Source: Candidatus Multivorans sp. (GTDB lineage Bacteria; Acidobacteriota; Thermoanaerobaculia; Multivoradales; Multivoraceae). From it: a stretch of DNA of 64,000 bases. This document shows positions 1 to 64,000 of this stretch, one piece after another (position 1 is the first letter of the stretch; the number at the start of each line of letters is the position of its first letter). The translations under genes and the position numbers were made by a program. The stretch covers positions 992,001-1,056,000 of the forward strand of contig OZ245033.1 of the NCBI GenBank assembly GCA_965224025.1, written 5' to 3'. The notes beneath the pieces were generated by a model. It was not told the origin of the DNA. It did not search any database and saw nothing but the letters and a program-made list of their open reading frames with translations.

Positions 1-152
1 ACCTGTCGGGAAGGCCGGGTCTTGATCCAGCCGAACGGGCTGTCTTGCCAAGGGTCCCGTTCGACCTCTACGTACTCATCGCGGAGCAGCGCTGCGTAGA
101 GCGCCAACTCGCGCACCTCCGGATCGGCGATCGACTCCACGGCCTTGTTCAT
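1..152 (-). CDS. Partial CDS (runs off window), putative restriction endonuclease partner of the methyltransferase
   Basis: ATG at 152 overlaps the MTase stop (ATGA); reads MNKAVESIADPEVRELALYAALLRDEYVEVERDPWQDSPFGWIKTRPSRQV. Function inferred from coupling only. Confidence 0.5.
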   Translation of the reverse strand, partial: MNKAVESIADPEVRELALYAALLRDEYVEVERDPWQDSPFGWIKTRPSRQ

Positions 153-1150
153 CGCAACAGGCCCAACTGTTCAGACTCACTTGCTCGAATAGCCAACCGA
201 CGGAAACTCCCGTCGACGTAGCCCACGCCCGCCGTTCCCAAGCGATTGGCCATGACCGCGATGGCTTCGTCGTTGCTGTCGATCATCACGAAGTGCCTTC
301 CCATCTTCTGGGCGACGGCGGCCGCCGTCCCGGATCCGGCGAAGAAGTCGAGCACCCAGTCGTTCTCCTGCGACGACGCGCTCAGTATCCTTCGCAGGAT
401 GCCCTCCGGCTTCTGCGAGGCATAGCCCGTCTTCTCCTTTCCGTTCGTCGGCACGATGGTGTGCCACCAGACGTCTGTCGGCAGTTTCCCGCGTTCAGCC
501 TTCGCCTTCGAGACAAGACCGGGCGCCATGTACGGGATCCGTTCGATCGCATCCTGGTCGAAGAAGTAGCGATCGGGATCCTTGGCGTACACGAGGATTG
601 TGTCGTGTTTCGCGGGCCACTTCCGACGCGAGCGTCCGCCGTAGTCGTAGGCCCAGATGATCTCGTTCACGAAGCACTCGCGTCCGAAGATCTGGTCGAG
701 CAGCACCTTGCAATAGTGCGCCTCCCGGTAGTCAAGATGGAGGTAGAGGGTGCCATCGGGGGTCAACAGTCGGCGCGCATGCTCCAGACGCGCTCTGATG
801 AATGCGAGGTAGTCGTCGAAGGCGTCCTCATAGGACGTCGTGCCGAGCTCGACCGTACGGTACCGCCTCCCGCCGAACCCGACCCTGTCGCCTTCTTGCG
901 AGCGGACAGTGGAGATCTCCTTCCGCTGCTGGACCTTGCCGGTGTTGAAAGGCGGATCTATGTAGATCAGGCGAAAGAACTCCTCGGGAAGCGCAGGGAG
1001 CACGTCAGCGTTGTCAGCGTGGACCACCCAGTCGCATCTCCCGTCAAGGCAGACGCGCTTGCACTGAGTCTCCGCGAGACGCGTGTCGGTCCCAGCCACG
1101 CCGGGATTACTGCTTCGGCTTCTTCGGGCCGGCACGGTCACTTGGTCCAC
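149..1150 (-). CDS. Site-specific DNA N6-A/N4-C methyltransferase (beta class)
   Basis: Motif IV IYIDPPF precedes motif I VLDFFAGSGT; true start may be downstream of 1150. Confidence 0.92.
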   Translation of the reverse strand: MDQVTVPARRSRSSNPGVAGTDTRLAETQCKRVCLDGRCDWVVHADNADVLPALPEEFFRLIYIDPPFNTGKVQQRKEISTVRSQEGDRVGFGGRRYRTVELGTTSYEDAFDDYLAFIRARLEHARRLLTPDGTLYLHLDYREAHYCKVLLDQIFGRECFVNEIIWAYDYGGRSRRKWPAKHDTILVYAKDPDRYFFDQDAIERIPYMAPGLVSKAKAERGKLPTDVWWHTIVPTNGKEKTGYASQKPEGILRRILSASSQENDWVLDFFAGSGTAAAVAQKMGRHFVMIDSNDEAIAVMANRLGTAGVGYVDGSFRRLAIRASESEQLGLLR

Positions 1151-1231
1151 ACCATCGCTCGGTCCACGAGTGCACTCCAGCAGGGCTGGCCGCCACCACG
1201 GCTCGTTCAGCCAACGAGGAGAAAAAGTCGG

Positions 1232-1876
1232 CTAGCCGAGCACTTCGCATTCCTGGCACACCCAAGTCGTTCGGCGATCCGGTGAGTAGCGAAGGACACG
1301 GAGCTTGGCAGCGACGGTCAGACTCCGCGCACTCTTCATGAGTTGAAGGAGGTTGGCAGGCACCCAGAAAGTGTAGCTGTTCAACGCGTCGGCGGCCTGT
1401 TCGTGGAGCGTGACGCGACCCCAAATGCCCTTCCCGAGGTCGCCAAGCGCCGCCGCTGCCATCGTCGTCCGCGGTACCTTGAGTTTCCGGTACACGTCGA
1501 CCCGCCCCTGAACTCGCGAAGCATGCCGACGACGTCCGCTCCGGTGAGTTGAACCGGATCAACTCGGCGAATCGGATCCGGCTGGCTCGCTCGCCTGTCG
1601 GCCACGACCTCGGGACCGATCCCTCCGGTAGGCGGGCGCTGGACAGTGATGCCGCGCCTCAGCTTGACCGTGACCGCTCCGCCGGGCGTCCGCCTCCGTT
1701 CCAGGTTCCGCGCCCAGAAAATGTCGCAGTCGTGGAGCGGCCACGGAGGGCCGAGTTCATCGAAGAAGACCTTGCAGCCGCTGTCGCACTTGTAGAAGAA
1801 CACGCGGCACTCGCAGCCCAGGACAGGTGGTGGGCCAGGTAACCGCGTTGCACCAAGCACCATGGACGGAGGGCAT
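1232..1876 (-). pseudogene. Cys/His-rich putative zinc-binding protein with two frameshifts
   Basis: GAGGT RBS + ATG 1876; restored reading MPSVHGAWCNAVTWPTTCPGCECRVFFYKCDSGCKVFFDELGPPWPLHDC; extra G near 1818, missing G near 1505. Confidence 0.6.
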
Positions 1877-1924
1877 CTGGACCTCAACTCCTATTCTCGT
1901 GAGTCCGCGGAGACACGTCGTTGC

Positions 1925-4900
1925 CTACCGATCGGACCGAATCGGTACACCCTGCCGGTACTGCTCGAGCCTCCGGTTCAGAAGCTCCACGAGCCGCTCC
2001 CGGTCAGCCGGCGCCGCCTGCTGCCGCCCGGAGCCGCCGAGGATCTCCAGAGCACTTTCGACCGTTCGTACCGCGGACTCGAAGTCGCCGGTCTCGGCGT
2101 AGGCCGCCGCCAGGGTCTCGAGCAGGGCCGGCTCGGCGCCGCCGGCAACCGCGTTGAGTTCCAGGGCGATCACCAGGGCAAGCTGGCCGTCCCTGCGGGC
2201 GGCGTCGCGATCGGTCGCCAGGGTCCAGGCGAGGTCGTTGCCCCGCGCGAGCAGTCGCTCGTCCTCGACGTAGGCGCGCCGGAGTTGCTCGGCGCCCTCC
2301 GCGGCTGTGGCCGGTCCGCTCTGGAGCAGCGCCAGCCCGAGTGCGTGGCGGCCGGCGGCGTGATCGGGGTCGTGTTCGAGGAGCGAGCGGTATCCCTCCA
2401 CCGCTTCTTCCAGCCGGCCCGAAGCGGCCGTCACCTGAGCGGCGCCGAAGAGGGCAGAGGCGTCGCGGGGCTCGACCGCGAGGATCGCGCGGTAGTGCGC
2501 TGCCGCGGGTTCCAGATAGCCGCTGCGGACGGCCGCGACGGCCAGGATCCGGTGCGCCTCCACATGCCGCGGGTCGCGGTCGACAACCGCCGCGAATTGC
2601 TCCATCGCTTCCGACAGCCGGTTCAACTTGCCAAGCAACTGGCCGTAGAGGTATCTGAGATCCACGTCGTCGGGGCTCTGCTCGACGGCCCGACGAAGTT
2701 CCTCTGCCGCGGCCTCCGTTTGCCCCTCGCTGTCCAGGAGTTCGGCAAGCCGCACTCGGGCGCCGACATTGCCGGGCTCCGCGGCGAGCGCCGCCTCCAC
2801 CTCGCCGCGCACCTGGTCCACGTCGCCGGCGTCGACCAGAGCGTTCTGGTAGGCCATCCGCGCGGCCGGATCGTCCGGTTCGAGGTCCAGAGCGGCGCGG
2901 GCGTAACGCACGGCGGCCCGGTTGTCTCCGCGCCGGCTCTCGATCACCGTCAGACGCTGGAGCGACTTGAACAACCGGTCCCGCGCGCCGCGCTGCTCGA
3001 ACGAGGCCGCGACGACGCCGTCCGCCCGGCTTCCGACCAGCCGCGCCTGCTCCACCTCGACGGACCGTCGCAGCAGGGACACGGATTCGGCGGGGAAGCT
3101 GTCCTCGAACCAGCGCGCGTAGCTCGCGAGCGACACCTCGGCCGGCGGATCGGTAAACCAGCGGCCGGCGACCGGCGCCGACTCGGCTCGCAGCGTGGAG
3201 TGCGGCGCGTCGAGCAGTTCAAGGTCGGCCAGAAGATCGCCGGCGGTCACGCCGCCGCGGTAGAGAACGGCGACCCGGCCCTCGCCGTCCACCAGCATGG
3301 AGAACGGCAGCGACAGCGGAAAGCGCCGGTCGAAGAGCGACCGCTTGACGATCTCGACCTTGTCGAGGGTCTGCTTCGTCGCCATCCCGTTCAGGAAGGG
3401 GAAGCCGATCTCGTCCATGAACTTCCGAGCCGACTCCTCGGTCGTGCTCGGCACGTCGCCCATTCCGTCGGTCGACAGCGCCGCGATCTCGAGGCCGGCG
3501 GCGCGTAGCGCGTCCTCTTCGGCCGTCAAGTCGCGCAGCTCCGAGCGGCAGGGAGCACACCAGCTCGCCCAGATATTGACCAGCACCGGGCGACCCCGTC
3601 CGATCGCGATCGGCGCCGGTTCCCCGGCGCCGAAGGGACGGAGCGTTAGCTGCGGCGAAGGCGGCCGCGGCGCCAGCACGACGCGGGCGCCCGTGGTCGG
3701 CGCGGGCGGCCGCTGATCGCTCGGTTCGAGGGTCCTGCCGCGACTCAGCGCCGGCTCGGGCACCACCCGGCCGCTGCCCTGGACGATCCGGTAGCGGCCG
3801 CCGGCCGCGATGCCGCCGAACGCCTCTCGCCCGGCGCCCGGCCAGTGGACGGTCACCGTACCCGTCGGTTCGCCGTCGCCGAGGCCGAAGTGCAGCCAGC
3901 GGCTGGACTGAGAGAGAAAGCCCTCGCCGGCGCGCACCGACCGCCGCAGGATGCCGTCCGTCGTCTCGAGCTCGACCCGAGCGCCCACCGCGTCCCGGTT
4001 CGTGCCGGCGCCGTCGCCTTCGAGGTACAGCGCGACGAAGCGGCCGCCCGCGGGCAGTTCGTTGCGCATCAGCCGCAATCGGGGCGCGGTCCGGTTGCTG
4101 ATCGCCACGTCCAGGTCGCCGTCGCCCTCCAGATCGAGGAAGGCCACGCCGCGGCCGTCGTCCGGAAAGTCCAGGCCGCTCACCGCCGAGGCGTTGGCGA
4201 AGGCGCCGCCCGCCGTGCCGGGGTTCAGGAAGACGCAGTTCCGCTCGTTGCCGCTGAAGGACAGCCCCTCGTCCAGCCGCTCGTGAAGCGCGCGCAGGGA
4301 TTCGAGATACGGCGCCAGCGAACGGGCATCCGGAGCACTGGGGGCACGCGGCACGACCTGCCGCCAGAAGAAGCTTCACAGGTCGTCCGGAAGGGTCTGG
4401 GTCAGGTTGCCGTTGGCTACGACCAGATCCTCCCAGCCATCGTTGTTGATATCGGCGAACACCGACGACCACGACCACCGGCCCATCGTCACCCCGGCCT
4501 GGACGCTCCGGTCGACGAACCCGCCGCCCGTGCCCGCGAACAGGGAGTTGCCGCGGGCCATCCGCTGGACCTCCGCCAGCGGACCGGCCCGCTGCCGGTC
4601 GCGCTCGAACTTCCGCTGGTACGTGATTCGGTTGCCGGCGGCCGAGAACATGTTGCCGACGTAGATGTCCATGCGGCCATCGCGGTTGTAGTCGGCCCAA
4701 CTCACCGACATTCCGGACGAAATGTCCTCGACGCCGGCGCCGGCCGCCACGTCGACGAACGAGCCGCCTTCGTTCCGGTACAGATTGTTGCGGCCGTAGT
4801 CGTTCGCCACGTAGAGGTCCGCGTCGCCGTCGCCGTCGTAGTCTTCCCAGGACGCCGCCAGACTGAAGCGGCGGTTGTTGCGGTCGAGCCCCGCCGCGGC

Positions 4901-6199
4901 CGTCGCGTCGACGAAGCGGAAGCCGCCGTCGTTGCGCAGCAGCACGTTGCGGCCGCCGTTGTTCGCGTCGTGGTACGGCGCCGGGCTCGCCACTCCGCGC
5001 TCGTCGTAGGCGCGGCGGTAGGCGCAGACGTAGACGTCGAGGTCGCCGTCGCCGTCGTAGTCGGCCGCCGACAGCGAGTTGCTGTCGGGGATGTCGCCGG
5101 CGATGTAGCGGACGCGGGCGAAGCCGCCCTTGCCATCGTTCTCGAGCACCAGCACCGCAGGCCGGCTGGAGAGCACCAAGTCGGGATCGCCGTCGTTGTC
5201 GAGGTCGACGAACAGCCCGGCGAGGGCGCGCTCCAGGTAGTCGACCGCCGCCGCCGCCGAACGATCGTCGAACACGCCGGTCGGGTTCTGCACGTACAGA
5301 CGGTTCGGCAGTCCGCCCTGCTCGGGAAGGAAGATGTCGTCCAGACCGTCGCCGTTGACATCGGCGACGGACACGCCCTGCCATCCCGTCTTGTTGTAGC
5401 CCGCCGCCTTGGCGATCCGGTTGAGCCAGGCATCCGGTGGCTGCAGCAGTTGCTCCCGGTAACTCGAGTTGTGGCCGACGGCGGCTTCGGTGACGTCCAC
5501 GAACAGGGCCCCTCCCGCCGCGGACGTCTCCTCGTAGTCGCTCATCTCGACCGTCCGCAGGAGCGGCTCGCCGGCGCCGCCCTCGGGCAACGTCCATGTC
5601 GTCGTCCAGACCGCGTTCAACTGGCGGTCGCCCGCAGCACCGGCGACCGACGCCTCGAAGTAGGAGCGGGTCGTGAAGCTCGACCCATCGCCCTCGATCG
5701 TGAAGAGCTTGAAGTCGGCCCGCGGCGATCCGCTGCCGGTCAAGCGCCCGCCCAACACCAGCAGCGCGTCCACGAAACCCTCGACGCCCCTATAGGCGAA
5801 GGGCCCAGGCTGGCCGACACTCACGGTGAAAGTCGCACCGGCGTAGCGCTCGCTCAATTCGCCGGGGACGAAGCCCCGGGTCTCGAACGTCTCGTCAACC
5901 GCCTCATCCAAGGCATCCAGCGACACCGAGGCCACGCCGCCTTCCAGCCAGCCCGCGATGCGCTTGAGCTGCGCCTCGGCCTGTTCGCTGAGCGCTTCGC
6001 TGTCCCAGCCGTCGGCACGGGGATCGACGGCGGCGGCGAAGTTCTGCGGTCCGAAGGCGGGAGATGTCTCAACAGCCGCGGCCGCCGCGCGGCGATCCTG
6101 GGCCACCGCCGTCGGTAAGGCGCCCAGCAGGACTACCGCCGAGAGCGTAGCCGCAGCAGGCAAGACAGACGGTGGCTTCAACGAGGTTCTGAGCGCCAT
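1925..6199 (-). CDS. Exported FG-GAP/CRTAC1-like + ASPIC/UnbV + thioredoxin-like + TPR protein with in-frame TGA (candidate selenocysteine) at 4378-4376
   Basis: ORFs 4376..6286 and 1925..4354 share a frame: PDDL*SFFWRQVVPR; DxDGDGDxD repeats on both sides of the TGA; NRDAVGARV and GEGFLSQSS (ASPIC/UnbV); WASWCAPC; TPRs; signal-peptide-like N-terminus from ATG 6199. Confidence 0.8.
4348..4364 (-). promoter_or_regulatory. Candidate bacterial SECIS stem-loop
   Basis: UGA-AGCUUCUUCUG (11 nt)-GCGGCA-GGUCG-UGCCGC: perfect 6-bp stem, G-first loop, GCAGGUC shared with the E. coli fdhF SECIS. Confidence 0.72.
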
Positions 6200-6357
6200 T
6201 CGGCACGCGGGTGCTGAGTTCGGCGAAAGCGGCGTCTTCAAGCACGGCGAAGGAAGAGCCCTCGGCAGAAGGCGGCGATCCCGCAACGGAGGTCACACGG
6301 CGCGTTGGACTCTATCGGCAGCGCACTGACACCAGAGCCGCCGGCAAGCCCTCAATT

Positions 6358-6366
6358 TGCTATCAT
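6358..6366 (+). promoter_or_regulatory. Possible -10 box / antitoxin operator half-site
   Basis: TGCTATCA(T) upstream of the FitA-like gene matches the half-site I recall for Neisseria FitAB; only one clear half-site. Confidence 0.3.
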
Positions 6367-6408
6367 TTCGCCCGCAACACGTCCCTCGAGCCGAAGGGAG
6401 ACTACGAA

Positions 6409-6645
6409 ATGGGGAACTTGACTGTCCGCAACCTCGACGATCGCGTTGTGGATCAACTAAAGCAGCAAGCCCGGGAGAACCACCGCTCCCTGGAGGCCGA
6501 GGTCCGCCACCGTCTCACCGAGAGCGTCTCGAACCGGCTCCGCAGGGCAACGTTCCGCGAGCGCGCGAGGCGTCTTGCAGAGGCGACAGCCGGCACACCT
6601 CAAACGGACAGCACGATCCTGATTCGCGAAGATCGGGACCGTTGA
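6409..6645 (+). CDS. FitA-like ribbon-helix-helix antitoxin
   Basis: MGNLTVRNLDD...ARENHRSLEAEVR...TDSTILIREDRDR; GGAG RBS. Confidence 0.85.
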   Translation: MGNLTVRNLDDRVVDQLKQQARENHRSLEAEVRHRLTESVSNRLRRATFRERARRLAEATAGTPQTDSTILIREDRDR

Positions 6646-7478
6646 GGGTCACGGTCGATGCGAGCGTCGTCATCAAGTGGTACGTGGCCGAACCACGGCG
6701 GGCTGCAGCGCGCCTTCTGCTCGAAGACGGCATCGACTGCCACGCGCCCGACTTCGTCCTGATCGAATGCGCCAACGTTCTCTGGAAGAAGAGTCGCCGG
6801 AAAGAAATCGCAGACCCGGCTCTTCTCCTCGAAGAGATCCAACGGTCCGAAGTCGTCAAGCTTCACCCTTCGGCCAGCCTGCTGCTCGATGCGGCGACAA
6901 CGGCGGATGAGATAGGCCACCCCGTGTACGACTGTCTCTACATCACATGCGCTCAGCACACCGACTCCACGCTGGTCACCGACGATCGACGGCTGACGAA
7001 CGCCGTCCAGGAGAGACTGCCGTCACTCCCGGTACTGAACCTCCAGGATCCGGAGGCGACCCAGACCATCGCAGCAGCAGCTATCCGGCTAGTCATCGAC
7101 CCGGGCAGGCTCGATGAGCTACTCGGCGCCGTTCGACGGCTTGACGCCACCAGTGAGAACATCCTCAAGACCTGGCTCCGCGAAACCGGCGGATCCAGGA
7201 GCGCCGGGCCCGAAGAACGCGCTCTACTTGAGGACTCGATCCCCGTTCAGGAACTGCTCCGTCTCATCGGTGGGTTGAGCGAAGACGAGCGCGTCGACCT
7301 ACTGGCGCTCGGCTGGCTCGGCATGAGCGGCTCGGAGACCGAATCCTGGGATCGCCTGCTCATCCGCGCGAGTGAAGCGGCCGGGAGGTTCGACGCTCGG
7401 CAGATTGCGAATCTCTGTCACTACTGGGCCAAGGGTCGGGACCGTCTCGCCAGGCTCCGCACGCACACTCCCGCGTAA
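6642..7478 (+). CDS. vapC: VapC/PIN toxin with C-terminal extension (DUF3775-like)
   Basis: TTG overlapping antitoxin stop; VDASVVIKW, ECANVLWK, YDCLY, LVTDD; extra helical domain LSEDERVDLLALGWLG. Confidence 0.82.
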   Translation: MRVTVDASVVIKWYVAEPRRAAARLLLEDGIDCHAPDFVLIECANVLWKKSRRKEIADPALLLEEIQRSEVVKLHPSASLLLDAATTADEIGHPVYDCLYITCAQHTDSTLVTDDRRLTNAVQERLPSLPVLNLQDPEATQTIAAAAIRLVIDPGRLDELLGAVRRLDATSENILKTWLRETGGSRSAGPEERALLEDSIPVQELLRLIGGLSEDERVDLLALGWLGMSGSETESWDRLLIRASEAAGRFDARQIANLCHYWAKGRDRLARLRTHTPA

Positions 7479-7532
7479 CGACGCCTCCTGGCGCCGGCCC
7501 GCCAACCCGAAACCCTCTTCTATGATCAGGCC

Positions 7533-9749
7533 GTGCGCCCCAGTTCAAGGATCCCCTTCGGCCTGGGGCAGACCAAGCCGCACCACTTCCTGGAGATGGG
7601 GAAGGTCGCATGGCACAACCGGGATGAGGCCGCGTACGCGTGGCGCATCCTGCGCGACGGAGTCTGCGACGGTTGCGCCCTGGGCACGTCGGGTTTGCGC
7701 GACTGGACCCTCGACGGCGTCCACCTGTGCATGGTGCGTCTCGACCTGCTGCGGCTGAACACGATGCCGGCGCTCGACCCGGCCGTTCTCGCCGACGCCA
7801 AGGCTCTGGCCGCCCGCGGCTCCACGGCGCTGCGCGGTCTCGGGCGGCTCGCGCACCCGATGCTGCGACGGGCCGGCGAACCCGGGTTCCGGCGGATCGG
7901 CTGGTCCGAGGCGACCGACATCGCGGCCTCCGCGCTCGCGGAAGTCCGGCAACGCGATCCCGCGCGCGCGGCCTTCTTCCTGACCTCGCGCGGCATTCCC
8001 AACGAGACCTACTACGTGGCGCAGAAGGCTGCCCGCTTCTTCGGCACGCCCCATGTCGATACCGCCGCCCGCCTCTGCCACGCCGCCTCCACGGTGGCCC
8101 TGCATCGCGCGCTCGGATTCGGCGCCGCGACCAACTCCTATAGCGACTGGCTCGACGCGGACCTGATCGTCTTCTTCGGCTCGAACGTGCCGAACAACCA
8201 GCCGGTGACGATCAAGTATCTCCACGTCGCGCGCCGCCGGGGAGCCGAGATCGCGGTCGTCAACCCGTATCGCGAGCCCGGACTCGAGCGCTACTGGGTG
8301 CCGTCGGTCCCTTCGAGCGCCCTGTTCGGCACCGACCTTGCCCAGCACTGGTTCGCCGTCGACACCGGCGGCGACCTCGCCTTCCTGAATGGCGCGATGA
8401 AGGCCCTGCTCGATCTGCCAGGAGGCGTCGCGCGCGCCTTCGTCGAACGCTCCACCCAGAACTTCGCCGAGGTCGAGGCGGCGCTTGAGAGCACTTCCTG
8501 GTCTGAGCTCGAGCGCTCAAGCGGCGCCTCCCGCGCCGAGATGGAGCAATTCGCCGGGCTTCTCTGCTCCAAGCCGAAGACCGTCCTGGTCTGGTCGATG
8601 GGGCTGACCCAGCACCGCCACGGCGTCGACACCGTGCTCGCGATCTGCAACCTCGGCCTGATGCGCGGCCTCCCAGGCCGTCCCGGCGCGGGCCTGGTTC
8701 CGATCCGCGGCCACTCCGGCGTCCAGGGCGGTTCCGAGGTCGGCTGCGCTCCGGTGACCGAAGCGGAAACGCTCGACCGTTGGGCCGGGGTCTGGGGTTT
8801 CGAGCCCCCGCGCGGTCCCGGACTGGCCGCGACCGGCCAGATCGAGGCGGCGGCGGCCGGAGACATCGATGCGTTCTGGATACTCGGCGGCAATTTCCTG
8901 GAGACGACGCCCGACCGCGAGCGGATAGAGACCGCGCTGCACCGGCCGAAGCTCCGGATCCACCAGGACATCGTGCTCAACAGCGCGATGCTGGTCGAAC
9001 CAAGCGACACGGTACTGCTGCTGCCGGCTACGACCCGCTACGAGATCCCCGGAGGCGTGACCGAGACGACGACGGAGAGGCGGATCGTCTACTCGCCGCC
9101 GATCGGCTACGGAGGCGCCGAGGCGCGGCGGCTCGGCGAATGCCGCCCGGAGTGGGAAGTGCTGTGCGAGACCGTCTCCAGGGTCCGGCCCGAACCGCCA
9201 GGCGCCCTCGACTTCGCCAACACGACCGCGATCCGCGACGAGATCGCACGCGCCGAACCGCGCTACGCCGGCATCGAGCACCTGAAGCGGAAGGGCGACG
9301 AGATCCAGTGGGGCGGTCCGCGGCTGTTCGAGGGTGGACGCTTCGCGACCCCTTCGGGCCGAGCCGGTTTCCACGCCGTCGAACTGCCCGCGGAGCGCGC
9401 CCTCAGGGATGGCGAGCTCTTCCTCTCGACCCGCCGCGGCCGCCAGTTCAACTCGATGGTCCATGGCCGGCGGGACGCCCTGACCGGCCTCGAACGCGCC
9501 GACCTGTTGATGAATGCCGGGGACGGCAGTGCCCGCAAGATCGGCGAGGGGGACCGCGTCGTCGTCTCCTCGCCGGTGTCACGGATCGAGTTGGTGGCGC
9601 GCTTCGGAGCGATCAAGGCGGGCAACGTCGAAGCGCACTGGCCGGAGTGCATGGAGCTGCTGCCCTGGTCACTGGATCCCGACTCAGGCGAGCCCGAATA
9701 CGGAGTTCGGGTCAAGGTCGAACGGGTGGACGCGGGCCGTGACGGCTAG
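7533..9749 (+). CDS. FdhF/YdeP family molybdopterin oxidoreductase
   Basis: CDGCALG, ARLCHAAS, PIRGHSGVQG, STRRGRQFNSMV. Confidence 0.9.
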   Translation: MRPSSRIPFGLGQTKPHHFLEMGKVAWHNRDEAAYAWRILRDGVCDGCALGTSGLRDWTLDGVHLCMVRLDLLRLNTMPALDPAVLADAKALAARGSTALRGLGRLAHPMLRRAGEPGFRRIGWSEATDIAASALAEVRQRDPARAAFFLTSRGIPNETYYVAQKAARFFGTPHVDTAARLCHAASTVALHRALGFGAATNSYSDWLDADLIVFFGSNVPNNQPVTIKYLHVARRRGAEIAVVNPYREPGLERYWVPSVPSSALFGTDLAQHWFAVDTGGDLAFLNGAMKALLDLPGGVARAFVERSTQNFAEVEAALESTSWSELERSSGASRAEMEQFAGLLCSKPKTVLVWSMGLTQHRHGVDTVLAICNLGLMRGLPGRPGAGLVPIRGHSGVQGGSEVGCAPVTEAETLDRWAGVWGFEPPRGPGLAATGQIEAAAAGDIDAFWILGGNFLETTPDRERIETALHRPKLRIHQDIVLNSAMLVEPSDTVLLLPATTRYEIPGGVTETTTERRIVYSPPIGYGGAEARRLGECRPEWEVLCETVSRVRPEPPGALDFANTTAIRDEIARAEPRYAGIEHLKRKGDEIQWGGPRLFEGGRFATPSGRAGFHAVELPAERALRDGELFLSTRRGRQFNSMVHGRRDALTGLERADLLMNAGDGSARKIGEGDRVVVSSPVSRIELVARFGAIKAGNVEAHWPECMELLPWSLDPDSGEPEYGVRVKVERVDAGRDG

Positions 9750-10662
9750 GCCGCCCGAGACCACCGAGCGCCCGGCAGCCCGCGCGGCGCTCGTCGAGCG
9801 GGACGCCGGCGACGTGCGGAGCGACCGGGTGGCGATCGAAGAGCCGCTGGAGATCCGCGTCGACGGCGAGGCTCTCGTGGTCACCATGCGCAGTCCGGGC
9901 GACGACGCGGAACTGACCCTGGGATACCTCCATGCCGAGGGCTGGATCGAAGAACTCGCCGATGTCGACGCGGTCACCGCCGGCAACGCGGCGCCTACCG
10001 GCGGGCAGCACGACGCTCACGCGGCCGCTGACTCGACCAGCGTCCCGGGTTCGATCGTCGATGTCCGGCTATCCGGCAAGGGGCGTAGACGCGCCCGCCT
10101 GCGGGCCGCCGCGAGCGAGCGCGAGCGGGCTTTCCGCGTCACCAGCGCCTGCGGCGTCTGCGGCAAGCCCTCGCTCGAAGACCTGTGGGTCCGCCTGCCG
10201 GCGATCCGGCCGCTGGCCCTCGAACCGGACCGCGAACGACGACTGGTGCAGGGCCTGCCCGCGGCGATGCAGGAACGCCAGACGCTGTTCAGCGACACGG
10301 GAGGCGTTCATGCGGCCGCCCTGTTCGATGTCGACGGCAGCCGCGCCGAGCTGTTGTGGCTCTTCGAGGACATCGGTCGTCACAACGCAGCCGACAAGGT
10401 CGTCGGGCAAGCGCTTCGATCCGGACGACTGCCCCTGGAATCCACCATGCTGGCTGTGAGCGGCCGCCTCGGCTTCGAGATCGTCCAGAAGGCGGCGGTC
10501 GCCGGCGTACCGCTGATTGCCGCCGTTGGAGCGCCGTCCAGCCTGGCGCTGGACATTGCCCACCTGGCGGGTATCCGCATCTACGCCTTCGTTGCCGGCG
10601 ACCGCAGCAACCTCTATCCCGCGGCGCCGGTCGAAGCGCGCCCGGTAACCGGCGCCGATTGA
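9739..10662 (+). CDS. fdhD: Formate dehydrogenase accessory sulfurtransferase
   Basis: EEPLEIRV, TMRSPGDD, SACGVCGK, TGGVHAA, EDIGRHNAADK. Confidence 0.93.
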   Translation: MTARPPETTERPAARAALVERDAGDVRSDRVAIEEPLEIRVDGEALVVTMRSPGDDAELTLGYLHAEGWIEELADVDAVTAGNAAPTGGQHDAHAAADSTSVPGSIVDVRLSGKGRRRARLRAAASERERAFRVTSACGVCGKPSLEDLWVRLPAIRPLALEPDRERRLVQGLPAAMQERQTLFSDTGGVHAAALFDVDGSRAELLWLFEDIGRHNAADKVVGQALRSGRLPLESTMLAVSGRLGFEIVQKAAVAGVPLIAAVGAPSSLALDIAHLAGIRIYAFVAGDRSNLYPAAPVEARPVTGAD

Positions 10663-10741
10663 CGGTTCCGACTCGCGGGCATAGGTTGACCCCGCAAGAG
10701 GCTTGTCTACAGGGAGGGACAACGATGGCGAGGACCTCGAA

Positions 10742-12199
10742 ATGACGGCAGCGGCGACGGCTGGCGAAGTCGCAAATCAGCGCAAGGCTTCCGGCCTGAC
10801 GTTCTTCGACCATGTCAACGCCGCCTTCGACGAGGCGGCCAGGCTCACGGACCACGACCGCACGCTGCTGGAGCAGGTGAAGTGCGTGAACTCGGTCTAC
10901 CGCATGAGCTTCCCACTGCGGCGGGACGACGGGACGATCGAGGTCATCGACGCCTGGCGCGCGGAACACAGCCACCACCGCCTGCCGACCAAGGGCGGCA
11001 TCCGCTACGCGATGAACGTCAACGAAGACGAGGTCATGGCGCTGTCGGCGCTGATGACCTACAAGTGCGCCCTGGTCGACGTTCCCTTCGGAGGCGCCAA
11101 GGGCGGCGTCCGGATCAACCGCTACAAGTACTCCGCGGGCGAACTGGAGCGGCTGACCCGCCGGTACACCGCCGAACTTCAGCGCAAGTCCTTCATCGGC
11201 CCCGGCAAGGACGTGCCGGCGCCGGATTACGGCACCGGTGAGCAGGAGATGGCCTGGATTGCCGACACCTACGCCCAGATCGAGCACGGCGAGGTCAACG
11301 TCGCCGCCTGCGTCACCGGCAAGCCGGTCGAGCACGGCGGCATCCAGGGCCGCACCCAGGCCACCGGACTGGGCGTCTTCTTCGGCATCCGCGAGGCCTG
11401 TTCGTTCGAGGAAGACATGGCGAAGCTCGGGCTCGAACCCGGCGTCTCGGGCAAGCGGGTGGTGATCCAGGGGCTGGGCAACGTGGGCTACCACGCCGCC
11501 AAGTACCTGCAGGACGCGGGCGCTCGCCTGGTCGGTCTCGCCGAGTACGAGGGGGCGATCGCGTGTACGGACGGACTCAAGATCGACGAAGTGGTCGAAC
11601 ACCGACGCGAGACCGGGTCGATTCTCGACTTCCCCGGCGCGTCCAACATCGAGCCCAGCCGCAGGGCGCTGGAACTCGACTGCGACATCCTCATCCCGGC
11701 GGCGCTCGAGAACCAGATCACCAGGGAGAACATCGGGCGCCTCTCGTGCCGCATCCTGGCCGAAGCGGCGAATGGGCCGACGACCTCCTATGCGAGCACG
11801 GCCGCCGCCAAGCGCGGCATCCTGGTGGTTCCGGATGTCTACCTGAACGCCGGCGGCGTCACCGTGTCCTACTTCGAGTGGCTCAAGAACCTCTCCCACG
11901 TCCGTTTCGGGCGCATGCAGAAACGCTTCGAGGAGAGCGTACGCAAAGATCTGCTGCAAGCGATGAGTTCCGCCACCGGCGCCAGCTTCAGCCGCGATGA
12001 AATCAAGATCCTGGCCCGGGGCGCGGACGAGATCGACCTCGTGAACTCCGGCCTCGAAGAGACCATGGCGACCGCCTATCACCACATGCGCAGGTACCAG
12101 AAGAAGGCGGGACCCGGCGTCGACCTGCGCACCGCGGCGATGGCCCTCGCCATCGACAAGGTTGCCGCCTCCTACAGGACCGCGGGCATCTTCCCCTGA
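10742..12199 (+). CDS. gdhA: Glu/Leu/Phe/Val dehydrogenase (glutamate dehydrogenase)
   Basis: PTKGGIRY, PFGGAKGG, DVPAPD, QGLGNVG, NAGGVTVSYFEW. Confidence 0.93.
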   Translation: MTAAATAGEVANQRKASGLTFFDHVNAAFDEAARLTDHDRTLLEQVKCVNSVYRMSFPLRRDDGTIEVIDAWRAEHSHHRLPTKGGIRYAMNVNEDEVMALSALMTYKCALVDVPFGGAKGGVRINRYKYSAGELERLTRRYTAELQRKSFIGPGKDVPAPDYGTGEQEMAWIADTYAQIEHGEVNVAACVTGKPVEHGGIQGRTQATGLGVFFGIREACSFEEDMAKLGLEPGVSGKRVVIQGLGNVGYHAAKYLQDAGARLVGLAEYEGAIACTDGLKIDEVVEHRRETGSILDFPGASNIEPSRRALELDCDILIPAALENQITRENIGRLSCRILAEAANGPTTSYASTAAAKRGILVVPDVYLNAGGVTVSYFEWLKNLSHVRFGRMQKRFEESVRKDLLQAMSSATGASFSRDEIKILARGADEIDLVNSGLEETMATAYHHMRRYQKKAGPGVDLRTAAMALAIDKVAASYRTAGIFP

Positions 12200-12220
12200 T
12201 CGCCACGGCGCCGACGCCTC

Positions 12221-13170
12221 TTGATCTCCGTACTCTTCATCGTGCTCGGCATCGCCGTGCTCTGGGCCGGCGGCGAGGTGCTGGTGCGCTCGGTGACCGG
12301 CTTGGCGGCCGTACTTCGAGTCAGCCCGACGGTGATCGGTCTGACGGTGGTTGCCTTCGGCACTTCGGCGCCGGAACTGGTGACGGCGATCAGCGCCGCG
12401 CTGCGCGATTCCCCAGGGTTGATCTACGGCAACGTCGTCGGATCGAACATCGCGAATGTCGGCCTCATCCTCGGTCTGTCGGTGCTGGTGGTGCCGCTCC
12501 ACAACCGCGACGACGCCAGCGAGCGACAGGCCGTTCGCCTGGTTCGCCGCGAGTTGCCCTTCATGCTCGCCACGTCGCTCCTCGTGCTGATCTTCGCCGC
12601 CATCGGACGCCTTGGGCGCTTCGAAGGCGCCGTGCTGCTCGCGCTGATGGCGTTCTTTCTCGTCGTTCTGGTGCGCACCGGCGATGTCGAGGCGGCGGAG
12701 CCGCGGGGCGTGAATCGACTCAGGGCCGTCCTTGGCACCCTCCTGGGACTGGCGTTTCTGATCGTGGGCGCCGACGAACTCCTCGTTCCGGCGGCACGGG
12801 AGCTGGCCAGCGCGGTCGGCGTGAGTGAGCTGGTCATCGGCCTGACCGTCGTCGCCTTCGGCACCAGTGTCCCGGAACTCGCTGCCTGCCTGGTGGCGGC
12901 ATACCGCAATCACCACGGCATCGTGCTGGGGAACATCATCGGCTCGAACGTGTTCAACATTCTGCTCGTGCTGCCCGCCGGCGCGATTCTCCGCCCCTTC
13001 ACCACAACTCTCGCCGCCGAAGGCCTGGACGCCTTCGTGATGCTCGTCTTCAGCCTGCTCCTGTTTCTCGCCATCTACATGCTGAGGCACGGGCGCGGCA
13101 TCGGTCGAACCTGGGGCATCCTGCTGCTGGCGGCCTACGGCCCCTACGTAGCCTGGCTCTTCACCAGACA

Positions 13171-13174
<4 letters not shown>
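12221..13174 (+). CDS. Calcium/sodium antiporter (YrbG/CaCA family)
   Basis: Duplicated [10 protein letters not shown](A/V)PE and GNxxGSN repeats; multi-TM. Confidence 0.92.
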
Positions 13175-16089
<2,915 letters not shown>

Positions 16090-16107
16090 CGCGGACTCCT
16101 GGGACGC

Positions 16108-16259
16108 TACGCGTCTCTTCGCCGGCCGTGGCCCTCCACCGTTTCGCCGTTCCGGCGCCGCAAGGCGATCTCGAACAGGGAGTAGTACTGGACCGCCTGC
16201 TGGATGCCGCAGGCCATCTCCATCTCGTGCCGGGTCCAGCGAGTGTCGCCCGTCCCATC
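16108..16259 (-). pseudogene. Short internal remnant resembling an acetyl-CoA acetyltransferase-like protein
   Basis: RHEMEMACGIQQAVQYYSLFEIALRRRNGETVEGH; no credible gene context. Confidence 0.35.
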
Positions 16260-16313
16260 ACGGACTTGAAGCGAAAGTGCTAGAAACAGGTGACTTCAGT
16301 TTAGGGTGATCTT

Positions 16314-19300
16314 GTGCTGGCCGTCTGCCTGTTCGTCGTGACGGCGGTTCTATTCGCCGCCGCGGCCCCAGCCGACGACCTGTTCCTGCCTGTGGACCCG
16401 GTGGCGGACGAAGCCGCCCGGATCCGCTTGCAAGCCGCGGTTTCGCCGGCCGTCGAGACCGAAGGCCCGACGCTTCGCAGCCGGCGGGCGCGGATGGACT
16501 TCGGCCTGCTGGCCGGCGCGCGGGCGGCCCTTGAACAGGGCGGAACCGCCGCGGGTCTGATCGACCTGAACCTGTTCGACGACGCCGGGTTCCGGGGCGT
16601 CGATCTGCGCACCGCGCCGACTTCGTCCGGCTACTCCCTGCAGGGGCGGCTAGACGGCGTGCCGGCGGGCACCGTGACCCTGGTGGTCAACGGCGACGTC
16701 GTCGACGGCACCGTGCGCGCCGGCGGCGACACCTACACCATCCGTTCAACGGTCGGCGGCGCCGTCGAGATCCGGCAGGCGGACTCGTCGGCGCTGCCCG
16801 AGTGCGGCGGTGCGCTGGAGGCGCCGTCTCCGCCCGGCGTCGATGCCGCGGCCGCCGCGGCGCCGGTCGCGGATCTCCCGTTTGCCGTGTCGCCCGCCAG
16901 CGATGGCTCGGAGGTCGACGTCCTGGTCGTCTACACGACGGCCGCGAAGGATGCGGTCGGCGGCGAAAGGAACATCGAGACACAGATCGATCGCTGGTTC
17001 ACCGAGGTGAACGGCTACTTCACGAACAGCGGAGTCGACTTGCAGATCCGCCTGGCGCACGTAGAGGAACTAGACTACGAGGAGACCTCGTCGTCCTACG
17101 AACTGCGTCCGCTCACCACACGGGGCGACGGAATCCTGGACCGCGTCCATGCGCTGCGCGATGCGGTCGGCGCGGACCTCGTCCACATCGTCGAACGGTG
17201 GGGTGTCTGGGGAACCACGAACTACTGCGGCATTGGCTGGTTGATGACGGACGTGGGGCCGTCGTTCGAGTACTACGGCTTCGGCGCCACGGCCGTCGGT
17301 TGCAGCGGTGCGACGTTTGCGCACGAACTCGGCCACAACATGGGCCTTCGCCACGACCGCTACCAGGAAACCGTCGCCGGGCTCTCGAGTCTGGACAACC
17401 TGCCCTATCCCTACGCCTACGGTTACGTGAACCAGGCGGCGTTCGAGTCCACGGCGGCGCGGCCTACGGCGTGGCGGACGATCATGTCCTACCGGAGCCG
17501 GTGCTCCCACGCGGGCATCGCGAATTGCCCTTATCTGGGCCGCTACTCGAATCCCGATCAGTCGTACCAGGACGATCCGCTCGGCGTGGCGGGTACTCAG
17601 AGTTCTCAGGCCGTGACCGGTCCGTCCGCGACTGCCACGGCCCTGAACAACACCCGTACGACCGTGGCGGCCTTCCGGTCCGGGGGAACGAGTCCGGTCG
17701 TGGCGTCGCTCAGGCGGCGGCGCCCGGCAGGGGAGAGGGCAAGAGCGAGTTCCCTGCTCTGGCGGCTGGCTTTTGGCCGGGACGTGAAGAACGTGACCAG
17801 CGCCGATTTCGAACTCACCGGCCCGGCTTCGCCGACGATCACCGTGACGCCCAAGGCCGGCAGTCGGCGGATCTACGACATCGAAGTAACGGCGGGGGTG
17901 GCCGGCTTCAGCGGCGACGCGACCCTCGGTTTCGCCTCGAATCAGGACATCCTCGACATGACCGACGTGGCTCTGGACGCGGCGTGGCCCGTCGCGGCAC
18001 AGCGGACTTTCACGCTGGACCACACGGCGCCCGCGCCAACCGTCGCGCCGGCGAAGGCCAGCGGCTCGCCGTTCGCGGCGACGATCCGGTTCCCGGAGGA
18101 CGTGGAGGACTTCAACGACGCCGGCGACGTGTCGGCGACGAACGCGACCGTCGTCGCGCCGGTGCGTGCCGACGCTCGCACCTACATCGTCCAAGTCACG
18201 CCGACCGTGTCGAACGCGGCGACGATCGTGCTGACCGCGCGGGCGAACGCGGCCGCGGACACGGTGGGCAACCGCAGCGTCAGCGCGGTGCAGAACATCG
18301 GCTGGGACCCGTCGACGACCACCACGCTGACAGTCGGAGGGTTCTCGAACGGCACGGTGGCCGAGAACGCAGAGTGGACGTCTGCGACGCCGACTGTGAC
18401 CGGAAGTCCGGTAGGGTCGTTGACCTGGACCCGGGAGGGCGCCGACGCCGCTCACTTCGAGATCGATCCGAGCACCGGTGTGCTCGGGTTGCCCGGCCGC
18501 GACTTCGAGAAGCCGGCGGACACGGGCGGCGACAACCGGTACGAGGTGACCGCGAGGGCCACCGACACGGAAGGCAACTCCGCCACCGCCGACATCGCGG
18601 TCACCGTCTCCGATGCCGTTGAGAGTAGATCGCTACGCATCCAATCCGCCAGGAGCCGCAAGGTTCCGGAGGGGATCGGCTACTACTCCAGACCGTACGT
18701 ATGTACGGATCCATGCCCGATTGGCGAGGGCCCGGTCGGCGAAGTGACCTGGAACGTGACGGGCGCCGATGCGGCCCTGTTCACGCACTCTCGACTGGGC
18801 TACCTGTTCCCCTCGCCGCCCTGGGCGGCCAGTGAGCTGTCGCTCGGAGCGAAGGACTTCGAGCAACCGGTCGACGAAGACGGGGACCATGACTACGAGG
18901 TAGCGCTGACCGCCACCGATGCCGACGGCAACACCGTCTCCGCCAATGTGACGGTGAGAGTCATCGACGGCGCCCGCCGACCGCTGGCGATTACGGGTCT
19001 TGTGAGCGGAAACGTGAACGAGAACCGTGCGTGGCGTTCCGGGAGGCCGTCGGTGGAGGGCCGCCCGATTGGCGATCTCGTCTGGTCGAAGGAGGGGGCC
19101 GACGCGGACCGTTTCTCGATCGATCCGGCTTCGGGGGTGCTGACCATGGCGGCCAGGGACTACGAGCGTCCGGTGGACAACGGTGGGGACAACCGGTACG
19201 ACGTGACCGCGCGGGTGAGCGACGAGGAGAGCAACTCCGCGGTCGTGGAGGTCGAGGTGACCGTCGTCGATGTGACGGATCCGCCTCCGGCGCCGACCAT

Positions 19301-21884
19301 CGACTCCGTGACCGGGGGCCAAAGAGAGCTCGCGGTGGCCTGGACCGCGCCTGCCGGCGTAACCGGCATCACGTTCTTCGACCTGCGCTACATCCGGAGT
19401 TCGGCGTCCGACAAGTCGGACGGTCGCTGGACGACGCGGAGCAGCATCTGGACCGCGGGCAGCCTGGAGTACACCCTGACCGGCGTCCTGGACGGGACGA
19501 AGTACGACGTTCAGGTTCGGGGAAGAAACAGCGCCGGCGGCGGCGAGTGGTCGGAGCCGGTGATTGGCGAGACGCTGCCGAACCGCTCGCCCGAGGCGGT
19601 GGGCACGCTGGAGGAAAGGTCGTTGCGGGTGGGCGAAGGGGCGGTTGCGGTCGACGTTTCGGCCGCGTTCCAGGATCCGGACGGTGATTCGCTGACCTTT
19701 GAGGCAACGTCCTCGGATCTTTCCGTGGCGCGGGCCATGGTTTCGGGCTCGTCGGTGAGGGTGGCGCCGGTGGCGGCCGGCGAATCGACGATCGAGGTCA
19801 CGGCGACGGATGTTTCCGGCTCCAACACGCCGGCGACCCAGGAATTCCAGGCGACGGTGGCGGGCGAACGCGGGGTCGACGTGGACCCGGTTTCGCTCCA
19901 GGTCACCGAAGGGACGACCGGCTCCTACGGCGTGGTGCTGGCGGCCGAGCCGTCGGATTCGGTGACGGTGACGGCGTCGATTCAGGGCGTCACGGACGTG
20001 TCCGTGAGTCCGTCGGTGTTGACCTTCGCGACGACGGACTGGGACGCGCCGCAGACGGTGACAGTGGAGGCGGCGGAGGACGCGGACGCGGTGTCGGACG
20101 CCGCGGTGACGATCCGCCACGCGGTGAGCGGCGGTGACTACGGTTCCGTACGGGCAGCCTCGGTGGAGGTGACGATCCTCGAGAACGACGCATCGGCGGT
20201 ATCGACGCTGGACCGTTCAGGGCCTGAGAGCGGCGGCGCGGTTGTGTTCGAGGTCACGATCAGCTACGCGGGCACGTCGGACGTGCTGGTGGACTACGCG
20301 ACCTCGAACGGCACGGCGCTGGCGGGTTCGGACTACACCGCGACGTCGGGCACGCTGACCTTCCCGCAGGGCTCGACGTCTTCGCAGGAGATCCGGGTGC
20401 CGGTCACGGACGACGAAGTAGACGAGGCCGAGGACGAGGCCTTCACGCTGACGCTGAGCAATGTGCGGAACGGCCTGCTGGCGGGCGGCGGTCCGACGCT
20501 GCGGGTGACCGGGACGATTCGCGACGATGACGATCCGTATGTCGTCGTGTCGTTCGGGCGTTCGAGCTACGACGCCGAGGAGGGCGATTCGGTCCGCGTC
20601 GAGGCGCGTCTCGACAAGGACCCGGAACGGACGATTGCGGTGCCTCTGGAGACGACGCACCACGGCGGTGCGAGCTTCGACGACTACTCTGGCGTGCCGT
20701 TCGAGGTCGCGTTCTCTTCCGATCAAAGGACGGCGGAGTTCCACTTCTCGGCGACGGACGACAGCGACGAGGACGACGGCGAGGCTGTCGTGGTGCGGTT
20801 CGGTTCGCTGCCGTCGCGGGTGGCCGCCGGCGGCGTCGACGAGACGACCCTGGCGATCCAGGACAACGACGGCGCCCTGCCGCCGCCACCGCCGCCGCCG
20901 CCGCCGGACGAGGATCCGGAAGTGGAGGCTTCGTTCGGTTCCTCGCGCTACGAGGTTCTGGAAGGGCGGACGGTTCAGGTGTCGGTTCGCCTGAGCGCGG
21001 ATCCGGAGCGGGAGGTGTCGATTCCGTTGGTTCGGCGCCACCGCGGCGGAGCGTCGGAAGCGGACTACTCGGGCGTGCCTGCGAGCATCACGTTCAGCAG
21101 CGGCGTGACGACCCGGACGTTCGACTTCGCGGCCGCGGACGACAGCGAGGAGGACCTCGGCGAATCGGTGGCTCTTGGTTTCGGCGATCTACCGTGGGGT
21201 GTAAACGGCGGCGCCGGGACGACCGTGTCGATCGAGGACGACGACACGCCTCCGATGGCCGTGATCGAAGTCAGTGGCGTGGAGTGCGACCGGGAGCCTT
21301 GCCGCGCTCTTACCGGCGAACCGGTGCAGTTCGCGGACATGAGTACGGGTCCCGCCGCGGCGCGGCGATGGGAGTTCGGCGAAGGCACGGAGTCGAGTCT
21401 GCGCAGGTTGTCGCACAGTTGGCCTCAGCCGGGTTTCTACGAAGTCACGCTGTGGGTGAGCGACGGCACGCGTGAATCGACGTCGTCGCATGTGTTCCTG
21501 GTCGAGTCGAGTTCTCCCGCGGGTACGTGCGAGTCGAGCGCCACGAGGCGTTGCCTGCAGGATTCGCGTTACGCGGTGGTTGTGGACTGGTGGAAGCCGG
21601 ACGGCGACAGCGGCGCGGGGAGCGTGGTCCACGCGGGGACGAACGATTCGGGTCTGTTCACCTTCTTCAGCCGGGAGAACTGGGAAGTCCTGATCAAGGT
21701 GCTGGACGGCTGCGCGCTGAACGGTCACGTGTGGGTGTACGGCGCGTCGACGACGGACCTGGGCTACTCGATCCGGGTGACCGACACGGCGACGGGAGCG
21801 GTGAATGAGTACCGGAACGAGCCGGGCCGGCCGGCGCCGGCCATCGCGGACGCGACGGCGTTTGCCGCGGTCTGCGAACCCTAG
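16314..21884 (+). CDS. Giant secreted M12/reprolysin-like zinc metalloprotease with cadherin-like, FN3, Calx-beta, PKD and C-terminal Cys-containing domains
   Basis: Hydrophobic N-terminus; HELGHNMGLRHD and TIMSY Met-turn; 3x EGADA..F..D(F/Y)E.P.D..GD..Y.V; TALAGSDYTATSGTLTF; poly-Pro; SGLFTFFSRENWEVLIKVLDGC. Confidence 0.88.
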   Translation: MLAVCLFVVTAVLFAAAAPADDLFLPVDPVADEAARIRLQAAVSPAVETEGPTLRSRRARMDFGLLAGARAALEQGGTAAGLIDLNLFDDAGFRGVDLRTAPTSSGYSLQGRLDGVPAGTVTLVVNGDVVDGTVRAGGDTYTIRSTVGGAVEIRQADSSALPECGGALEAPSPPGVDAAAAAAPVADLPFAVSPASDGSEVDVLVVYTTAAKDAVGGERNIETQIDRWFTEVNGYFTNSGVDLQIRLAHVEELDYEETSSSYELRPLTTRGDGILDRVHALRDAVGADLVHIVERWGVWGTTNYCGIGWLMTDVGPSFEYYGFGATAVGCSGATFAHELGHNMGLRHDRYQETVAGLSSLDNLPYPYAYGYVNQAAFESTAARPTAWRTIMSYRSRCSHAGIANCPYLGRYSNPDQSYQDDPLGVAGTQSSQAVTGPSATATALNNTRTTVAAFRSGGTSPVVASLRRRRPAGERARASSLLWRLAFGRDVKNVTSADFELTGPASPTITVTPKAGSRRIYDIEVTAGVAGFSGDATLGFASNQDILDMTDVALDAAWPVAAQRTFTLDHTAPAPTVAPAKASGSPFAATIRFPEDVEDFNDAGDVSATNATVVAPVRADARTYIVQVTPTVSNAATIVLTARANAAADTVGNRSVSAVQNIGWDPSTTTTLTVGGFSNGTVAENAEWTSATPTVTGSPVGSLTWTREGADAAHFEIDPSTGVLGLPGRDFEKPADTGGDNRYEVTARATDTEGNSATADIAVTVSDAVESRSLRIQSARSRKVPEGIGYYSRPYVCTDPCPIGEGPVGEVTWNVTGADAALFTHSRLGYLFPSPPWAASELSLGAKDFEQPVDEDGDHDYEVALTATDADGNTVSANVTVRVIDGARRPLAITGLVSGNVNENRAWRSGRPSVEGRPIGDLVWSKEGADADRFSIDPASGVLTMAARDYERPVDNGGDNRYDVTARVSDEESNSAVVEVEVTVVDVTDPPPAPTIDSVTGGQRELAVAWTAPAGVTGITFFDLRYIRSSASDKSDGRWTTRSSIWTAGSLEYTLTGVLDGTKYDVQVRGRNSAGGGEWSEPVIGETLPNRSPEAVGTLEERSLRVGEGAVAVDVSAAFQDPDGDSLTFEATSSDLSVARAMVSGSSVRVAPVAAGESTIEVTATDVSGSNTPATQEFQATVAGERGVDVDPVSLQVTEGTTGSYGVVLAAEPSDSVTVTASIQGVTDVSVSPSVLTFATTDWDAPQTVTVEAAEDADAVSDAAVTIRHAVSGGDYGSVRAASVEVTILENDASAVSTLDRSGPESGGAVVFEVTISYAGTSDVLVDYATSNGTALAGSDYTATSGTLTFPQGSTSSQEIRVPVTDDEVDEAEDEAFTLTLSNVRNGLLAGGGPTLRVTGTIRDDDDPYVVVSFGRSSYDAEEGDSVRVEARLDKDPERTIAVPLETTHHGGASFDDYSGVPFEVAFSSDQRTAEFHFSATDDSDEDDGEAVVVRFGSLPSRVAAGGVDETTLAIQDNDGALPPPPPPPPPDEDPEVEASFGSSRYEVLEGRTVQVSVRLSADPEREVSIPLVRRHRGGASEADYSGVPASITFSSGVTTRTFDFAAADDSEEDLGESVALGFGDLPWGVNGGAGTTVSIEDDDTPPMAVIEVSGVECDREPCRALTGEPVQFADMSTGPAAARRWEFGEGTESSLRRLSHSWPQPGFYEVTLWVSDGTRESTSSHVFLVESSSPAGTCESSATRRCLQDSRYAVVVDWWKPDGDSGAGSVVHAGTNDSGLFTFFSRENWEVLIKVLDGCALNGHVWVYGASTTDLGYSIRVTDTATGAVNEYRNEPGRPAPAIADATAFAAVCEP

Positions 21885-21993
21885 GTTCGACGCAGCACGC
21901 CTCGCCCGCCTCGTCGCTGCACGGGCACCGACCTCGCCGGCGCTTCGAACATCGGCTCATGGCAACCGTCCAGCAGCAACAACCAGAACCAGC

Positions 21994-23559
21994 TCAGCTC
22001 GTCAGGCCGTACTCGATCGCGTCGGACAGCGCTTCCCAGCTTGCTTCGATGACGTTGGTCCCCGCTCCGACCGTGGTCCACCGGTCGCCGCCGGCCACGA
22101 AGTCCACAAGCACCCGGGTGATGGCGGCCGTACCGTGGGCGCTGTCCAGAATGCGGACCTTGTAGTCGGCCAGCCGCATTTCGGCCAGTTGCGGGTAGTG
22201 CGGCTCCAGGGCCTTGCGCAGGGCGTGGGCCAGGGCGTTGACGGGGCCGTTGCCCTCGGAGGCGGTATGGGCGATCGTGCCGCCCGGCACTTCGACCTTG
22301 ACCGTCGCCTCGGCAACCAGGCCGCGGCCGTCGCGGTGTTCCACCACGGTCAGGAAGTCGATCAACCGGAACGGCGACTCGTATCCGGGCGCCGCGCGGC
22401 GCAGCATGAGTTCGACGGAGGCTTGGGCCGCCTCGAAACTGTAGCCGTGGTTCTCGAGTTCCTTGACCTTGTGCAGCACCTCGCGTGCATACGGCGTATC
22501 GGCGCCGGCGCCGGCGCTCTCCGCCAGGTGGACGATGTTGCCCCGCCCCGAGAGTTCGGAGACCACGGTGCGCATCTCGTTGCCGACGACCTCCGGCGCC
22601 AGGTGCTGGTAGCTGGTCGGCTCCTTGAGCATCGCCGCGACGTGGATGCCGCCCTTGTGGGCGAAGGCGCTCCGGCCCACGTAGGGCAGGTGCTCGTCAT
22701 GGGCGATGTTGGCGACCTCGGCGACGTAGCGCGACAGCGCGGTCAACTCGCGCAGACTCTCGTCGGGAACGCAGGAGAATCCCATCTTGCACTGCAGGTC
22801 CGGCACGATGGTGACCAGGTTCGCGTTCGCCACCCGCTCCCCGTAACCGTTGATCGTGCCCTGCACCATGACCGCACCGGCTCGCACCGCCGCAAGCGAG
22901 TTGGCGACGCCGCAGCCGCCGTCGTCGTGGGTATGGATGCCGATCCGGACGTCCGGTCCGAGTTCGCCCCGCGCCGCGTCGACACCCGCCTTGATCTGCC
23001 ACGGCAGGGCGCCGCCGTTCGTGTCGCAGAGAACGACGTAGTCGGCGCCCGCCGCGGCCGCCGCGCGCAGCGTGCCGAGGGCGCACTCCGGGTTTCCGGC
23101 CAGGCCATCGAAGAAGTGCTCGGCGTCGTAGATCACCTCGCGGCCGAGGTCCTTGAGGTAGCCGACGGTGTCGCCGATCATCGCCTCGTTCTCTTCGGCG
23201 TTCGTCTCGAGGACCTTCTCGATGTGCAGATCCCAGCTCTTGCCGACCAGAGCGACGGTGGGCGTCTCCGCCGCGACCAGCGCTTGGACGTTGCCGTCGT
23301 GAGAGCAGGCGCTGTGCTTCCGGCGCGTGGCCCCGAAGGCACAGATCCTTGCCTGCTCCAACTCAACGTCGCGGATGGCCTCGAAGAAATCGGCGTCCTT
23401 CGGGTTCGAGCCGGGCCAGCCGCATTCGATGTAGGGGATGCCGAAAGCATCGAGGCGCCGGGCGATCGCCACCTTGTCGGCCAGAGACAGCGAGATGTTC
23501 TCGCGCTGCGTGCCGTCGCGCAGCGTCGTGTCGTAGAGCTCGATCCGGGAAGTCGTCAA
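21994..23559 (-). CDS. cimA: Citramalate synthase
   Basis: YDTTLRDGTQ, GWPGSNPKD, YDAEHFFDG, AFAHKGGIH, VSELSGR. Confidence 0.92.
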   Translation of the reverse strand: MTTSRIELYDTTLRDGTQRENISLSLADKVAIARRLDAFGIPYIECGWPGSNPKDADFFEAIRDVELEQARICAFGATRRKHSACSHDGNVQALVAAETPTVALVGKSWDLHIEKVLETNAEENEAMIGDTVGYLKDLGREVIYDAEHFFDGLAGNPECALGTLRAAAAAGADYVVLCDTNGGALPWQIKAGVDAARGELGPDVRIGIHTHDDGGCGVANSLAAVRAGAVMVQGTINGYGERVANANLVTIVPDLQCKMGFSCVPDESLRELTALSRYVAEVANIAHDEHLPYVGRSAFAHKGGIHVAAMLKEPTSYQHLAPEVVGNEMRTVVSELSGRGNIVHLAESAGAGADTPYAREVLHKVKELENHGYSFEAAQASVELMLRRAAPGYESPFRLIDFLTVVEHRDGRGLVAEATVKVEVPGGTIAHTASEGNGPVNALAHALRKALEPHYPQLAEMRLADYKVRILDSAHGTAAITRVLVDFVAGGDRWTTVGAGTNVIEASWEALSDAIEYGLTS

Positions 23560-23574
23560 GGCGCCATCCTCACA

Positions 23575-26500
23575 TCAGACGGGATCGTCTTCCAGCCCCG
23601 GTCCCTGCAGCAACTCGATCAACTCTTCCCGCGAGAAGATCTTGTTCAGACGCGGATCGTCCTCCTGCACCACGCTCTCCATCAGCCGGCGCTTGCGGTC
23701 GATGATCGCCGCGATCCGTTCTTCCAGGGTCTCCTCGGTGAGCAGCTTGAACACATGTACGACCCGCTTCTGGCCGATGCGGTAGAGGCGGTCGGTCGCC
23801 TGATCCTCCCGGGCGGCGTTCCACCAGCGGTCGTAGTGGATCACGACCGAACCGCCAACCAGGTCGATCCCCGTGCCCCCGGCCTTCAGGCTGCCCAGAA
23901 ACACCCGGCACTCCTCGTCGTTGTTGAACCGGTCGACGACCTTGCCGCGTTCGCGGGTCGAACCCGTCAGGGTGACGCAGTCGATGCCGAGCTTCGTCAG
24001 ATGGCGCTCCAGGATCGCGATCATGCCCAGGTACTGGGTGAAGACGACGACCTTCTGGCCGCTGTCGAAGCTCTCCTCCAAGAGCTCCTTGCAGAGGTCC
24101 CACTTCCCCGACTCGTAGTTCTCGTAGCGATCCAGATCGCCGACCGCCAAGGCGGGATGATCGCAGATCTGCTTCAGCATGTTCAGCAGGGCGAAAATGT
24201 GGATGTAGGGCAACGAGCTCCGTTCGCTCCGCAGCGTCTTCATCAGCGCCGCGCCCTTGGTCTCGATCGTCTGCCGGTACATGCCGAACTGCTCCTCGCT
24301 CAGGCGGCAGGTGCGGACATCCTCGATCTTCTCCGGCAGTTCGTCCAGAACCGCGGTCTTGACCCGGCGCAGGACGAAGGGCGCGGTCAGACGCCGCAGG
24401 TTGACCGCGTACCACGAATCGGCATCGAGTTCGTTCGGCCCCATGAAGTCGACGTAGCTGTCGTCACCGCCCAGATAGCCGGGCAGCACGAGATCGAAGA
24501 GTCCCTTCAGTTCGGTCAGCGCGTTCTCGATCGGCGTACCGGTCAGCCCGAGCTTCATGCGCGCCTGAAGCGCCACCGCGGCCCGGTAGCCCTGCGTGCT
24601 GCGGTTCTTGATCTGCTGGACCTCATCGAACACGATCAGACCCCACAGTCGCTCGCCGAAGCGCTCGACGTCGTTGCGCATCACGCCGTACGAGGTGAGC
24701 ACCACATCGCCCTGGGCCAGCGATTCCTCCAGATTGCGGTGAGGTCCGTGGTAGTAGACCGGCCGCAGTGTCGGAGCGTACTCGCGCAGCTTGTTCCGCC
24801 AGTGGCTGATCACGGTGCGCGGGCAGACGACCAGAATCGGCAGGTCCACAGCCAACTGTTCGCGCAGAATGACCATCAGGGCCATCGCCTGGTGGGTCTT
24901 CCCCAACCCCATGTCGTCGCACAGCAAGCCGGCCAGACCGTTCTCGTACAGAAACTTGAGCCACTCGACGCCCAGCTTCTGGTAGGGCCGAAGGATGCTC
25001 CGCAACCCTTCCGGCTCGACCAGCGGATCGGCCGGCTTCAAAGCCAGAAAGCGGCGCAGGAAATCGGTCCGGCTGCCTTCGCCCTCGACCCGGATCGGCG
25101 CCGCGCTCGAGGCCTGAAGCCGCAGCAACTCAGCCGACGAGAGGCGCACGCTCCCCGCGCCGCCATTGCCGGCGCCGCCGTTGCCCGCAACGCTGGACCG
25201 GCCGGCACTCACTCGACGACCGGGCAGCGAGCCCAGACTACGCAGAGCCGGTGCGTTCAGGTCGATCCAGCCGGAAGCGGTCTCGAGATACGGCTGGCCC
25301 GCCCGTTTCGCTTCGAGCAGTTCGTCCAGCCCCACGTTGCCGCTGCCGAAGCCGTAACGGATCGAAAGCAGGTCGTCTCCTTCGTCCTCGCCCTCGGGAG
25401 CAATCTCGATGTAGTCGAACTCGGTCAGAATGCCGAGGCTGGCCAGAGGATTCTCGGCCAGGGTCGGCGCCGGTTCCAGGACCGGCGGCCTGGAGCGAAA
25501 CGTGTCGATGGCAGCCGCCTCGAGATCAAGACACCTGGGTTCCCGCCAGCGCCCCTCACTTCGTTCCGACCGCCGCACGAGAATCCCCAGCTCCTCGAGG
25601 AACACGAGACCGCCGTACCGGAAGCGCTCACGCTCGGGTTCGTCGAGTAGCTCCTCGCCCTCCGCGGCGAGGCTCAGGGCGCCAAGCTTCCACTTCTCTT
25701 CGATCTTCGTGTCCGGCCCAACGTAGAAGAGGTCGGCAGCCGGAAGCGGCGCAACCGAGTCCTGCCCCGTCTCCGCCAGCAGCGCGAGCGCATAGGCAAC
25801 CCGCCTTCTCGGCACCGCGATCTGAAAGCAAACCGACGCATCGGAATCGGCCCGAACCTTCAGAAACAGGCTACCGCTACGGAGGTCGACCGCGGGCTCG
25901 AGCCGCATCCGCGCCTTCACAAGCTCCGCCATGCCAGGCGCGCCACCGGGGATATCGCCATACTCTCGTAGCGCGTGGTAGGCGACGCGGCACCAGACAC
26001 TCCGTTCGAAGAACTGCCGGTTCGTCTGCATTCCGGCCTTGTTCAGGTGCTGTTCCTCGGGCGTACGCATGAAGGTCGAGAGACGATCGAGGAGACCTGA
26101 ACGATCGGCCACCGAGGCGCCGGACGAGAGCTTCCCGATCCGCTCGAGGAAGCGGACAACCGGGGGAGACTGCTCCAGGTAGCGGAGAACCTCTACTTCA
26201 CCCGGCGCAAACAGACGGATCGGCCCGCCCGGCCGCTCCTGCAGAACACGGCAATCCGAAACGGAAGGAAGGTTGTCGGCGAAGAGTGTCTGGGCGAGCC
26301 GGAACCAGCCGCTGCGTGTGAACAGGTCGACCCAACTGCCGCCGAGGGCGCGGTGGAACTCCCGGATCTGGCCTTCGAGCTGCTTCAGATGGCGGCAGCC
26401 GCTCCGCCGCCCCGCCGAACAACTGCAGAACGTGAGTGGCCGCTTCGACCCCGCCACGTTGGCGAGATGCACCGCCGAACCCGGCTCCGGATCGTGCGGA

Positions 26501-26640
26501 TCCGGCAGCAGTCCGATGCCGGTGCGGTGGAATTCGAGGCGGGGGAACAGCTTCACGACACAGTCGCCAGTTGGCTTCGGGGCAAGGCGCGAACGCACGC
26601 GGAAACGGGGCTGGAGCTTTCCCCAAGGGGCCCGATCCAC
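23575..26640 (-). CDS. SNF2/SWI2-family helicase with SWIM-like N-terminal zinc finger
   Basis: CSC...CRH; LRPYQ, LCDDMGLGKT, FDEVQQIKN, LTGTPIEN, DRWWNAAREDQATDR; start uncertain (about 26560-26640). Confidence 0.9.
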   Translation of the reverse strand: MDRAPWGKLQPRFRVRSRLAPKPTGDCVVKLFPRLEFHRTGIGLLPDPHDPEPGSAVHLANVAGSKRPLTFCSCSAGRRSGCRHLKQLEGQIREFHRALGGSWVDLFTRSGWFRLAQTLFADNLPSVSDCRVLQERPGGPIRLFAPGEVEVLRYLEQSPPVVRFLERIGKLSSGASVADRSGLLDRLSTFMRTPEEQHLNKAGMQTNRQFFERSVWCRVAYHALREYGDIPGGAPGMAELVKARMRLEPAVDLRSGSLFLKVRADSDASVCFQIAVPRRRVAYALALLAETGQDSVAPLPAADLFYVGPDTKIEEKWKLGALSLAAEGEELLDEPERERFRYGGLVFLEELGILVRRSERSEGRWREPRCLDLEAAAIDTFRSRPPVLEPAPTLAENPLASLGILTEFDYIEIAPEGEDEGDDLLSIRYGFGSGNVGLDELLEAKRAGQPYLETASGWIDLNAPALRSLGSLPGRRVSAGRSSVAGNGGAGNGGAGSVRLSSAELLRLQASSAAPIRVEGEGSRTDFLRRFLALKPADPLVEPEGLRSILRPYQKLGVEWLKFLYENGLAGLLCDDMGLGKTHQAMALMVILREQLAVDLPILVVCPRTVISHWRNKLREYAPTLRPVYYHGPHRNLEESLAQGDVVLTSYGVMRNDVERFGERLWGLIVFDEVQQIKNRSTQGYRAAVALQARMKLGLTGTPIENALTELKGLFDLVLPGYLGGDDSYVDFMGPNELDADSWYAVNLRRLTAPFVLRRVKTAVLDELPEKIEDVRTCRLSEEQFGMYRQTIETKGAALMKTLRSERSSLPYIHIFALLNMLKQICDHPALAVGDLDRYENYESGKWDLCKELLEESFDSGQKVVVFTQYLGMIAILERHLTKLGIDCVTLTGSTRERGKVVDRFNNDEECRVFLGSLKAGGTGIDLVGGSVVIHYDRWWNAAREDQATDRLYRIGQKRVVHVFKLLTEETLEERIAAIIDRKRRLMESVVQEDDPRLNKIFSREELIELLQGPGLEDDPV

Positions 26641-26772
26641 TACGCCGAGCGCGTAAACGTTCGATTCTATCGCCGATTCGGTGGCCTGTGGGGCTCTTTC
26701 TCGCCAAGAAAGGACGGATAGCCTGTTCCGCCCGAACCGCGGACATGAGCGGGCAGATCGGCAGGCTGCTCC

Positions 26773-27680
26773 TCACTCCGGACTCTCGGCGCTGAACTCG
26801 GTGAACTTGAATTCGCCCTTCGATCCCCACCTCTCCCAGATCGGTATGCCGTCCAGGGCGGTGATCTTCCAGGTGTCCCCGTACTTCCTCAGGTAGAAGA
26901 GGCGTTCCATGATGGCCTGCCTGGCGGGTCGAAAGTCGATGAAGACGCCCCGAACGATCGCCACCTCACCGGCCCACTCGGCGTACATCGACTTCGTATC
27001 GGTCGGCGACCGGCCAGGAAGCAAGCTCCCGGTACTCGGATGGATCGGCCGGGATCACCTTGATGTCGCCATTGTCCGTCAGAACAAGAAGGCGATCGCC
27101 CATCACGACGAAGGACGCGTACCGTGCCGCCTGGGGCGGGCCCTGCCAGCACTGCTCTCCTGTCCGGATCTCAACGCAACGAGCGTCCCGAGGCTCTTGT
27201 TGGAACGAAAGTAGACCTAGTCGTCGACGAGCACCGCCGAGTCCATGTAGAGCTCGTGCCGCTTCGACGCCCAGACATTGCTCACCTGCCAAGGCTGATC
27301 AGTCGACCCGCCCCGGGGTTCAACCTCGAGCAGCGTGTTCCCCCAGTGATAGCCGCCGATCGGGATCCGCTCCTCGTAGAGCCCGGGGGTCGTGATGTTC
27401 ATCTCCATGAACGTGCGCATCTCCTTCGACCACAGGAGCTTGCCGTCACTGGCGCGGACGCCGACCGCGTTCTTCTGGGTCAGCGTCACGATCTGCCGGA
27501 CGCCACCGATCGTGAACGCCATCGGCGAGGCGTAGCTCGGCGGGAACTCCCCGGTCCGCCACACTTCTTCACCCGTGTACCGGTTGTAGGCGACCAACGC
27601 CCCAACGACGGACCGAGAAACAGGAGCACGCAGACCGTCGCTTGAACTGCCCCGAGAGTACAGGCACGGATCTGCGTCAC
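26773..27680 (-). pseudogene. Decayed cassette: PQQ-like beta-propeller pseudogene plus NTF2-like fragment
   Basis: LVAYNRYTGEEVW, YASP, DGKLLWS repeats; in-frame TAG 27219-27217, frameshift near 27170, apparent internal deletion after a signal-like N-terminus. Confidence 0.65.
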
Positions 27681-27813
27681 GGACTGAGGGTCTCAGCCCC
27701 GCGGCTCAAACAGCTCAAACCACTCGACGATCCGCCCGTCTTCGACGGAGGGCACGGCGATCCAGGGGATCCCGCGATCCGGCTTTCCGACTGTGGTGCA
27801 TTCCGGCATCACG

Positions 27814-30591
27814 TCAGAAGTCCAAGGTCAGGCGCAGCGTCAGCCGCCGCGGCAGCAGGAAGTTCAGAGGTACGAGATTGCCGCTCCGATAAGCACCAAC
27901 CTGCCACTGGTCCCAGCCATCGTCGTTGAGTACGTTCTGGACCTGCAGGTCGACGCCCAACGCGCGGCCGTTCCCGAACGCGAACGAGCGTCCGAGACCG
28001 AGGTCCAGAAACGTATTGCCGGGCAGCCGGACGCCGTCTTGGTGCGGATGCAAAGCGATCTCGGTCAGTCCCTGGTTCAACCGCACGCGCGTATGGACCG
28101 TATACGGCCGGCCGTCCTGAACCCTGAGCACTCCGACCGCCCTCAAATCCCAGGGCATGTCGACATGCCCCTGGGCCAGGAACATCAGTTTCCGGTCCGC
28201 CTGGTAGAGGCCGTCCCCGTTCAGATGATGATTCGGGTCGGTGCCCTCCTGGTTGGCGAAGAAGGGCTGACCCTGGATCTGGTTCAGAGGACGGGTGTTT
28301 CGTCCCGTTCACTTCGAGTAGCCGAGAGAACTGTTCAGTCCCCAACGGCCGACTTGGCGTTTTCGGAGGGTCAGGAAGAACCCCTCGTAGTCCTGGTAGT
28401 ACCTCGCATCGGGCGGCGCGTTCGCTCCCGGGCCCGGGCTGTTGCCCTTGCGCCGCGTAGGCTCCTCAACAATGCTGAAGAGCGTCATCGTCTCGCCCGT
28501 TTCCGGGTTGACGAAGGGCACCTCTTCATACACGCCGTCATCGAGGATGTGCCAACCAATGAAGTTCGCACCTTCCTTGATCACCAGCTCCGCACCGATC
28601 GTGAGGGAGTCGCTGAGCTGCCGCTCGTAGCCCACGGCGAACTGGTCGAACTCGGGAGGCTTCATGTTCGGGTCAGGCGTGTCGAGGTGCTCGTCGGTGA
28701 CCGTTCGGAAGTAGGTGAAGGGACCGTAGCGATTGGCGCTGAAGCCGAATCTGGCGACCGGGCGGTCGGGATGCGGCCCGTTCCACATCGCCGTGTTGTT
28801 GTTCTCGAAGTACTTGCCGTACGACACCCGCAGCACGCCCTGTTTGGAGCCCTCTCCGACCTGGTAGGCCAGACCGATACGCGGAGAGATGGTCTCCCAG
28901 TCGACGACGTCCCTGTAGGCGGGATGTACGTTCCCGGTCTTGACGCCCTGGTTCTCGCCACCGAAGTGCTGCAGGAGCTCAGGAAAGGCAGGAATATCGC
29001 CGTTGTCCTGGTCGAGGCGGACGCCAAGGTTCAGAGTCAGCCTGTCTCCCACACTCCACGAATCGTCTGCAAAGACCCCGAGCGCCGTGCTGTCGCTGCC
29101 GTAGTAGTGCGGTCGGCGAGCGTAGATGTAGTAGTTCGACCCGAACTTGTAGTAGTACTTGCCGCTGGCGCCGGGATAGATCGCGGCGGTCTGGATGAAC
29201 GCGTCGGTGAACTGGACGCCGAACTTGAACTCGTGGCTGCCGCCGAGGTCGTCCGCGAAGTGCGTCAACTTCGCGCTCGCCCTGGTCATTTCCGGCGGGT
29301 AGTCGTACGGATATTTCACCCCGCCGACCGTGGTCGGCACCGGCGCCGTGTAGTCGATGACGGGCGCGGCGATGCTTCCGGTCACCGAGGCGACGCGGTC
29401 GTAGTTCTCAAACGCGCCGACGCTGACCTCGAAGAAGGTCCTGTCCGTGACCACGGACTGCCAGCCGAGCTTCCATCCCGGCTTGATTCCGAACTCGTGC
29501 GATGTCGCGTCCTCGTCCGTGAAGGGATCCGCGGTCTGCCGCCAGTCGTAGTCCTCGTACTGGCCGCTGAGCGTCAGCGTATTCGACTCAGTGAGCGACC
29601 AGTCGAGCTTGAGGTTGTAGCGCTCCCACTTGTCCGGCCGGATCAAGTCGCGTACCTGACCGGGCTCCCCCAACGCGTCCTCCTTGTACTCCAGCGACAC
29701 GTAGTACCACAGCTTGTCCCGCTGGAAGGGGCCGCCGAGCGCCAGGGTGTAGTTCTGGAACCTGTCTCGGTAGAAGCCGGTCTCCTCACCACCTAGCCCC
29801 GCCGCCTTCGGACCCTCGGCGGTCGTGCCCGCGTACTGACCGAAGTAGTTCAGGCGACCGTTCAGGTCGTTGGTCCCGGACTTCGTGACCACATTGACGG
29901 CCGCGCCCGACATGCCTCCGTACTCGGCCGGGGCGCCCACTCCCAGCACCTGAATCTCGGCGATCGTGTCGGGGTTGATCCACCACCACACATTGCTGTT
30001 CTCATGGAGAGAGGCATTGAGACCGTCGACGTTCCAGGAGTTCGCGGCCATGCCGCCGCCGTAGGCCGAGTAGCGGTACTCCGCGTAGGTTTGGTCGCGG
30101 CCCATGTTGCTCATGCCCTTGGCGAATCCCGCGTAGTCCTGGAAGTTGCGGTTCGTGGGCAGGGGGTCGATGAACTCCTCCGGCAGGTTCATACTGATGA
30201 CGTTGCTCGTCACGTCGACGATCGGCCTCTCCGAGGTCACCGTGATCGTGTCCTCGGCCGCCACCAGGTGGAGCACCAGATTCACCGTACTGGTCGCCGA
30301 AATCGAGATGCGCACGTCCTCGACCGTTTCGTCAGTGAACCCTTCGAGCGTCCCCGTTACGGTGACCGTGCCTGGCGGCAACGCCGTCACCAGGTACTCC
30401 CCGGTGGCCCCGGTCGTCGTCGCGCGCTCACCACGCACGATGTCCCCTGTCACCTCCACCAGGACTCCCGGAAGCGGGTCGCCATTCGTGTCGCGCACCT
30501 CTCCGCGCACCGTTCCGACGTTCTGCGCCAGGACCGCCGTCGCCGCCAGCAACAGTAAAGAGAGTGTGACCAGAAATCGAACCCTAGACAT
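27814..30591 (-). pseudogene. TonB-dependent receptor (carboxypeptidase-regulatory N-domain, Oar-like) interrupted by one in-frame TGA at 28311-28309
   Basis: Signal peptide, VNVVTKSGTN, LTLNLGVRLD, ISPRIGLAY; frame continues YSK*TGRN... to C-terminal LRLTLDF. Confidence 0.8.
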
Positions 30592-30790
30592 ACCGACTCT
30601 CCAATCCGGACGTTAAGTCCTTTCTTTTCTGTACGTTATGAAGTACCACCGACTCCTCAGACTCACTACGAATGCTGACTGTTGATTATGTCGCCCAAAG
30701 AACATACACTCTAACCACGCTATAGACAATGAAATGGGACTTTGTTTTTCCTTAACTTTTCTTTGTGCCCAAGAAGAGGGGATTCCCAGA

Positions 30791-32170
30791 ATGAGCGAAG
30801 CCGACGGATCCAGGACAAGCAATCGCCGCGACTGCATCAAGACCATGGCGGCCATCGGCGGGGCCGCGGCTCTGGCGAGCTGCACACCAGGCACGGAAGG
30901 TGCGCCGGAAGCATCTGACGATCGGACACCGGCTGACATGGAAGCGCGACACTTCCCGGAGGGCTATCCGCCCTACCCGTCGGCGGAGGCCGCGGAGACC
31001 GCCTTCGCGGAGCACGTGTCCCCGGGGAACGTGGGGGTCATGAGAGCGTTCGGCACGGAACTCCACTTCGGCCAGCGCGAGGGCGCCCGCGTCCAGGACG
31101 CCTTCACCGGGAAGTGGTACTGGGATTGTCACCGCAACGGCACGCTCTACAACCTCGGCCACCGCAACCCGGACATCATCGCGGCGGTCAAGGAAGCGCT
31201 GCACCAGCTCGAGATCGGGAACCTGCTGCTGGTCTCCGGCTACAAGGCCAAGGCGGCCGAGAAGCTGATCGCCAGCACTGATGGAGCGCTCACCGGGGTC
31301 ACCTACACGGCCAGCGGCGCCGAGTCCACCGAGGTCGCTATCCGCGCGACTCGAGGCATGACCCGGCGTACGAAGCTCGTTTCGATCGAGGCTTCCTACC
31401 ATGGCCACACCTGCTTCGCGATGGCCGCCGGCGACAGCGCCGACAACCACGAGCGCTATCTGCTCGACTTCGACGATTTCGTCTTCGTGCCCTACAACGA
31501 TGTCGACGCCATGGCAGCGGCAGTCGATGACGCGACCGCGGCAGTGCTGATCGAGTCCTCACCGGCGCAGGCGGGTTTCCCGGTGCCCGACCCCGGCTAC
31601 TTCCGGGCCGTCATGGACATCTGCCGGAAGCACGGCGCGAAGCTGATTGTCGACGAGGTGCAAACGGGGCTCGGCGCGACCGGGAAGTTCTGGTTCTGGC
31701 AACACCACGGCATCGTCCCGGACATCATGACGACGGCAAAGGGTCTCGGCGGCGGCATCCTCGCCAACGCGGCCGTACTGCTCGCCCCCGAGGTCAAGGA
31801 GTGGTTCTTCGACACCGCGATACCCCATTCCACGACCTTCGGCGGCAACGAACTGGGCTGCGTGGCGACCGCCAAGGTCTGCGATCTGACGATGGCGCCC
31901 GGCTTCCCGGAGCACGTGAACGCGCTGGCGGAGCAGTTCGCCGAGGGACTGCGCGGCGGTCCCTACAAGGTGAACCAGCACGGACTCTGCATGGGCATCC
32001 TCTCCGAGGAGATCGGCAAGATGGAGATGACGGCGAGGCTGTTCGAGGCCGGGATCTTCACCGTGCCCGCCTGGTACACGGACGGCGGAGTCGAGTTCCG
32101 TCCCATCCTGACGCTGACCGAAAACGAGGCGGACGAGATCATCGGCATCTTCCGCGACACCGTCGGATAG
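30791..32170 (+). CDS. Class III PLP aminotransferase with Tat signal and lipobox
   Basis: SNRRDCIK...ALASC; SGAESTE, YHGHT, DEVQTG, TAKGLGGG, HSTTFGGN. Confidence 0.88.
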   Translation: MSEADGSRTSNRRDCIKTMAAIGGAAALASCTPGTEGAPEASDDRTPADMEARHFPEGYPPYPSAEAAETAFAEHVSPGNVGVMRAFGTELHFGQREGARVQDAFTGKWYWDCHRNGTLYNLGHRNPDIIAAVKEALHQLEIGNLLLVSGYKAKAAEKLIASTDGALTGVTYTASGAESTEVAIRATRGMTRRTKLVSIEASYHGHTCFAMAAGDSADNHERYLLDFDDFVFVPYNDVDAMAAAVDDATAAVLIESSPAQAGFPVPDPGYFRAVMDICRKHGAKLIVDEVQTGLGATGKFWFWQHHGIVPDIMTTAKGLGGGILANAAVLLAPEVKEWFFDTAIPHSTTFGGNELGCVATAKVCDLTMAPGFPEHVNALAEQFAEGLRGGPYKVNQHGLCMGILSEEIGKMEMTARLFEAGIFTVPAWYTDGGVEFRPILTLTENEADEIIGIFRDTVG

Positions 32171-32269
32171 GCGTCAGCGCAGCGCGTGCGCGGCGCTGAC
32201 GCGCATGGAACGGGGCTGTGCATGTCGGCTGGTTGCCCGGCGCTCTATAGGCGGGGCACCGACTTGTCT

Positions 32270-32296
32270 CTGGGTGCGCGGGCCTTCTGGCCCGCA
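32270..32296 (+). repeat. REP-like palindrome
   Basis: CTGGGTGCGCGGGCCTTCTGGCCCGCA; related copies at 40387 and 45709. Confidence 0.6.
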
Positions 32297-32431
32297 TCCG
32301 CCGCAGGCGGAATCCGACTTGGCAGCGTCCAGTTCCATGCAAGCGTGGCGCGGCAGAACATGGGGTGCGCCGATTCTTCCTGCGGCGCACGCTGCTAGCG
32401 CCGCCTGGACGGCGCCAGGCACGCCGTCCAC

Positions 32432-32461
32432 TTGACAGCCGCTCCTCTCCTCCCCTACGCT
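32432..32461 (+). promoter_or_regulatory. Putative sigma70 promoter of the ilv-leu leader
   Basis: TTGACA-N18-TACGCT upstream of the leader ORF. Confidence 0.5.
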
Positions 32462-32529
32462 CTGCGGCACGCTTTGCCGCACGGCAGAGCATCAGCAAAC
32501 CCATACCCAGCAGGACACTCGAACCGGCC

Positions 32530-32703
32530 ATGACGCGCTTGGCACCAGGATGGCGTCGGAGAAGTGCGCGGACGCCTCTTCGCGGCGCCCGGCCCGTCGT
32601 CGTCGCCCGCGTCCTGTCGCGGCCGATCGTCGACTTCGCCGGTGCAGCCGGCCTCCTGCTACTGGTTCTGATTCTGGTTCTTGCCGTCCAGGGGGCTAAC
32701 TAG
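32530..32703 (+). CDS. ilv-leu leader (attenuator) peptide
   Basis: MTRL...VVV...GLLLLVLILVLAVQGAN*; control codons CTC CTG CTA CTG GTT CTG ATT CTG GTT CTT; start codon uncertain. Confidence 0.78.
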   Translation: MTRLAPGWRRRSARTPLRGARPVVVARVLSRPIVDFAGAAGLLLLVLILVLAVQGAN

Positions 32704-32730
32704 GCGCACCAACCGGAACCTGACCGACCT

Positions 32731-32761
32731 AGAGCCCCCAGCACCGCCTGGGGGCTTTTTT
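32731..32761 (+). terminator. Attenuator intrinsic terminator
   Basis: AGCCCCCAG-CACCGC-CTGGGGGCT followed by a T-tract; competing GGGGGCTAACTAGG at 32691-32704. Confidence 0.88.
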
Positions 32762-32838
32762 GGGTTCGGCGCCCCGGAATCCACCATGAAACACCAAACG
32801 GCTATTGAACCACTCGTAGGACTTGTTGAACCACCCAC

Positions 32839-33795
32839 ATGACTATTGAACGATCTGAGTGGATCTGGCTCGAGGACCAGTGGACGCCCTGGGCCGAGGC
32901 GAACGTCCACATCACGACCCACGGCCTCCACTACGGCTCGTCGGTCTTCGAGGGCATCCGCGCCTACGACACCGGCGACGTGACGGCCGTCTTCCGTCTC
33001 GGCGCCCACATCCGGCGCCTGTTCGACAGTTGCCGGATCATGCGCATGGATCCGGGCTACGTCCAGGATCAGGTCGAGGAGCTGTGCATCGAGGCGGTGG
33101 CGCGCAACCGCCTCGAATCCTGCTACATCCGTCCGCTCATCTACCGCGGCGCCGAGAGCATGGGACTCAACCCCACGGACTGCGAAGTGAAGCTCGCGAT
33201 CTTCGCGGTCCGCTGGGGACGCTACCTCGGCGAGGAGGCGATCGAACAGGGCGTCGACGCCGCGGTCTCCTCCTGGCGGCGCTTCAACTCGAACACCGGC
33301 GCCCCCCTGGGAAAGATCAGCGGGCAGTACGTCACGAACCAGTTCGTCTCCGTCGAGGCGCGCCAGAACGGCTACGCCGAGGGCATCATGCTCGACGAGC
33401 GCGGCCTGGTCTGCGAGGGCGCCGGCGAGAACCTGTTCCTGATCAAGGACGGCGTGATCTACACACCGCCGAGCCACAACTCGATTCTGAACGGCATCAC
33501 CCGCGATTCGGTGATCACGATCGCCCAGGATCTGAAGTTCAAAGTGCTCTTCGAGCCGATCAGCCGCGAGGAGCTGTACCTGGCCGACGAACTGTTCATG
33601 ACCGGCACCGCGGCCGAAGTCAGTCCGGTCCGCACCGTGGACCAGATTCCGATCGGCAACGGCAGCCGCGGTCCGACCACGCACCGCCTGCAGGAGGAGT
33701 TCTTCGGCCTTGTGGAAGGCCGGCTCCCCGACCGCCACAACTGGCTCACTCCGGTACCCCGATTGGCTGCGGCGGCACAGCCGGCGGCGGGCTGA
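32839..33795 (+). CDS. ilvE: Branched-chain amino acid transaminase
   Basis: HGLHYGSSVFEGIRAY, EGAGENLF, LNGITR, TGTAAEV. Confidence 0.96.
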   Translation: MTIERSEWIWLEDQWTPWAEANVHITTHGLHYGSSVFEGIRAYDTGDVTAVFRLGAHIRRLFDSCRIMRMDPGYVQDQVEELCIEAVARNRLESCYIRPLIYRGAESMGLNPTDCEVKLAIFAVRWGRYLGEEAIEQGVDAAVSSWRRFNSNTGAPLGKISGQYVTNQFVSVEARQNGYAEGIMLDERGLVCEGAGENLFLIKDGVIYTPPSHNSILNGITRDSVITIAQDLKFKVLFEPISREELYLADELFMTGTAAEVSPVRTVDQIPIGNGSRGPTTHRLQEEFFGLVEGRLPDRHNWLTPVPRLAAAAQPAAG

Positions 33796-33809
33796 GCGAG
33801 GAGGTCAAG

Positions 33810-35687
33810 ATGGCCGAAGAGACGACCGCAACGGACAGCCAAACCGAGACGGGCATGGGCACGGACGCAGTCGTCCTGACCGGCGCCGAGATCGTTTGCG
33901 AGTGCCTGCTCCGCGAGGGGATCGACATCGTCTTCGGCTATCCGGGCGGGGCCATCCTGCCTGCCTATGACGCGCTCACCCAGTACCCGCAGCTCCACCA
34001 CGTCCTGGTCCGTCACGAGCAGGGCGCGTCCCACATGGCGGACGGCTACGCCCGCGCCACCGGCAAGGTCGGAGTGGCGATGGCGACCAGCGGCCCGGGC
34101 GCCACCAACCTGGTCACCGGCATTGCCACCGCGTTGATGGACTCCTCCCCGATCGTCTGCATCACCGGCCAAGTGCCGACCGGCGCCATCGGAACGGACG
34201 CGTTCCAGGAAACGGACGTCACCGGCATCACGATTCCGATCACGAAGCACAACTACCTGGTCACGAGCGTCGACGAACTGGCCGACGTGATGCGCGAGGC
34301 GTTCCACATCGCCCGCACCGGCCGTCCCGGCCCGGTCCTGGTCGACATCCCGAAGGACGTGCAGACTCAGACCACGGAGTTCGTCTATTCCGAGGAACCA
34401 GTCACCCTGCCCGGCTACCGAACGCCCCGCAGGGGCCGCGCCGACCAGATCGACAGGGCCCTGGAACTGATTCGCGGGTCGAAGCGGCCGCTGATCCTGG
34501 CCGGACACGGCATCTCGATGGCGGACGCGAACCGGGAGCTCAAGGAACTCTGCGAGCGCACGCAGATCCCGGTCGCCCTGACCCTGCTCGGCAAGGGCGC
34601 CATCTCGGAACACCATCCGCTGTGCCTGGGAATGATGGGTATGCACGGCGGCGCGGAGGTCAACCACGCGATCCAGCAGGCCGACCTGCTGATCGCCCTC
34701 GGCATGCGGTTCGACGACCGGGTGACCGGCAACCTGGCCACCTACGCCCAGGAGTCGCGGAAGATCCACGTCGACATCGATCCCTCGGAGATCAACAAGA
34801 ACGTCAGGGTCGACGTGGGAATCGTCGGCGACCTCGGCGAGGTGTTGCGGCAACTGCTGGAACGGGCCGAGCGCCCCTGGGACGAGACCTGGCTCGACCG
34901 GATCGCCGAGTGGCGGGAGGACTCCGAGCAGCGGGAGATCGTGAGGCCGGCGAGCGAACCGCAGCACCCCGCGGTCCCCGAGGGCAAGCTGCTCGGCGCC
35001 CAGGTCATCCGGGATCTGTTCGAGTTCACCGGTGGCAACGCAGTGACCGTCACCGACGTCGGCCAGCACCAGATGCTGGAGGCGCAGTACTACCAGCACG
35101 AGCGGCCGCACAGCCTGATCACCAGCGGCGGCCTGGGCACGATGGGCTTCGGGCTGCCGGCGGCCATCGGCGCCAAGCTGGCCCGGCCCGACCAGGAGGT
35201 CTGGGCGATCATCGGCGACGGCGGTTTCCAGATGACGATGATGGAACTCGCCACCGCCGTCCAGGAACAGGCGAACGTTCACATCGCCATCATCAACAAC
35301 GGCTTTCTCGGCATGGTCCGCCAGTGGCAGGAGTTCTTCTACGACGAGCGGTACAGCCAGACACCCATGGTCAACCCTGACTTCTGCAAGCTGGCGGCCG
35401 CCTATGACATCCCCGCGATCCGGGTCACTGAACGCGGCAAGATCGAGGAAGCGGTCAGCGCATCGCGGGCACACACAGGCGGTCCCACGCTGATCGAGTT
35501 CGTCGTAGAGAAGGAAGAGATCGTCTATCCCATGGTGCCGACCGGCGCCGATCTCGACGACATGATCCGCCGCCCGACTCCCGAGGAGTTCGAGCGCAAG
35601 CGCCGCGAACAAGCGGCCGCATTCGAGACGCCCGAGCCCGAGGCGCCGGCAGCCGTGGCGGCCATCGGAACACGGTTCGGAGTCTGA
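33810..35687 (+). CDS. ilvB: Acetolactate synthase large subunit
   Basis: FGYPGGA, RHEQGA, TSGPGATN, GDGGFQM...NNGFLGMVRQWQ. Confidence 0.96.
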   Translation: MAEETTATDSQTETGMGTDAVVLTGAEIVCECLLREGIDIVFGYPGGAILPAYDALTQYPQLHHVLVRHEQGASHMADGYARATGKVGVAMATSGPGATNLVTGIATALMDSSPIVCITGQVPTGAIGTDAFQETDVTGITIPITKHNYLVTSVDELADVMREAFHIARTGRPGPVLVDIPKDVQTQTTEFVYSEEPVTLPGYRTPRRGRADQIDRALELIRGSKRPLILAGHGISMADANRELKELCERTQIPVALTLLGKGAISEHHPLCLGMMGMHGGAEVNHAIQQADLLIALGMRFDDRVTGNLATYAQESRKIHVDIDPSEINKNVRVDVGIVGDLGEVLRQLLERAERPWDETWLDRIAEWREDSEQREIVRPASEPQHPAVPEGKLLGAQVIRDLFEFTGGNAVTVTDVGQHQMLEAQYYQHERPHSLITSGGLGTMGFGLPAAIGAKLARPDQEVWAIIGDGGFQMTMMELATAVQEQANVHIAIINNGFLGMVRQWQEFFYDERYSQTPMVNPDFCKLAAAYDIPAIRVTERGKIEEAVSASRAHTGGPTLIEFVVEKEEIVYPMVPTGADLDDMIRRPTPEEFERKRREQAAAFETPEPEAPAAVAAIGTRFGV

Positions 35688-35715
35688 GGCGCTCGGGTTC
35701 AGAGGGTACCGCGAT

Positions 35716-36261
35716 ATGGCAAAGCACATCCTGGCCGCTCTGGTCGAGAACCGTCCGGGCGTCCTGGCCCGAGTGGCGAACCTCTTCCGGCGGCGCAGCT
35801 TCAACATCGACAGCATGTCGGTCGGACGCACCCAGCGTGACCACGTGTCGCGGATGACGATCGTCATGGAGTCGGACGCCGCGGAGGCGGACCGCCTGGT
35901 GAAGAACCTCTACAAGCTGGTCGACGTCGTCCATGTCGATCACCTCCACGGCCTGCCCGCCGTCGCCCGTGACATGGCCCTGGTCAAAGTCAAGGCCGAC
36001 TCCTCGAACCGGCGCGAGGTGATCCAGCTCTGCGACATCTTCCGCGCCCGGATCATCGATGTCGGCGCGGAGTCGCTGGTCGTCGAGATCACCGGCGAAG
36101 AGGAGAAGATCGAGCACTTCACCGAACTCGTGCGGCCGTTCGGCATTGTCGAGATGGTTCGCACCGGCGTCATCGCCATGGGCCGCGGCGGCCACACGCT
36201 GAAGGACGCGGGCTTCAAGCCGAACCGCGGCGGATCCAGGGCCAGGCGAAGCGTGCTCTAG
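35716..36261 (+). CDS. ilvN: Acetolactate synthase small subunit
   Basis: [26 protein letters not shown]. Confidence 0.96.
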
Positions 36262-36329
36262 AACCGCGCCAGGAACACACTACCGACGGCCGCTTCGGCC
36301 TCGGATCACACAGACAAGGAACCACTCAG

Positions 36330-37331
36330 ATGGCAAAGCTCTACTACGACGACGACGCGGATCTCTCCCGGCTGTCCGGCCGGACCGTCGCGGTCATCGG
36401 CTATGGCAGCCAGGGACACGCGCACGCCCTGAACCTCCGTGACAGCGGGGTTGAAGTCGTTGTCGGCCTGCGGGAGGGGAGCGGCAGCCAGACCAAGGCC
36501 GAGGCTGACGGCCTCGAGGTGCTGGGCAACGCCGAGGCCGCCGCCAGGAGTCGGATGATCATGATCCTGGCCCCCGACACCGTCCAGGCGGAGCTGTACG
36601 AGCAGGACGTCGCATCGAACCTCGAGCCCGGCGACACCCTGATGTTCGCGCACGGCTTCAACGTCCGCTACGGCGAGATCGAGGCGCCTCGGAACATCGA
36701 CGTATCCCTGGTCGCGCCGAAGGCGCCCGGTCACCGGGTGCGGGAGGTGTTCACCGAGGGCGCCGGCACGCCGGGTCTCGTCGCCGTGGCGAACGACGCC
36801 ACGGGGAACGCCCTGGCGGACGCCCTGGCCTACGCCAAGGGGATCGGCTGCACGCGCGCCGGCGTCATCGAAACGACCTTCGCCGAGGAGACCGAAACCG
36901 ACCTCTTCGGCGAGCAGATCGTCCTCTGCGGCGGCGCCTCGGCCCTGGTGCGCGCCGGCTTCGAGAAGCTCGTCGCGGCCGGCTACCAGCCCGAAGTCGC
37001 CTACTTCGAGTGCCTGCACGAGCTGAAGCTGATCGTCGACCTGATGTACGAGGGAGGACTCGGCTACATGTGGTACAGCGTCTCCGACACCGCCGAGCAC
37101 GGCGGCTACCACGCCGGCGACCAACTGATCACCAAGGACGTGCGCGCCGTGATGGACAAGGTGCTGAGCGACATCCAGGACGGGACCTACGCGCGCGACT
37201 GGATCGCGGAGAACCGGAACGGCCGTCCCCGCTTCGATCCCCGCAGAACGCAGGAGAGAACGCATCCGATCGAGGAGGTCGGCCGGGAACTGCGTCGGAT
37301 GATGCCGTTCCTGGACGCGAAGGAGGTGTAG
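36330..37331 (+). CDS. ilvC: Ketol-acid reductoisomerase
   Basis: [28 protein letters not shown]. Confidence 0.97.
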
Positions 37332-37333
37332 CG

Positions 37334-38958
<1,625 letters not shown>

Positions 38959-38962
<4 letters not shown>

Positions 38963-40380
38963 GCCCCAACCAGACGCTGTTCGAGAAGATCTGGCGGCGC
39001 CACCTGGTCGCCGCCGAGGCCGAAGGACTGCCGGCGAGCCTCTACGTCGACCTGCACCTGGTTCACGAAGTGACCTCGCCCCAGGCGTTCACCGATCTGG
39101 CAGAACGGGGCTTGAGCGTGCGGAGGCCCGATCTCACCCTGGCGACGATGGACCACTCGACGCCCACCGACCCGACCATCGACGGCGCGAAGCTCCGGGT
39201 GCTCGACCCCGAGGGATCGGCCCAACTCGACCAGCTCCAGGCGAACTGCGAACGTCACGGCATCCCGCTCTACGCCATGGGCGACGCGCGCCGCGGCATC
39301 GTCCACGTGATCGGGCCCGAGCTCGGCGCCACCCAGCCCGGCATGACCGTCGTCTGCGGCGACAGCCACACGAGCACCCACGGTGCGGTCGGCGCCCTCG
39401 CCTTCGGCATCGGCACCAGCGAAGTCGGCCACGTCCTGGCCACGCAGTGCCTGCTCCAGCACCGGCCGAAGACCTACGAGGTGCGCGTCGACGGCCGCCT
39501 GCGGGAAGGCGTGGTCGCGAAGGACATCATCCTGGCCGTGATCGCCAGGCTCGGCATCGGCGGCGGAACCGGCCACGTCTTCGAGTACACGGGAGCGGCG
39601 ATCCGCGCGCTCGACATGGAAGGCCGCATGACGGTCTGCAACATGTCGATCGAGGGCGGCGCTCGCGCCGGCCTGATCGCGCCCGACGACGTGACCTTCG
39701 ACTACCTGGAGGGTCGGCCCATGGCGCCGTCGGGCGACGCCTGGGAGGCGGCGCTCGAGGACTGGCGGTCCCTGCCCACCGACGAGGGGGCGGTCTACGA
39801 CCGGACCACCACGCTCGACGGCTCGGCGCTCGAACCCATGGTCACCTACGGCACGAACCCGGGCATGGCGATCCCGATCGCCGGCGCGATCCCTGAAGAT
39901 GGAGCAGTCGAACCGGAGAAACGCGCTTCCTTCCGCAAGGCGCTCGACTACATGGCTCTTGAACCGGGCCAGCAGCTTCAGGGCAAGCCGATCGACGTCG
40001 TCTTCGTCGGCAGTTGCACGAACTCGCGCTACAGCGATCTTGCGGCCGCCGCGAGCGTCCTGCGCGGGCGCAAGGTGGCCGACGGACTCCGCGTGCTCGT
40101 CGTGCCCGGCTCGGACGCGGTCAAGCGGCAGGCCGAGCGCGACGGTCTCGCCCAGGTGTTCGTCGACGCCGGGGCCGAGTGGCGCGAAGCGGGGTGCTCG
40201 ATGTGCCTGGCGATGAACGGCGATCAACTGGCCCCGGGCCAGTACGCGGTCAGCACCTCGAACCGCAACTTCGAGGGCCGGCAGGGCGCCGGCGGCCGCA
40301 CCTTCCTGGCCAGTCCGCTTACCGCCGCGGCGTCCGCGATCACCGGTCGGGTCACCGATGTCCGCGAGGTCCTGTCATGA
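38959..40380 (+). CDS. leuC: 3-isopropylmalate dehydratase large subunit
   Basis: [35 protein letters not shown]. Confidence 0.97.
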
Positions 40381-40386
40381 GCACTC

Positions 40387-40412
40387 CTGGGAACGCGGGC
40401 GTCTCGCCCGCA
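40387..40412 (+). repeat. REP-like palindrome between leuC and leuD
   Basis: CTGGGAACGCGGGCGTCTCGCCCGCA. Confidence 0.6.
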
Positions 40413-40453
40413 CGCTCCGGCACAAGCGCCGCCGACGCACGGGGAAACCTCTC

Positions 40454-41077
40454 ATGAGCACGCGCTTCGACCGCTTCACCGGCACGATGGCGCCGCTGCC
40501 TGGCCAGAACATCGACACGGACCAGATCATCCCGGCGTCCTACCTCAAGGTCACCGACCGCTCGGGTCTGGCCGCCGGCCTCTTCTGCCGCTGGCGCTAC
40601 CGGGACGGCGATCCCGAAGGCGAGCCGATCGCTGAGTTCGTCTTGAATCAGCCGCAGCATCAGGACGCCCGCATCCTGCTCGCCGGCGACAACTTCGGCT
40701 GCGGCAGTTCCCGCGAGCACGCGCCCTGGGCTCTGGTCGGCTACGGCTTCCGCGCCGTGATCAGCACGTCCTTCGCCGACATCTTCCGCAGCAACGCGCT
40801 GAAGAACGGGCTGCTCGTCGTACCGGTAGCGGACGAGGTCTCCGCAGCGCTGTTCGACGCCGTCGCCGCCAACCCGGCGACCGAGGTCACGATCGACCTC
40901 GACGCGCAGACCCTCAGCCTTCCCGGCGGAGGCGAAGCGCCGTTCGCTGTCGATCCGTTCGCCCGCCGCTGCCTGCTCGACGGCACGGATCAGCTCGGCT
41001 ATCTGCTGAAGCAGGCGGCGGCCATCGGAGCATTCGAGGCAGAGCACCCCTCCCGACTCGACACGCGGTCCGCCTGA
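40454..41077 (+). CDS. leuD: 3-isopropylmalate dehydratase small subunit
   Basis: NIDTDQIIP, NFGCGSSREHAPWAL, SFADIF. Confidence 0.97.
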   Translation: MSTRFDRFTGTMAPLPGQNIDTDQIIPASYLKVTDRSGLAAGLFCRWRYRDGDPEGEPIAEFVLNQPQHQDARILLAGDNFGCGSSREHAPWALVGYGFRAVISTSFADIFRSNALKNGLLVVPVADEVSAALFDAVAANPATEVTIDLDAQTLSLPGGGEAPFAVDPFARRCLLDGTDQLGYLLKQAAAIGAFEAEHPSRLDTRSA

Positions 41078-41104
41078 GCCGCGCCCTCTCGACCACACCG
41101 ACCC

Positions 41105-42175
41105 ATGCAGGCGAACATCGTCCTTCTTCCCGGCGACGGGATCGGGCCCGAGGTCACGGCCGAGGCTGCCCGCGTTCTGAACGTCGTCGCCGATCTCGGC
41201 GGCCACGAGTTCCAGCTCGAGTCCCACCCAATGGGCGGCAACGCGATCGACGACTTCCGGAACCCCTTGCCGCCGAGCACGCTCGCTGCCTGCAAGGCCG
41301 CCGACGCGGTGTTCCTGGGCGCCGTCGGCGGGCCGAAGTGGTCCGACCCGACCGCCGAACTCCGCCCCGAGCAGGGGCTGCTCGACCTGCGGGCCGAGCT
41401 TGGCCTGTTCGCCAACCTGCGCCCGGTGCCGGTGTTCGAGTCACTGATCGAGTTCGCGCCGCTCAAGCCCGAACTGTTGCGTGGCGTCGACCTGCTGTTC
41501 GTGCGCGAGCTGACCGGCGGCATCTACTTCGGCCCCCGCCAGGAACAGGGCGACGGCGACGTGGCGCACGACACGCTCGTCTACTCCACCGCCGAAGTCG
41601 AACGCGTGGCCCGCGTGGCGCTACGCGCCGCCAGAGGACGCCGCGGCAAGCTCGCCTCGATCGACAAGGCGAACGTGCTGGCCTCGATGCGACTCTGGCG
41701 CCGCGCGGTGACCGAAGTCGCCGGCGCCTACCCCGACGTCGAGGTCAGCCACCACCTCGTCGACGCCTTCGCGATGCAGTTGATGCGCTCGCCCGCGGAC
41801 TACGACGTGATCCTCGCCGGCAACATGTTCGGCGACATCCTGAGCGACGAGGCGGCCATCCTCGCCGGTTCGCTCGGCATGCTGCCCTCGGCGTCGCTCG
41901 GCTCCGGTCGACAGGGCCTGTACGAACCGGTCCACGGCTCGGCGCCCGATATCGCGAGCCGCGGCATCGCCAACCCCATCGGCGCCATCCTGAGCGCCGC
42001 GATGCTGCTCCGCCACAGCCTCGATCTGGAGACGGAGGCGACCCAGGTCGAAGCGGCGGTCGCCGCGGTCCTGGACGAAGGGCTCCGTACCTGCGATCTG
42101 GCGCCCGAAGGTCAGCCGGCAGTATCCACAACGGAGATGGGCCTGGAGATCGCCGCCAGGATCGGCGCCGCCTGA
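41105..42175 (+). CDS. leuB: 3-isopropylmalate dehydrogenase
   Basis: [31 protein letters not shown]. Confidence 0.97.
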
Positions 42176-42278
42176 GCCCGCTGGCGCTCCTCTGACCCTG
42201 CAGGCTCGCGCTCGGTACAAGCTTCGCCGGCGGTCCGCCCGCCAACACGGACTACTCGGGACGGCTCGCTCCCGAGAT

Positions 42279-43540
42279 TCAGAGATCCGCTGGAAAAAAC
42301 AGCACCGGCTCGTCGGAACCGAACCCGAGGTCGACCTCGAACTCCACCCGCCCTCCTGGCACGAGTACGCTCCCGGCGCCGGCGCTTGCGTTGAGCGCGC
42401 CCGCGCAGGCGTTCACATAAAACCCGTAGTCGAAGGCCGCCGATTGGACAACCCGGTAGCGACCGGCGGAAAGTCCCGGCAGTTCGATCCTGTCGATCAC
42501 ACTGCCGGTCGCCGGGTCCACGCCCCCCCGCCGGCACGGCGGCTCCAGGCGAGCAGGTCGCTCATCAACAGTACGCCTCCGTGCGGCGTCAGGAGGACCG
42601 GCTCGGAGAGACCTCCGGCGCGGTCGCCGACCGTGTTGCGCAGCACGACCGTGCCGACCGGTTCGTCCATCAGGTCGAGTGGATCGCCAGGTTGGAGGCG
42701 CAGGCGCACTGTCCGAACGTCGTCTACTACCCAGTCCTCCAACGGCGAGGAAGGAACCTCGGCCCTCCCCTGGGTGAATCCGTCGAACCAGGCCCACAGG
42801 CGATACCGGCCTTCCTCGAGCCCGTCGAACGCGAAACGGCCCTCCTGGTCGGACGCGACCGGCAGAGAAACGAACGCTTCCAGATCGTCATCGTCGTTCC
42901 CGTCCCCCTCGTCGGCTCTCTCGATGCTCACCGAGGCGCCGGGGAGCGGCTCAAGCGTTGAGCCATCGAGGACCACGCCACGTACCGTTCGGTCGCCCAA
43001 GTCGAATCGCAGGCTCAGAACATCGTTGTCCACGCGTGCGCTGACCTTGAACATCCGACGGAGTCCGCCGGCCGTTTCCACGGCGGCGGCGACCACATCG
43101 CCTGTCGGCCTCGGCATCTGGCCGCCGAACTCGCCGTCTTCGTTCGTGACGAATGGTACGCGGTCGCCAGCCCCGCGGCTGAGCGCCACCCGGGCCTGAA
43201 CGCCGTTGCCGTCGAGACGCACCTGACCGCGCACCTCGACGAAGTCCAGATCGATGGCGACGGCTTCGTTGCCCGCTACTTGCATCTGCTCCGAATGGAG
43301 CAGGTCGCCGTCCGGAGTCTGCAGGCCCAGAAAGTACGAGCCCGTCGGCAGACCATGAAGGGTCGCAACGCCGTTTGGTTCCGCCTCGGCCATCCGAGGC
43401 GCCGTACTCCGATCGAGCCTCTGCGCCGCGACGCGCCACCTGCCCGTGCCAGGCGCCCGCGGCGAGATGAAGACCCATACCTCGGCGACTCGCTCAGGAG
43501 GACTTCCGCAAGCCGCGTTTCGGCGTCCGGCCGATCGCAA
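42279..43540 (-). pseudogene. Carboxypeptidase-regulatory-like domain protein, probably N-truncated and frameshifted
   Basis: VRGVVLDGSTLEPLPGASV, SDQEGRFAFDGLEEGRYRL; frame change at the C7 run near 42523-42529. Confidence 0.55.
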
Positions 43541-43564
43541 TCCTCTTGGGATGGAGTCGCAAGT

Positions 43565-44071
43565 TCAGGGGCCCGCCGTCGACACCGCCAAGTCACGTTC
43601 GGCAGGAGCGCCTTGCCGAACCCTGCTCCCGCTCTGCCAAGGCGTCTTGCAACCCACCAGGCTGGACTGTCCGTTCGCTATCGAACAGGTTGCGATGTCG
43701 GTGGGCGCCGGGATGCAAGCGCCGGTCGGACGCAGCGTCGGATCTCCCTCGCGGTCGTCCATCGCCTCCGCAAGCGTCAGAACCGGTCGCGCCGTCCGAA
43801 TCGCTCCCGGCGTCAAGATCGGCCCCGGCTCGAGGTCCGGCCGACCGACGACGAGCGTCTGGCTGCGTGCAGCGGGAACATAGCCGCAATTGTAGTCCGT
43901 GTAGCAGTAGCTGTAAATGTAAATACACTCAACCCCCCCCATGTGAGGGGTGCCGACGCAGGCGAGGCCGACACAGCGCTTGCAAGAAGCCTCAGCCGTG
44001 CTGCTTGTCACGAACACAATGCGGGCTGACTTTACATGGAACCGGCGGGGCCGCCGGGCGTGCCGGCGCAT
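43565..44071 (-). CDS. Hypothetical Cys-rich small protein (possibly degenerate)
   Basis: AEASCKRCVGLACVGTPHMGGVECIYIYSYCYTDYNCGY in a low-GC patch; start uncertain. Confidence 0.3.
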   Translation of the reverse strand: MRRHARRPRRFHVKSARIVFVTSSTAEASCKRCVGLACVGTPHMGGVECIYIYSYCYTDYNCGYVPAARSQTLVVGRPDLEPGPILTPGAIRTARPVLTLAEAMDDREGDPTLRPTGACIPAPTDIATCSIANGQSSLVGCKTPWQSGSRVRQGAPAERDLAVSTAGP

Positions 44072-44085
44072 CCACTGTGCGCCGT

Positions 44086-44874
44086 TCAGAAGAGCATGAG
44101 CAGCACGGCGCCCAGCACCAGCCGGTAGGCAACGAAGATCAGCAGACCGTGGCGCCGCACCCAGCCCAACAGCAGGCCGATCACCAGGTAGCCCACGACA
44201 CTTGACAGGGCGGCCACCAGCAACATCGCCGGCAGTTGCGACAACGGCAGCGCCCCGTTCAGCAGATCGAGCCCGTTCTTGCCGACCACGAACACACCGG
44301 CCGGGATCGCCATCAGGAAGGCGAAGCGCGCCGACGACTCGCGATCGAAACCGAGCAGGCGGCCGGCGCTGATCGTCACGCCGGCCCGGGAGGCGCCCGG
44401 GATCAGCGCGGTGGCCTGGGCCACGCCGAACAGGAGCGCGTGCCACCAGGTCACCTCGCCGATCCGGCGGTTCTGCCCGCCCCAACGGTCCGCCGCCCCG
44501 AGCAGGAGGCCGAAGCCGATCGTCGCCCAGGCGATCACGCCCGGGCTGCGGGCATCGCCGGCGATCCAGCCCGATGCCGCGATGCCGGCGAGCAGCACCG
44601 GCAGGGACGCAAGCCCCAGCAGCGGGATCATTCGCCGCTCCGCCTGGGCATCGTCGCCGTCGCCGCCGGGGCGAAGGGCCCGGGCGAAGCCCGCCAGGTC
44701 CCTCCGGAAGTAGGCGACGACTGCGAGCAGCGTCCCCGCGTTGGCCGCCACGTCGACCGCCAGACCCTGATCCGGCCAGCCGAACAGTCGCGGCAGCAGA
44801 ATCGTGTGCGCCGTCGAACTGATCGGCAGGTACTCCGTGAGCCCTTGCACCAAGGCCACGAGGATCAACTGCAC
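44086..44874 (-). CDS. uppP: Undecaprenyl-diphosphate phosphatase
   Basis: VQGLTEYLPISSTAH, IPGASRAGVTI. Confidence 0.95.
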   Translation of the reverse strand: MQLILVALVQGLTEYLPISSTAHTILLPRLFGWPDQGLAVDVAANAGTLLAVVAYFRRDLAGFARALRPGGDGDDAQAERRMIPLLGLASLPVLLAGIAASGWIAGDARSPGVIAWATIGFGLLLGAADRWGGQNRRIGEVTWWHALLFGVAQATALIPGASRAGVTISAGRLLGFDRESSARFAFLMAIPAGVFVVGKNGLDLLNGALPLSQLPAMLLVAALSSVVGYLVIGLLLGWVRRHGLLIFVAYRLVLGAVLLMLF

Positions 44875-44941
44875 GGGCCCCACGAAACGAGGATAGCGAA
44901 GCGGCGGGACGTACGCGCCCCATGCGGATACGATGCGCGCC

Positions 44942-45670
44942 ATGAACAAGCCACGCACCTGCATCAGCCTGATCGCCGCCAGCCTTGCTTTCCTCGCGGT
45001 AGCGCCAGCCTGCGCCCAGGAAGAGGCCAACGCCGCGGTCGACGATGAGCCGCCGCTCGCCGAGACCTGGAACGAGAAGGCTTCCTACGCGATCGGTCTG
45101 AACATCGGCAGCAACCTGGAGCCGGACGACCTGGAAGTCGATCTCGAACTGCTGCTGCGCGGCTTCAAGGACGGTCTGGAAGGCACCGAGGCCCTGGATT
45201 CCGAGGAAGTCGACAGTGTCCTGAGCGAACTGGGGGCCAAGATGCAGGCGCACGCGGACCGCGAGCGGCAGGCGGCCATGATGGAGAACACTGCCAAGAG
45301 CGCCGCCTTCCTCGCCACCAAGGAGAAGGAGGAAGGCATCGTCAAGACGGACTCCGGACTCCTCTACCGCGAGATCCGCGCCGGCAGCGGTGACAGTCCG
45401 GCTGCCGATCAGGAAGTCACGGTCCACTACCGCGGCACCCTGCTCGACGGCACGCAGTTCGACAGCACCTACGACCGTGACCAGCCCTCGACCTACCCGG
45501 TCAGCGGCTTCATCCCCGGCTGGTCCGAGGCGCTGCAGTTGATGAAACCGGGCGCCAGGTGGGAACTCTTCATCCCCGCCGATCTCGCCTACGGCAAGGA
45601 CGGTTCGCCGCCCGCCATCCCGCCCGCAGCGGCCCTGATCTTCGAACTTGAGCTGCTCGAAGTGGAGTAG
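44942..45670 (+). CDS. fkpA: FKBP-type peptidyl-prolyl isomerase (FkpA-like)
   Basis: Signal peptide, KASYAIG, VHYRGTLLDGTQFDS, IPGWSEAL. Confidence 0.9.
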   Translation: MNKPRTCISLIAASLAFLAVAPACAQEEANAAVDDEPPLAETWNEKASYAIGLNIGSNLEPDDLEVDLELLLRGFKDGLEGTEALDSEEVDSVLSELGAKMQAHADRERQAAMMENTAKSAAFLATKEKEEGIVKTDSGLLYREIRAGSGDSPAADQEVTVHYRGTLLDGTQFDSTYDRDQPSTYPVSGFIPGWSEALQLMKPGARWELFIPADLAYGKDGSPPAIPPAAALIFELELLEVE

Positions 45671-45708
45671 CGCGGCAGAAGTACCGGAGCCTGTCGCGTC
45701 GCGCCGGA

Positions 45709-45735
45709 TGCCGGCGGGGACGCCGGCGCACCCAG
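45709..45735 (-). repeat. REP-like palindrome between convergent genes
   Basis: Minus strand CTGGGTGCGCCGGCGTCCCCGCCGGCA. Confidence 0.6.
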
Positions 45736-45738
45736 TCT

Positions 45739-46464
45739 CTACCGCGCCTTGCTGCCAGCAGTGAACCGATAGCCTACGCCGCGGACGGTGTGGAAGTGGC
45801 GCGGTCGCTCGGGATCAGGTTCGAAGCGCTTGCGTAGCCGGAGTACGAAGTTGTCGATCGTCCGCGACGACGGGAACGCCTCGTAGCCCCAGACGCGATC
45901 GAGGATGTCCTCGCGCGAGACCACTTCGCCTTCCCGCTCCGCCAGGGTCTTGAGGATCATCGCCTCCTTCTGGGTCAACTGCTGGGCCTGCCCGTCCCAG
46001 GACGCGCCCGAAAAGGCGGTGAAATCGAAGTGGTTGTCGCCGAAACGCACCACATCGGAACTCCCCTCCGCCGCCCCCCAGGCGCGGCGCCGCAGGATCG
46101 CCTGCACCCGCAGCAGCAGTTCGGTCAGATGGAACGGCTTGGCGAGGTAGTCGTCGCCTCCGGCTTCGAGGCCGCGGATGCGATCGTCGACCCCGGCCTT
46201 GGCGGTCAGAAACAGCACCGGCGTATCGACGCCGTTCCGCCTCGCCTCCTCGCACAGGGTGAAACCGTCGACTCCACGCAGCATCACGTCGAGGATCACG
46301 AGCTGGTACCGAGGATCCCGAATCCGCTCCAGCGCCTCCTCGCCGTCACCGATCCAGTCCACGTCGAGACCCTCCGCTTCGAGGTTGAAGCGAATGCCCG
46401 CAGCCAGATTCTCCTCGTCCTCGACCAGGAGCACCCGGGCCGCCCCCTCGGCCGCGGTTCTCAC
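45739..46464 (-). CDS. OmpR-family response regulator
   Basis: LLVEDE, ILDVML, LTAK, TVRGVGYRF. Confidence 0.95.
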   Translation of the reverse strand: MRTAAEGAARVLLVEDEENLAAGIRFNLEAEGLDVDWIGDGEEALERIRDPRYQLVILDVMLRGVDGFTLCEEARRNGVDTPVLFLTAKAGVDDRIRGLEAGGDDYLAKPFHLTELLLRVQAILRRRAWGAAEGSSDVVRFGDNHFDFTAFSGASWDGQAQQLTQKEAMILKTLAEREGEVVSREDILDRVWGYEAFPSSRTIDNFVLRLRKRFEPDPERPRHFHTVRGVGYRFTAGSKAR

Positions 46465-47603
46465 GACGCCGTTTCCGCGGCAGCCTCTACGACCGGCCAG
46501 GTGACCCGGAACGTGGCGCCGCGGCCCGGACCCTCGCTGCTCGCCTCGACCTCACCGCCTTCGAGCACGACGAAGCCGCGCACCAGGTAGAGGCCCAGGC
46601 CGCTGCCCTTCTTGTTGCGCCGCAACTCGCTGCCCGGCCGGTAGAACTTCTCGAACAGCCGGCGGCCTTCCGCGGGCTCGAAGCCGACTCCGTCGTCGAG
46701 AACCTGGAGTTCGATGGCCGAACCGAGCCGCCTGGCGGAGACCTCGACCCTGGCGCCGGCTGCCTGCGCCGACTCGATTGCGTTGCCGATCAGATTCCGC
46801 AGCACCGTACCAAGGCCCACCGGATCGGCCCGCAGGCCCAGACCGGGCTCGACCTGGACATCGATGTCGATCCCCTCGGTACCGGCCGCCCCGTGCCCGA
46901 GTTCGGCGAACGCCAGCGAGACGGCCTCCGACAGGTCGACCGGCGCCCGGCGCGGCACCGCCCGCCGTTCCTCCAGACGCGTGGTCTCCAGCAGGTTGCC
47001 CACCAGACGCTCAAGCCGACGCAGGTCCTCCAGGTTGCGCTCCAGCAACCCGCGGCGATCCGTCGCCGCCAGGTCGCGCAGCAGCAGGGTCTCGGTCGTA
47101 AGCCGCAGACTCGCCAGCGGACTCCGCAGCTCGTGCGACACCGCCGCCAGGAAGTTCTGCTGCCGGTTCAGGAGGTCCGCCTCCCGGCGCAGCACCCGCC
47201 ACAGCACCAGAATCCCCCCGCCCAGCACGAGCAGGAAGAACGCTCCTTCCCAGCGGTACTGGCTCAGATGACTGCGCCGCTCGATCTCGATCGCGTGCAG
47301 CGAATCCGGTCGGAGGCGCACGCCTTCGGCATCGATCAGAAGGTCCGGGTAGAAGGCCCGCAGTTCATCGAGCGACTGGCCGGCACGAAGCGCCGCCTCC
47401 GCCGCATCCCCGTCGACCTCAAGCCGGGCCACCCGATCGTCGGCGATGCGGTCCGCGATCCGCGCCTGGTCGACCAGCCACCAGACAACCTGCACCGCCG
47501 TGATCGCAAGCAGCAGCAGGAAGCCGACCTGGAGTCGCCGCACGCGGAGGCCCTCCGCCGACGAGGAAGCGCTCAGTCCGAACCAGGGGATTTGTTTCGG
47601 CAT
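46461..47603 (-). CDS. Sensor histidine kinase
   Basis: Two TM segments, VSHELRSPL, NLIGNA, DDGVG, GSGLGL. Confidence 0.95.
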   Translation of the reverse strand: MPKQIPWFGLSASSSAEGLRVRRLQVGFLLLLAITAVQVVWWLVDQARIADRIADDRVARLEVDGDAAEAALRAGQSLDELRAFYPDLLIDAEGVRLRPDSLHAIEIERRSHLSQYRWEGAFFLLVLGGGILVLWRVLRREADLLNRQQNFLAAVSHELRSPLASLRLTTETLLLRDLAATDRRGLLERNLEDLRRLERLVGNLLETTRLEERRAVPRRAPVDLSEAVSLAFAELGHGAAGTEGIDIDVQVEPGLGLRADPVGLGTVLRNLIGNAIESAQAAGARVEVSARRLGSAIELQVLDDGVGFEPAEGRRLFEKFYRPGSELRRNKKGSGLGLYLVRGFVVLEGGEVEASSEGPGRGATFRVTWPVVEAAAETAS

Positions 47604-47667
47604 CGGGTCCGTATTCTGCTACGAACGCTCTACCGCCGCGGATTGCTGCTGGTGCTAGGTTCCGCCG

Positions 47668-48531
47668 ATGCTCGAACCGGTTTCTGTCCAGCGCGTCCCG
47701 TCGACCGACGGAGTCGAACTCGCGGTCTACGACTACGGCGGCGACGGGCCGACCCTGCTTGCCGGCCATGCGACCGGGTTCCATGGACGGGTGTACGACC
47801 CCATGCTCGAGCAACTCGACGGCTTTCGCAGGATCAGCGTCGATCTGCGGGGCCACGGCGACGCGGCGGCCCCGGAGGGTCTGGACTACCGCTGGGAGAG
47901 CTGCGCCGACGATCTGCTGGCCGTAGTCGACACGCTCGAACTGGATGCCGAAGGACCGTTGTTCGGTTTCGGCCACTCGATGGGCGCGGCCGCCCTGCTG
48001 ATGGCTGAGCCGCGACGGCCGGGCCTCTTCGCCGGCCTGGTCTGCTACGAGCCCGTGATCTACCCGCCCGGCGTGACGGACGACGACGCGCGCCTCGGCG
48101 TCTGGGTCGAACGAACCAGGAACCGTCGCGGCCGCTTCGACTCTTTCGAGGCCGCAATCGCCAACTTCGCGTCGAAGATGCCCTACTCGCTGCTCGATCC
48201 GGCCGCGCTGGAGGTCTATGTCCGGCACGGCTTCGCCGACCGGCCCGACGGCACGGTAGAGATCAAGTGCCGGCCCGATGTGGAAGCCCGGCTCTACCTG
48301 ATGGGGCCCCACCACCGCGCCTGGGACACCCTGACCGAAGTGCGCTGCCCGGTCGCCCTGATGCGCGGCGCCGTGCTGATCCCCGGGCCCGCGTACTGGG
48401 CCGAGGCGATCGTGGGCGAAATGCCGAACGTCGACTTCCTGGAAGTCGAGGATCTCGGCCATCTCGGACCGCTGGAGAACCCGGCGTTGCTCGCGAAGTT
48501 GACCGCCGCGGCGCTGGCCCACGCCCGCTAG
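47668..48531 (+). CDS. Alpha/beta hydrolase
   Basis: HATGF, DLRGHG, GHSMG, GHLGPLE. Confidence 0.9.
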   Translation: MLEPVSVQRVPSTDGVELAVYDYGGDGPTLLAGHATGFHGRVYDPMLEQLDGFRRISVDLRGHGDAAAPEGLDYRWESCADDLLAVVDTLELDAEGPLFGFGHSMGAAALLMAEPRRPGLFAGLVCYEPVIYPPGVTDDDARLGVWVERTRNRRGRFDSFEAAIANFASKMPYSLLDPAALEVYVRHGFADRPDGTVEIKCRPDVEARLYLMGPHHRAWDTLTEVRCPVALMRGAVLIPGPAYWAEAIVGEMPNVDFLEVEDLGHLGPLENPALLAKLTAAALAHAR

Positions 48532-50924
48532 CGCTGCAGTAGCTCCCGCCCGCGCGCCAGCGCCTGCCGCTCCTCACCGGGTCGACCGAGCCGGTTCAGA
48601 ATGTCGGCGAGCACGAAGTAGCCGAGCGCGCCATCCTCGCCGACCGGCGCCAGCTCCAGGCCCCGGCGGGCGATCGCCTCCGCTTCGGTCAGGTCGAGCC
48701 CAACGTCCATCAGCGCCTTGGCCAGATGGAAGTGGCCGCGGGCGAAGTCCGGCGCCGCCTCGACCGCTTCCCGGTAGGCCTCGATCTGGTCGAGAGGCCT
48801 GTTCAGGCGGCCGTAGAGGCGGCCGAGATTGAAGCGCGGGCGATGGTCCCGCGGCCGGAGTTCAGCCGCCCGCCGGTACGTCTCCATCGCCTCGAACGGC
48901 TTCCCCGCCTCGTCGAGCAGGACCGCGAGGTTGTAGTGCGCGTCGCCGAGTTCAGGATTCGAGGCGAGAGCCTGCCGGAACTTCGCCTCCGCCTCACCGC
49001 TCCGGCCCATGAGCGCCATCACTTCGCCGAGCTTGTTCGTCACCACCGGCGGCGGCTCGCGACCTTCGACAGCGGCCGTGAGCACATCCTCGGCTTCGCT
49101 CAACTCGCCGCGCTCAACGTGGATGCGGGCCAGGGCCATCGTCGCCTTCGAGTCCTGGCCCGCGACCTCGAGCAGGCGCCGGTAGCCGACCATGGCCTCG
49201 TCGATGCGGCCCAACTCGTCGTAGGCGTTTGCCAGCCCGAGCAGGGACTGCCGGTGCTCGGGATCGAGCGCCAGCGCACGCTGGAAGTACGGAACCGCCG
49301 GCGCCGGATCGCCGGCAAGAAGGGTGATCGTGCCCAGGAGCTGGTGCGCGTCGAGCAGCCCGTCGTCCTCGGCGAGCGCGGCCCGCAGTTCTTCGGTCGC
49401 GGCCTCGTCGTCGCCGCTGCCGAAGGCGCTCTGCGCCCTCATGATCGCGCGGTGGAGATGCGCCTTCGTCTTGGCATCGGCGCGCGGCCCTTCCGCCTCC
49501 CGCCTTTCGGCTGTGCCGCGGCCGGCTAGATACCCGAGGGCCCGCAACTGCGCCAGGGCCCGCTCGTCCAGATCGGGCTCGGGCGTGGCATCCGGGGCCG
49601 CGCGGTCAAGTGCGGCGGCCAGTTCCAGCACCGCGGCCCTCAGTTCGCGGGAGGCGTCGCGCCGTTCGAGCAGCACGTTCGTCAGCTCGCCCGGATCCTC
49701 CAGCAGGGCGAAGAGCTCGGCGTCGGGCGTCTCGATGTACTTGTACTCGGACGTGCGCAGCGAACGAAGCGGCGCCCAGCCGTAGTGGTCGAGAGCGTAG
49801 AACGACTCGGCATACACACCGCGCGCGGCGTCCGGGTCCTCCAGCCCCTGCATCGACCGGAGCAGACTCCGGCCCTGCCCGGCGCCCGCCCCGGCGAGGC
49901 CCAGGAGCTCCGCCAACGTCGGGGCTATGTCGACGTGGCTCACCGCGTCGGTGACCGCCCGTCCGCCTTCCACCCCACCCGGCAGCCGCACGATCAGGGG
50001 CACGTGGACGGTGGAGTCGTAGACGAAGAAACCGTGGTAGCTCTCGCCGTGATCGCCCAGCCCCTCTCCGTGGTCCGCCGTCAGCAAGACGACCGCTTCG
50101 TCGAACAACCCACGCTGCTCGAGCGCGGCCCGGAAGTCGCCGATCAGCGCGTCGGTATACGCCACCTCCCCGTCGTAGGGCCGTCCCTCGTACTCGGTCC
50201 GAAACGGTTCTGGCGGCTCGTACGGGTCGTGCGGATCGAACAGGTGCAGCCACAGGAAGAGGGGCGGCGGCCCGGTCGGGTCGCCGGCAGCCTCGCCGTC
50301 GCCGGATGAGACCGCTCCGTCCAGCCACTCCAGGGCGTGCGTGATCGTCTCAGGCCCCGGGCGCTGGACCGAGCCCAGGTTGGCGCCGGCCATCGAGTCG
50401 AGGTCGAAGTCGTCGACGTAGGTGTCGAAGCCGCGGCCGATCCCCCAGCGCGCATCGAGCACGAAAGCGCTCACGAAACCGCCGGTGCGGTAGCCGGCGT
50501 CCCGGAAACGCTCCGCGAGAGTGGTCCGGTCCGCGCCCAACACGTAGCCGACGTTCTCGCGTACCCCGTGAGACGGCGGGTAGAGCCCCGTCATGATCGA
50601 ACTGTGGGCCGGCAACGTGAACGGCACCGTCGACGACGCGTTGGCGAAGCGAATGCCCTCGGCGGCCACGCGGTCGATGTGAGGCGTTGAGACCCGGTCG
50701 GAACCGTAGCTCGACAGCCGGTCGGCGCGCAGGGTGTCGATCGTGATCAGGATGACCGGCGGCCGCTCGGTCGAAGCTCCGGCAAGCAGGTGCTCGATGT
50801 CCGCCTGAACCGGTGGCGGCCCTGCAACTTCCGGCTCGGGACCGCAAGAGGCCAGCCCCAGCGCCAGCGCAGCCGGCAACAGAAACGGCCAGGCTCTACA
50901 GCCAGCGCCGGACGCGCTTCGCAT
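48528..50924 (-). CDS. Sulfatase-like hydrolase + TPR lipoprotein
   Basis: LASC lipobox, ITIDTLRAD, FTLPAHSSIMTG, HLFDPHDPY, TADHGE; C-terminal TPRs. Confidence 0.9.
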   Translation of the reverse strand: MRSASGAGCRAWPFLLPAALALGLASCGPEPEVAGPPPVQADIEHLLAGASTERPPVILITIDTLRADRLSSYGSDRVSTPHIDRVAAEGIRFANASSTVPFTLPAHSSIMTGLYPPSHGVRENVGYVLGADRTTLAERFRDAGYRTGGFVSAFVLDARWGIGRGFDTYVDDFDLDSMAGANLGSVQRPGPETITHALEWLDGAVSSGDGEAAGDPTGPPPLFLWLHLFDPHDPYEPPEPFRTEYEGRPYDGEVAYTDALIGDFRAALEQRGLFDEAVVLLTADHGEGLGDHGESYHGFFVYDSTVHVPLIVRLPGGVEGGRAVTDAVSHVDIAPTLAELLGLAGAGAGQGRSLLRSMQGLEDPDAARGVYAESFYALDHYGWAPLRSLRTSEYKYIETPDAELFALLEDPGELTNVLLERRDASRELRAAVLELAAALDRAAPDATPEPDLDERALAQLRALGYLAGRGTAERREAEGPRADAKTKAHLHRAIMRAQSAFGSGDDEAATEELRAALAEDDGLLDAHQLLGTITLLAGDPAPAVPYFQRALALDPEHRQSLLGLANAYDELGRIDEAMVGYRRLLEVAGQDSKATMALARIHVERGELSEAEDVLTAAVEGREPPPVVTNKLGEVMALMGRSGEAEAKFRQALASNPELGDAHYNLAVLLDEAGKPFEAMETYRRAAELRPRDHRPRFNLGRLYGRLNRPLDQIEAYREAVEAAPDFARGHFHLAKALMDVGLDLTEAEAIARRGLELAPVGEDGALGYFVLADILNRLGRPGEERQALARGRELLQR

Positions 50925-51381
50925 ACTCCCGGTACTCGTCGCCGAACTTGCCTTCCAGGTAGGCCTCCTCGCGCAGGATCACGCCCCACCGGAGCAGCAG
51001 CGCCGTGGCGACGGCAATGACCAGGAACCACCAACTGTCCCTGGCGAATCCGATGCCCACAAGCAGCAACGCCATGCCGGTGTATATCGGGTTCCGGGTC
51101 AGGCGGTAGGGGCCGCGCACGACCAGACGCGCCGTCAGAGTGTGGACCGGCAGCGAACCGCCCCCGCGCATCATCGCAAGACCGGCCCAGGTCATCAGCA
51201 CCAGACTGCCGAGGATCATGGCGACGCCCGCCACCTCGCCGAACCGCGAGAGACTGCCGGGCCACAGGGCAAGCGGCAGGAAGCGCGACAGCGCGAAGGA
51301 CAGAACCAGGCTGGCGACGATGAGCAGCGGCGGCTCGAAGACCGTCCGCGCCCGGTCCGTCTGGCCCTTTGCCGCCGCCAT
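50896..51381 (-). CDS. Isoprenylcysteine carboxylmethyltransferase family membrane protein
   Basis: LVVRGPYRLTRNPIY, REEAYLEGKFGDEY...VRRWL. Confidence 0.9.
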   Translation of the reverse strand: MAAAKGQTDRARTVFEPPLLIVASLVLSFALSRFLPLALWPGSLSRFGEVAGVAMILGSLVLMTWAGLAMMRGGGSLPVHTLTARLVVRGPYRLTRNPIYTGMALLLVGIGFARDSWWFLVIAVATALLLRWGVILREEAYLEGKFGDEYREYAKRVRRWL

Positions 51382-52307
51382 CAGGCCGCTCCGGCGTCCA
51401 CCCCGCGCAACGCTCCCAGCGCACGGATATGTTCCGGCCCCAGACCGCAGCAACCGCCGACGATCTGAACGCCGGCGTCAACCCAGCCGCGTGCCTCCTC
51501 GAGCAGGTCCGCCGGTTCGATCACTTCGACGAAGTTCCAGTGCGGCATCGTGAAGTAGCCCGACTCGGGATACACCCCGATCGGCCCCCGCCAGCGCTTC
51601 CGCACCATCGCCACCGCCTCCGGCACCGCGGCGATCTCGCTGTGCATCACGTGTACGATGCTCGGTTCCAGCGGAATCAACGTATCGAGCAACGCCTCGA
51701 ACGATTCGTTCGGCCAGTTGAACGGCGTGATGGCGCCCGTACCCGAGTCCTTCCGCGCGCTGACCCCAAGCCACACCGGCAGTCCGGTCTCCTTCGCCGC
51801 CTCGAAGGCGAGCGAAGCACGCTCCCGATCCTGCATCATCTCCAAAGCGATCACGTCCACGCCGGCTTCCGCCAGAAGCTCACACTGCTCCCGGTAGGCA
51901 GCGGTCTGTTCGTCGAGCGGCGCGTAGCCGCCCCGAATGTTGCTCGGCGGCATCGTCGACAGCGAACCGGCAACGAGCACTCCGGGGCATCCCGCCCGGT
52001 CACGCGCTTCGAGAGCCGCCTCCACCGCCCGTCGCACGATCACCCCGACCTGGTCGCCGAGACCCGCCGCTTCCAGCAGGGGCCGGTGGGTCGCGAACGT
52101 GTTCGTGATCACCGCGTCGGCGCCGCAACGGATGTATTCCTCGTGGAGGTCCCGGATCGCGTCTTTGTGATCGAGCGCCGCCGTCCCGCACCAGGCCGCC
52201 GAGTCCATCGGCACTCCGCGGCGCTCCAACTCCGTCCCGGTGCCCCCGTCCAGCAGCAGAACCTCGCCCCGGTCCAGGCACTCATGCCACTCCTCAACGA
52301 TCCCCAT
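51381..52307 (-). CDS. Homocysteine S-methyltransferase family protein
   Basis: LLDGGTGTELE, GADAVITNTF, IVGGCCGLGPEHI. Confidence 0.92.
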   Translation of the reverse strand: MGIVEEWHECLDRGEVLLLDGGTGTELERRGVPMDSAAWCGTAALDHKDAIRDLHEEYIRCGADAVITNTFATHRPLLEAAGLGDQVGVIVRRAVEAALEARDRAGCPGVLVAGSLSTMPPSNIRGGYAPLDEQTAAYREQCELLAEAGVDVIALEMMQDRERASLAFEAAKETGLPVWLGVSARKDSGTGAITPFNWPNESFEALLDTLIPLEPSIVHVMHSEIAAVPEAVAMVRKRWRGPIGVYPESGYFTMPHWNFVEVIEPADLLEEARGWVDAGVQIVGGCCGLGPEHIRALGALRGVDAGAA

Positions 52308-52474
52308 CTGCTCTCCCCTCGAAGCGTCACTCTGCCACACTGAGCCTTCGCGCCAGAAGGTCCGGGTTTCACCAACACCCGGGCCCGATGACTGGCGCAC
52401 GGAGCGGTTCGCGGATGGCATGGATCTCGCCACCCGGGTTCGATCGCCCCACGCCCGGCATCGATCAGTTCACG

Positions 52475-52950
52475 ATGTTGTTGAGGCACTACCTGGAGCA
52501 GGGAGTCTCGAAGGCAGAGCTGGCGAGGTGGTGCGCTGGAGGCCGCGGACCCCATTCTTCAGCAAGCCGACAGCGGCGCGGTGACCGCTTCCGAGGCGAT
52601 CGAGGAGCTGCTTTCCGCCCAGATCGTGCTCCGCAACAACCGGCGCCTGCAGACGGCGATGCGCTCCTCGCGCCTGCCGGCGGTCAAGACGCTCGAGCAG
52701 TTCGACTTCAGCTTCCAGCCGAGCATCAAGCGGGAGCAGATCGAGAGCCTCCACGGTCTTGACCTCGAACAAGGGCTTCGAGGAATGGGGCGGCGTGCTC
52801 GGCGACGAGATCATGGCCGCAGCCCTCATCGATCGCCTCCTGCACCACTGCCACATCGTCAACATCCAGGGCAACAGCTACAGGATCAGGGCGCACCAGA
52901 ACCTCCTTCGCCCCGCCCACGAAGAGCGTCACCAGGACGCCACGTCGTGA
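52475..52950 (+). mobile_element. IS21-family remnant (istA N-terminus fused to internally deleted istB)
   Basis: MLLRHYLEQGVSKAELAR; KTLEQFDFSFQPSI; LTSNKGFEEWG...ALIDRLLHH; Walker A region absent. Confidence 0.85.
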
Positions 52951-52976
52951 TCAGCCGCCGACCCCCTCGACTCGTC

Positions 52977-53129
52977 ATGGGCCGGCAGCACCACCAGGAG
53001 TTTCTCCGTTTCCTCAAGCGTCTCGACCGTGAGATCCCGAAGCATCTCGACCTGCGCCTGATCCTGGACAACTACCAGACCCACAAACACGCCGCCGTGC
53101 GCGCATGGCTGGAGCGAAAGCCTCGTTAG
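52977..53129 (+). mobile_element. IS630-family transposase fragment
   Basis: EFLRFLKRLD...LILDNYQTHKHAAVRAWL. Confidence 0.8.
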
Positions 53130-53940
53130 GAGGTTTTCGATCGCGCTCGGACGCGTGTCTTCGTCGAGGTGGTAGGACAAGGCGATGGTGCGAAGGCCCG
53201 CCATTCGCTCCCTTCCCCCCGCGCGGTTGAGCACCTCAGCGAGATGGGCCGACTTGGCAAATTGGAGGTCTCCGCGTTTCTGCGCCGCTTCCCAGTGCGG
53301 TCTGAGGTGCTGGATCGCCTGCGAAAAGACGTACTCCATGGAGTCATCCATGGGGCGGTCCACCGCGCACGCGACCACGGTGATTGATTCCGGCCGGGGA
53401 ATCGCGGCAGCCGCGGCAACGGCCTCCATCCGCACCTGCGCGTCGTCGTCTTCTACGCGCTTGGCGAGGAGCGCCAACGGATCATCGAGGCGACCGTGCC
53501 ATCGGCCCACGATGCGCGAAGCGAAGGCACGTCCCCCCGGCTCCTTCGCTTCCAACAACTTCTCCAGGACCGCCGGTGCGGGAACCTCGATGGCCGCGTA
53601 GGCGCCGACCGCTTCGTAGAAGTGGCGCTCGTACCCTGCGCCGTCCGGATCCAGGCTCGTGACCCACTTTCCGAGAGCGGCTGCGACCTTCTCCGAGTCG
53701 CGGCGTGTGAGCTCGCGCTTCGCCTGATAGCACGTCCAACGTTCGGGCCAACTGGTCCCAGGACGGGATCTCCAAGCCGAGCTTCTCCGCGATCGTTTCC
53801 GAGACGTGCTGTAGTGACTCCTCCTTGAGATGCATGCCGTTTTCCGTCAAGCCCGACTCTGCATCCGAAAAGAGGTCGGCGAAGAGGAGACCTCGCTCTG
53901 CAGCGATCTTCTTCGTTGCCAGGACATACTGTGCAAGAGA
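53126..53940 (-). pseudogene. Fragments of a large HEAT-repeat/SGNH-containing protein
   Basis: LTENGMHL (SGNH-like end) and DDDAQVRMEAVAAA (HEAT-like) in different frames; cut by ISs on both sides. Confidence 0.5.
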
Positions 53941-55220
53941 CCACTGCTGTCCCACAAACTTCAGGGCAACGCGAGTTGCAGTTGTGCGTTTTCGAGGCGC
54001 GGTGGATCGCGCTCGGGTTGTAGCAGGTCATTGAGCGTTCGTCGTTCGAAGAAATTGAGTTGTAGCAGGCGCAGGATTTCGCTAAGCCTCCACTTGAGGC
54101 GGTTCGAGAACTTCAGGTAGGCGAGGATCAGGTGGACGCACATGGCGATCCAGATCTGCGTCAGCACGGCGTTGCGGGAGGTGCCGAGAAAGCTCTTGAT
54201 GCGAAGGTTCTGCTTGATCCACTTGAAGAAGAGCTCGACCTGCCAACGGGCCTTGTAGATGTCCGCGATGGTCCTCGGCGCGAGCCGGAAGTTGTTGGTG
54301 AGGAACACGTAGTGCTTGCCCGTCTCGGGGTCGCGATAGCCGACCCGCCGCAGCAAGATCGGGCACTCCTTCCTGCCCTTCTTGCTCGTGAGCACGATGG
54401 TCTGGTCCGAGGTCACGCCGCGGCCGGGGGCGTACGAACGACGCTCCCGAACCGCGTACCGGACTCCCCGCTTGAGCCGCGTGACCAGAAAAACCCCTTG
54501 TGCGTCAAGGGATTTCAACCAGCCGAAGTCCTGGTAAAGACGGTCCGCAACGACAGTGCTCCCCTGCGGCAGCCGCAGCGTCTTCGCCACCTCGATGTCC
54601 GACGCCCTCCCGTCCGTCACGCTCACGAACGAGGGCAGGTTGCCGGCGTGGTCGAGGCCGACGTGGACCTTGATCGCCCCCTTGCTCTTGCTGTACTTCG
54701 CCCACGGGAACACCGCGAGGCACAGGTCGATGTGGGTGGCGTCCAGAGATACGAGCGGGTTCTTGAACCGGAAGCGGTGGCCGGGCGCCACGCGGCGGCA
54801 GCGGTCCAGAAGACGCTTGAACTGCAACTCGAAGAGCTCGTGAGGCTGCTCCTGGTTAACGCGCGCGAGCGAGGACCGCGCCACCCGTCCGACTCCGAGA
54901 TGGTAGAGCTTCTGTTTCTGGGCGTCCAGATTCGCCACCACATCCCGCAGGCTGCACCGCCCCGAGAGTTGCGCCATCGCCATGGCCACGAACTGACTCC
55001 ACCGACTCATGGAGCGGAGTTTCCTCCTTTCGTGGTGCCGCCGGGCGTCCTGCTCGAACTCATGTCTCGACGCCATCCCGAGCAACTGTCCGAGCACCGT
55101 GTTATGATGCGCCATGGGTCTGAATCCTCCTTGTGATCATTGGGCTCTTCGACCAGACCAATGATACAGCAAGGCACGGATTCGGACCCGTTTCTCAACC
55201 AGGTTGTGGGACAGCAGTGG
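53941..55220 (-). mobile_element. IS4-family insertion sequence
   Basis: 17-bp perfect terminal IRs CCACTGCTGTCCCACAA (53941-53957 and 55204-55220); no target duplication seen. Confidence 0.9.
53961..55115 (-). CDS. IS4-family transposase (DUF4372 + DDE)
   Basis: LDATHI, VADRLY, YKARWQVELFFKWIKQ (YREK signature). Confidence 0.93.
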   Translation of the reverse strand: MAHHNTVLGQLLGMASRHEFEQDARRHHERRKLRSMSRWSQFVAMAMAQLSGRCSLRDVVANLDAQKQKLYHLGVGRVARSSLARVNQEQPHELFELQFKRLLDRCRRVAPGHRFRFKNPLVSLDATHIDLCLAVFPWAKYSKSKGAIKVHVGLDHAGNLPSFVSVTDGRASDIEVAKTLRLPQGSTVVADRLYQDFGWLKSLDAQGVFLVTRLKRGVRYAVRERRSYAPGRGVTSDQTIVLTSKKGRKECPILLRRVGYRDPETGKHYVFLTNNFRLAPRTIADIYKARWQVELFFKWIKQNLRIKSFLGTSRNAVLTQIWIAMCVHLILAYLKFSNRLKWRLSEILRLLQLNFFERRTLNDLLQPERDPPRLENAQLQLALP

Positions 55221-55269
55221 GCTTACGCCGACCACGTTCGCGGCTCCGGCTGGCTCCGCTCCCTGATTC

Positions 55270-55359
55270 CTACAGATCTAGCACCAGACCCAGAACGAAG
55301 TCCAGCACAACCAGGACAATGAATCCGACGACCACCCCACCGACGATGAGCCAGAACAT
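55270..55359 (-). CDS. 29-aa hydrophobic small protein
   Basis: MFWLIVGGVVVGFIVLVVLDFVLGLVLDL*, starting 1 nt after the upstream stop. Confidence 0.4.
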   Translation of the reverse strand: MFWLIVGGVVVGFIVLVVLDFVLGLVLDL

Positions 55360-55360
55360 G

Positions 55361-55768
55361 TCACGGCAGATCCGTTATGTGAATGAACGGCCACGTCGCT
55401 CGGTACTCGGCGGCCCGCTCGTACAAGCGCCGGCAGAACTTGCTGTCCTCCGCCGCCATGTCCAGAAGCCGATCGTTGTTGAAGGCGACGCCGAGGTGCT
55501 CGTTCAGCGCACGCGCCCCGTCGCGGATCTTGGCCTCGTGCAGCATGTGGTTGTGGGTGTTGAGCTCAATCAACTTGCGGAGCCGCTCAACTTCAAGCTC
55601 CAGCGCCTCGACACGCAGATCGAGAACGGCGAGGGAACTGCCCTGGGCCGCTTCGGTAGCCGGCGCGGCCAACGTCCAGGTCCCGAGCACCCCCAGGACA
55701 GCCACCATGCAGTACAGTGGGATGGTGGCGGGGGAACGGGACGACAGCTTTGCGACGAGCAACTTCAT
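55361..55768 (-). CDS. Hypothetical exported/coiled-coil protein
   Basis: AAGGAG RBS, hydrophobic N-segment, LDLRVEALELEVERLRKL. Confidence 0.55.
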   Translation of the reverse strand: MKLLVAKLSSRSPATIPLYCMVAVLGVLGTWTLAAPATEAAQGSSLAVLDLRVEALELEVERLRKLIELNTHNHMLHEAKIRDGARALNEHLGVAFNNDRLLDMAAEDSKFCRRLYERAAEYRATWPFIHITDLP

Positions 55769-55949
55769 GAGAGCTCCTTGTGTAGATGTGGAACGGACCA
55801 CAGCATAAGGGACAACTGGAATCCGATTTGGTCGTTAGTTTGGCGGCCCGGCCCGGTCGGGGACGAGGCACACGGCGACCCGCTCGGCGCAGGTAGCGGT
55901 CGCTGGCGTCGTGGTCGGCGGCGTCGGCCGGGAACCGCCCCGGTCGGGT

Positions 55950-56080
55950 GGAGCGGGCGCGGTCGGGGCGCCCAGCCGTGTTCGTGGTTCAGCGCCCGCT
56001 CGAGCAGGCCGTAGGTCTTCTCCCAGCCGGGCGGCGCGATGTTGTGGCTCTTGCCCGTCTCAAGCTCCACCCGGGCGACC
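55950..56080 (-). pseudogene. MOBP (MbeA/ColE1-type) relaxase remnant
   Basis: RVELETGKSHNIAPPGWEKTY...LNHEHGW. Confidence 0.65.
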
Positions 56081-56088
56081 AGGTGGTG

Positions 56089-56354
56089 ATCACCTGGACC
56101 GCATCAGCGGTGCCGCGGTAGCGGTGCGCCCGCCGCGCGATCTGGTTCAGGTTGTTCCCGATGCGGGCAACCTGCCGGGTGCGCTCGCGCACCGCCGCGG
56201 AGTCCTCCGCGGTCCATGTGCGGGTACGGCGCATCGCCGCCCGCATCAACTGCGAGAGCGTCGTGCCGGCGCGCTCGGCCATGGCCCGCCACTCGTCCAG
56301 CTCGGCTGCGGTGTCACGGCGGTGCGCGATCGCTGTGCGGTGCGGCGTGGCCAT
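56089..56354 (-). pseudogene. mobC: Plasmid mobilisation relaxosome protein MobC, C-terminally truncated
   Basis: WRAMAERAGTTLSQLMR...VARIGNNLNQIAR. Confidence 0.8.
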
Positions 56355-56361
56355 GTCTGGA

Positions 56362-56445
56362 CGGGGGGTTCGAAGGGGGCCGCAGGCCCTCCCTCGCTAG
56401 CCCCACGGGCGAAGCGAGCGCAGCGCGTGGGGTCTGCTAGCTTCT
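56362..56445. other. Putative oriT
   Basis: GC-rich inverted repeats directly upstream of mobC, ending GCTAGCTT, laid out like ColE1 oriT (CTGG^CTTA). Confidence 0.45.
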
Positions 56446-56558
56446 GACCTCCGGCACCCGGCGGACGAGACACCCGGCTTCCGCCACCGCCGCTGCTAGT
56501 CTCCGTGCTCCAGCACCGCAGTGATGCTACCCTACGACGAAATGCGGGAGCCGAGGCG

Positions 56559-56762
56559 ATGAAGATACAAGTCGTCGTTCATGAGGCCGAAGAGGGCGGC
56601 TACTGGGCGGAAGTACCGTCCATACCGGGGTGCGCCACCCAGGGAGACTCCTTCGAGGAACTGCTGAACAACCTCTACGAAGCCGTCGAGGGCTGCCTCT
56701 CCGTGGAGACCGACGAAGTACCCGTCTCCGACACGGACCGGGTCATCGAAATCGCCGTGTGA
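56559..56762 (+). CDS. hicB: HicB-family antitoxin (short)
   Basis: EEGGYWAEVPSIPGCATQGDSFEELLNNLYEAV. Confidence 0.9.
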   Translation: MKIQVVVHEAEEGGYWAEVPSIPGCATQGDSFEELLNNLYEAVEGCLSVETDEVPVSDTDRVIEIAV

Positions 56763-56962
56763 AGGCCCTCTCCGGCAAGGAGCTCTGCTCGCTGCTCGAA
56801 TCCCGAGGATGGCAGCTGAAGCGGATCCGGGGCAGCCATCACATCTTCGTCAAGCCGGGCATTGCGGTACGTGTCTCGGTGCCGGTCCATCGGGGCACGC
56901 TGAAGCGCGGCCTTCAACGGCACCTGATGAAGCTCGCCCAGATCAAGAACTCGGAGCTGTAG
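56759..56962 (+). CDS. hicA: HicA-family toxin
   Basis: GTGA overlap; LESRGWQLKRIRGSHHIF...VPVH...LKRG. Confidence 0.9.
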   Translation: MKALSGKELCSLLESRGWQLKRIRGSHHIFVKPGIAVRVSVPVHRGTLKRGLQRHLMKLAQIKNSEL

Positions 56963-57336
56963 CCGCCCCGGCCGACGCCGACGACGATCGAAGCCGACCG
57001 CTCTAGGGCGTTCGCAGTTCGATCCACCACACTCGGTCGGGCGCATCAGTCTCGGACCGCTTCCCGGAGCAACTCAGGTCGGGCCACTCCGGTCCTTCGC
57101 CGCGTGCCCACGTCCGTTGACCCCTGCGGAAAGGCCCAGAGACCGGGCGACGCCGCCGGGACCTGGAACTGCCATCGGCTAGCTAACAGAATCTCCGCAT
57201 CGACTATCAACCACAAGCACGCTGGAGAGGGAAACCCCGGGCTACTCGCGGGACCTCATGCGCGAGATCGGTATGGATGAAGCGAAGGTGAGTTGGTTCG
57301 AAGGAGACTTCGCCGATCTTACGGCCTCCCCCTCTC

Positions 57337-58592
57337 TGCCAACGTACGTGACACAGCGGGCATCCCGTTGAATAGTGGAGGGCACGCGTTGGCAAGGAGG
57401 ATCAATGTCAAGACGAAAGCAGAGGTTTGGCGGCGGCTCGGAGCTCCCGGCCGCGGGGGTTGAGGAGCGTAGCGACGAGGCCCCCGCGGCCGGCGCGGCG
57501 CCCGCCGGGGCGGTTCCCGACCCGGAAGTGCTGGCGAGACCGACCAGGCGGCAGTTCACGGCGGAGTACCGGCTGCGGATTCTGGAGGCAGCGGACCGAT
57601 GCACCCACCGCGGCGAGGTGGGTCGGCTGCTTCGGCGAGAGGGTCTGGTACAGCTCCCATCTGGCCAACTGGCGCAAGGCGCGTCGAGAGGGCGCGCTAT
57701 CCGGTCTGAGTCCGAAGAAGCGGGGCCGCAAGCCGGCCGAGGCCAACCCTCTGACGCCGAAGGTGAAGCGGCTGGAGGCGAAGGTGAAGCGGCTCGAGAA
57801 GGAACTCGCCGCCGCGCACACGATCCTGGACGTCCAGGGAAAAGTTGCAGGGCTGCTGGGATTCAGCCTCGAAGACGGGAAGGACTGCTGATGGCGGCAA
57901 GGTCCCTGGCCCGGCAGGTCGGCATCGCGCCGGCGTGCCGGGCGCTGGGCGTGTCGCGATCGACGTTCTACCGCAGAGCGAGGCCCGCTCCCGGGCGACG
58001 GCAGCCCCGACCCACGCCCGGCCGGGCACTGAGCAAGGCCGAGCGGAAACGGGTCGAGGCCACGCTTGCGTCGCCGCGTTTCGTCGATCGTTCGCCGGGA
58101 GAAGTAGTGGCCACCCTGCTCGACGAGGGCCGGTACCCGTGCTCGGAGCGCACGATGTACCGCATCCTCGAAGCGAACCACCCGGTGAGGGACCGCCGCA
58201 ATCAGCGCGTCCACCCGTCGTACGCCAAGCCGGAACTGGTCGCCACGGCGCCCAACCAGGTCTGGTCCTGGGACATCGCCAGGCTGCTCGGCCCCAAGAC
58301 CTGGACCTACTACTACCTCTACGTCCTGCTCGACCTCTTCAGCCGCTACGCGGTCGGCTGGATGGTCGCCGACCGCGAGAACTCCGCGCTCGCCCAGAGA
58401 CTCATCGAGGAAACCCGCCTCAAGCACGGCGTCAAGCCAGACATCCTCACACTGCACTCCGATCGAGGATCGCCCATGACCAGTCAGGGTACCGCCCAAC
58501 TGCTCGCCCGCCTCGGCGTCAACCGGTCCCTGGGACGCCCTCGGGTCAGCGACGACAACCCCTACTCCGAAGCCCAGTTCAAGACCCTCAAG
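57337..58592 (+). mobile_element. IS3-family element, frameshifted orfA and truncated orfB
   Basis: RRQFTAEYRLRIL...REGL/YSSHL (extra G near 57646); orfB 57891-58595 WSWDI, LHSDRG, DNPYSEAQFKTLK cut by the next IS; left end approximate. Confidence 0.85.
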
Positions 58593-58658
58593 TGAGGTGG
58601 TCCCGGAAAACTGGACAGGTGGCTAAGGTGTACTCCTCGACCTAGAGGAGGAGCCAGG

Positions 58659-58940
58659 ATGAAGAGGAAGCGTCGGAAGTTCACTGCGGCTTTCAAGTCG
58701 AAGGTGGCGCTTGAGGCGCTGCGTGAGGAGAAGCCGCTCGCGGCGATCGCATCGCGGCACCGGATTCACCCGAATCAGGTGAGCAGTTGGAAGCGGAAGG
58801 CGATCGAGGGGATGAGTGAGACCTTCTCGGCCGGGCCGGAGCGGCGCCGGGACCACGAGGAGGAGATCAGGGACCTGCACGCGAAGATCGGGGAGCTGAC
58901 GATCGAGCGGGATTTCTTGTCCAGGGGGCTCGGGCACTGA
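58659..58940 (+). CDS. IS3 transposase OrfA
   Basis: RRKFTAAFKSKVALEA, LHAKIGELTIERDFL. Confidence 0.9.
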   Translation: MKRKRRKFTAAFKSKVALEALREEKPLAAIASRHRIHPNQVSSWKRKAIEGMSETFSAGPERRRDHEEEIRDLHAKIGELTIERDFLSRGLGH

Positions 58941-58960
58941 GCCGGACCGAGCGCCTGCGG

Positions 58961-59827
58961 ATGATCGAGCGGGAGACGGGTGACGTGAGCTTGAGTCGGC
59001 AGTGCCGTCTGCTCGAGATCAGCCGTTCCTCGCTGTACTACCGGCCCAAGGGCGAGAGCGCCGAGACGCTGGCCCTGATGCGCAGGATCGACGAGCTGTT
59101 CCTGCTGTACCCGTTCTACGGTTCGCGTCAGATGGTCCGCCACCTTCGCCGAGAGGGCGTTCGGGTCGGTCGTCACCGGGTGCGGCGTCTGATGCGGTTG
59201 ATGGGTATCGCGGCGATCTACCGGGCGCCGCGGACCAGCAAGCCTCACCCGGAGCACAAGGTCTATCCCTATCTGCTCAGGGGGCTTTCCATCGAGCGTC
59301 CGGATCAAGTCTGGTGCTCGGACATAACGTACATTCCGGTGCGCGGCGGGTTCCTGTACCTGGTGGCGGTCATGGACTGGGCGAGCCGTCGGGTGTTGTC
59401 CTGGCGGCTGTCGAACAGCCTGGACGCATCGTTCTGCGTCGAGGCCTTCGCCGAAGCCCTCGACCGGTACGGCAAGCCGGACATCTTCAACACGGATCAG
59501 GGGAGCCAGTTCACGAGCGGCGACTTCACCGGTCTTCTCGAGAACGCGACGGTGAAGATCTCGATGGACGGCCGGGGTCGCTTCCTCGACAACATCTTCA
59601 TCGAGCGCCTGTGGCGCTCGCTGAAGTACGAGGCGGTCTACCTGAACGAACTCGTCGACGGCATCGAGGCGCGGCGGGTGATCGATGGGTGGCTCGCCTT
59701 CTACAATGAGGAGCGGCCACACACGGCGCTCGGCGGCAGGACACCTGCCGAAGCCCACCGCGGACTAATGGGCATTCCGCAGAATCGAGAGTTTTCCACA
59801 GCCCCGGCGACGGCGGCTGCGGCGTAA
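58961..59827 (+). CDS. IS3 transposase OrfB (integrase core)
   Basis: WCSDITY, FNTDQGSQF, DNIFIERLWRSLKYE. Confidence 0.92.
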   Translation: MIERETGDVSLSRQCRLLEISRSSLYYRPKGESAETLALMRRIDELFLLYPFYGSRQMVRHLRREGVRVGRHRVRRLMRLMGIAAIYRAPRTSKPHPEHKVYPYLLRGLSIERPDQVWCSDITYIPVRGGFLYLVAVMDWASRRVLSWRLSNSLDASFCVEAFAEALDRYGKPDIFNTDQGSQFTSGDFTGLLENATVKISMDGRGRFLDNIFIERLWRSLKYEAVYLNELVDGIEARRVIDGWLAFYNEERPHTALGGRTPAEAHRGLMGIPQNREFSTAPATAAAA

Positions 59828-60317
59828 TCAACACATGGAGTACACCTTAGCCCGGCCTCGAAACTGTCCAAAGGACCGGGACCACCTCAGACATGTAGCT
59901 GTTCACGAAGCCGAGAGGTAGGCGGTGGCGGACAATACCTTACTCTCCGTTCTTCAGTCGGGTCTAGGAAGCGCGATGAGCCGAGCCAGATCGGGTGTCG
60001 GGCCCATGAACTGCAGACTGGTACCTGCGCCGCTGGCGCGGCAGAAGGGCTTCGGGACGGCCATCATCGGGCATGTTCAGTTGGGACATGTGACCCGCTG
60101 CCGCGCCCGTCAGAACCCGGCACGCGAGGCGCGCGCCCACTAGAGGTTGCCGGTCGCTCTCCGATCGAGTTCACCGCCGACTGGCCGCTTCGCCAGACTC
60201 TGAGCGGGAAGGAGCGGGCGCCAACCTCCCGCCGTCCGATCGAGCGCGAACGTCCGCTGGGACCCTCCCCACCGGACCCCGAGTTGGCGGGTGTTACCTC
60301 CGGCGCAGCGCCGCGCC

Positions 60318-60707
60318 CTAGACCGCGAACGAGGAGCCGCAGCCGCAGGTGCCGACGGCTTTCGGGTTCGAGAACTTGAAGCCGGTTCCCGCGACGCCGA
60401 GCTGGTAGTCGATCCTCGTGCCCTTGAGGTAGCGGGCGCTGATCGGGTCGACGTACACCTGCAGACCGTCGTAGTCGAACACCTCGTCCGCGTCGCGCTG
60501 GTTCGTCTCGAAGTCGAGCGCGTACTCGAAGCCGCTGCAGCCGCCGCCGCGGACCGCGACCCGCAGGCCGTGATCGGACGACAGGCCCTCATCTTCGCGG
60601 GTGAGCTTGATCATCCGCACTGCCTTGGCGGTTAGGTGCAGCGTCTCCGGCACCGGTGTCGGCGCGGGTGGCGGCGAGGATGAACTCGGAAAGTCGATTT
60701 CTGGCAT
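60318..60707 (-). CDS. HesB/IscA/ErpA Fe-S carrier
   Basis: GGGCSGFEY, TCGCGSSF. Confidence 0.93.
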   Translation of the reverse strand: MPEIDFPSSSSPPPAPTPVPETLHLTAKAVRMIKLTREDEGLSSDHGLRVAVRGGGCSGFEYALDFETNQRDADEVFDYDGLQVYVDPISARYLKGTRIDYQLGVAGTGFKFSNPKAVGTCGCGSSFAV

Positions 60708-60891
60708 CGTCTGTGGACCTCCGCGGACCCGTGATCGAGCGGCCCGGGCATGGCCGGCCGATCAGCGTCGGGGGCAGCGGCTCTGGTGCCCGAGAGTATC
60801 ATCGAACCGTGTTGACAAGGACTTCGGACGGTTCGACGCGGCCCGACGGGGGCGGTCGCAACCACCTTGGGCGGCTCGTGGAGGACCCGGC

Positions 60892-61515
60892 ATGATCCGG
60901 GAACAGGGCCGTGGCGACGGCGGCTGCATCGAGGTCATCACCGGCGGCATGTTCTCCGGCAAGAGCGAGGAGTTGGTGCGCCGGCTCCGCCGCGCCCTGA
61001 TTGCCCGACAGCGCGTCCAGGTGTTCCGGATCGCGACCGACACCCGCAGCGGCGAGGGAGACGTGCTGCGCACCCGGGACAACCGGAGCCTGTCCGCGGT
61101 GACCGTGACGTCGAGCGACGAGATGCGCGAGAAGCTGAGTCTCGGCGTGGAGGTCGTCGGCATCGACGAGGCCCAGTTCTTCGACGGAGGACTGGTCGAG
61201 CTGGTGACGGAACTCGCCGACCTCGGTGTTCGGGTGATCGTGGCCGGGCTGGATCTGGACTTCCGGCGCCGCCCCTTCGGGCCGATCCCCGAGCTCATGG
61301 CGATCGCGGAGTACGTCGACAAGATGCACGCCGTGTGCGTTCGTTGCGGCGCCGCCGCGCAATACTCCTTGCGCATCGCGGCCGGCGAACAGCAGGTCCT
61401 GGTCGGCGACTTCGAGTCCTATGAGCCGCTTTGCCGGCGCTGCTACGGCTCGTCCAGCGAGGCCGATCTGGACGAGCCGGAAGCCGAATCCGGCGACCAG
61501 GCTCGCGCGAGCTAG
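60892..61515 (+). CDS. tdk: Thymidine kinase
   Basis: GGMFSGKSEEL, IDEAQF, AGLDLDF, CVRC...CRRC. Confidence 0.95.
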   Translation: MIREQGRGDGGCIEVITGGMFSGKSEELVRRLRRALIARQRVQVFRIATDTRSGEGDVLRTRDNRSLSAVTVTSSDEMREKLSLGVEVVGIDEAQFFDGGLVELVTELADLGVRVIVAGLDLDFRRRPFGPIPELMAIAEYVDKMHAVCVRCGAAAQYSLRIAAGEQQVLVGDFESYEPLCRRCYGSSSEADLDEPEAESGDQARAS

Positions 61516-61562
61516 CGGGTAGTCGGTTGCGGCGTCGCGCCGGCCTGAACGGCTCAGTGGCT

Positions 61563-62204
61563 CTAGCTGGGAGCCAGACTCTGAAGCGCCGTACGAATTG
61601 TTGATCCCAGAAAGCGTGATGACAGGTCGTGGCCGGCGCGAGGCACCTTCAGGCAGCTGTTCAGCGTGGGCCAGCGTTGCGGGAGGCGCCGGATCATCGC
61701 GGCGGGCGTGAAGGAGTCGAGTTGGCCGTAGACGACGGCGACGGGTACGGAGGCGGTGGCGGCGTCCTCGAAGTCGTAGTGGGTCAAGGGCGGCGCGATG
61801 AGCAGCATGCCCGCGGGTGGGTCCTGGGCGGCGTTTGTCTGCGGGAGCCGCGCCATCGTGACGACGGCGCCGAAGGAGTAGCCGACACCGATGCGCGGCA
61901 GTCGCGGGAAGCGGCGGCGGAGCTCCTGCTCGCAGGCGGCGAGGTCACAGGTCTCGCCACGGCCCGCGTCGTGACGCCCCTCGCTGCCGCCCGCACCGCG
62001 GAAGTTGAACCGGAGCGCCGCGCCGCCCAGCTCGACTGCGGCCTGGGCGGCCGCGTCCACCACGTGGTTGTCCATGTCGCCGCCGTAGAGCGGATGAGGA
62101 TGCGCCACGGTCGCGGCGAAGGCCGGCGGCGCTTCCGGTTCGAGCAGTTCGGCTTCCAGAAGGCCGGCGGGGCCCTGCAGTTCGAGAGGAGTGATTCGTG
62201 GCAT
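61563..62204 (-). CDS. Alpha/beta hydrolase
   Basis: HPHPLYGGDMDN, RFNFRG, GYSFG. Confidence 0.9.
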   Translation of the reverse strand: MPRITPLELQGPAGLLEAELLEPEAPPAFAATVAHPHPLYGGDMDNHVVDAAAQAAVELGGAALRFNFRGAGGSEGRHDAGRGETCDLAACEQELRRRFPRLPRIGVGYSFGAVVTMARLPQTNAAQDPPAGMLLIAPPLTHYDFEDAATASVPVAVVYGQLDSFTPAAMIRRLPQRWPTLNSCLKVPRAGHDLSSRFLGSTIRTALQSLAPS

Positions 62205-62365
62205 CGTCTGGCGGTCCGAGGGGGGAGCGCGGAATATACTCGGCCGCGGCCTGGATTGACCCTCGCGGAGCCGGGAGTTGCGATGGATTCTCACTTGGCG
62301 CCCCTTGAAACAGCGCCGGTGAAGGCCCGTAATCTAGTCAGGGCGCTCACCAAGGAGTTCGTTCG

Positions 62366-63046
62366 ATGATCTTCGATCCCATGTACTTTGTGATTCTGGC
62401 TCCGGGCCTGCTGCTGTCGCTATGGGCCAGCTTCCGCGTCAAGTCGGCGTTCAAGAAGTACTCCAAGGTTCGCTCGGTGACGGGCATGACCGGCGCTCAG
62501 GCGGCGCAGCGGCTGCTGGCCTACGCCGGCATCAACGACGTTCAGGTGGTGGCGACGCGAGGGCGTTTGTCCGACCACTACAACCCGATGACCAAGAAGC
62601 TCGCCCTGTCCGAGCCGGTCTACGGCTCGAACTCCGTGGCCGCGATCGGCATCGCCTGCCACGAGGCTGGGCACGCAATCCAGCACGCCAAGAAGTACGC
62701 GCCCCTTTGGCTGCGATCGACCCTGGTGCCGATGGCGGGGATCGGAAGCAACCTGGGCTTCTACGTCATGTTGTTCGGTCTGCTCCTGCAGAACATGGGG
62801 ATGTTCATGGTCGGAGTCGTTCTCTTCTCCGCGGTCGTCCTGTTCCAGCTCGTCACCCTGCCGGTCGAGTTCGACGCCACCGCCCGCGCCAAGCGCCTCG
62901 CCGTCGAGCAGGGTCTGATCCTGCAGACGGAGCGTGCGGGGATGGACCGGGTCCTCAACGCCGCCGCGCTGACCTACGTCGCCGCCGTCGTCAGTTCGCT
63001 GCTCACGCTGCTCTATTTCCTGACCGGAGCGAGCGGAGCGGAGTGA
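62366..63046 (+). CDS. Membrane zinc metallopeptidase (YugP-like)
   Basis: LSDHYNP, ACHEAGHAIQH, TLPVEFDA, AAALTYVA. Confidence 0.92.
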   Translation: MIFDPMYFVILAPGLLLSLWASFRVKSAFKKYSKVRSVTGMTGAQAAQRLLAYAGINDVQVVATRGRLSDHYNPMTKKLALSEPVYGSNSVAAIGIACHEAGHAIQHAKKYAPLWLRSTLVPMAGIGSNLGFYVMLFGLLLQNMGMFMVGVVLFSAVVLFQLVTLPVEFDATARAKRLAVEQGLILQTERAGMDRVLNAAALTYVAAVVSSLLTLLYFLTGASGAE

Positions 63047-63149
63047 GCGCCACCCCCTCCCATCTCCTCTCAAGCGCTCACGCCACCTGGGAGCTGACCC
63101 CTCCGGACCCAAGACGCGCGGGTGCGTCCTCCGCCAGGCGGGTGCCGGG

Positions 63150-63737
63150 CTACAGATCGCGGCGGCCGGCCAGGGACCGCGCGAGGGTCACCTGATCGGC
63201 GTAGTCGATGTCGCCGCCGACGGGGAGGCCGAAGGCGAGCCGCGTAACCCGCACCCCGCGTTTGCCCAGGAGGCCGGCGAGGTACAGGGCGGTGGCTTCG
63301 CCCTCCACGTTCGGGTTCATGGCCAGAATCGCCTCCTCGACGCCGTCGAGCCGGCCCAGCAGGGACGCGACCGTCAGTTCGTCGGGTCCCACGCCACGCT
63401 GGGGCGACAGGGAGCCCAGCAGGGCGTGGTAGAGGCCGTGGAACTCACCCGTGCGCTCGATCGGTTCGATGTTGAACGGCTCCTCGACGACGCAGAGCTT
63501 GGTCTGGTCGCGCTGGGGGTCGCTGCAGATCGAACAGGGGTCCACCGCGGTGATCTGATGACAGGTGGAGCAGTGGATCATCCGATCCTTGACGTCGATG
63601 ACCGCCTTGGCGAGCGCTTCCGCCCGGGTACGGTCGGCGCGGAGCAGGTGATGAGCCAGTCGCCGGGCGGTCTTCGGACCGATGCCCGGCAGGCGCGAGA
63701 GTTCCTCTACCAGGCTGGAAAGAGGATCGGGCGGCAT
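63150..63737 (-). CDS. recR: Recombination mediator RecR
   Basis: LPGIGPKTARR, C4 zinc finger, NPNVEGEATA. Confidence 0.96.
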   Translation of the reverse strand: MPPDPLSSLVEELSRLPGIGPKTARRLAHHLLRADRTRAEALAKAVIDVKDRMIHCSTCHQITAVDPCSICSDPQRDQTKLCVVEEPFNIEPIERTGEFHGLYHALLGSLSPQRGVGPDELTVASLLGRLDGVEEAILAMNPNVEGEATALYLAGLLGKRGVRVTRLAFGLPVGGDIDYADQVTLARSLAGRRDL

Positions 63738-64000
63738 CAGGTCAGACCGGGAATCCCGGCGGCCAGGCCGCCGAGGCGCTGCCCCACGTACTCGTTCACC
63801 TTGCGGCCCGCTTCGTTCACGGCGGCCTGCACCAGGTCCTGGACCATGCCCGGATCCTCAGGGTCGAGCACTTCGGGATCGACGCGGACGGCGAGGACCT
63901 CCTTTTCGCCGTTCACGCGCACTTCGACCATGCCGCCGCCGACGCTGGCGGTGAACTCGGCCGCCGCCAGATCACGCTGCATTTGCTGCTGCATCTCCTG
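63737..64000 (-). CDS. ybaB: YbaB/EbfC nucleoid-associated protein (5' end outside window)
   Basis: SVGGGMVEV, VQDLVQAAVNEA; upstream of recR. Confidence 0.93.
   Translation of the reverse strand, partial: QEMQQQMQRDLAAAEFTASVGGGMVEVRVNGEKEVLAVRVDPEVLDPEDPGMVQDLVQAAVNEAGRKVNEYVGQRLGGLAAGIPGLT

What the first reader, a model, noticed from the sequence alone, without database searches (positions are those of the whole stretch)
4340..4390. Candidate selenoprotein: in-frame UGA plus fdhF-like SECIS joins two ORFs into a ~1424-aa exported protein
Seen: the FG-GAP ORF ends …TLPDDL-TGA and the same frame continues SFFWRQVVPR… into the ASPIC/UnbV-Trx-TPR ORF. The downstream ORF has no convincing RBS or signal peptide, and another DLEGDGDLD propeller repeat lies after the TGA, so the stop falls inside a domain. 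11 nt after UGA is GCGGCA-GGUCG-UGCCGC. Established: the E. coli fdhF SECIS (GGUUGCAGGUCUGCACC) also starts 11 nt after UGA with a GGUC loop bound by SelB, and CRTAC1-type proteins carry FG-GAP and ASPIC/UnbV in one chain. Inference: Sec is inserted in a non-CxxU context of a Ca-binding beta-propeller, unlike classical bacterial selenoproteins. Standard callers would split the gene in two. I cannot confirm whether this family has been described.
Basis: partly seen in the sequence, partly recalled or inferred. Interest (0 to 1): 0.92.

Follow-up and report, generated by a model that had tools for sequence, protein, structure and literature searches.

The report
New secreted selenoprotein family, CRTAC1-like
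An apparent stop codon inside a large secreted propeller protein is almost certainly a selenocysteine codon, and it marks a widespread bacterial selenoprotein family that gene callers split in two and that current catalogues do not list.

Summary
One in-frame TGA (window 4376-4378) joins two ORFs into a 1424-aa protein: signal peptide, CRTAC1-like FG-GAP propeller, UnbV/ASPIC, TlpA/ResA-like thioredoxin and TPR.

A 6-bp hairpin with a GGUCG loop starts 11 nt after the TGA. It meets all four published bacterial SECIS constraints.

The genome holds tRNA-Sec, SelA, SelB and SelD.

The TGA sits at the same column in 179 of 206 unique homologous loci. These include 41 of 41 genomes of the genus and 79 of the 80 best loci from Acidobacteriota, Verrucomicrobiota and Planctomycetota.

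The hairpin shows compensatory changes (GC, CG, GU, AU and UA at one pair). It is much rarer in sense-codon homologues that share the same FFWRQVV motif.

In the wider family the site is mostly E, S, D, A or N. Cys appears only in a few close relatives.

Sec forms almost always keep a (W)CxxC about 270 residues downstream, or in the neighbouring gene. Sense forms mostly lack it. This suggests an extracytoplasmic Sec-CxxC redox pair, which is inferred, not shown.

Public databases hold only split fragments of the genus orthologues, and a 2026 catalogue of 119 families lacks this one.

Verdict: a real, probably undescribed selenoprotein family.

The parts
1925..6199 (-). Whole gene: 1424 codons plus the stop (1925-1927), read through one in-frame TGA
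   Evidence: Orthologues have an open frame of about 1400-1600 aa with exactly one TGA.
6101..6199 (-). Start codon ATG and likely Sec-type signal peptide (residues 1-33, ending AVA|Q)
   Evidence: Read from the translation: basic N-terminus, hydrophobic core, AxA. No predictor was run. In several orthologues the frame opens only 605-606 codons before U, which fixes the start near here. Homologues begin with lipobox-like or signal-like N-termini.
3995..5377 (-). FG-GAP / VCBS beta-propeller (approximately residues 275-735), interrupted by the Sec-bearing helical insert
   Evidence: Pfam FG-GAP_3 at 1.8e-40 and FG-GAP at 1.7e-24. AF2 model pLDDT 94.3. Foldseek top hit is murine CRTAC1, 9etn_A, E 1.3e-25.
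4376..4378 (-). UGA read as selenocysteine (U608)
   Evidence: TGA sits at the same column in 179 of 206 unique loci.
4346..4378 (-). U608 plus helix 608-618 (USFFWRQVVPR); U is the first residue of the helix, after a beta-strand
   Evidence: AF2 secondary structure: strand 568-571 and helix 573-583 in model numbering, which is protein numbering minus 35.
4348..4364 (-). SECIS-like hairpin GCGGCA-GGUCG-UGCCGC, preceded by an 11-nt spacer (4365-4375)
   Evidence: -11.6 kcal/mol; covariation; published model constraints met.
3791..3991 (-). UnbV_ASPIC domain (residues 737-803)
   Evidence: Pfam PF07593, 1.6e-14, 54 bits against a cut-off of 23.4.
3266..3598 (-). TlpA/ResA-like thioredoxin-fold domain (residues 868-978) with WCAPC (C881, C884 = window 3548-3559)
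   Evidence: Pfam AhpC-TSA, 34.9 bits against a cut-off of 26. NCBIfam TlpA/ResA hits are below their cut-offs. Foldseek finds ResA and TlpA structures at E about 1e-9 to 1e-7. CxxC lies 273 residues after U.
2042..2935 (-). C-terminal TPR repeats (approximately residues 1089-1386)
   Evidence: Pfam TPR_19, TPR_14 and others. NCBIfam TPR models match residues 1089-1386.

Best explanation
The TGA at window 4376-4378 (minus strand) is a selenocysteine codon. SelB carrying Sec-tRNA(Sec) is recruited by the hairpin GCGGCA-GGUCG-UGCCGC, which starts 11 nt downstream. The ribosome then inserts Sec at residue 608 and goes on to make one 1424-aa exported protein: signal peptide, N-terminal domain, CRTAC1-type FG-GAP propeller with a UnbV/ASPIC domain, TlpA/ResA-like thioredoxin domain and TPR repeats.

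The gene is one member of a large selenoprotein family found in at least three phyla. Gene callers split it in two.

Inferred working: Sec608 sits at the N-terminus of a helix directly after a beta-strand, a position typical of redox-active Cys or Sec. It acts as the reactive residue of an extracytoplasmic oxidoreductase. It is recycled by, or exchanges a selenenylsulfide with, the WCxxC of the fused thioredoxin-like domain, or of the neighbouring gene's domain where the two are not fused.

What is shown: the conserved in-frame TGA, the co-varying hairpin, the Sec machinery, Cys in close homologues, and the co-distribution of Sec with CxxC.

What is inferred: actual Se incorporation, contact between U608 and C881/C884, the reaction catalysed and the substrate.

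My odds are about 0.9 for Sec insertion and about 0.5 for the Sec-CxxC redox relay. The confidence figure given for this explanation is for Sec insertion into a single full-length protein.
For: 1. Machinery in the genome. tRNA-Sec scores 74.8 bits and ARAGORN calls SeC with anticodon tca. SelA is found at 1.1e-103, the SelB wing domain at 3.9e-18 and SelD at 2.8e-76.

2. Conservation of the TGA.
- 24 of 24 and then 41 of 41 genomes of the genus hold an orthologue at 88-96% identity with exactly one TGA.
- 79 of 300 genomes of the order and 78 of 401 of the phylum have a homologue. Of those 78 phylum genomes, 57 carry a TGA form.
- 79 of the 80 best loci in genome contigs have TGA at the column. 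Their record titles name Acidobacteriota, Verrucomicrobiota and Planctomycetota.
- Overall, 179 of 206 unique loci have TGA there.

3. Translation continues past the TGA. The codons between the TGA and the hairpin vary synonymously (AGC/AGT, TTC/TTT) while the amino acids S-F-F-W stay. Sense-codon homologues are continuous there. The AF2 model is confident across the junction, with pLDDT 95-98 in the blocks around residue 573.

4. The hairpin.
- It meets the four published bSECIS constraints: a 5-nt loop, a 6-bp stem, G in the first loop position, 17 nt from UGA to the loop, and -11.6 kcal/mol.
- 95 of 109 unique Sec segments have a stem of at least 6 bp, against 8 of 25 sense-codon homologues with the same xxxW motif.
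- The loop Val codon is GTC in 87 of 104 Sec forms against 7 of 25 sense forms.
- On 100 unique sequences, one stem pair shows GC 36, CG 31, GU 15, AU 6, UA 5 and other 7. The covariation score is 0.200 against 0.083 for shuffles (0 of 500 as high) and at most 0.089 for slid controls.

5. Sec/Cys pairs. 8 sense-codon homologues have Cys at the site, among them the best-scoring representative, P0003.

6. Machinery in other holders. SelA is in 5 of 5 TGA-form genomes of other phyla. Of the 57 phylum genomes with a TGA form, 53 are in the SelA list, and the other 4 have tRNA-Sec at 68-76 bits (cross-tabulated by eye). The 4 SelA-negative genomes among the 21 sense-only holders all carry sense codons.

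7. Redox pairing.
- CxxC lies 230-330 residues after the site in 167 of 168 Sec loci long enough to judge, against 4 of 23 sense loci.
- In alignment A1, all 9 Sec rows have WCxxC, and so do 2 of the 4 Cys rows. Most sense rows have a degenerate motif such as DxxS, SxxS or HxxG.
- In 3 of 3 examined unfused Sec forms, the next gene ends in an AhpC-TSA/Redoxin domain with WCxxC.
- U is the first residue of a helix that follows a strand.
Against: - No experiment shows selenium in the protein.
- The 48-nt stretch after the TGA folds no better than shuffles (z = -0.45).
- The motif W-R-Q-V-V-[APS] is conserved in sense-codon homologues too, and by itself it favours a hairpin. 4 sense forms (L121, L124, L135, L138) have a stem of at least 6 bp at the homologous place, and L121 has a perfect GGUCG-loop hairpin.
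- Unlike most selenoprotein families, the site is not Cys in the wider family. Among 130 representatives spanning it the counts are E 43, S 21, D 21, A 16, N 9, Q 5, C 4 and 11 others or gaps. E, S, D and N are ordinary helix N-cap residues, so the position need not be catalytic.
- The Sec-CxxC association is not significant once relatedness is allowed for. There are 7 independent pairs: CxxC goes the same way in about 3.5, the other way in about 0.1, with median p 0.25.
- 5 TGA-form genomes gave no convincing SelA hit, one of them 99% complete.
- Within the order, SelA is nearly universal (277 of 300), so co-occurrence there says little.
Confidence: 0.88

Rival explanations
1. Sec is inserted, but it is not part of a redox relay with the thioredoxin-like domain. 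It serves as a ligand for a soft metal or metalloid (for example Cu, Hg or As), possibly together with the CxxC, or as a substrate-binding or structural helix-cap residue.
For: In sense-codon homologues the column holds E, D, S, N or Q, which are typical metal ligands or N-cap residues. The propeller carries many Dx[DN]xDG-type ion-binding loops. TlpA-type domains in solved structures act on copper proteins (titles of 4txo and 4txv). Metal-binding selenoproteins are listed in the 2026 catalogue.
Against: The CxxC is of the W-C-x-x-C thioredoxin type in 145 of 167 Sec loci that have a CxxC. Sec at a strand-to-helix junction is the usual redox geometry (the rule itself is recalled). No metal-handling genes flank the gene in the window.
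Confidence: 0.25
2. The TGA is read through by an ordinary near-cognate tRNA (for example Trp, Cys or Arg), or by another recoding route that does not involve SelB. The full-length protein is made without selenium.
For: Sequence alone cannot tell which residue is inserted. 5 TGA-form genomes gave no convincing SelA hit.
Against: A hairpin that meets the bSECIS model and co-varies sits at the canonical distance. Those same 5 genomes all hold a high-scoring tRNA-Sec. No TGA form was found in a genome without Sec machinery. TGA is the commonest terminator of long frames in the window, 47 of 69, so the code is standard. Cys is the sense residue in the best-scoring relative and in seven others.
Confidence: 0.05
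3. The TGA is a true stop. There are two separate genes, an FG-GAP protein of 607 aa and an ASPIC-Trx-TPR protein of about 800 aa that starts at the GTG inside the hairpin. This is how public annotation has it. The products may assemble after translation, or the locus is a decaying pseudogene.
For: All genus orthologues in the protein databases are called this way: fragments of about 800 aa covering 50-52% of the query, of which 57 begin MPRAP or VPRAP. A further 13 representatives end exactly at ...DL.
Against: The seven codons between the TGA and that GTG are conserved as amino acids with synonymous changes, so they are translated. The stop falls inside one propeller of a confidently modelled single chain (pLDDT 94.3, pTM 0.94). 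Sense-codon homologues are single proteins. One TGA at one column kept in 179 of 206 loci across three phyla is not decay.
Confidence: 0.04

Closest known systems
CRTAC1 / ASPIC-UnbV family (FG-GAP propeller plus UnbV_ASPIC; murine CRTAC1 structure 9etn)
   Same: Pfam FG-GAP_3, FG-GAP and UnbV_ASPIC all score above their cut-offs. The AF2 model's best PDB match is 9etn_A, with E 1.3e-25 and TM 0.72 on the target. Database relatives are named 'CRTAC1 family protein' or 'VCBS repeat-containing protein'.
   Different: It carries a selenocysteine in a helical insert of the propeller, an extra N-terminal domain, a fused TlpA-like thioredoxin domain and TPR repeats. Sequence identity to 9etn_A is only 18%. 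My searches found no CRTAC1-type selenoprotein in print.
TlpA / ResA / DsbE extracytoplasmic thiol:disulfide oxidoreductases
   Same: Residues 868-978 match AhpC-TSA above the cut-off. They fold like ResA and TlpA and carry W-C-x-x-C. The protein has an export signal, as these enzymes do.
   Different: Here the domain is one module of a 1424-aa protein. NCBIfam equivalog scores are far below their cut-offs: TlpA 50.2 against 230, ResA 32.4 against 170. In most sense-codon relatives its CxxC is degenerate.
[quoted passage not shown]
   Same: They are predicted exported bacterial selenoproteins with a TlpA/ResA-like domain (Table 1 of PMC13188914). There is a weak NF041054 hit on residues 848-915.
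   Different: In those families the Sec lies inside the thioredoxin active-site motif. Here the motif is all-Cys and the Sec lies 273 residues upstream in a different domain. NF041054 scores 32.2 against a cut-off of 300, so this protein is not a member.
Bacterial SECIS elements (consensus model; E. coli fdhF as the classic case)
   Same: A hairpin in the coding region directly after UGA, with a 5-nt apical loop starting GG, a 6-bp stem, 17 nt from UGA to the loop and -11.6 kcal/mol. All constraints quoted in PMC13188914 are met. The GGUC loop and 11-nt spacer match what I recall of fdhF.
   Different: There is no bulged U in the stem (recalled as important in fdhF; not tested). Part of the sequence is dictated by a protein motif that sense-codon homologues share. 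Some sub-groups have loops such as CGUCG, or triloops, instead of GGUCG.

Membership tests
Bacterial selenoprotein gene (SelB/SECIS-dependent UGA recoding) | In-frame UGA conserved at one column among homologues, with coding conservation on both sides | tested here: met
   179 of 206 unique loci; 41 of 41 genomes of the genus; 79 of 80 loci from three phyla. Identity is 88-96% on both sides within the genus.
Bacterial selenoprotein gene (SelB/SECIS-dependent UGA recoding) | bSECIS: 3-9 nt apical loop, 4-16 bp upper stem, G in the first two loop positions, 16-37 nt from UGA to the loop, MFE <= -7.5 kcal/mol (as quoted in PMC13188914) | tested here: met
   Loop GGUCG (5 nt), a 6-bp stem, 17 nt, -11.6 kcal/mol. 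Covariation at one stem pair: GC 36, CG 31, GU 15, AU 6, UA 5.
Bacterial selenoprotein gene (SelB/SECIS-dependent UGA recoding) | Genome encodes tRNA-Sec, SelA, SelB and SelD | tested here: met
   Other holders were tested.
Bacterial selenoprotein gene (SelB/SECIS-dependent UGA recoding) | Homologues with Cys in place of Sec | tested here: met
   Met, but weakly. 8 Cys forms were found (P0003, P0007, P0014, P0132, P0153, P0207, P0215, P0241). Most sense homologues have E, S, D, A or N.
Bacterial selenoprotein gene (SelB/SECIS-dependent UGA recoding) | Selenium demonstrably incorporated at the UGA | not testable with these tools
   Needs 75Se labelling or mass spectrometry.
CRTAC1 / ASPIC-UnbV family | FG-GAP repeats forming a propeller, followed by a UnbV_ASPIC domain | tested here: met
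   Pfam scores of 137.8, 85.7 and 54 bits are all above their cut-offs. Foldseek finds 9etn_A at E 1.3e-25.
TlpA/ResA-type thioredoxin-like oxidoreductase | Thioredoxin fold with an active-site CxxC | tested here: met
   AhpC-TSA scores 34.9 bits against a cut-off of 26. The motif is WCAPC. ResA and TlpA structures match.
TlpA/ResA-type thioredoxin-like oxidoreductase | Scores as an equivalog of TlpA, ResA or DsbE in NCBIfam | tested here: not met
   50.2 against 230, 32.4 against 170 and 28.8 against 123. It resembles the domain but is not a member of those named families.
Any selenoprotein family already catalogued | Match above cut-off to an NCBIfam selenoprotein model, or a listing in the 2026 catalogue of 119 families | tested here: not met
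   No NCBIfam model reaches its cut-off. Table 1 of PMC13188914, read in full, lists no FG-GAP, ASPIC or CRTAC1 family. These terms occur 0 times in the main texts of five selenoproteome papers. Supplements could not be seen.
E. coli fdhF-type SECIS | GGUC in the apical loop and a stem-loop starting 11 nt after UGA (recalled) | tested here: met
   Read directly from the sequence. The fdhF reference itself is recalled and was not fetched.
E. coli fdhF-type SECIS | Bulged U in the upper stem (recalled) | tested here: not met
   The 6-bp stem is perfectly paired.

The most novel reading that the evidence does not exclude
This is the founding example of an undescribed, widespread extracytoplasmic selenoenzyme family, present in hundreds of species of Acidobacteriota, Verrucomicrobiota and Planctomycetota. 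In it, selenocysteine arose at a helix-cap position of a CRTAC1-type beta-propeller that is E, D, S or N in most relatives, not at a pre-existing catalytic Cys. It works together with a fused TlpA-like CxxC that has decayed wherever the Sec is absent. That would be a two-domain Sec-CxxC active site built outside the thioredoxin fold, with repeated gain or loss of Sec (at least 8 changes on well-supported branches of the tree). It would also give a first functional handle on the enigmatic CRTAC1/ASPIC fold.
Probability: 0.4. Interest if true: 0.8.

Novelty: new member of a known kind. Interest (0 to 1): 0.68.

Why it matters
- Annotation. The genus orthologues appear in public protein collections only as fragments: about 800-aa C-terminal pieces, some named 'tetratricopeptide repeat protein'. 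The representative set also holds 13 N-terminal pieces that end exactly at ...DL.
- Selenoproteome. It adds a large exported multi-domain protein to a catalogue dominated by small thioredoxin-fold proteins. It does so in phyla common in soil and sea water (record titles), so it bears on estimates of selenium demand there.
- Method. The family would largely escape Cys-homology screens, because most sense-codon homologues do not have Cys at the site. It is a useful test case for selenoprotein finders.
- Biochemistry. The function of bacterial CRTAC1-like proteins is, as far as I recall, unknown. A Sec paired with a CxxC points to redox chemistry that can be tested directly.

Tried and rejected
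- Rfam scan of window 4200-4500 at E <= 10 gave only two chance-level hits and no SECIS family.
- Folding the whole 48 nt after the TGA was not better than shuffles. I dropped one-sequence thermodynamics as evidence, apart from the MFE criterion for the hairpin alone.
- Co-occurrence with SelA inside the order was uninformative, because SelA is in 277 of 300 genomes. I moved to the phylum sample and to other phyla.
- A relatedness-aware test of Sec against CxxC was not significant: 7 independent pairs, p about 0.25 (FastTree tree of 254 rows clustered at 80% from 334).
- I checked whether the neighbouring molybdopterin oxidoreductase (7533-9749, +) hides a second Sec codon upstream. The in-frame stop at 7476-7478 is not TGA, so it does not.
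- No paralogue in this genome carries a TGA: of 18 matches, only the gene itself has one.
- The distance between U608 and the CxxC in the AF2 model could not be measured, because no coordinates are provided.
- Supplementary files of the selenoproteome papers were not seen. They may list candidate families that the main texts do not.
Full report
**1. What is in the sequence**

The feature lies on the minus strand. Read 5'->3' on that strand, window 4390-4346 is CCG GAC GAC CTG TGA AGC TTC TTC TGG CGG CAG GTC GTG CCG CGT.
- The TGA occupies 4378-4376.
- The ORF list shows 4376..6286(-) of 636 aa ending at this TGA, and 1925..4354(-) of 809 aa following in the same frame.
- Read with TGA=U from the ATG at 6199, the frame gives 1424 residues with a single U at position 608...NGNLTQTLPDDL-U-SFFWRQVVPRAP....
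- Eleven nucleotides after the TGA comes GCGGCA (4364-4359), then GGUCG (4358-4354), then UGCCGC (4353-4348).
- Alone, the hairpin folds at -11.6 kcal/mol (z = -2.71; 1 of 200 shuffles as good).
- The whole 48 nt folds no better than shuffles (z = -0.45). A hairpin in 67.5% GC DNA is therefore weak evidence on its own.

**2. The protein**

- Pfam finds FG-GAP_3 (1.8e-40) and FG-GAP (1.7e-24) repeats, UnbV_ASPIC (1.6e-14), AhpC-TSA/thioredoxin-like (1.7e-08, above the cut-off) and many TPR families.
- NCBIfam gives only sub-threshold TlpA, ResA and DsbE hits on residues 857-990 and TPR hits. No selenoprotein model reaches its cut-off.
- The N-terminus (MALRTSLKPPSVLPAAATLSAVVLLGALPTAVA|Q) looks like a Sec-type signal peptide. 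This is my reading; no predictor was run.
- An AlphaFold2 model of residues 36-1040, built on a 95-row alignment, is very confident (mean pLDDT 94.3, pTM 0.94), including across the junction.
- Its best PDB match is murine CRTAC1 (9etn_A, E 1.3e-25, TM 0.72 on the target). ResA and TlpA structures follow, matching the thioredoxin-like domain.
- In the model, U608 (model residue 573) is the first residue of helix 573-583, directly after strand 568-571.

**3. Sec machinery**

The genome (5.14 Mb, 3 contigs) holds:
- a tRNA-Sec (74.8 bits; ARAGORN calls SeC with anticodon tca);
- SelA (1.1e-103);
- a SelB wing domain in a 589-aa open frame;
- SelD (2.8e-76).

TGA ends 47 of 69 long stop-to-stop frames in the window, so the code is the standard one.

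**4. Conservation of the TGA**

A 261-aa query around the site was searched in whole genomes, with stops read through.
- All 24 and then all 41 genomes of the genus have an orthologue at 88-96% identity with exactly one TGA.
- In the order, 79 of 300 genomes have a match at E <= 1e-25. Nearly every match that spans the site has one TGA, and G234 has Arg instead.
- In the phylum, 78 of 401 genomes have a match at E <= 1e-30. Of these, 57 carry a TGA form and 21 carry sense forms only.
- Of the best 80 loci, 79 have TGA at the column and one has Ala. Their record titles name Acidobacteriota (Holophagae, Thermoanaerobaculia), Verrucomicrobiota (Roseibacillus, Akkermansiaceae) and Planctomycetota (Pirellulales, Phycisphaerae).
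- Over everything fetched, 179 of 206 unique loci have TGA at the site.
- The context varies by sub-group: DL-U-SFFWRQVV, DT-U-S[IV]FWRQV, DA-U-P[LI]YWRQV, DT-U-SFFWRHVV, DL-U-LP[YF]...GAVAH.
- The codons just after the TGA change synonymously (AGC/AGT, TTC/TTT) while the amino acids stay. This region is therefore translated.

**5. The hairpin as a SECIS**

- The 2026 review PMC13188914 (section 5, read in full) quotes the consensus model: a loop of 3-9 nt, a stem of 4-16 bp, G in the first two loop positions, 16-37 nt from UGA to the loop, and MFE <= -7.5. The window's element meets all of these: 5 nt, 6 bp, GG, 17 nt and -11.6.
- Among 138 unique 60-nt segments, 95 of 109 Sec forms have a contiguous stem of at least 6 bp starting 8-18 nt after the codon. 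The figure is 8 of 25 for sense-codon homologues with the same xxxW motif, and only four of those stems sit at the homologous offset.
- The Val codon in the loop is GTC in 87 of 104 Sec forms and in 7 of 25 sense forms.
- On 100 unique Sec sequences the six core pairs are paired in 84-97% of cells. Pair 18-28 shows GC 36, CG 31, GU 15, AU 6, UA 5 and other 7. The covariation score is 0.200 against 0.083 for shuffles (0 of 500) and at most 0.089 for slid partners.
- In AT-richer Verrucomicrobiota and Planctomycetota sequences, the flanking codons drift to T-ending forms while the hairpin letters stay.

Against this:
- The W-R-Q-V-V-[APS] motif is conserved in sense forms too, and it predisposes to pairing.
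- L121, a Glu form, has a perfect GGUCG-loop hairpin.
- Some Sec sub-groups have only 4-5-bp stems or other loops.

**6. What the site is in the wider family**

- A full HMMER search of 1.84 billion representatives gave 18,147 hits at E <= 1e-3 and 315 at E <= 1e-30.
- Of the best 150, 130 span the site: E 43, S 21, D 21, A 16, N 9, Q 5, C 4, M 3, G 3, R 1, T 1, L 1 and gap 2. Five of these are distant multi-repeat proteins with doubtful alignment.
- Thirteen end exactly at ...DL and six begin just after the site. These are the two halves of TGA genes.
- Cys is rare but occurs in close relatives: P0003, the best hit at 55% identity, then P0007, P0014 and P0132. A second search added P0153, P0207, P0215 and P0241.
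- That second search also showed that the genus orthologues exist in public collections only as fragments of about 800 aa. Some are named 'tetratricopeptide repeat protein'. 57 of 114 proteins examined start MPRAP or VPRAP, that is at the GTG inside the hairpin.

**7. Link to the thioredoxin-like CxxC**

- A CxxC lies 230-330 residues after the site in 167 of 168 Sec loci long enough to judge (11 more are truncated). It is W-C-x-x-C in 145 of those 167.
- Among sense loci, CxxC is present in 4 of 23, and none of these has the W.
- In alignment A1, all 9 Sec rows and the Cys rows P0003 and P0132 have WCxxC. Most other rows have DxxS, SxxS, HxxG and the like at the same columns.
- Sec forms that lack the fused domain were examined in 3 loci (L104, L106, L107). 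In all 3 the next gene ends in an AhpC-TSA/Redoxin domain with WCxxC.
- On a FastTree tree of 254 rows, the Sec label needs 16 changes, or at least 8 on well-supported branches. Only 7 independent contrasts are available. In those, CxxC goes the same way in about 3.5 and the other way in about 0.1, with median p 0.25.
- The pattern is therefore consistent but not statistically secured once relatedness is allowed for.

**8. Sec machinery in other holders**

- SelA is in 277 of 300 genomes of the order, which is uninformative, and in 301 of 401 of the phylum sample.
- By eye, 53 of the 57 genomes with a TGA form are in the SelA list.
- The other four (G522, G605, G379, G546), plus G182 from the order, gave no convincing SelA hit. 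All five hold a tRNA-Sec of 68-76 bits.
- Five of five TGA-form genomes from Verrucomicrobiota and Planctomycetota have SelA.
- Of the 21 genomes with sense forms only, 17 have SelA. The four without (G397, G501, G465, G511, one genus) carry sense codons.
- No TGA form was seen in a genome that lacks all sign of Sec decoding.

**9. How it most likely works**

- Shown by comparison: UGA-608 is a conserved, translated codon followed by a co-varying hairpin of bSECIS geometry, in Sec-decoding genomes.
- Inferred: SelB with Sec-tRNA(Sec) binds the hairpin and inserts Sec. The exported protein uses U608, at a strand-helix junction, as a reactive selenol. The TlpA-like WCxxC serves as its partner, either by selenenylsulfide exchange or as its reductant. 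The TlpA-like domain may in turn be reduced by a membrane DsbD/CcdA-type system, as established for this class (recalled).
- The substrate is unknown.
- Rivals are a metal-binding or structural role for Sec, read-through without Sec, and a true stop.

**10. Known or new**

- The 2026 catalogue of 119 prokaryotic selenoprotein families (Table 1 of PMC13188914, read in full) has no FG-GAP, ASPIC, CRTAC1 or propeller entry.
- The terms FG-GAP, ASPIC and VCBS occur 0 times in the main texts of deep-Sep 2025 (PMC12013277), BSepDB 2026 (PMC13326102), the review itself, the GOS study (PMC2398784) and the ISME J 2016 survey (PMC5029168); 'CRTAC' and 'propeller' were tried on the first three of these, also with 0 occurrences (find mode).
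- Library-wide searches for selenoprotein or selenocysteine together with FG-GAP, ASPIC, CRTAC1, VCBS or UnbV returned only unrelated papers.
- Supplements were closed, so a listing there cannot be excluded.
- I file it as a new member of a known kind, namely bacterial SECIS-dependent selenoproteins. It has unusual traits: a CRTAC1-type propeller context, a mostly non-Cys column in relatives, and a partner CxxC in another domain.

**11. Limits**

- There is no experimental evidence.
- Counts across relatives are not independent.
- Two unpublished genomes (G347, G448) contribute one row each to some counts.

Noticed in passing
window 7533-9749 (+) and 9514-10662 (+): A molybdopterin oxidoreductase (PF00384 and PF01568) is followed by an FdhD/NarQ-family gene, so this may be a formate-dehydrogenase-like pair. 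The in-frame stop upstream, at 7476-7478, is not TGA, so no hidden Sec codon was seen there.
   Followed up: partly
window 149-1150 (-) and 6357-7478 (+): The selenoprotein gene is flanked by an N6/N4 DNA methylase and by an ORF with a PIN domain plus DUF3775. Neither suggests an operon partner. ORF 1381-1887 (-), just downstream, has no Pfam hit.
   Followed up: no
G379 (99% complete), G605, G522, G546, G182: These genomes carry the TGA form and a high-scoring tRNA-Sec (68-76 bits) but gave no convincing SelA hit. This could be an assembly gap, a divergent SelA, or another route to Sec-tRNA.
   Followed up: partly
L121 (G384:C389), about 11 nt after the GAG at the site: A Glu-form homologue keeps a perfect GCGCCA-GGUCG-UGGCGC hairpin at the SECIS position. 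It could be a relic of a former Sec codon, or chance arising from the WRQVVAR motif.
   Followed up: no
L092 (G116:C5) and L105 (G036:C23): There are tandem copies of the short 'DL-U-LP[YF]...GAVAH' sub-group. A second copy, with its own TGA, lies directly downstream.
   Followed up: no
L211, L232, L184 (genome contigs records): TGA forms typical of Verrucomicrobiota or Planctomycetota sit in MAG records titled 'uncultured Enterobacteriaceae', 'Flavobacteriaceae' and 'Akkermansia muciniphila'. The labels look doubtful and may reflect binning or naming errors.
   Followed up: no
window protein residues 36-270 (window about 5390-6094, minus strand): There is an N-terminal domain of helices plus a four-stranded antiparallel sheet, confidently modelled and conserved in the family. 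It has no Pfam or NCBIfam match.
   Followed up: no
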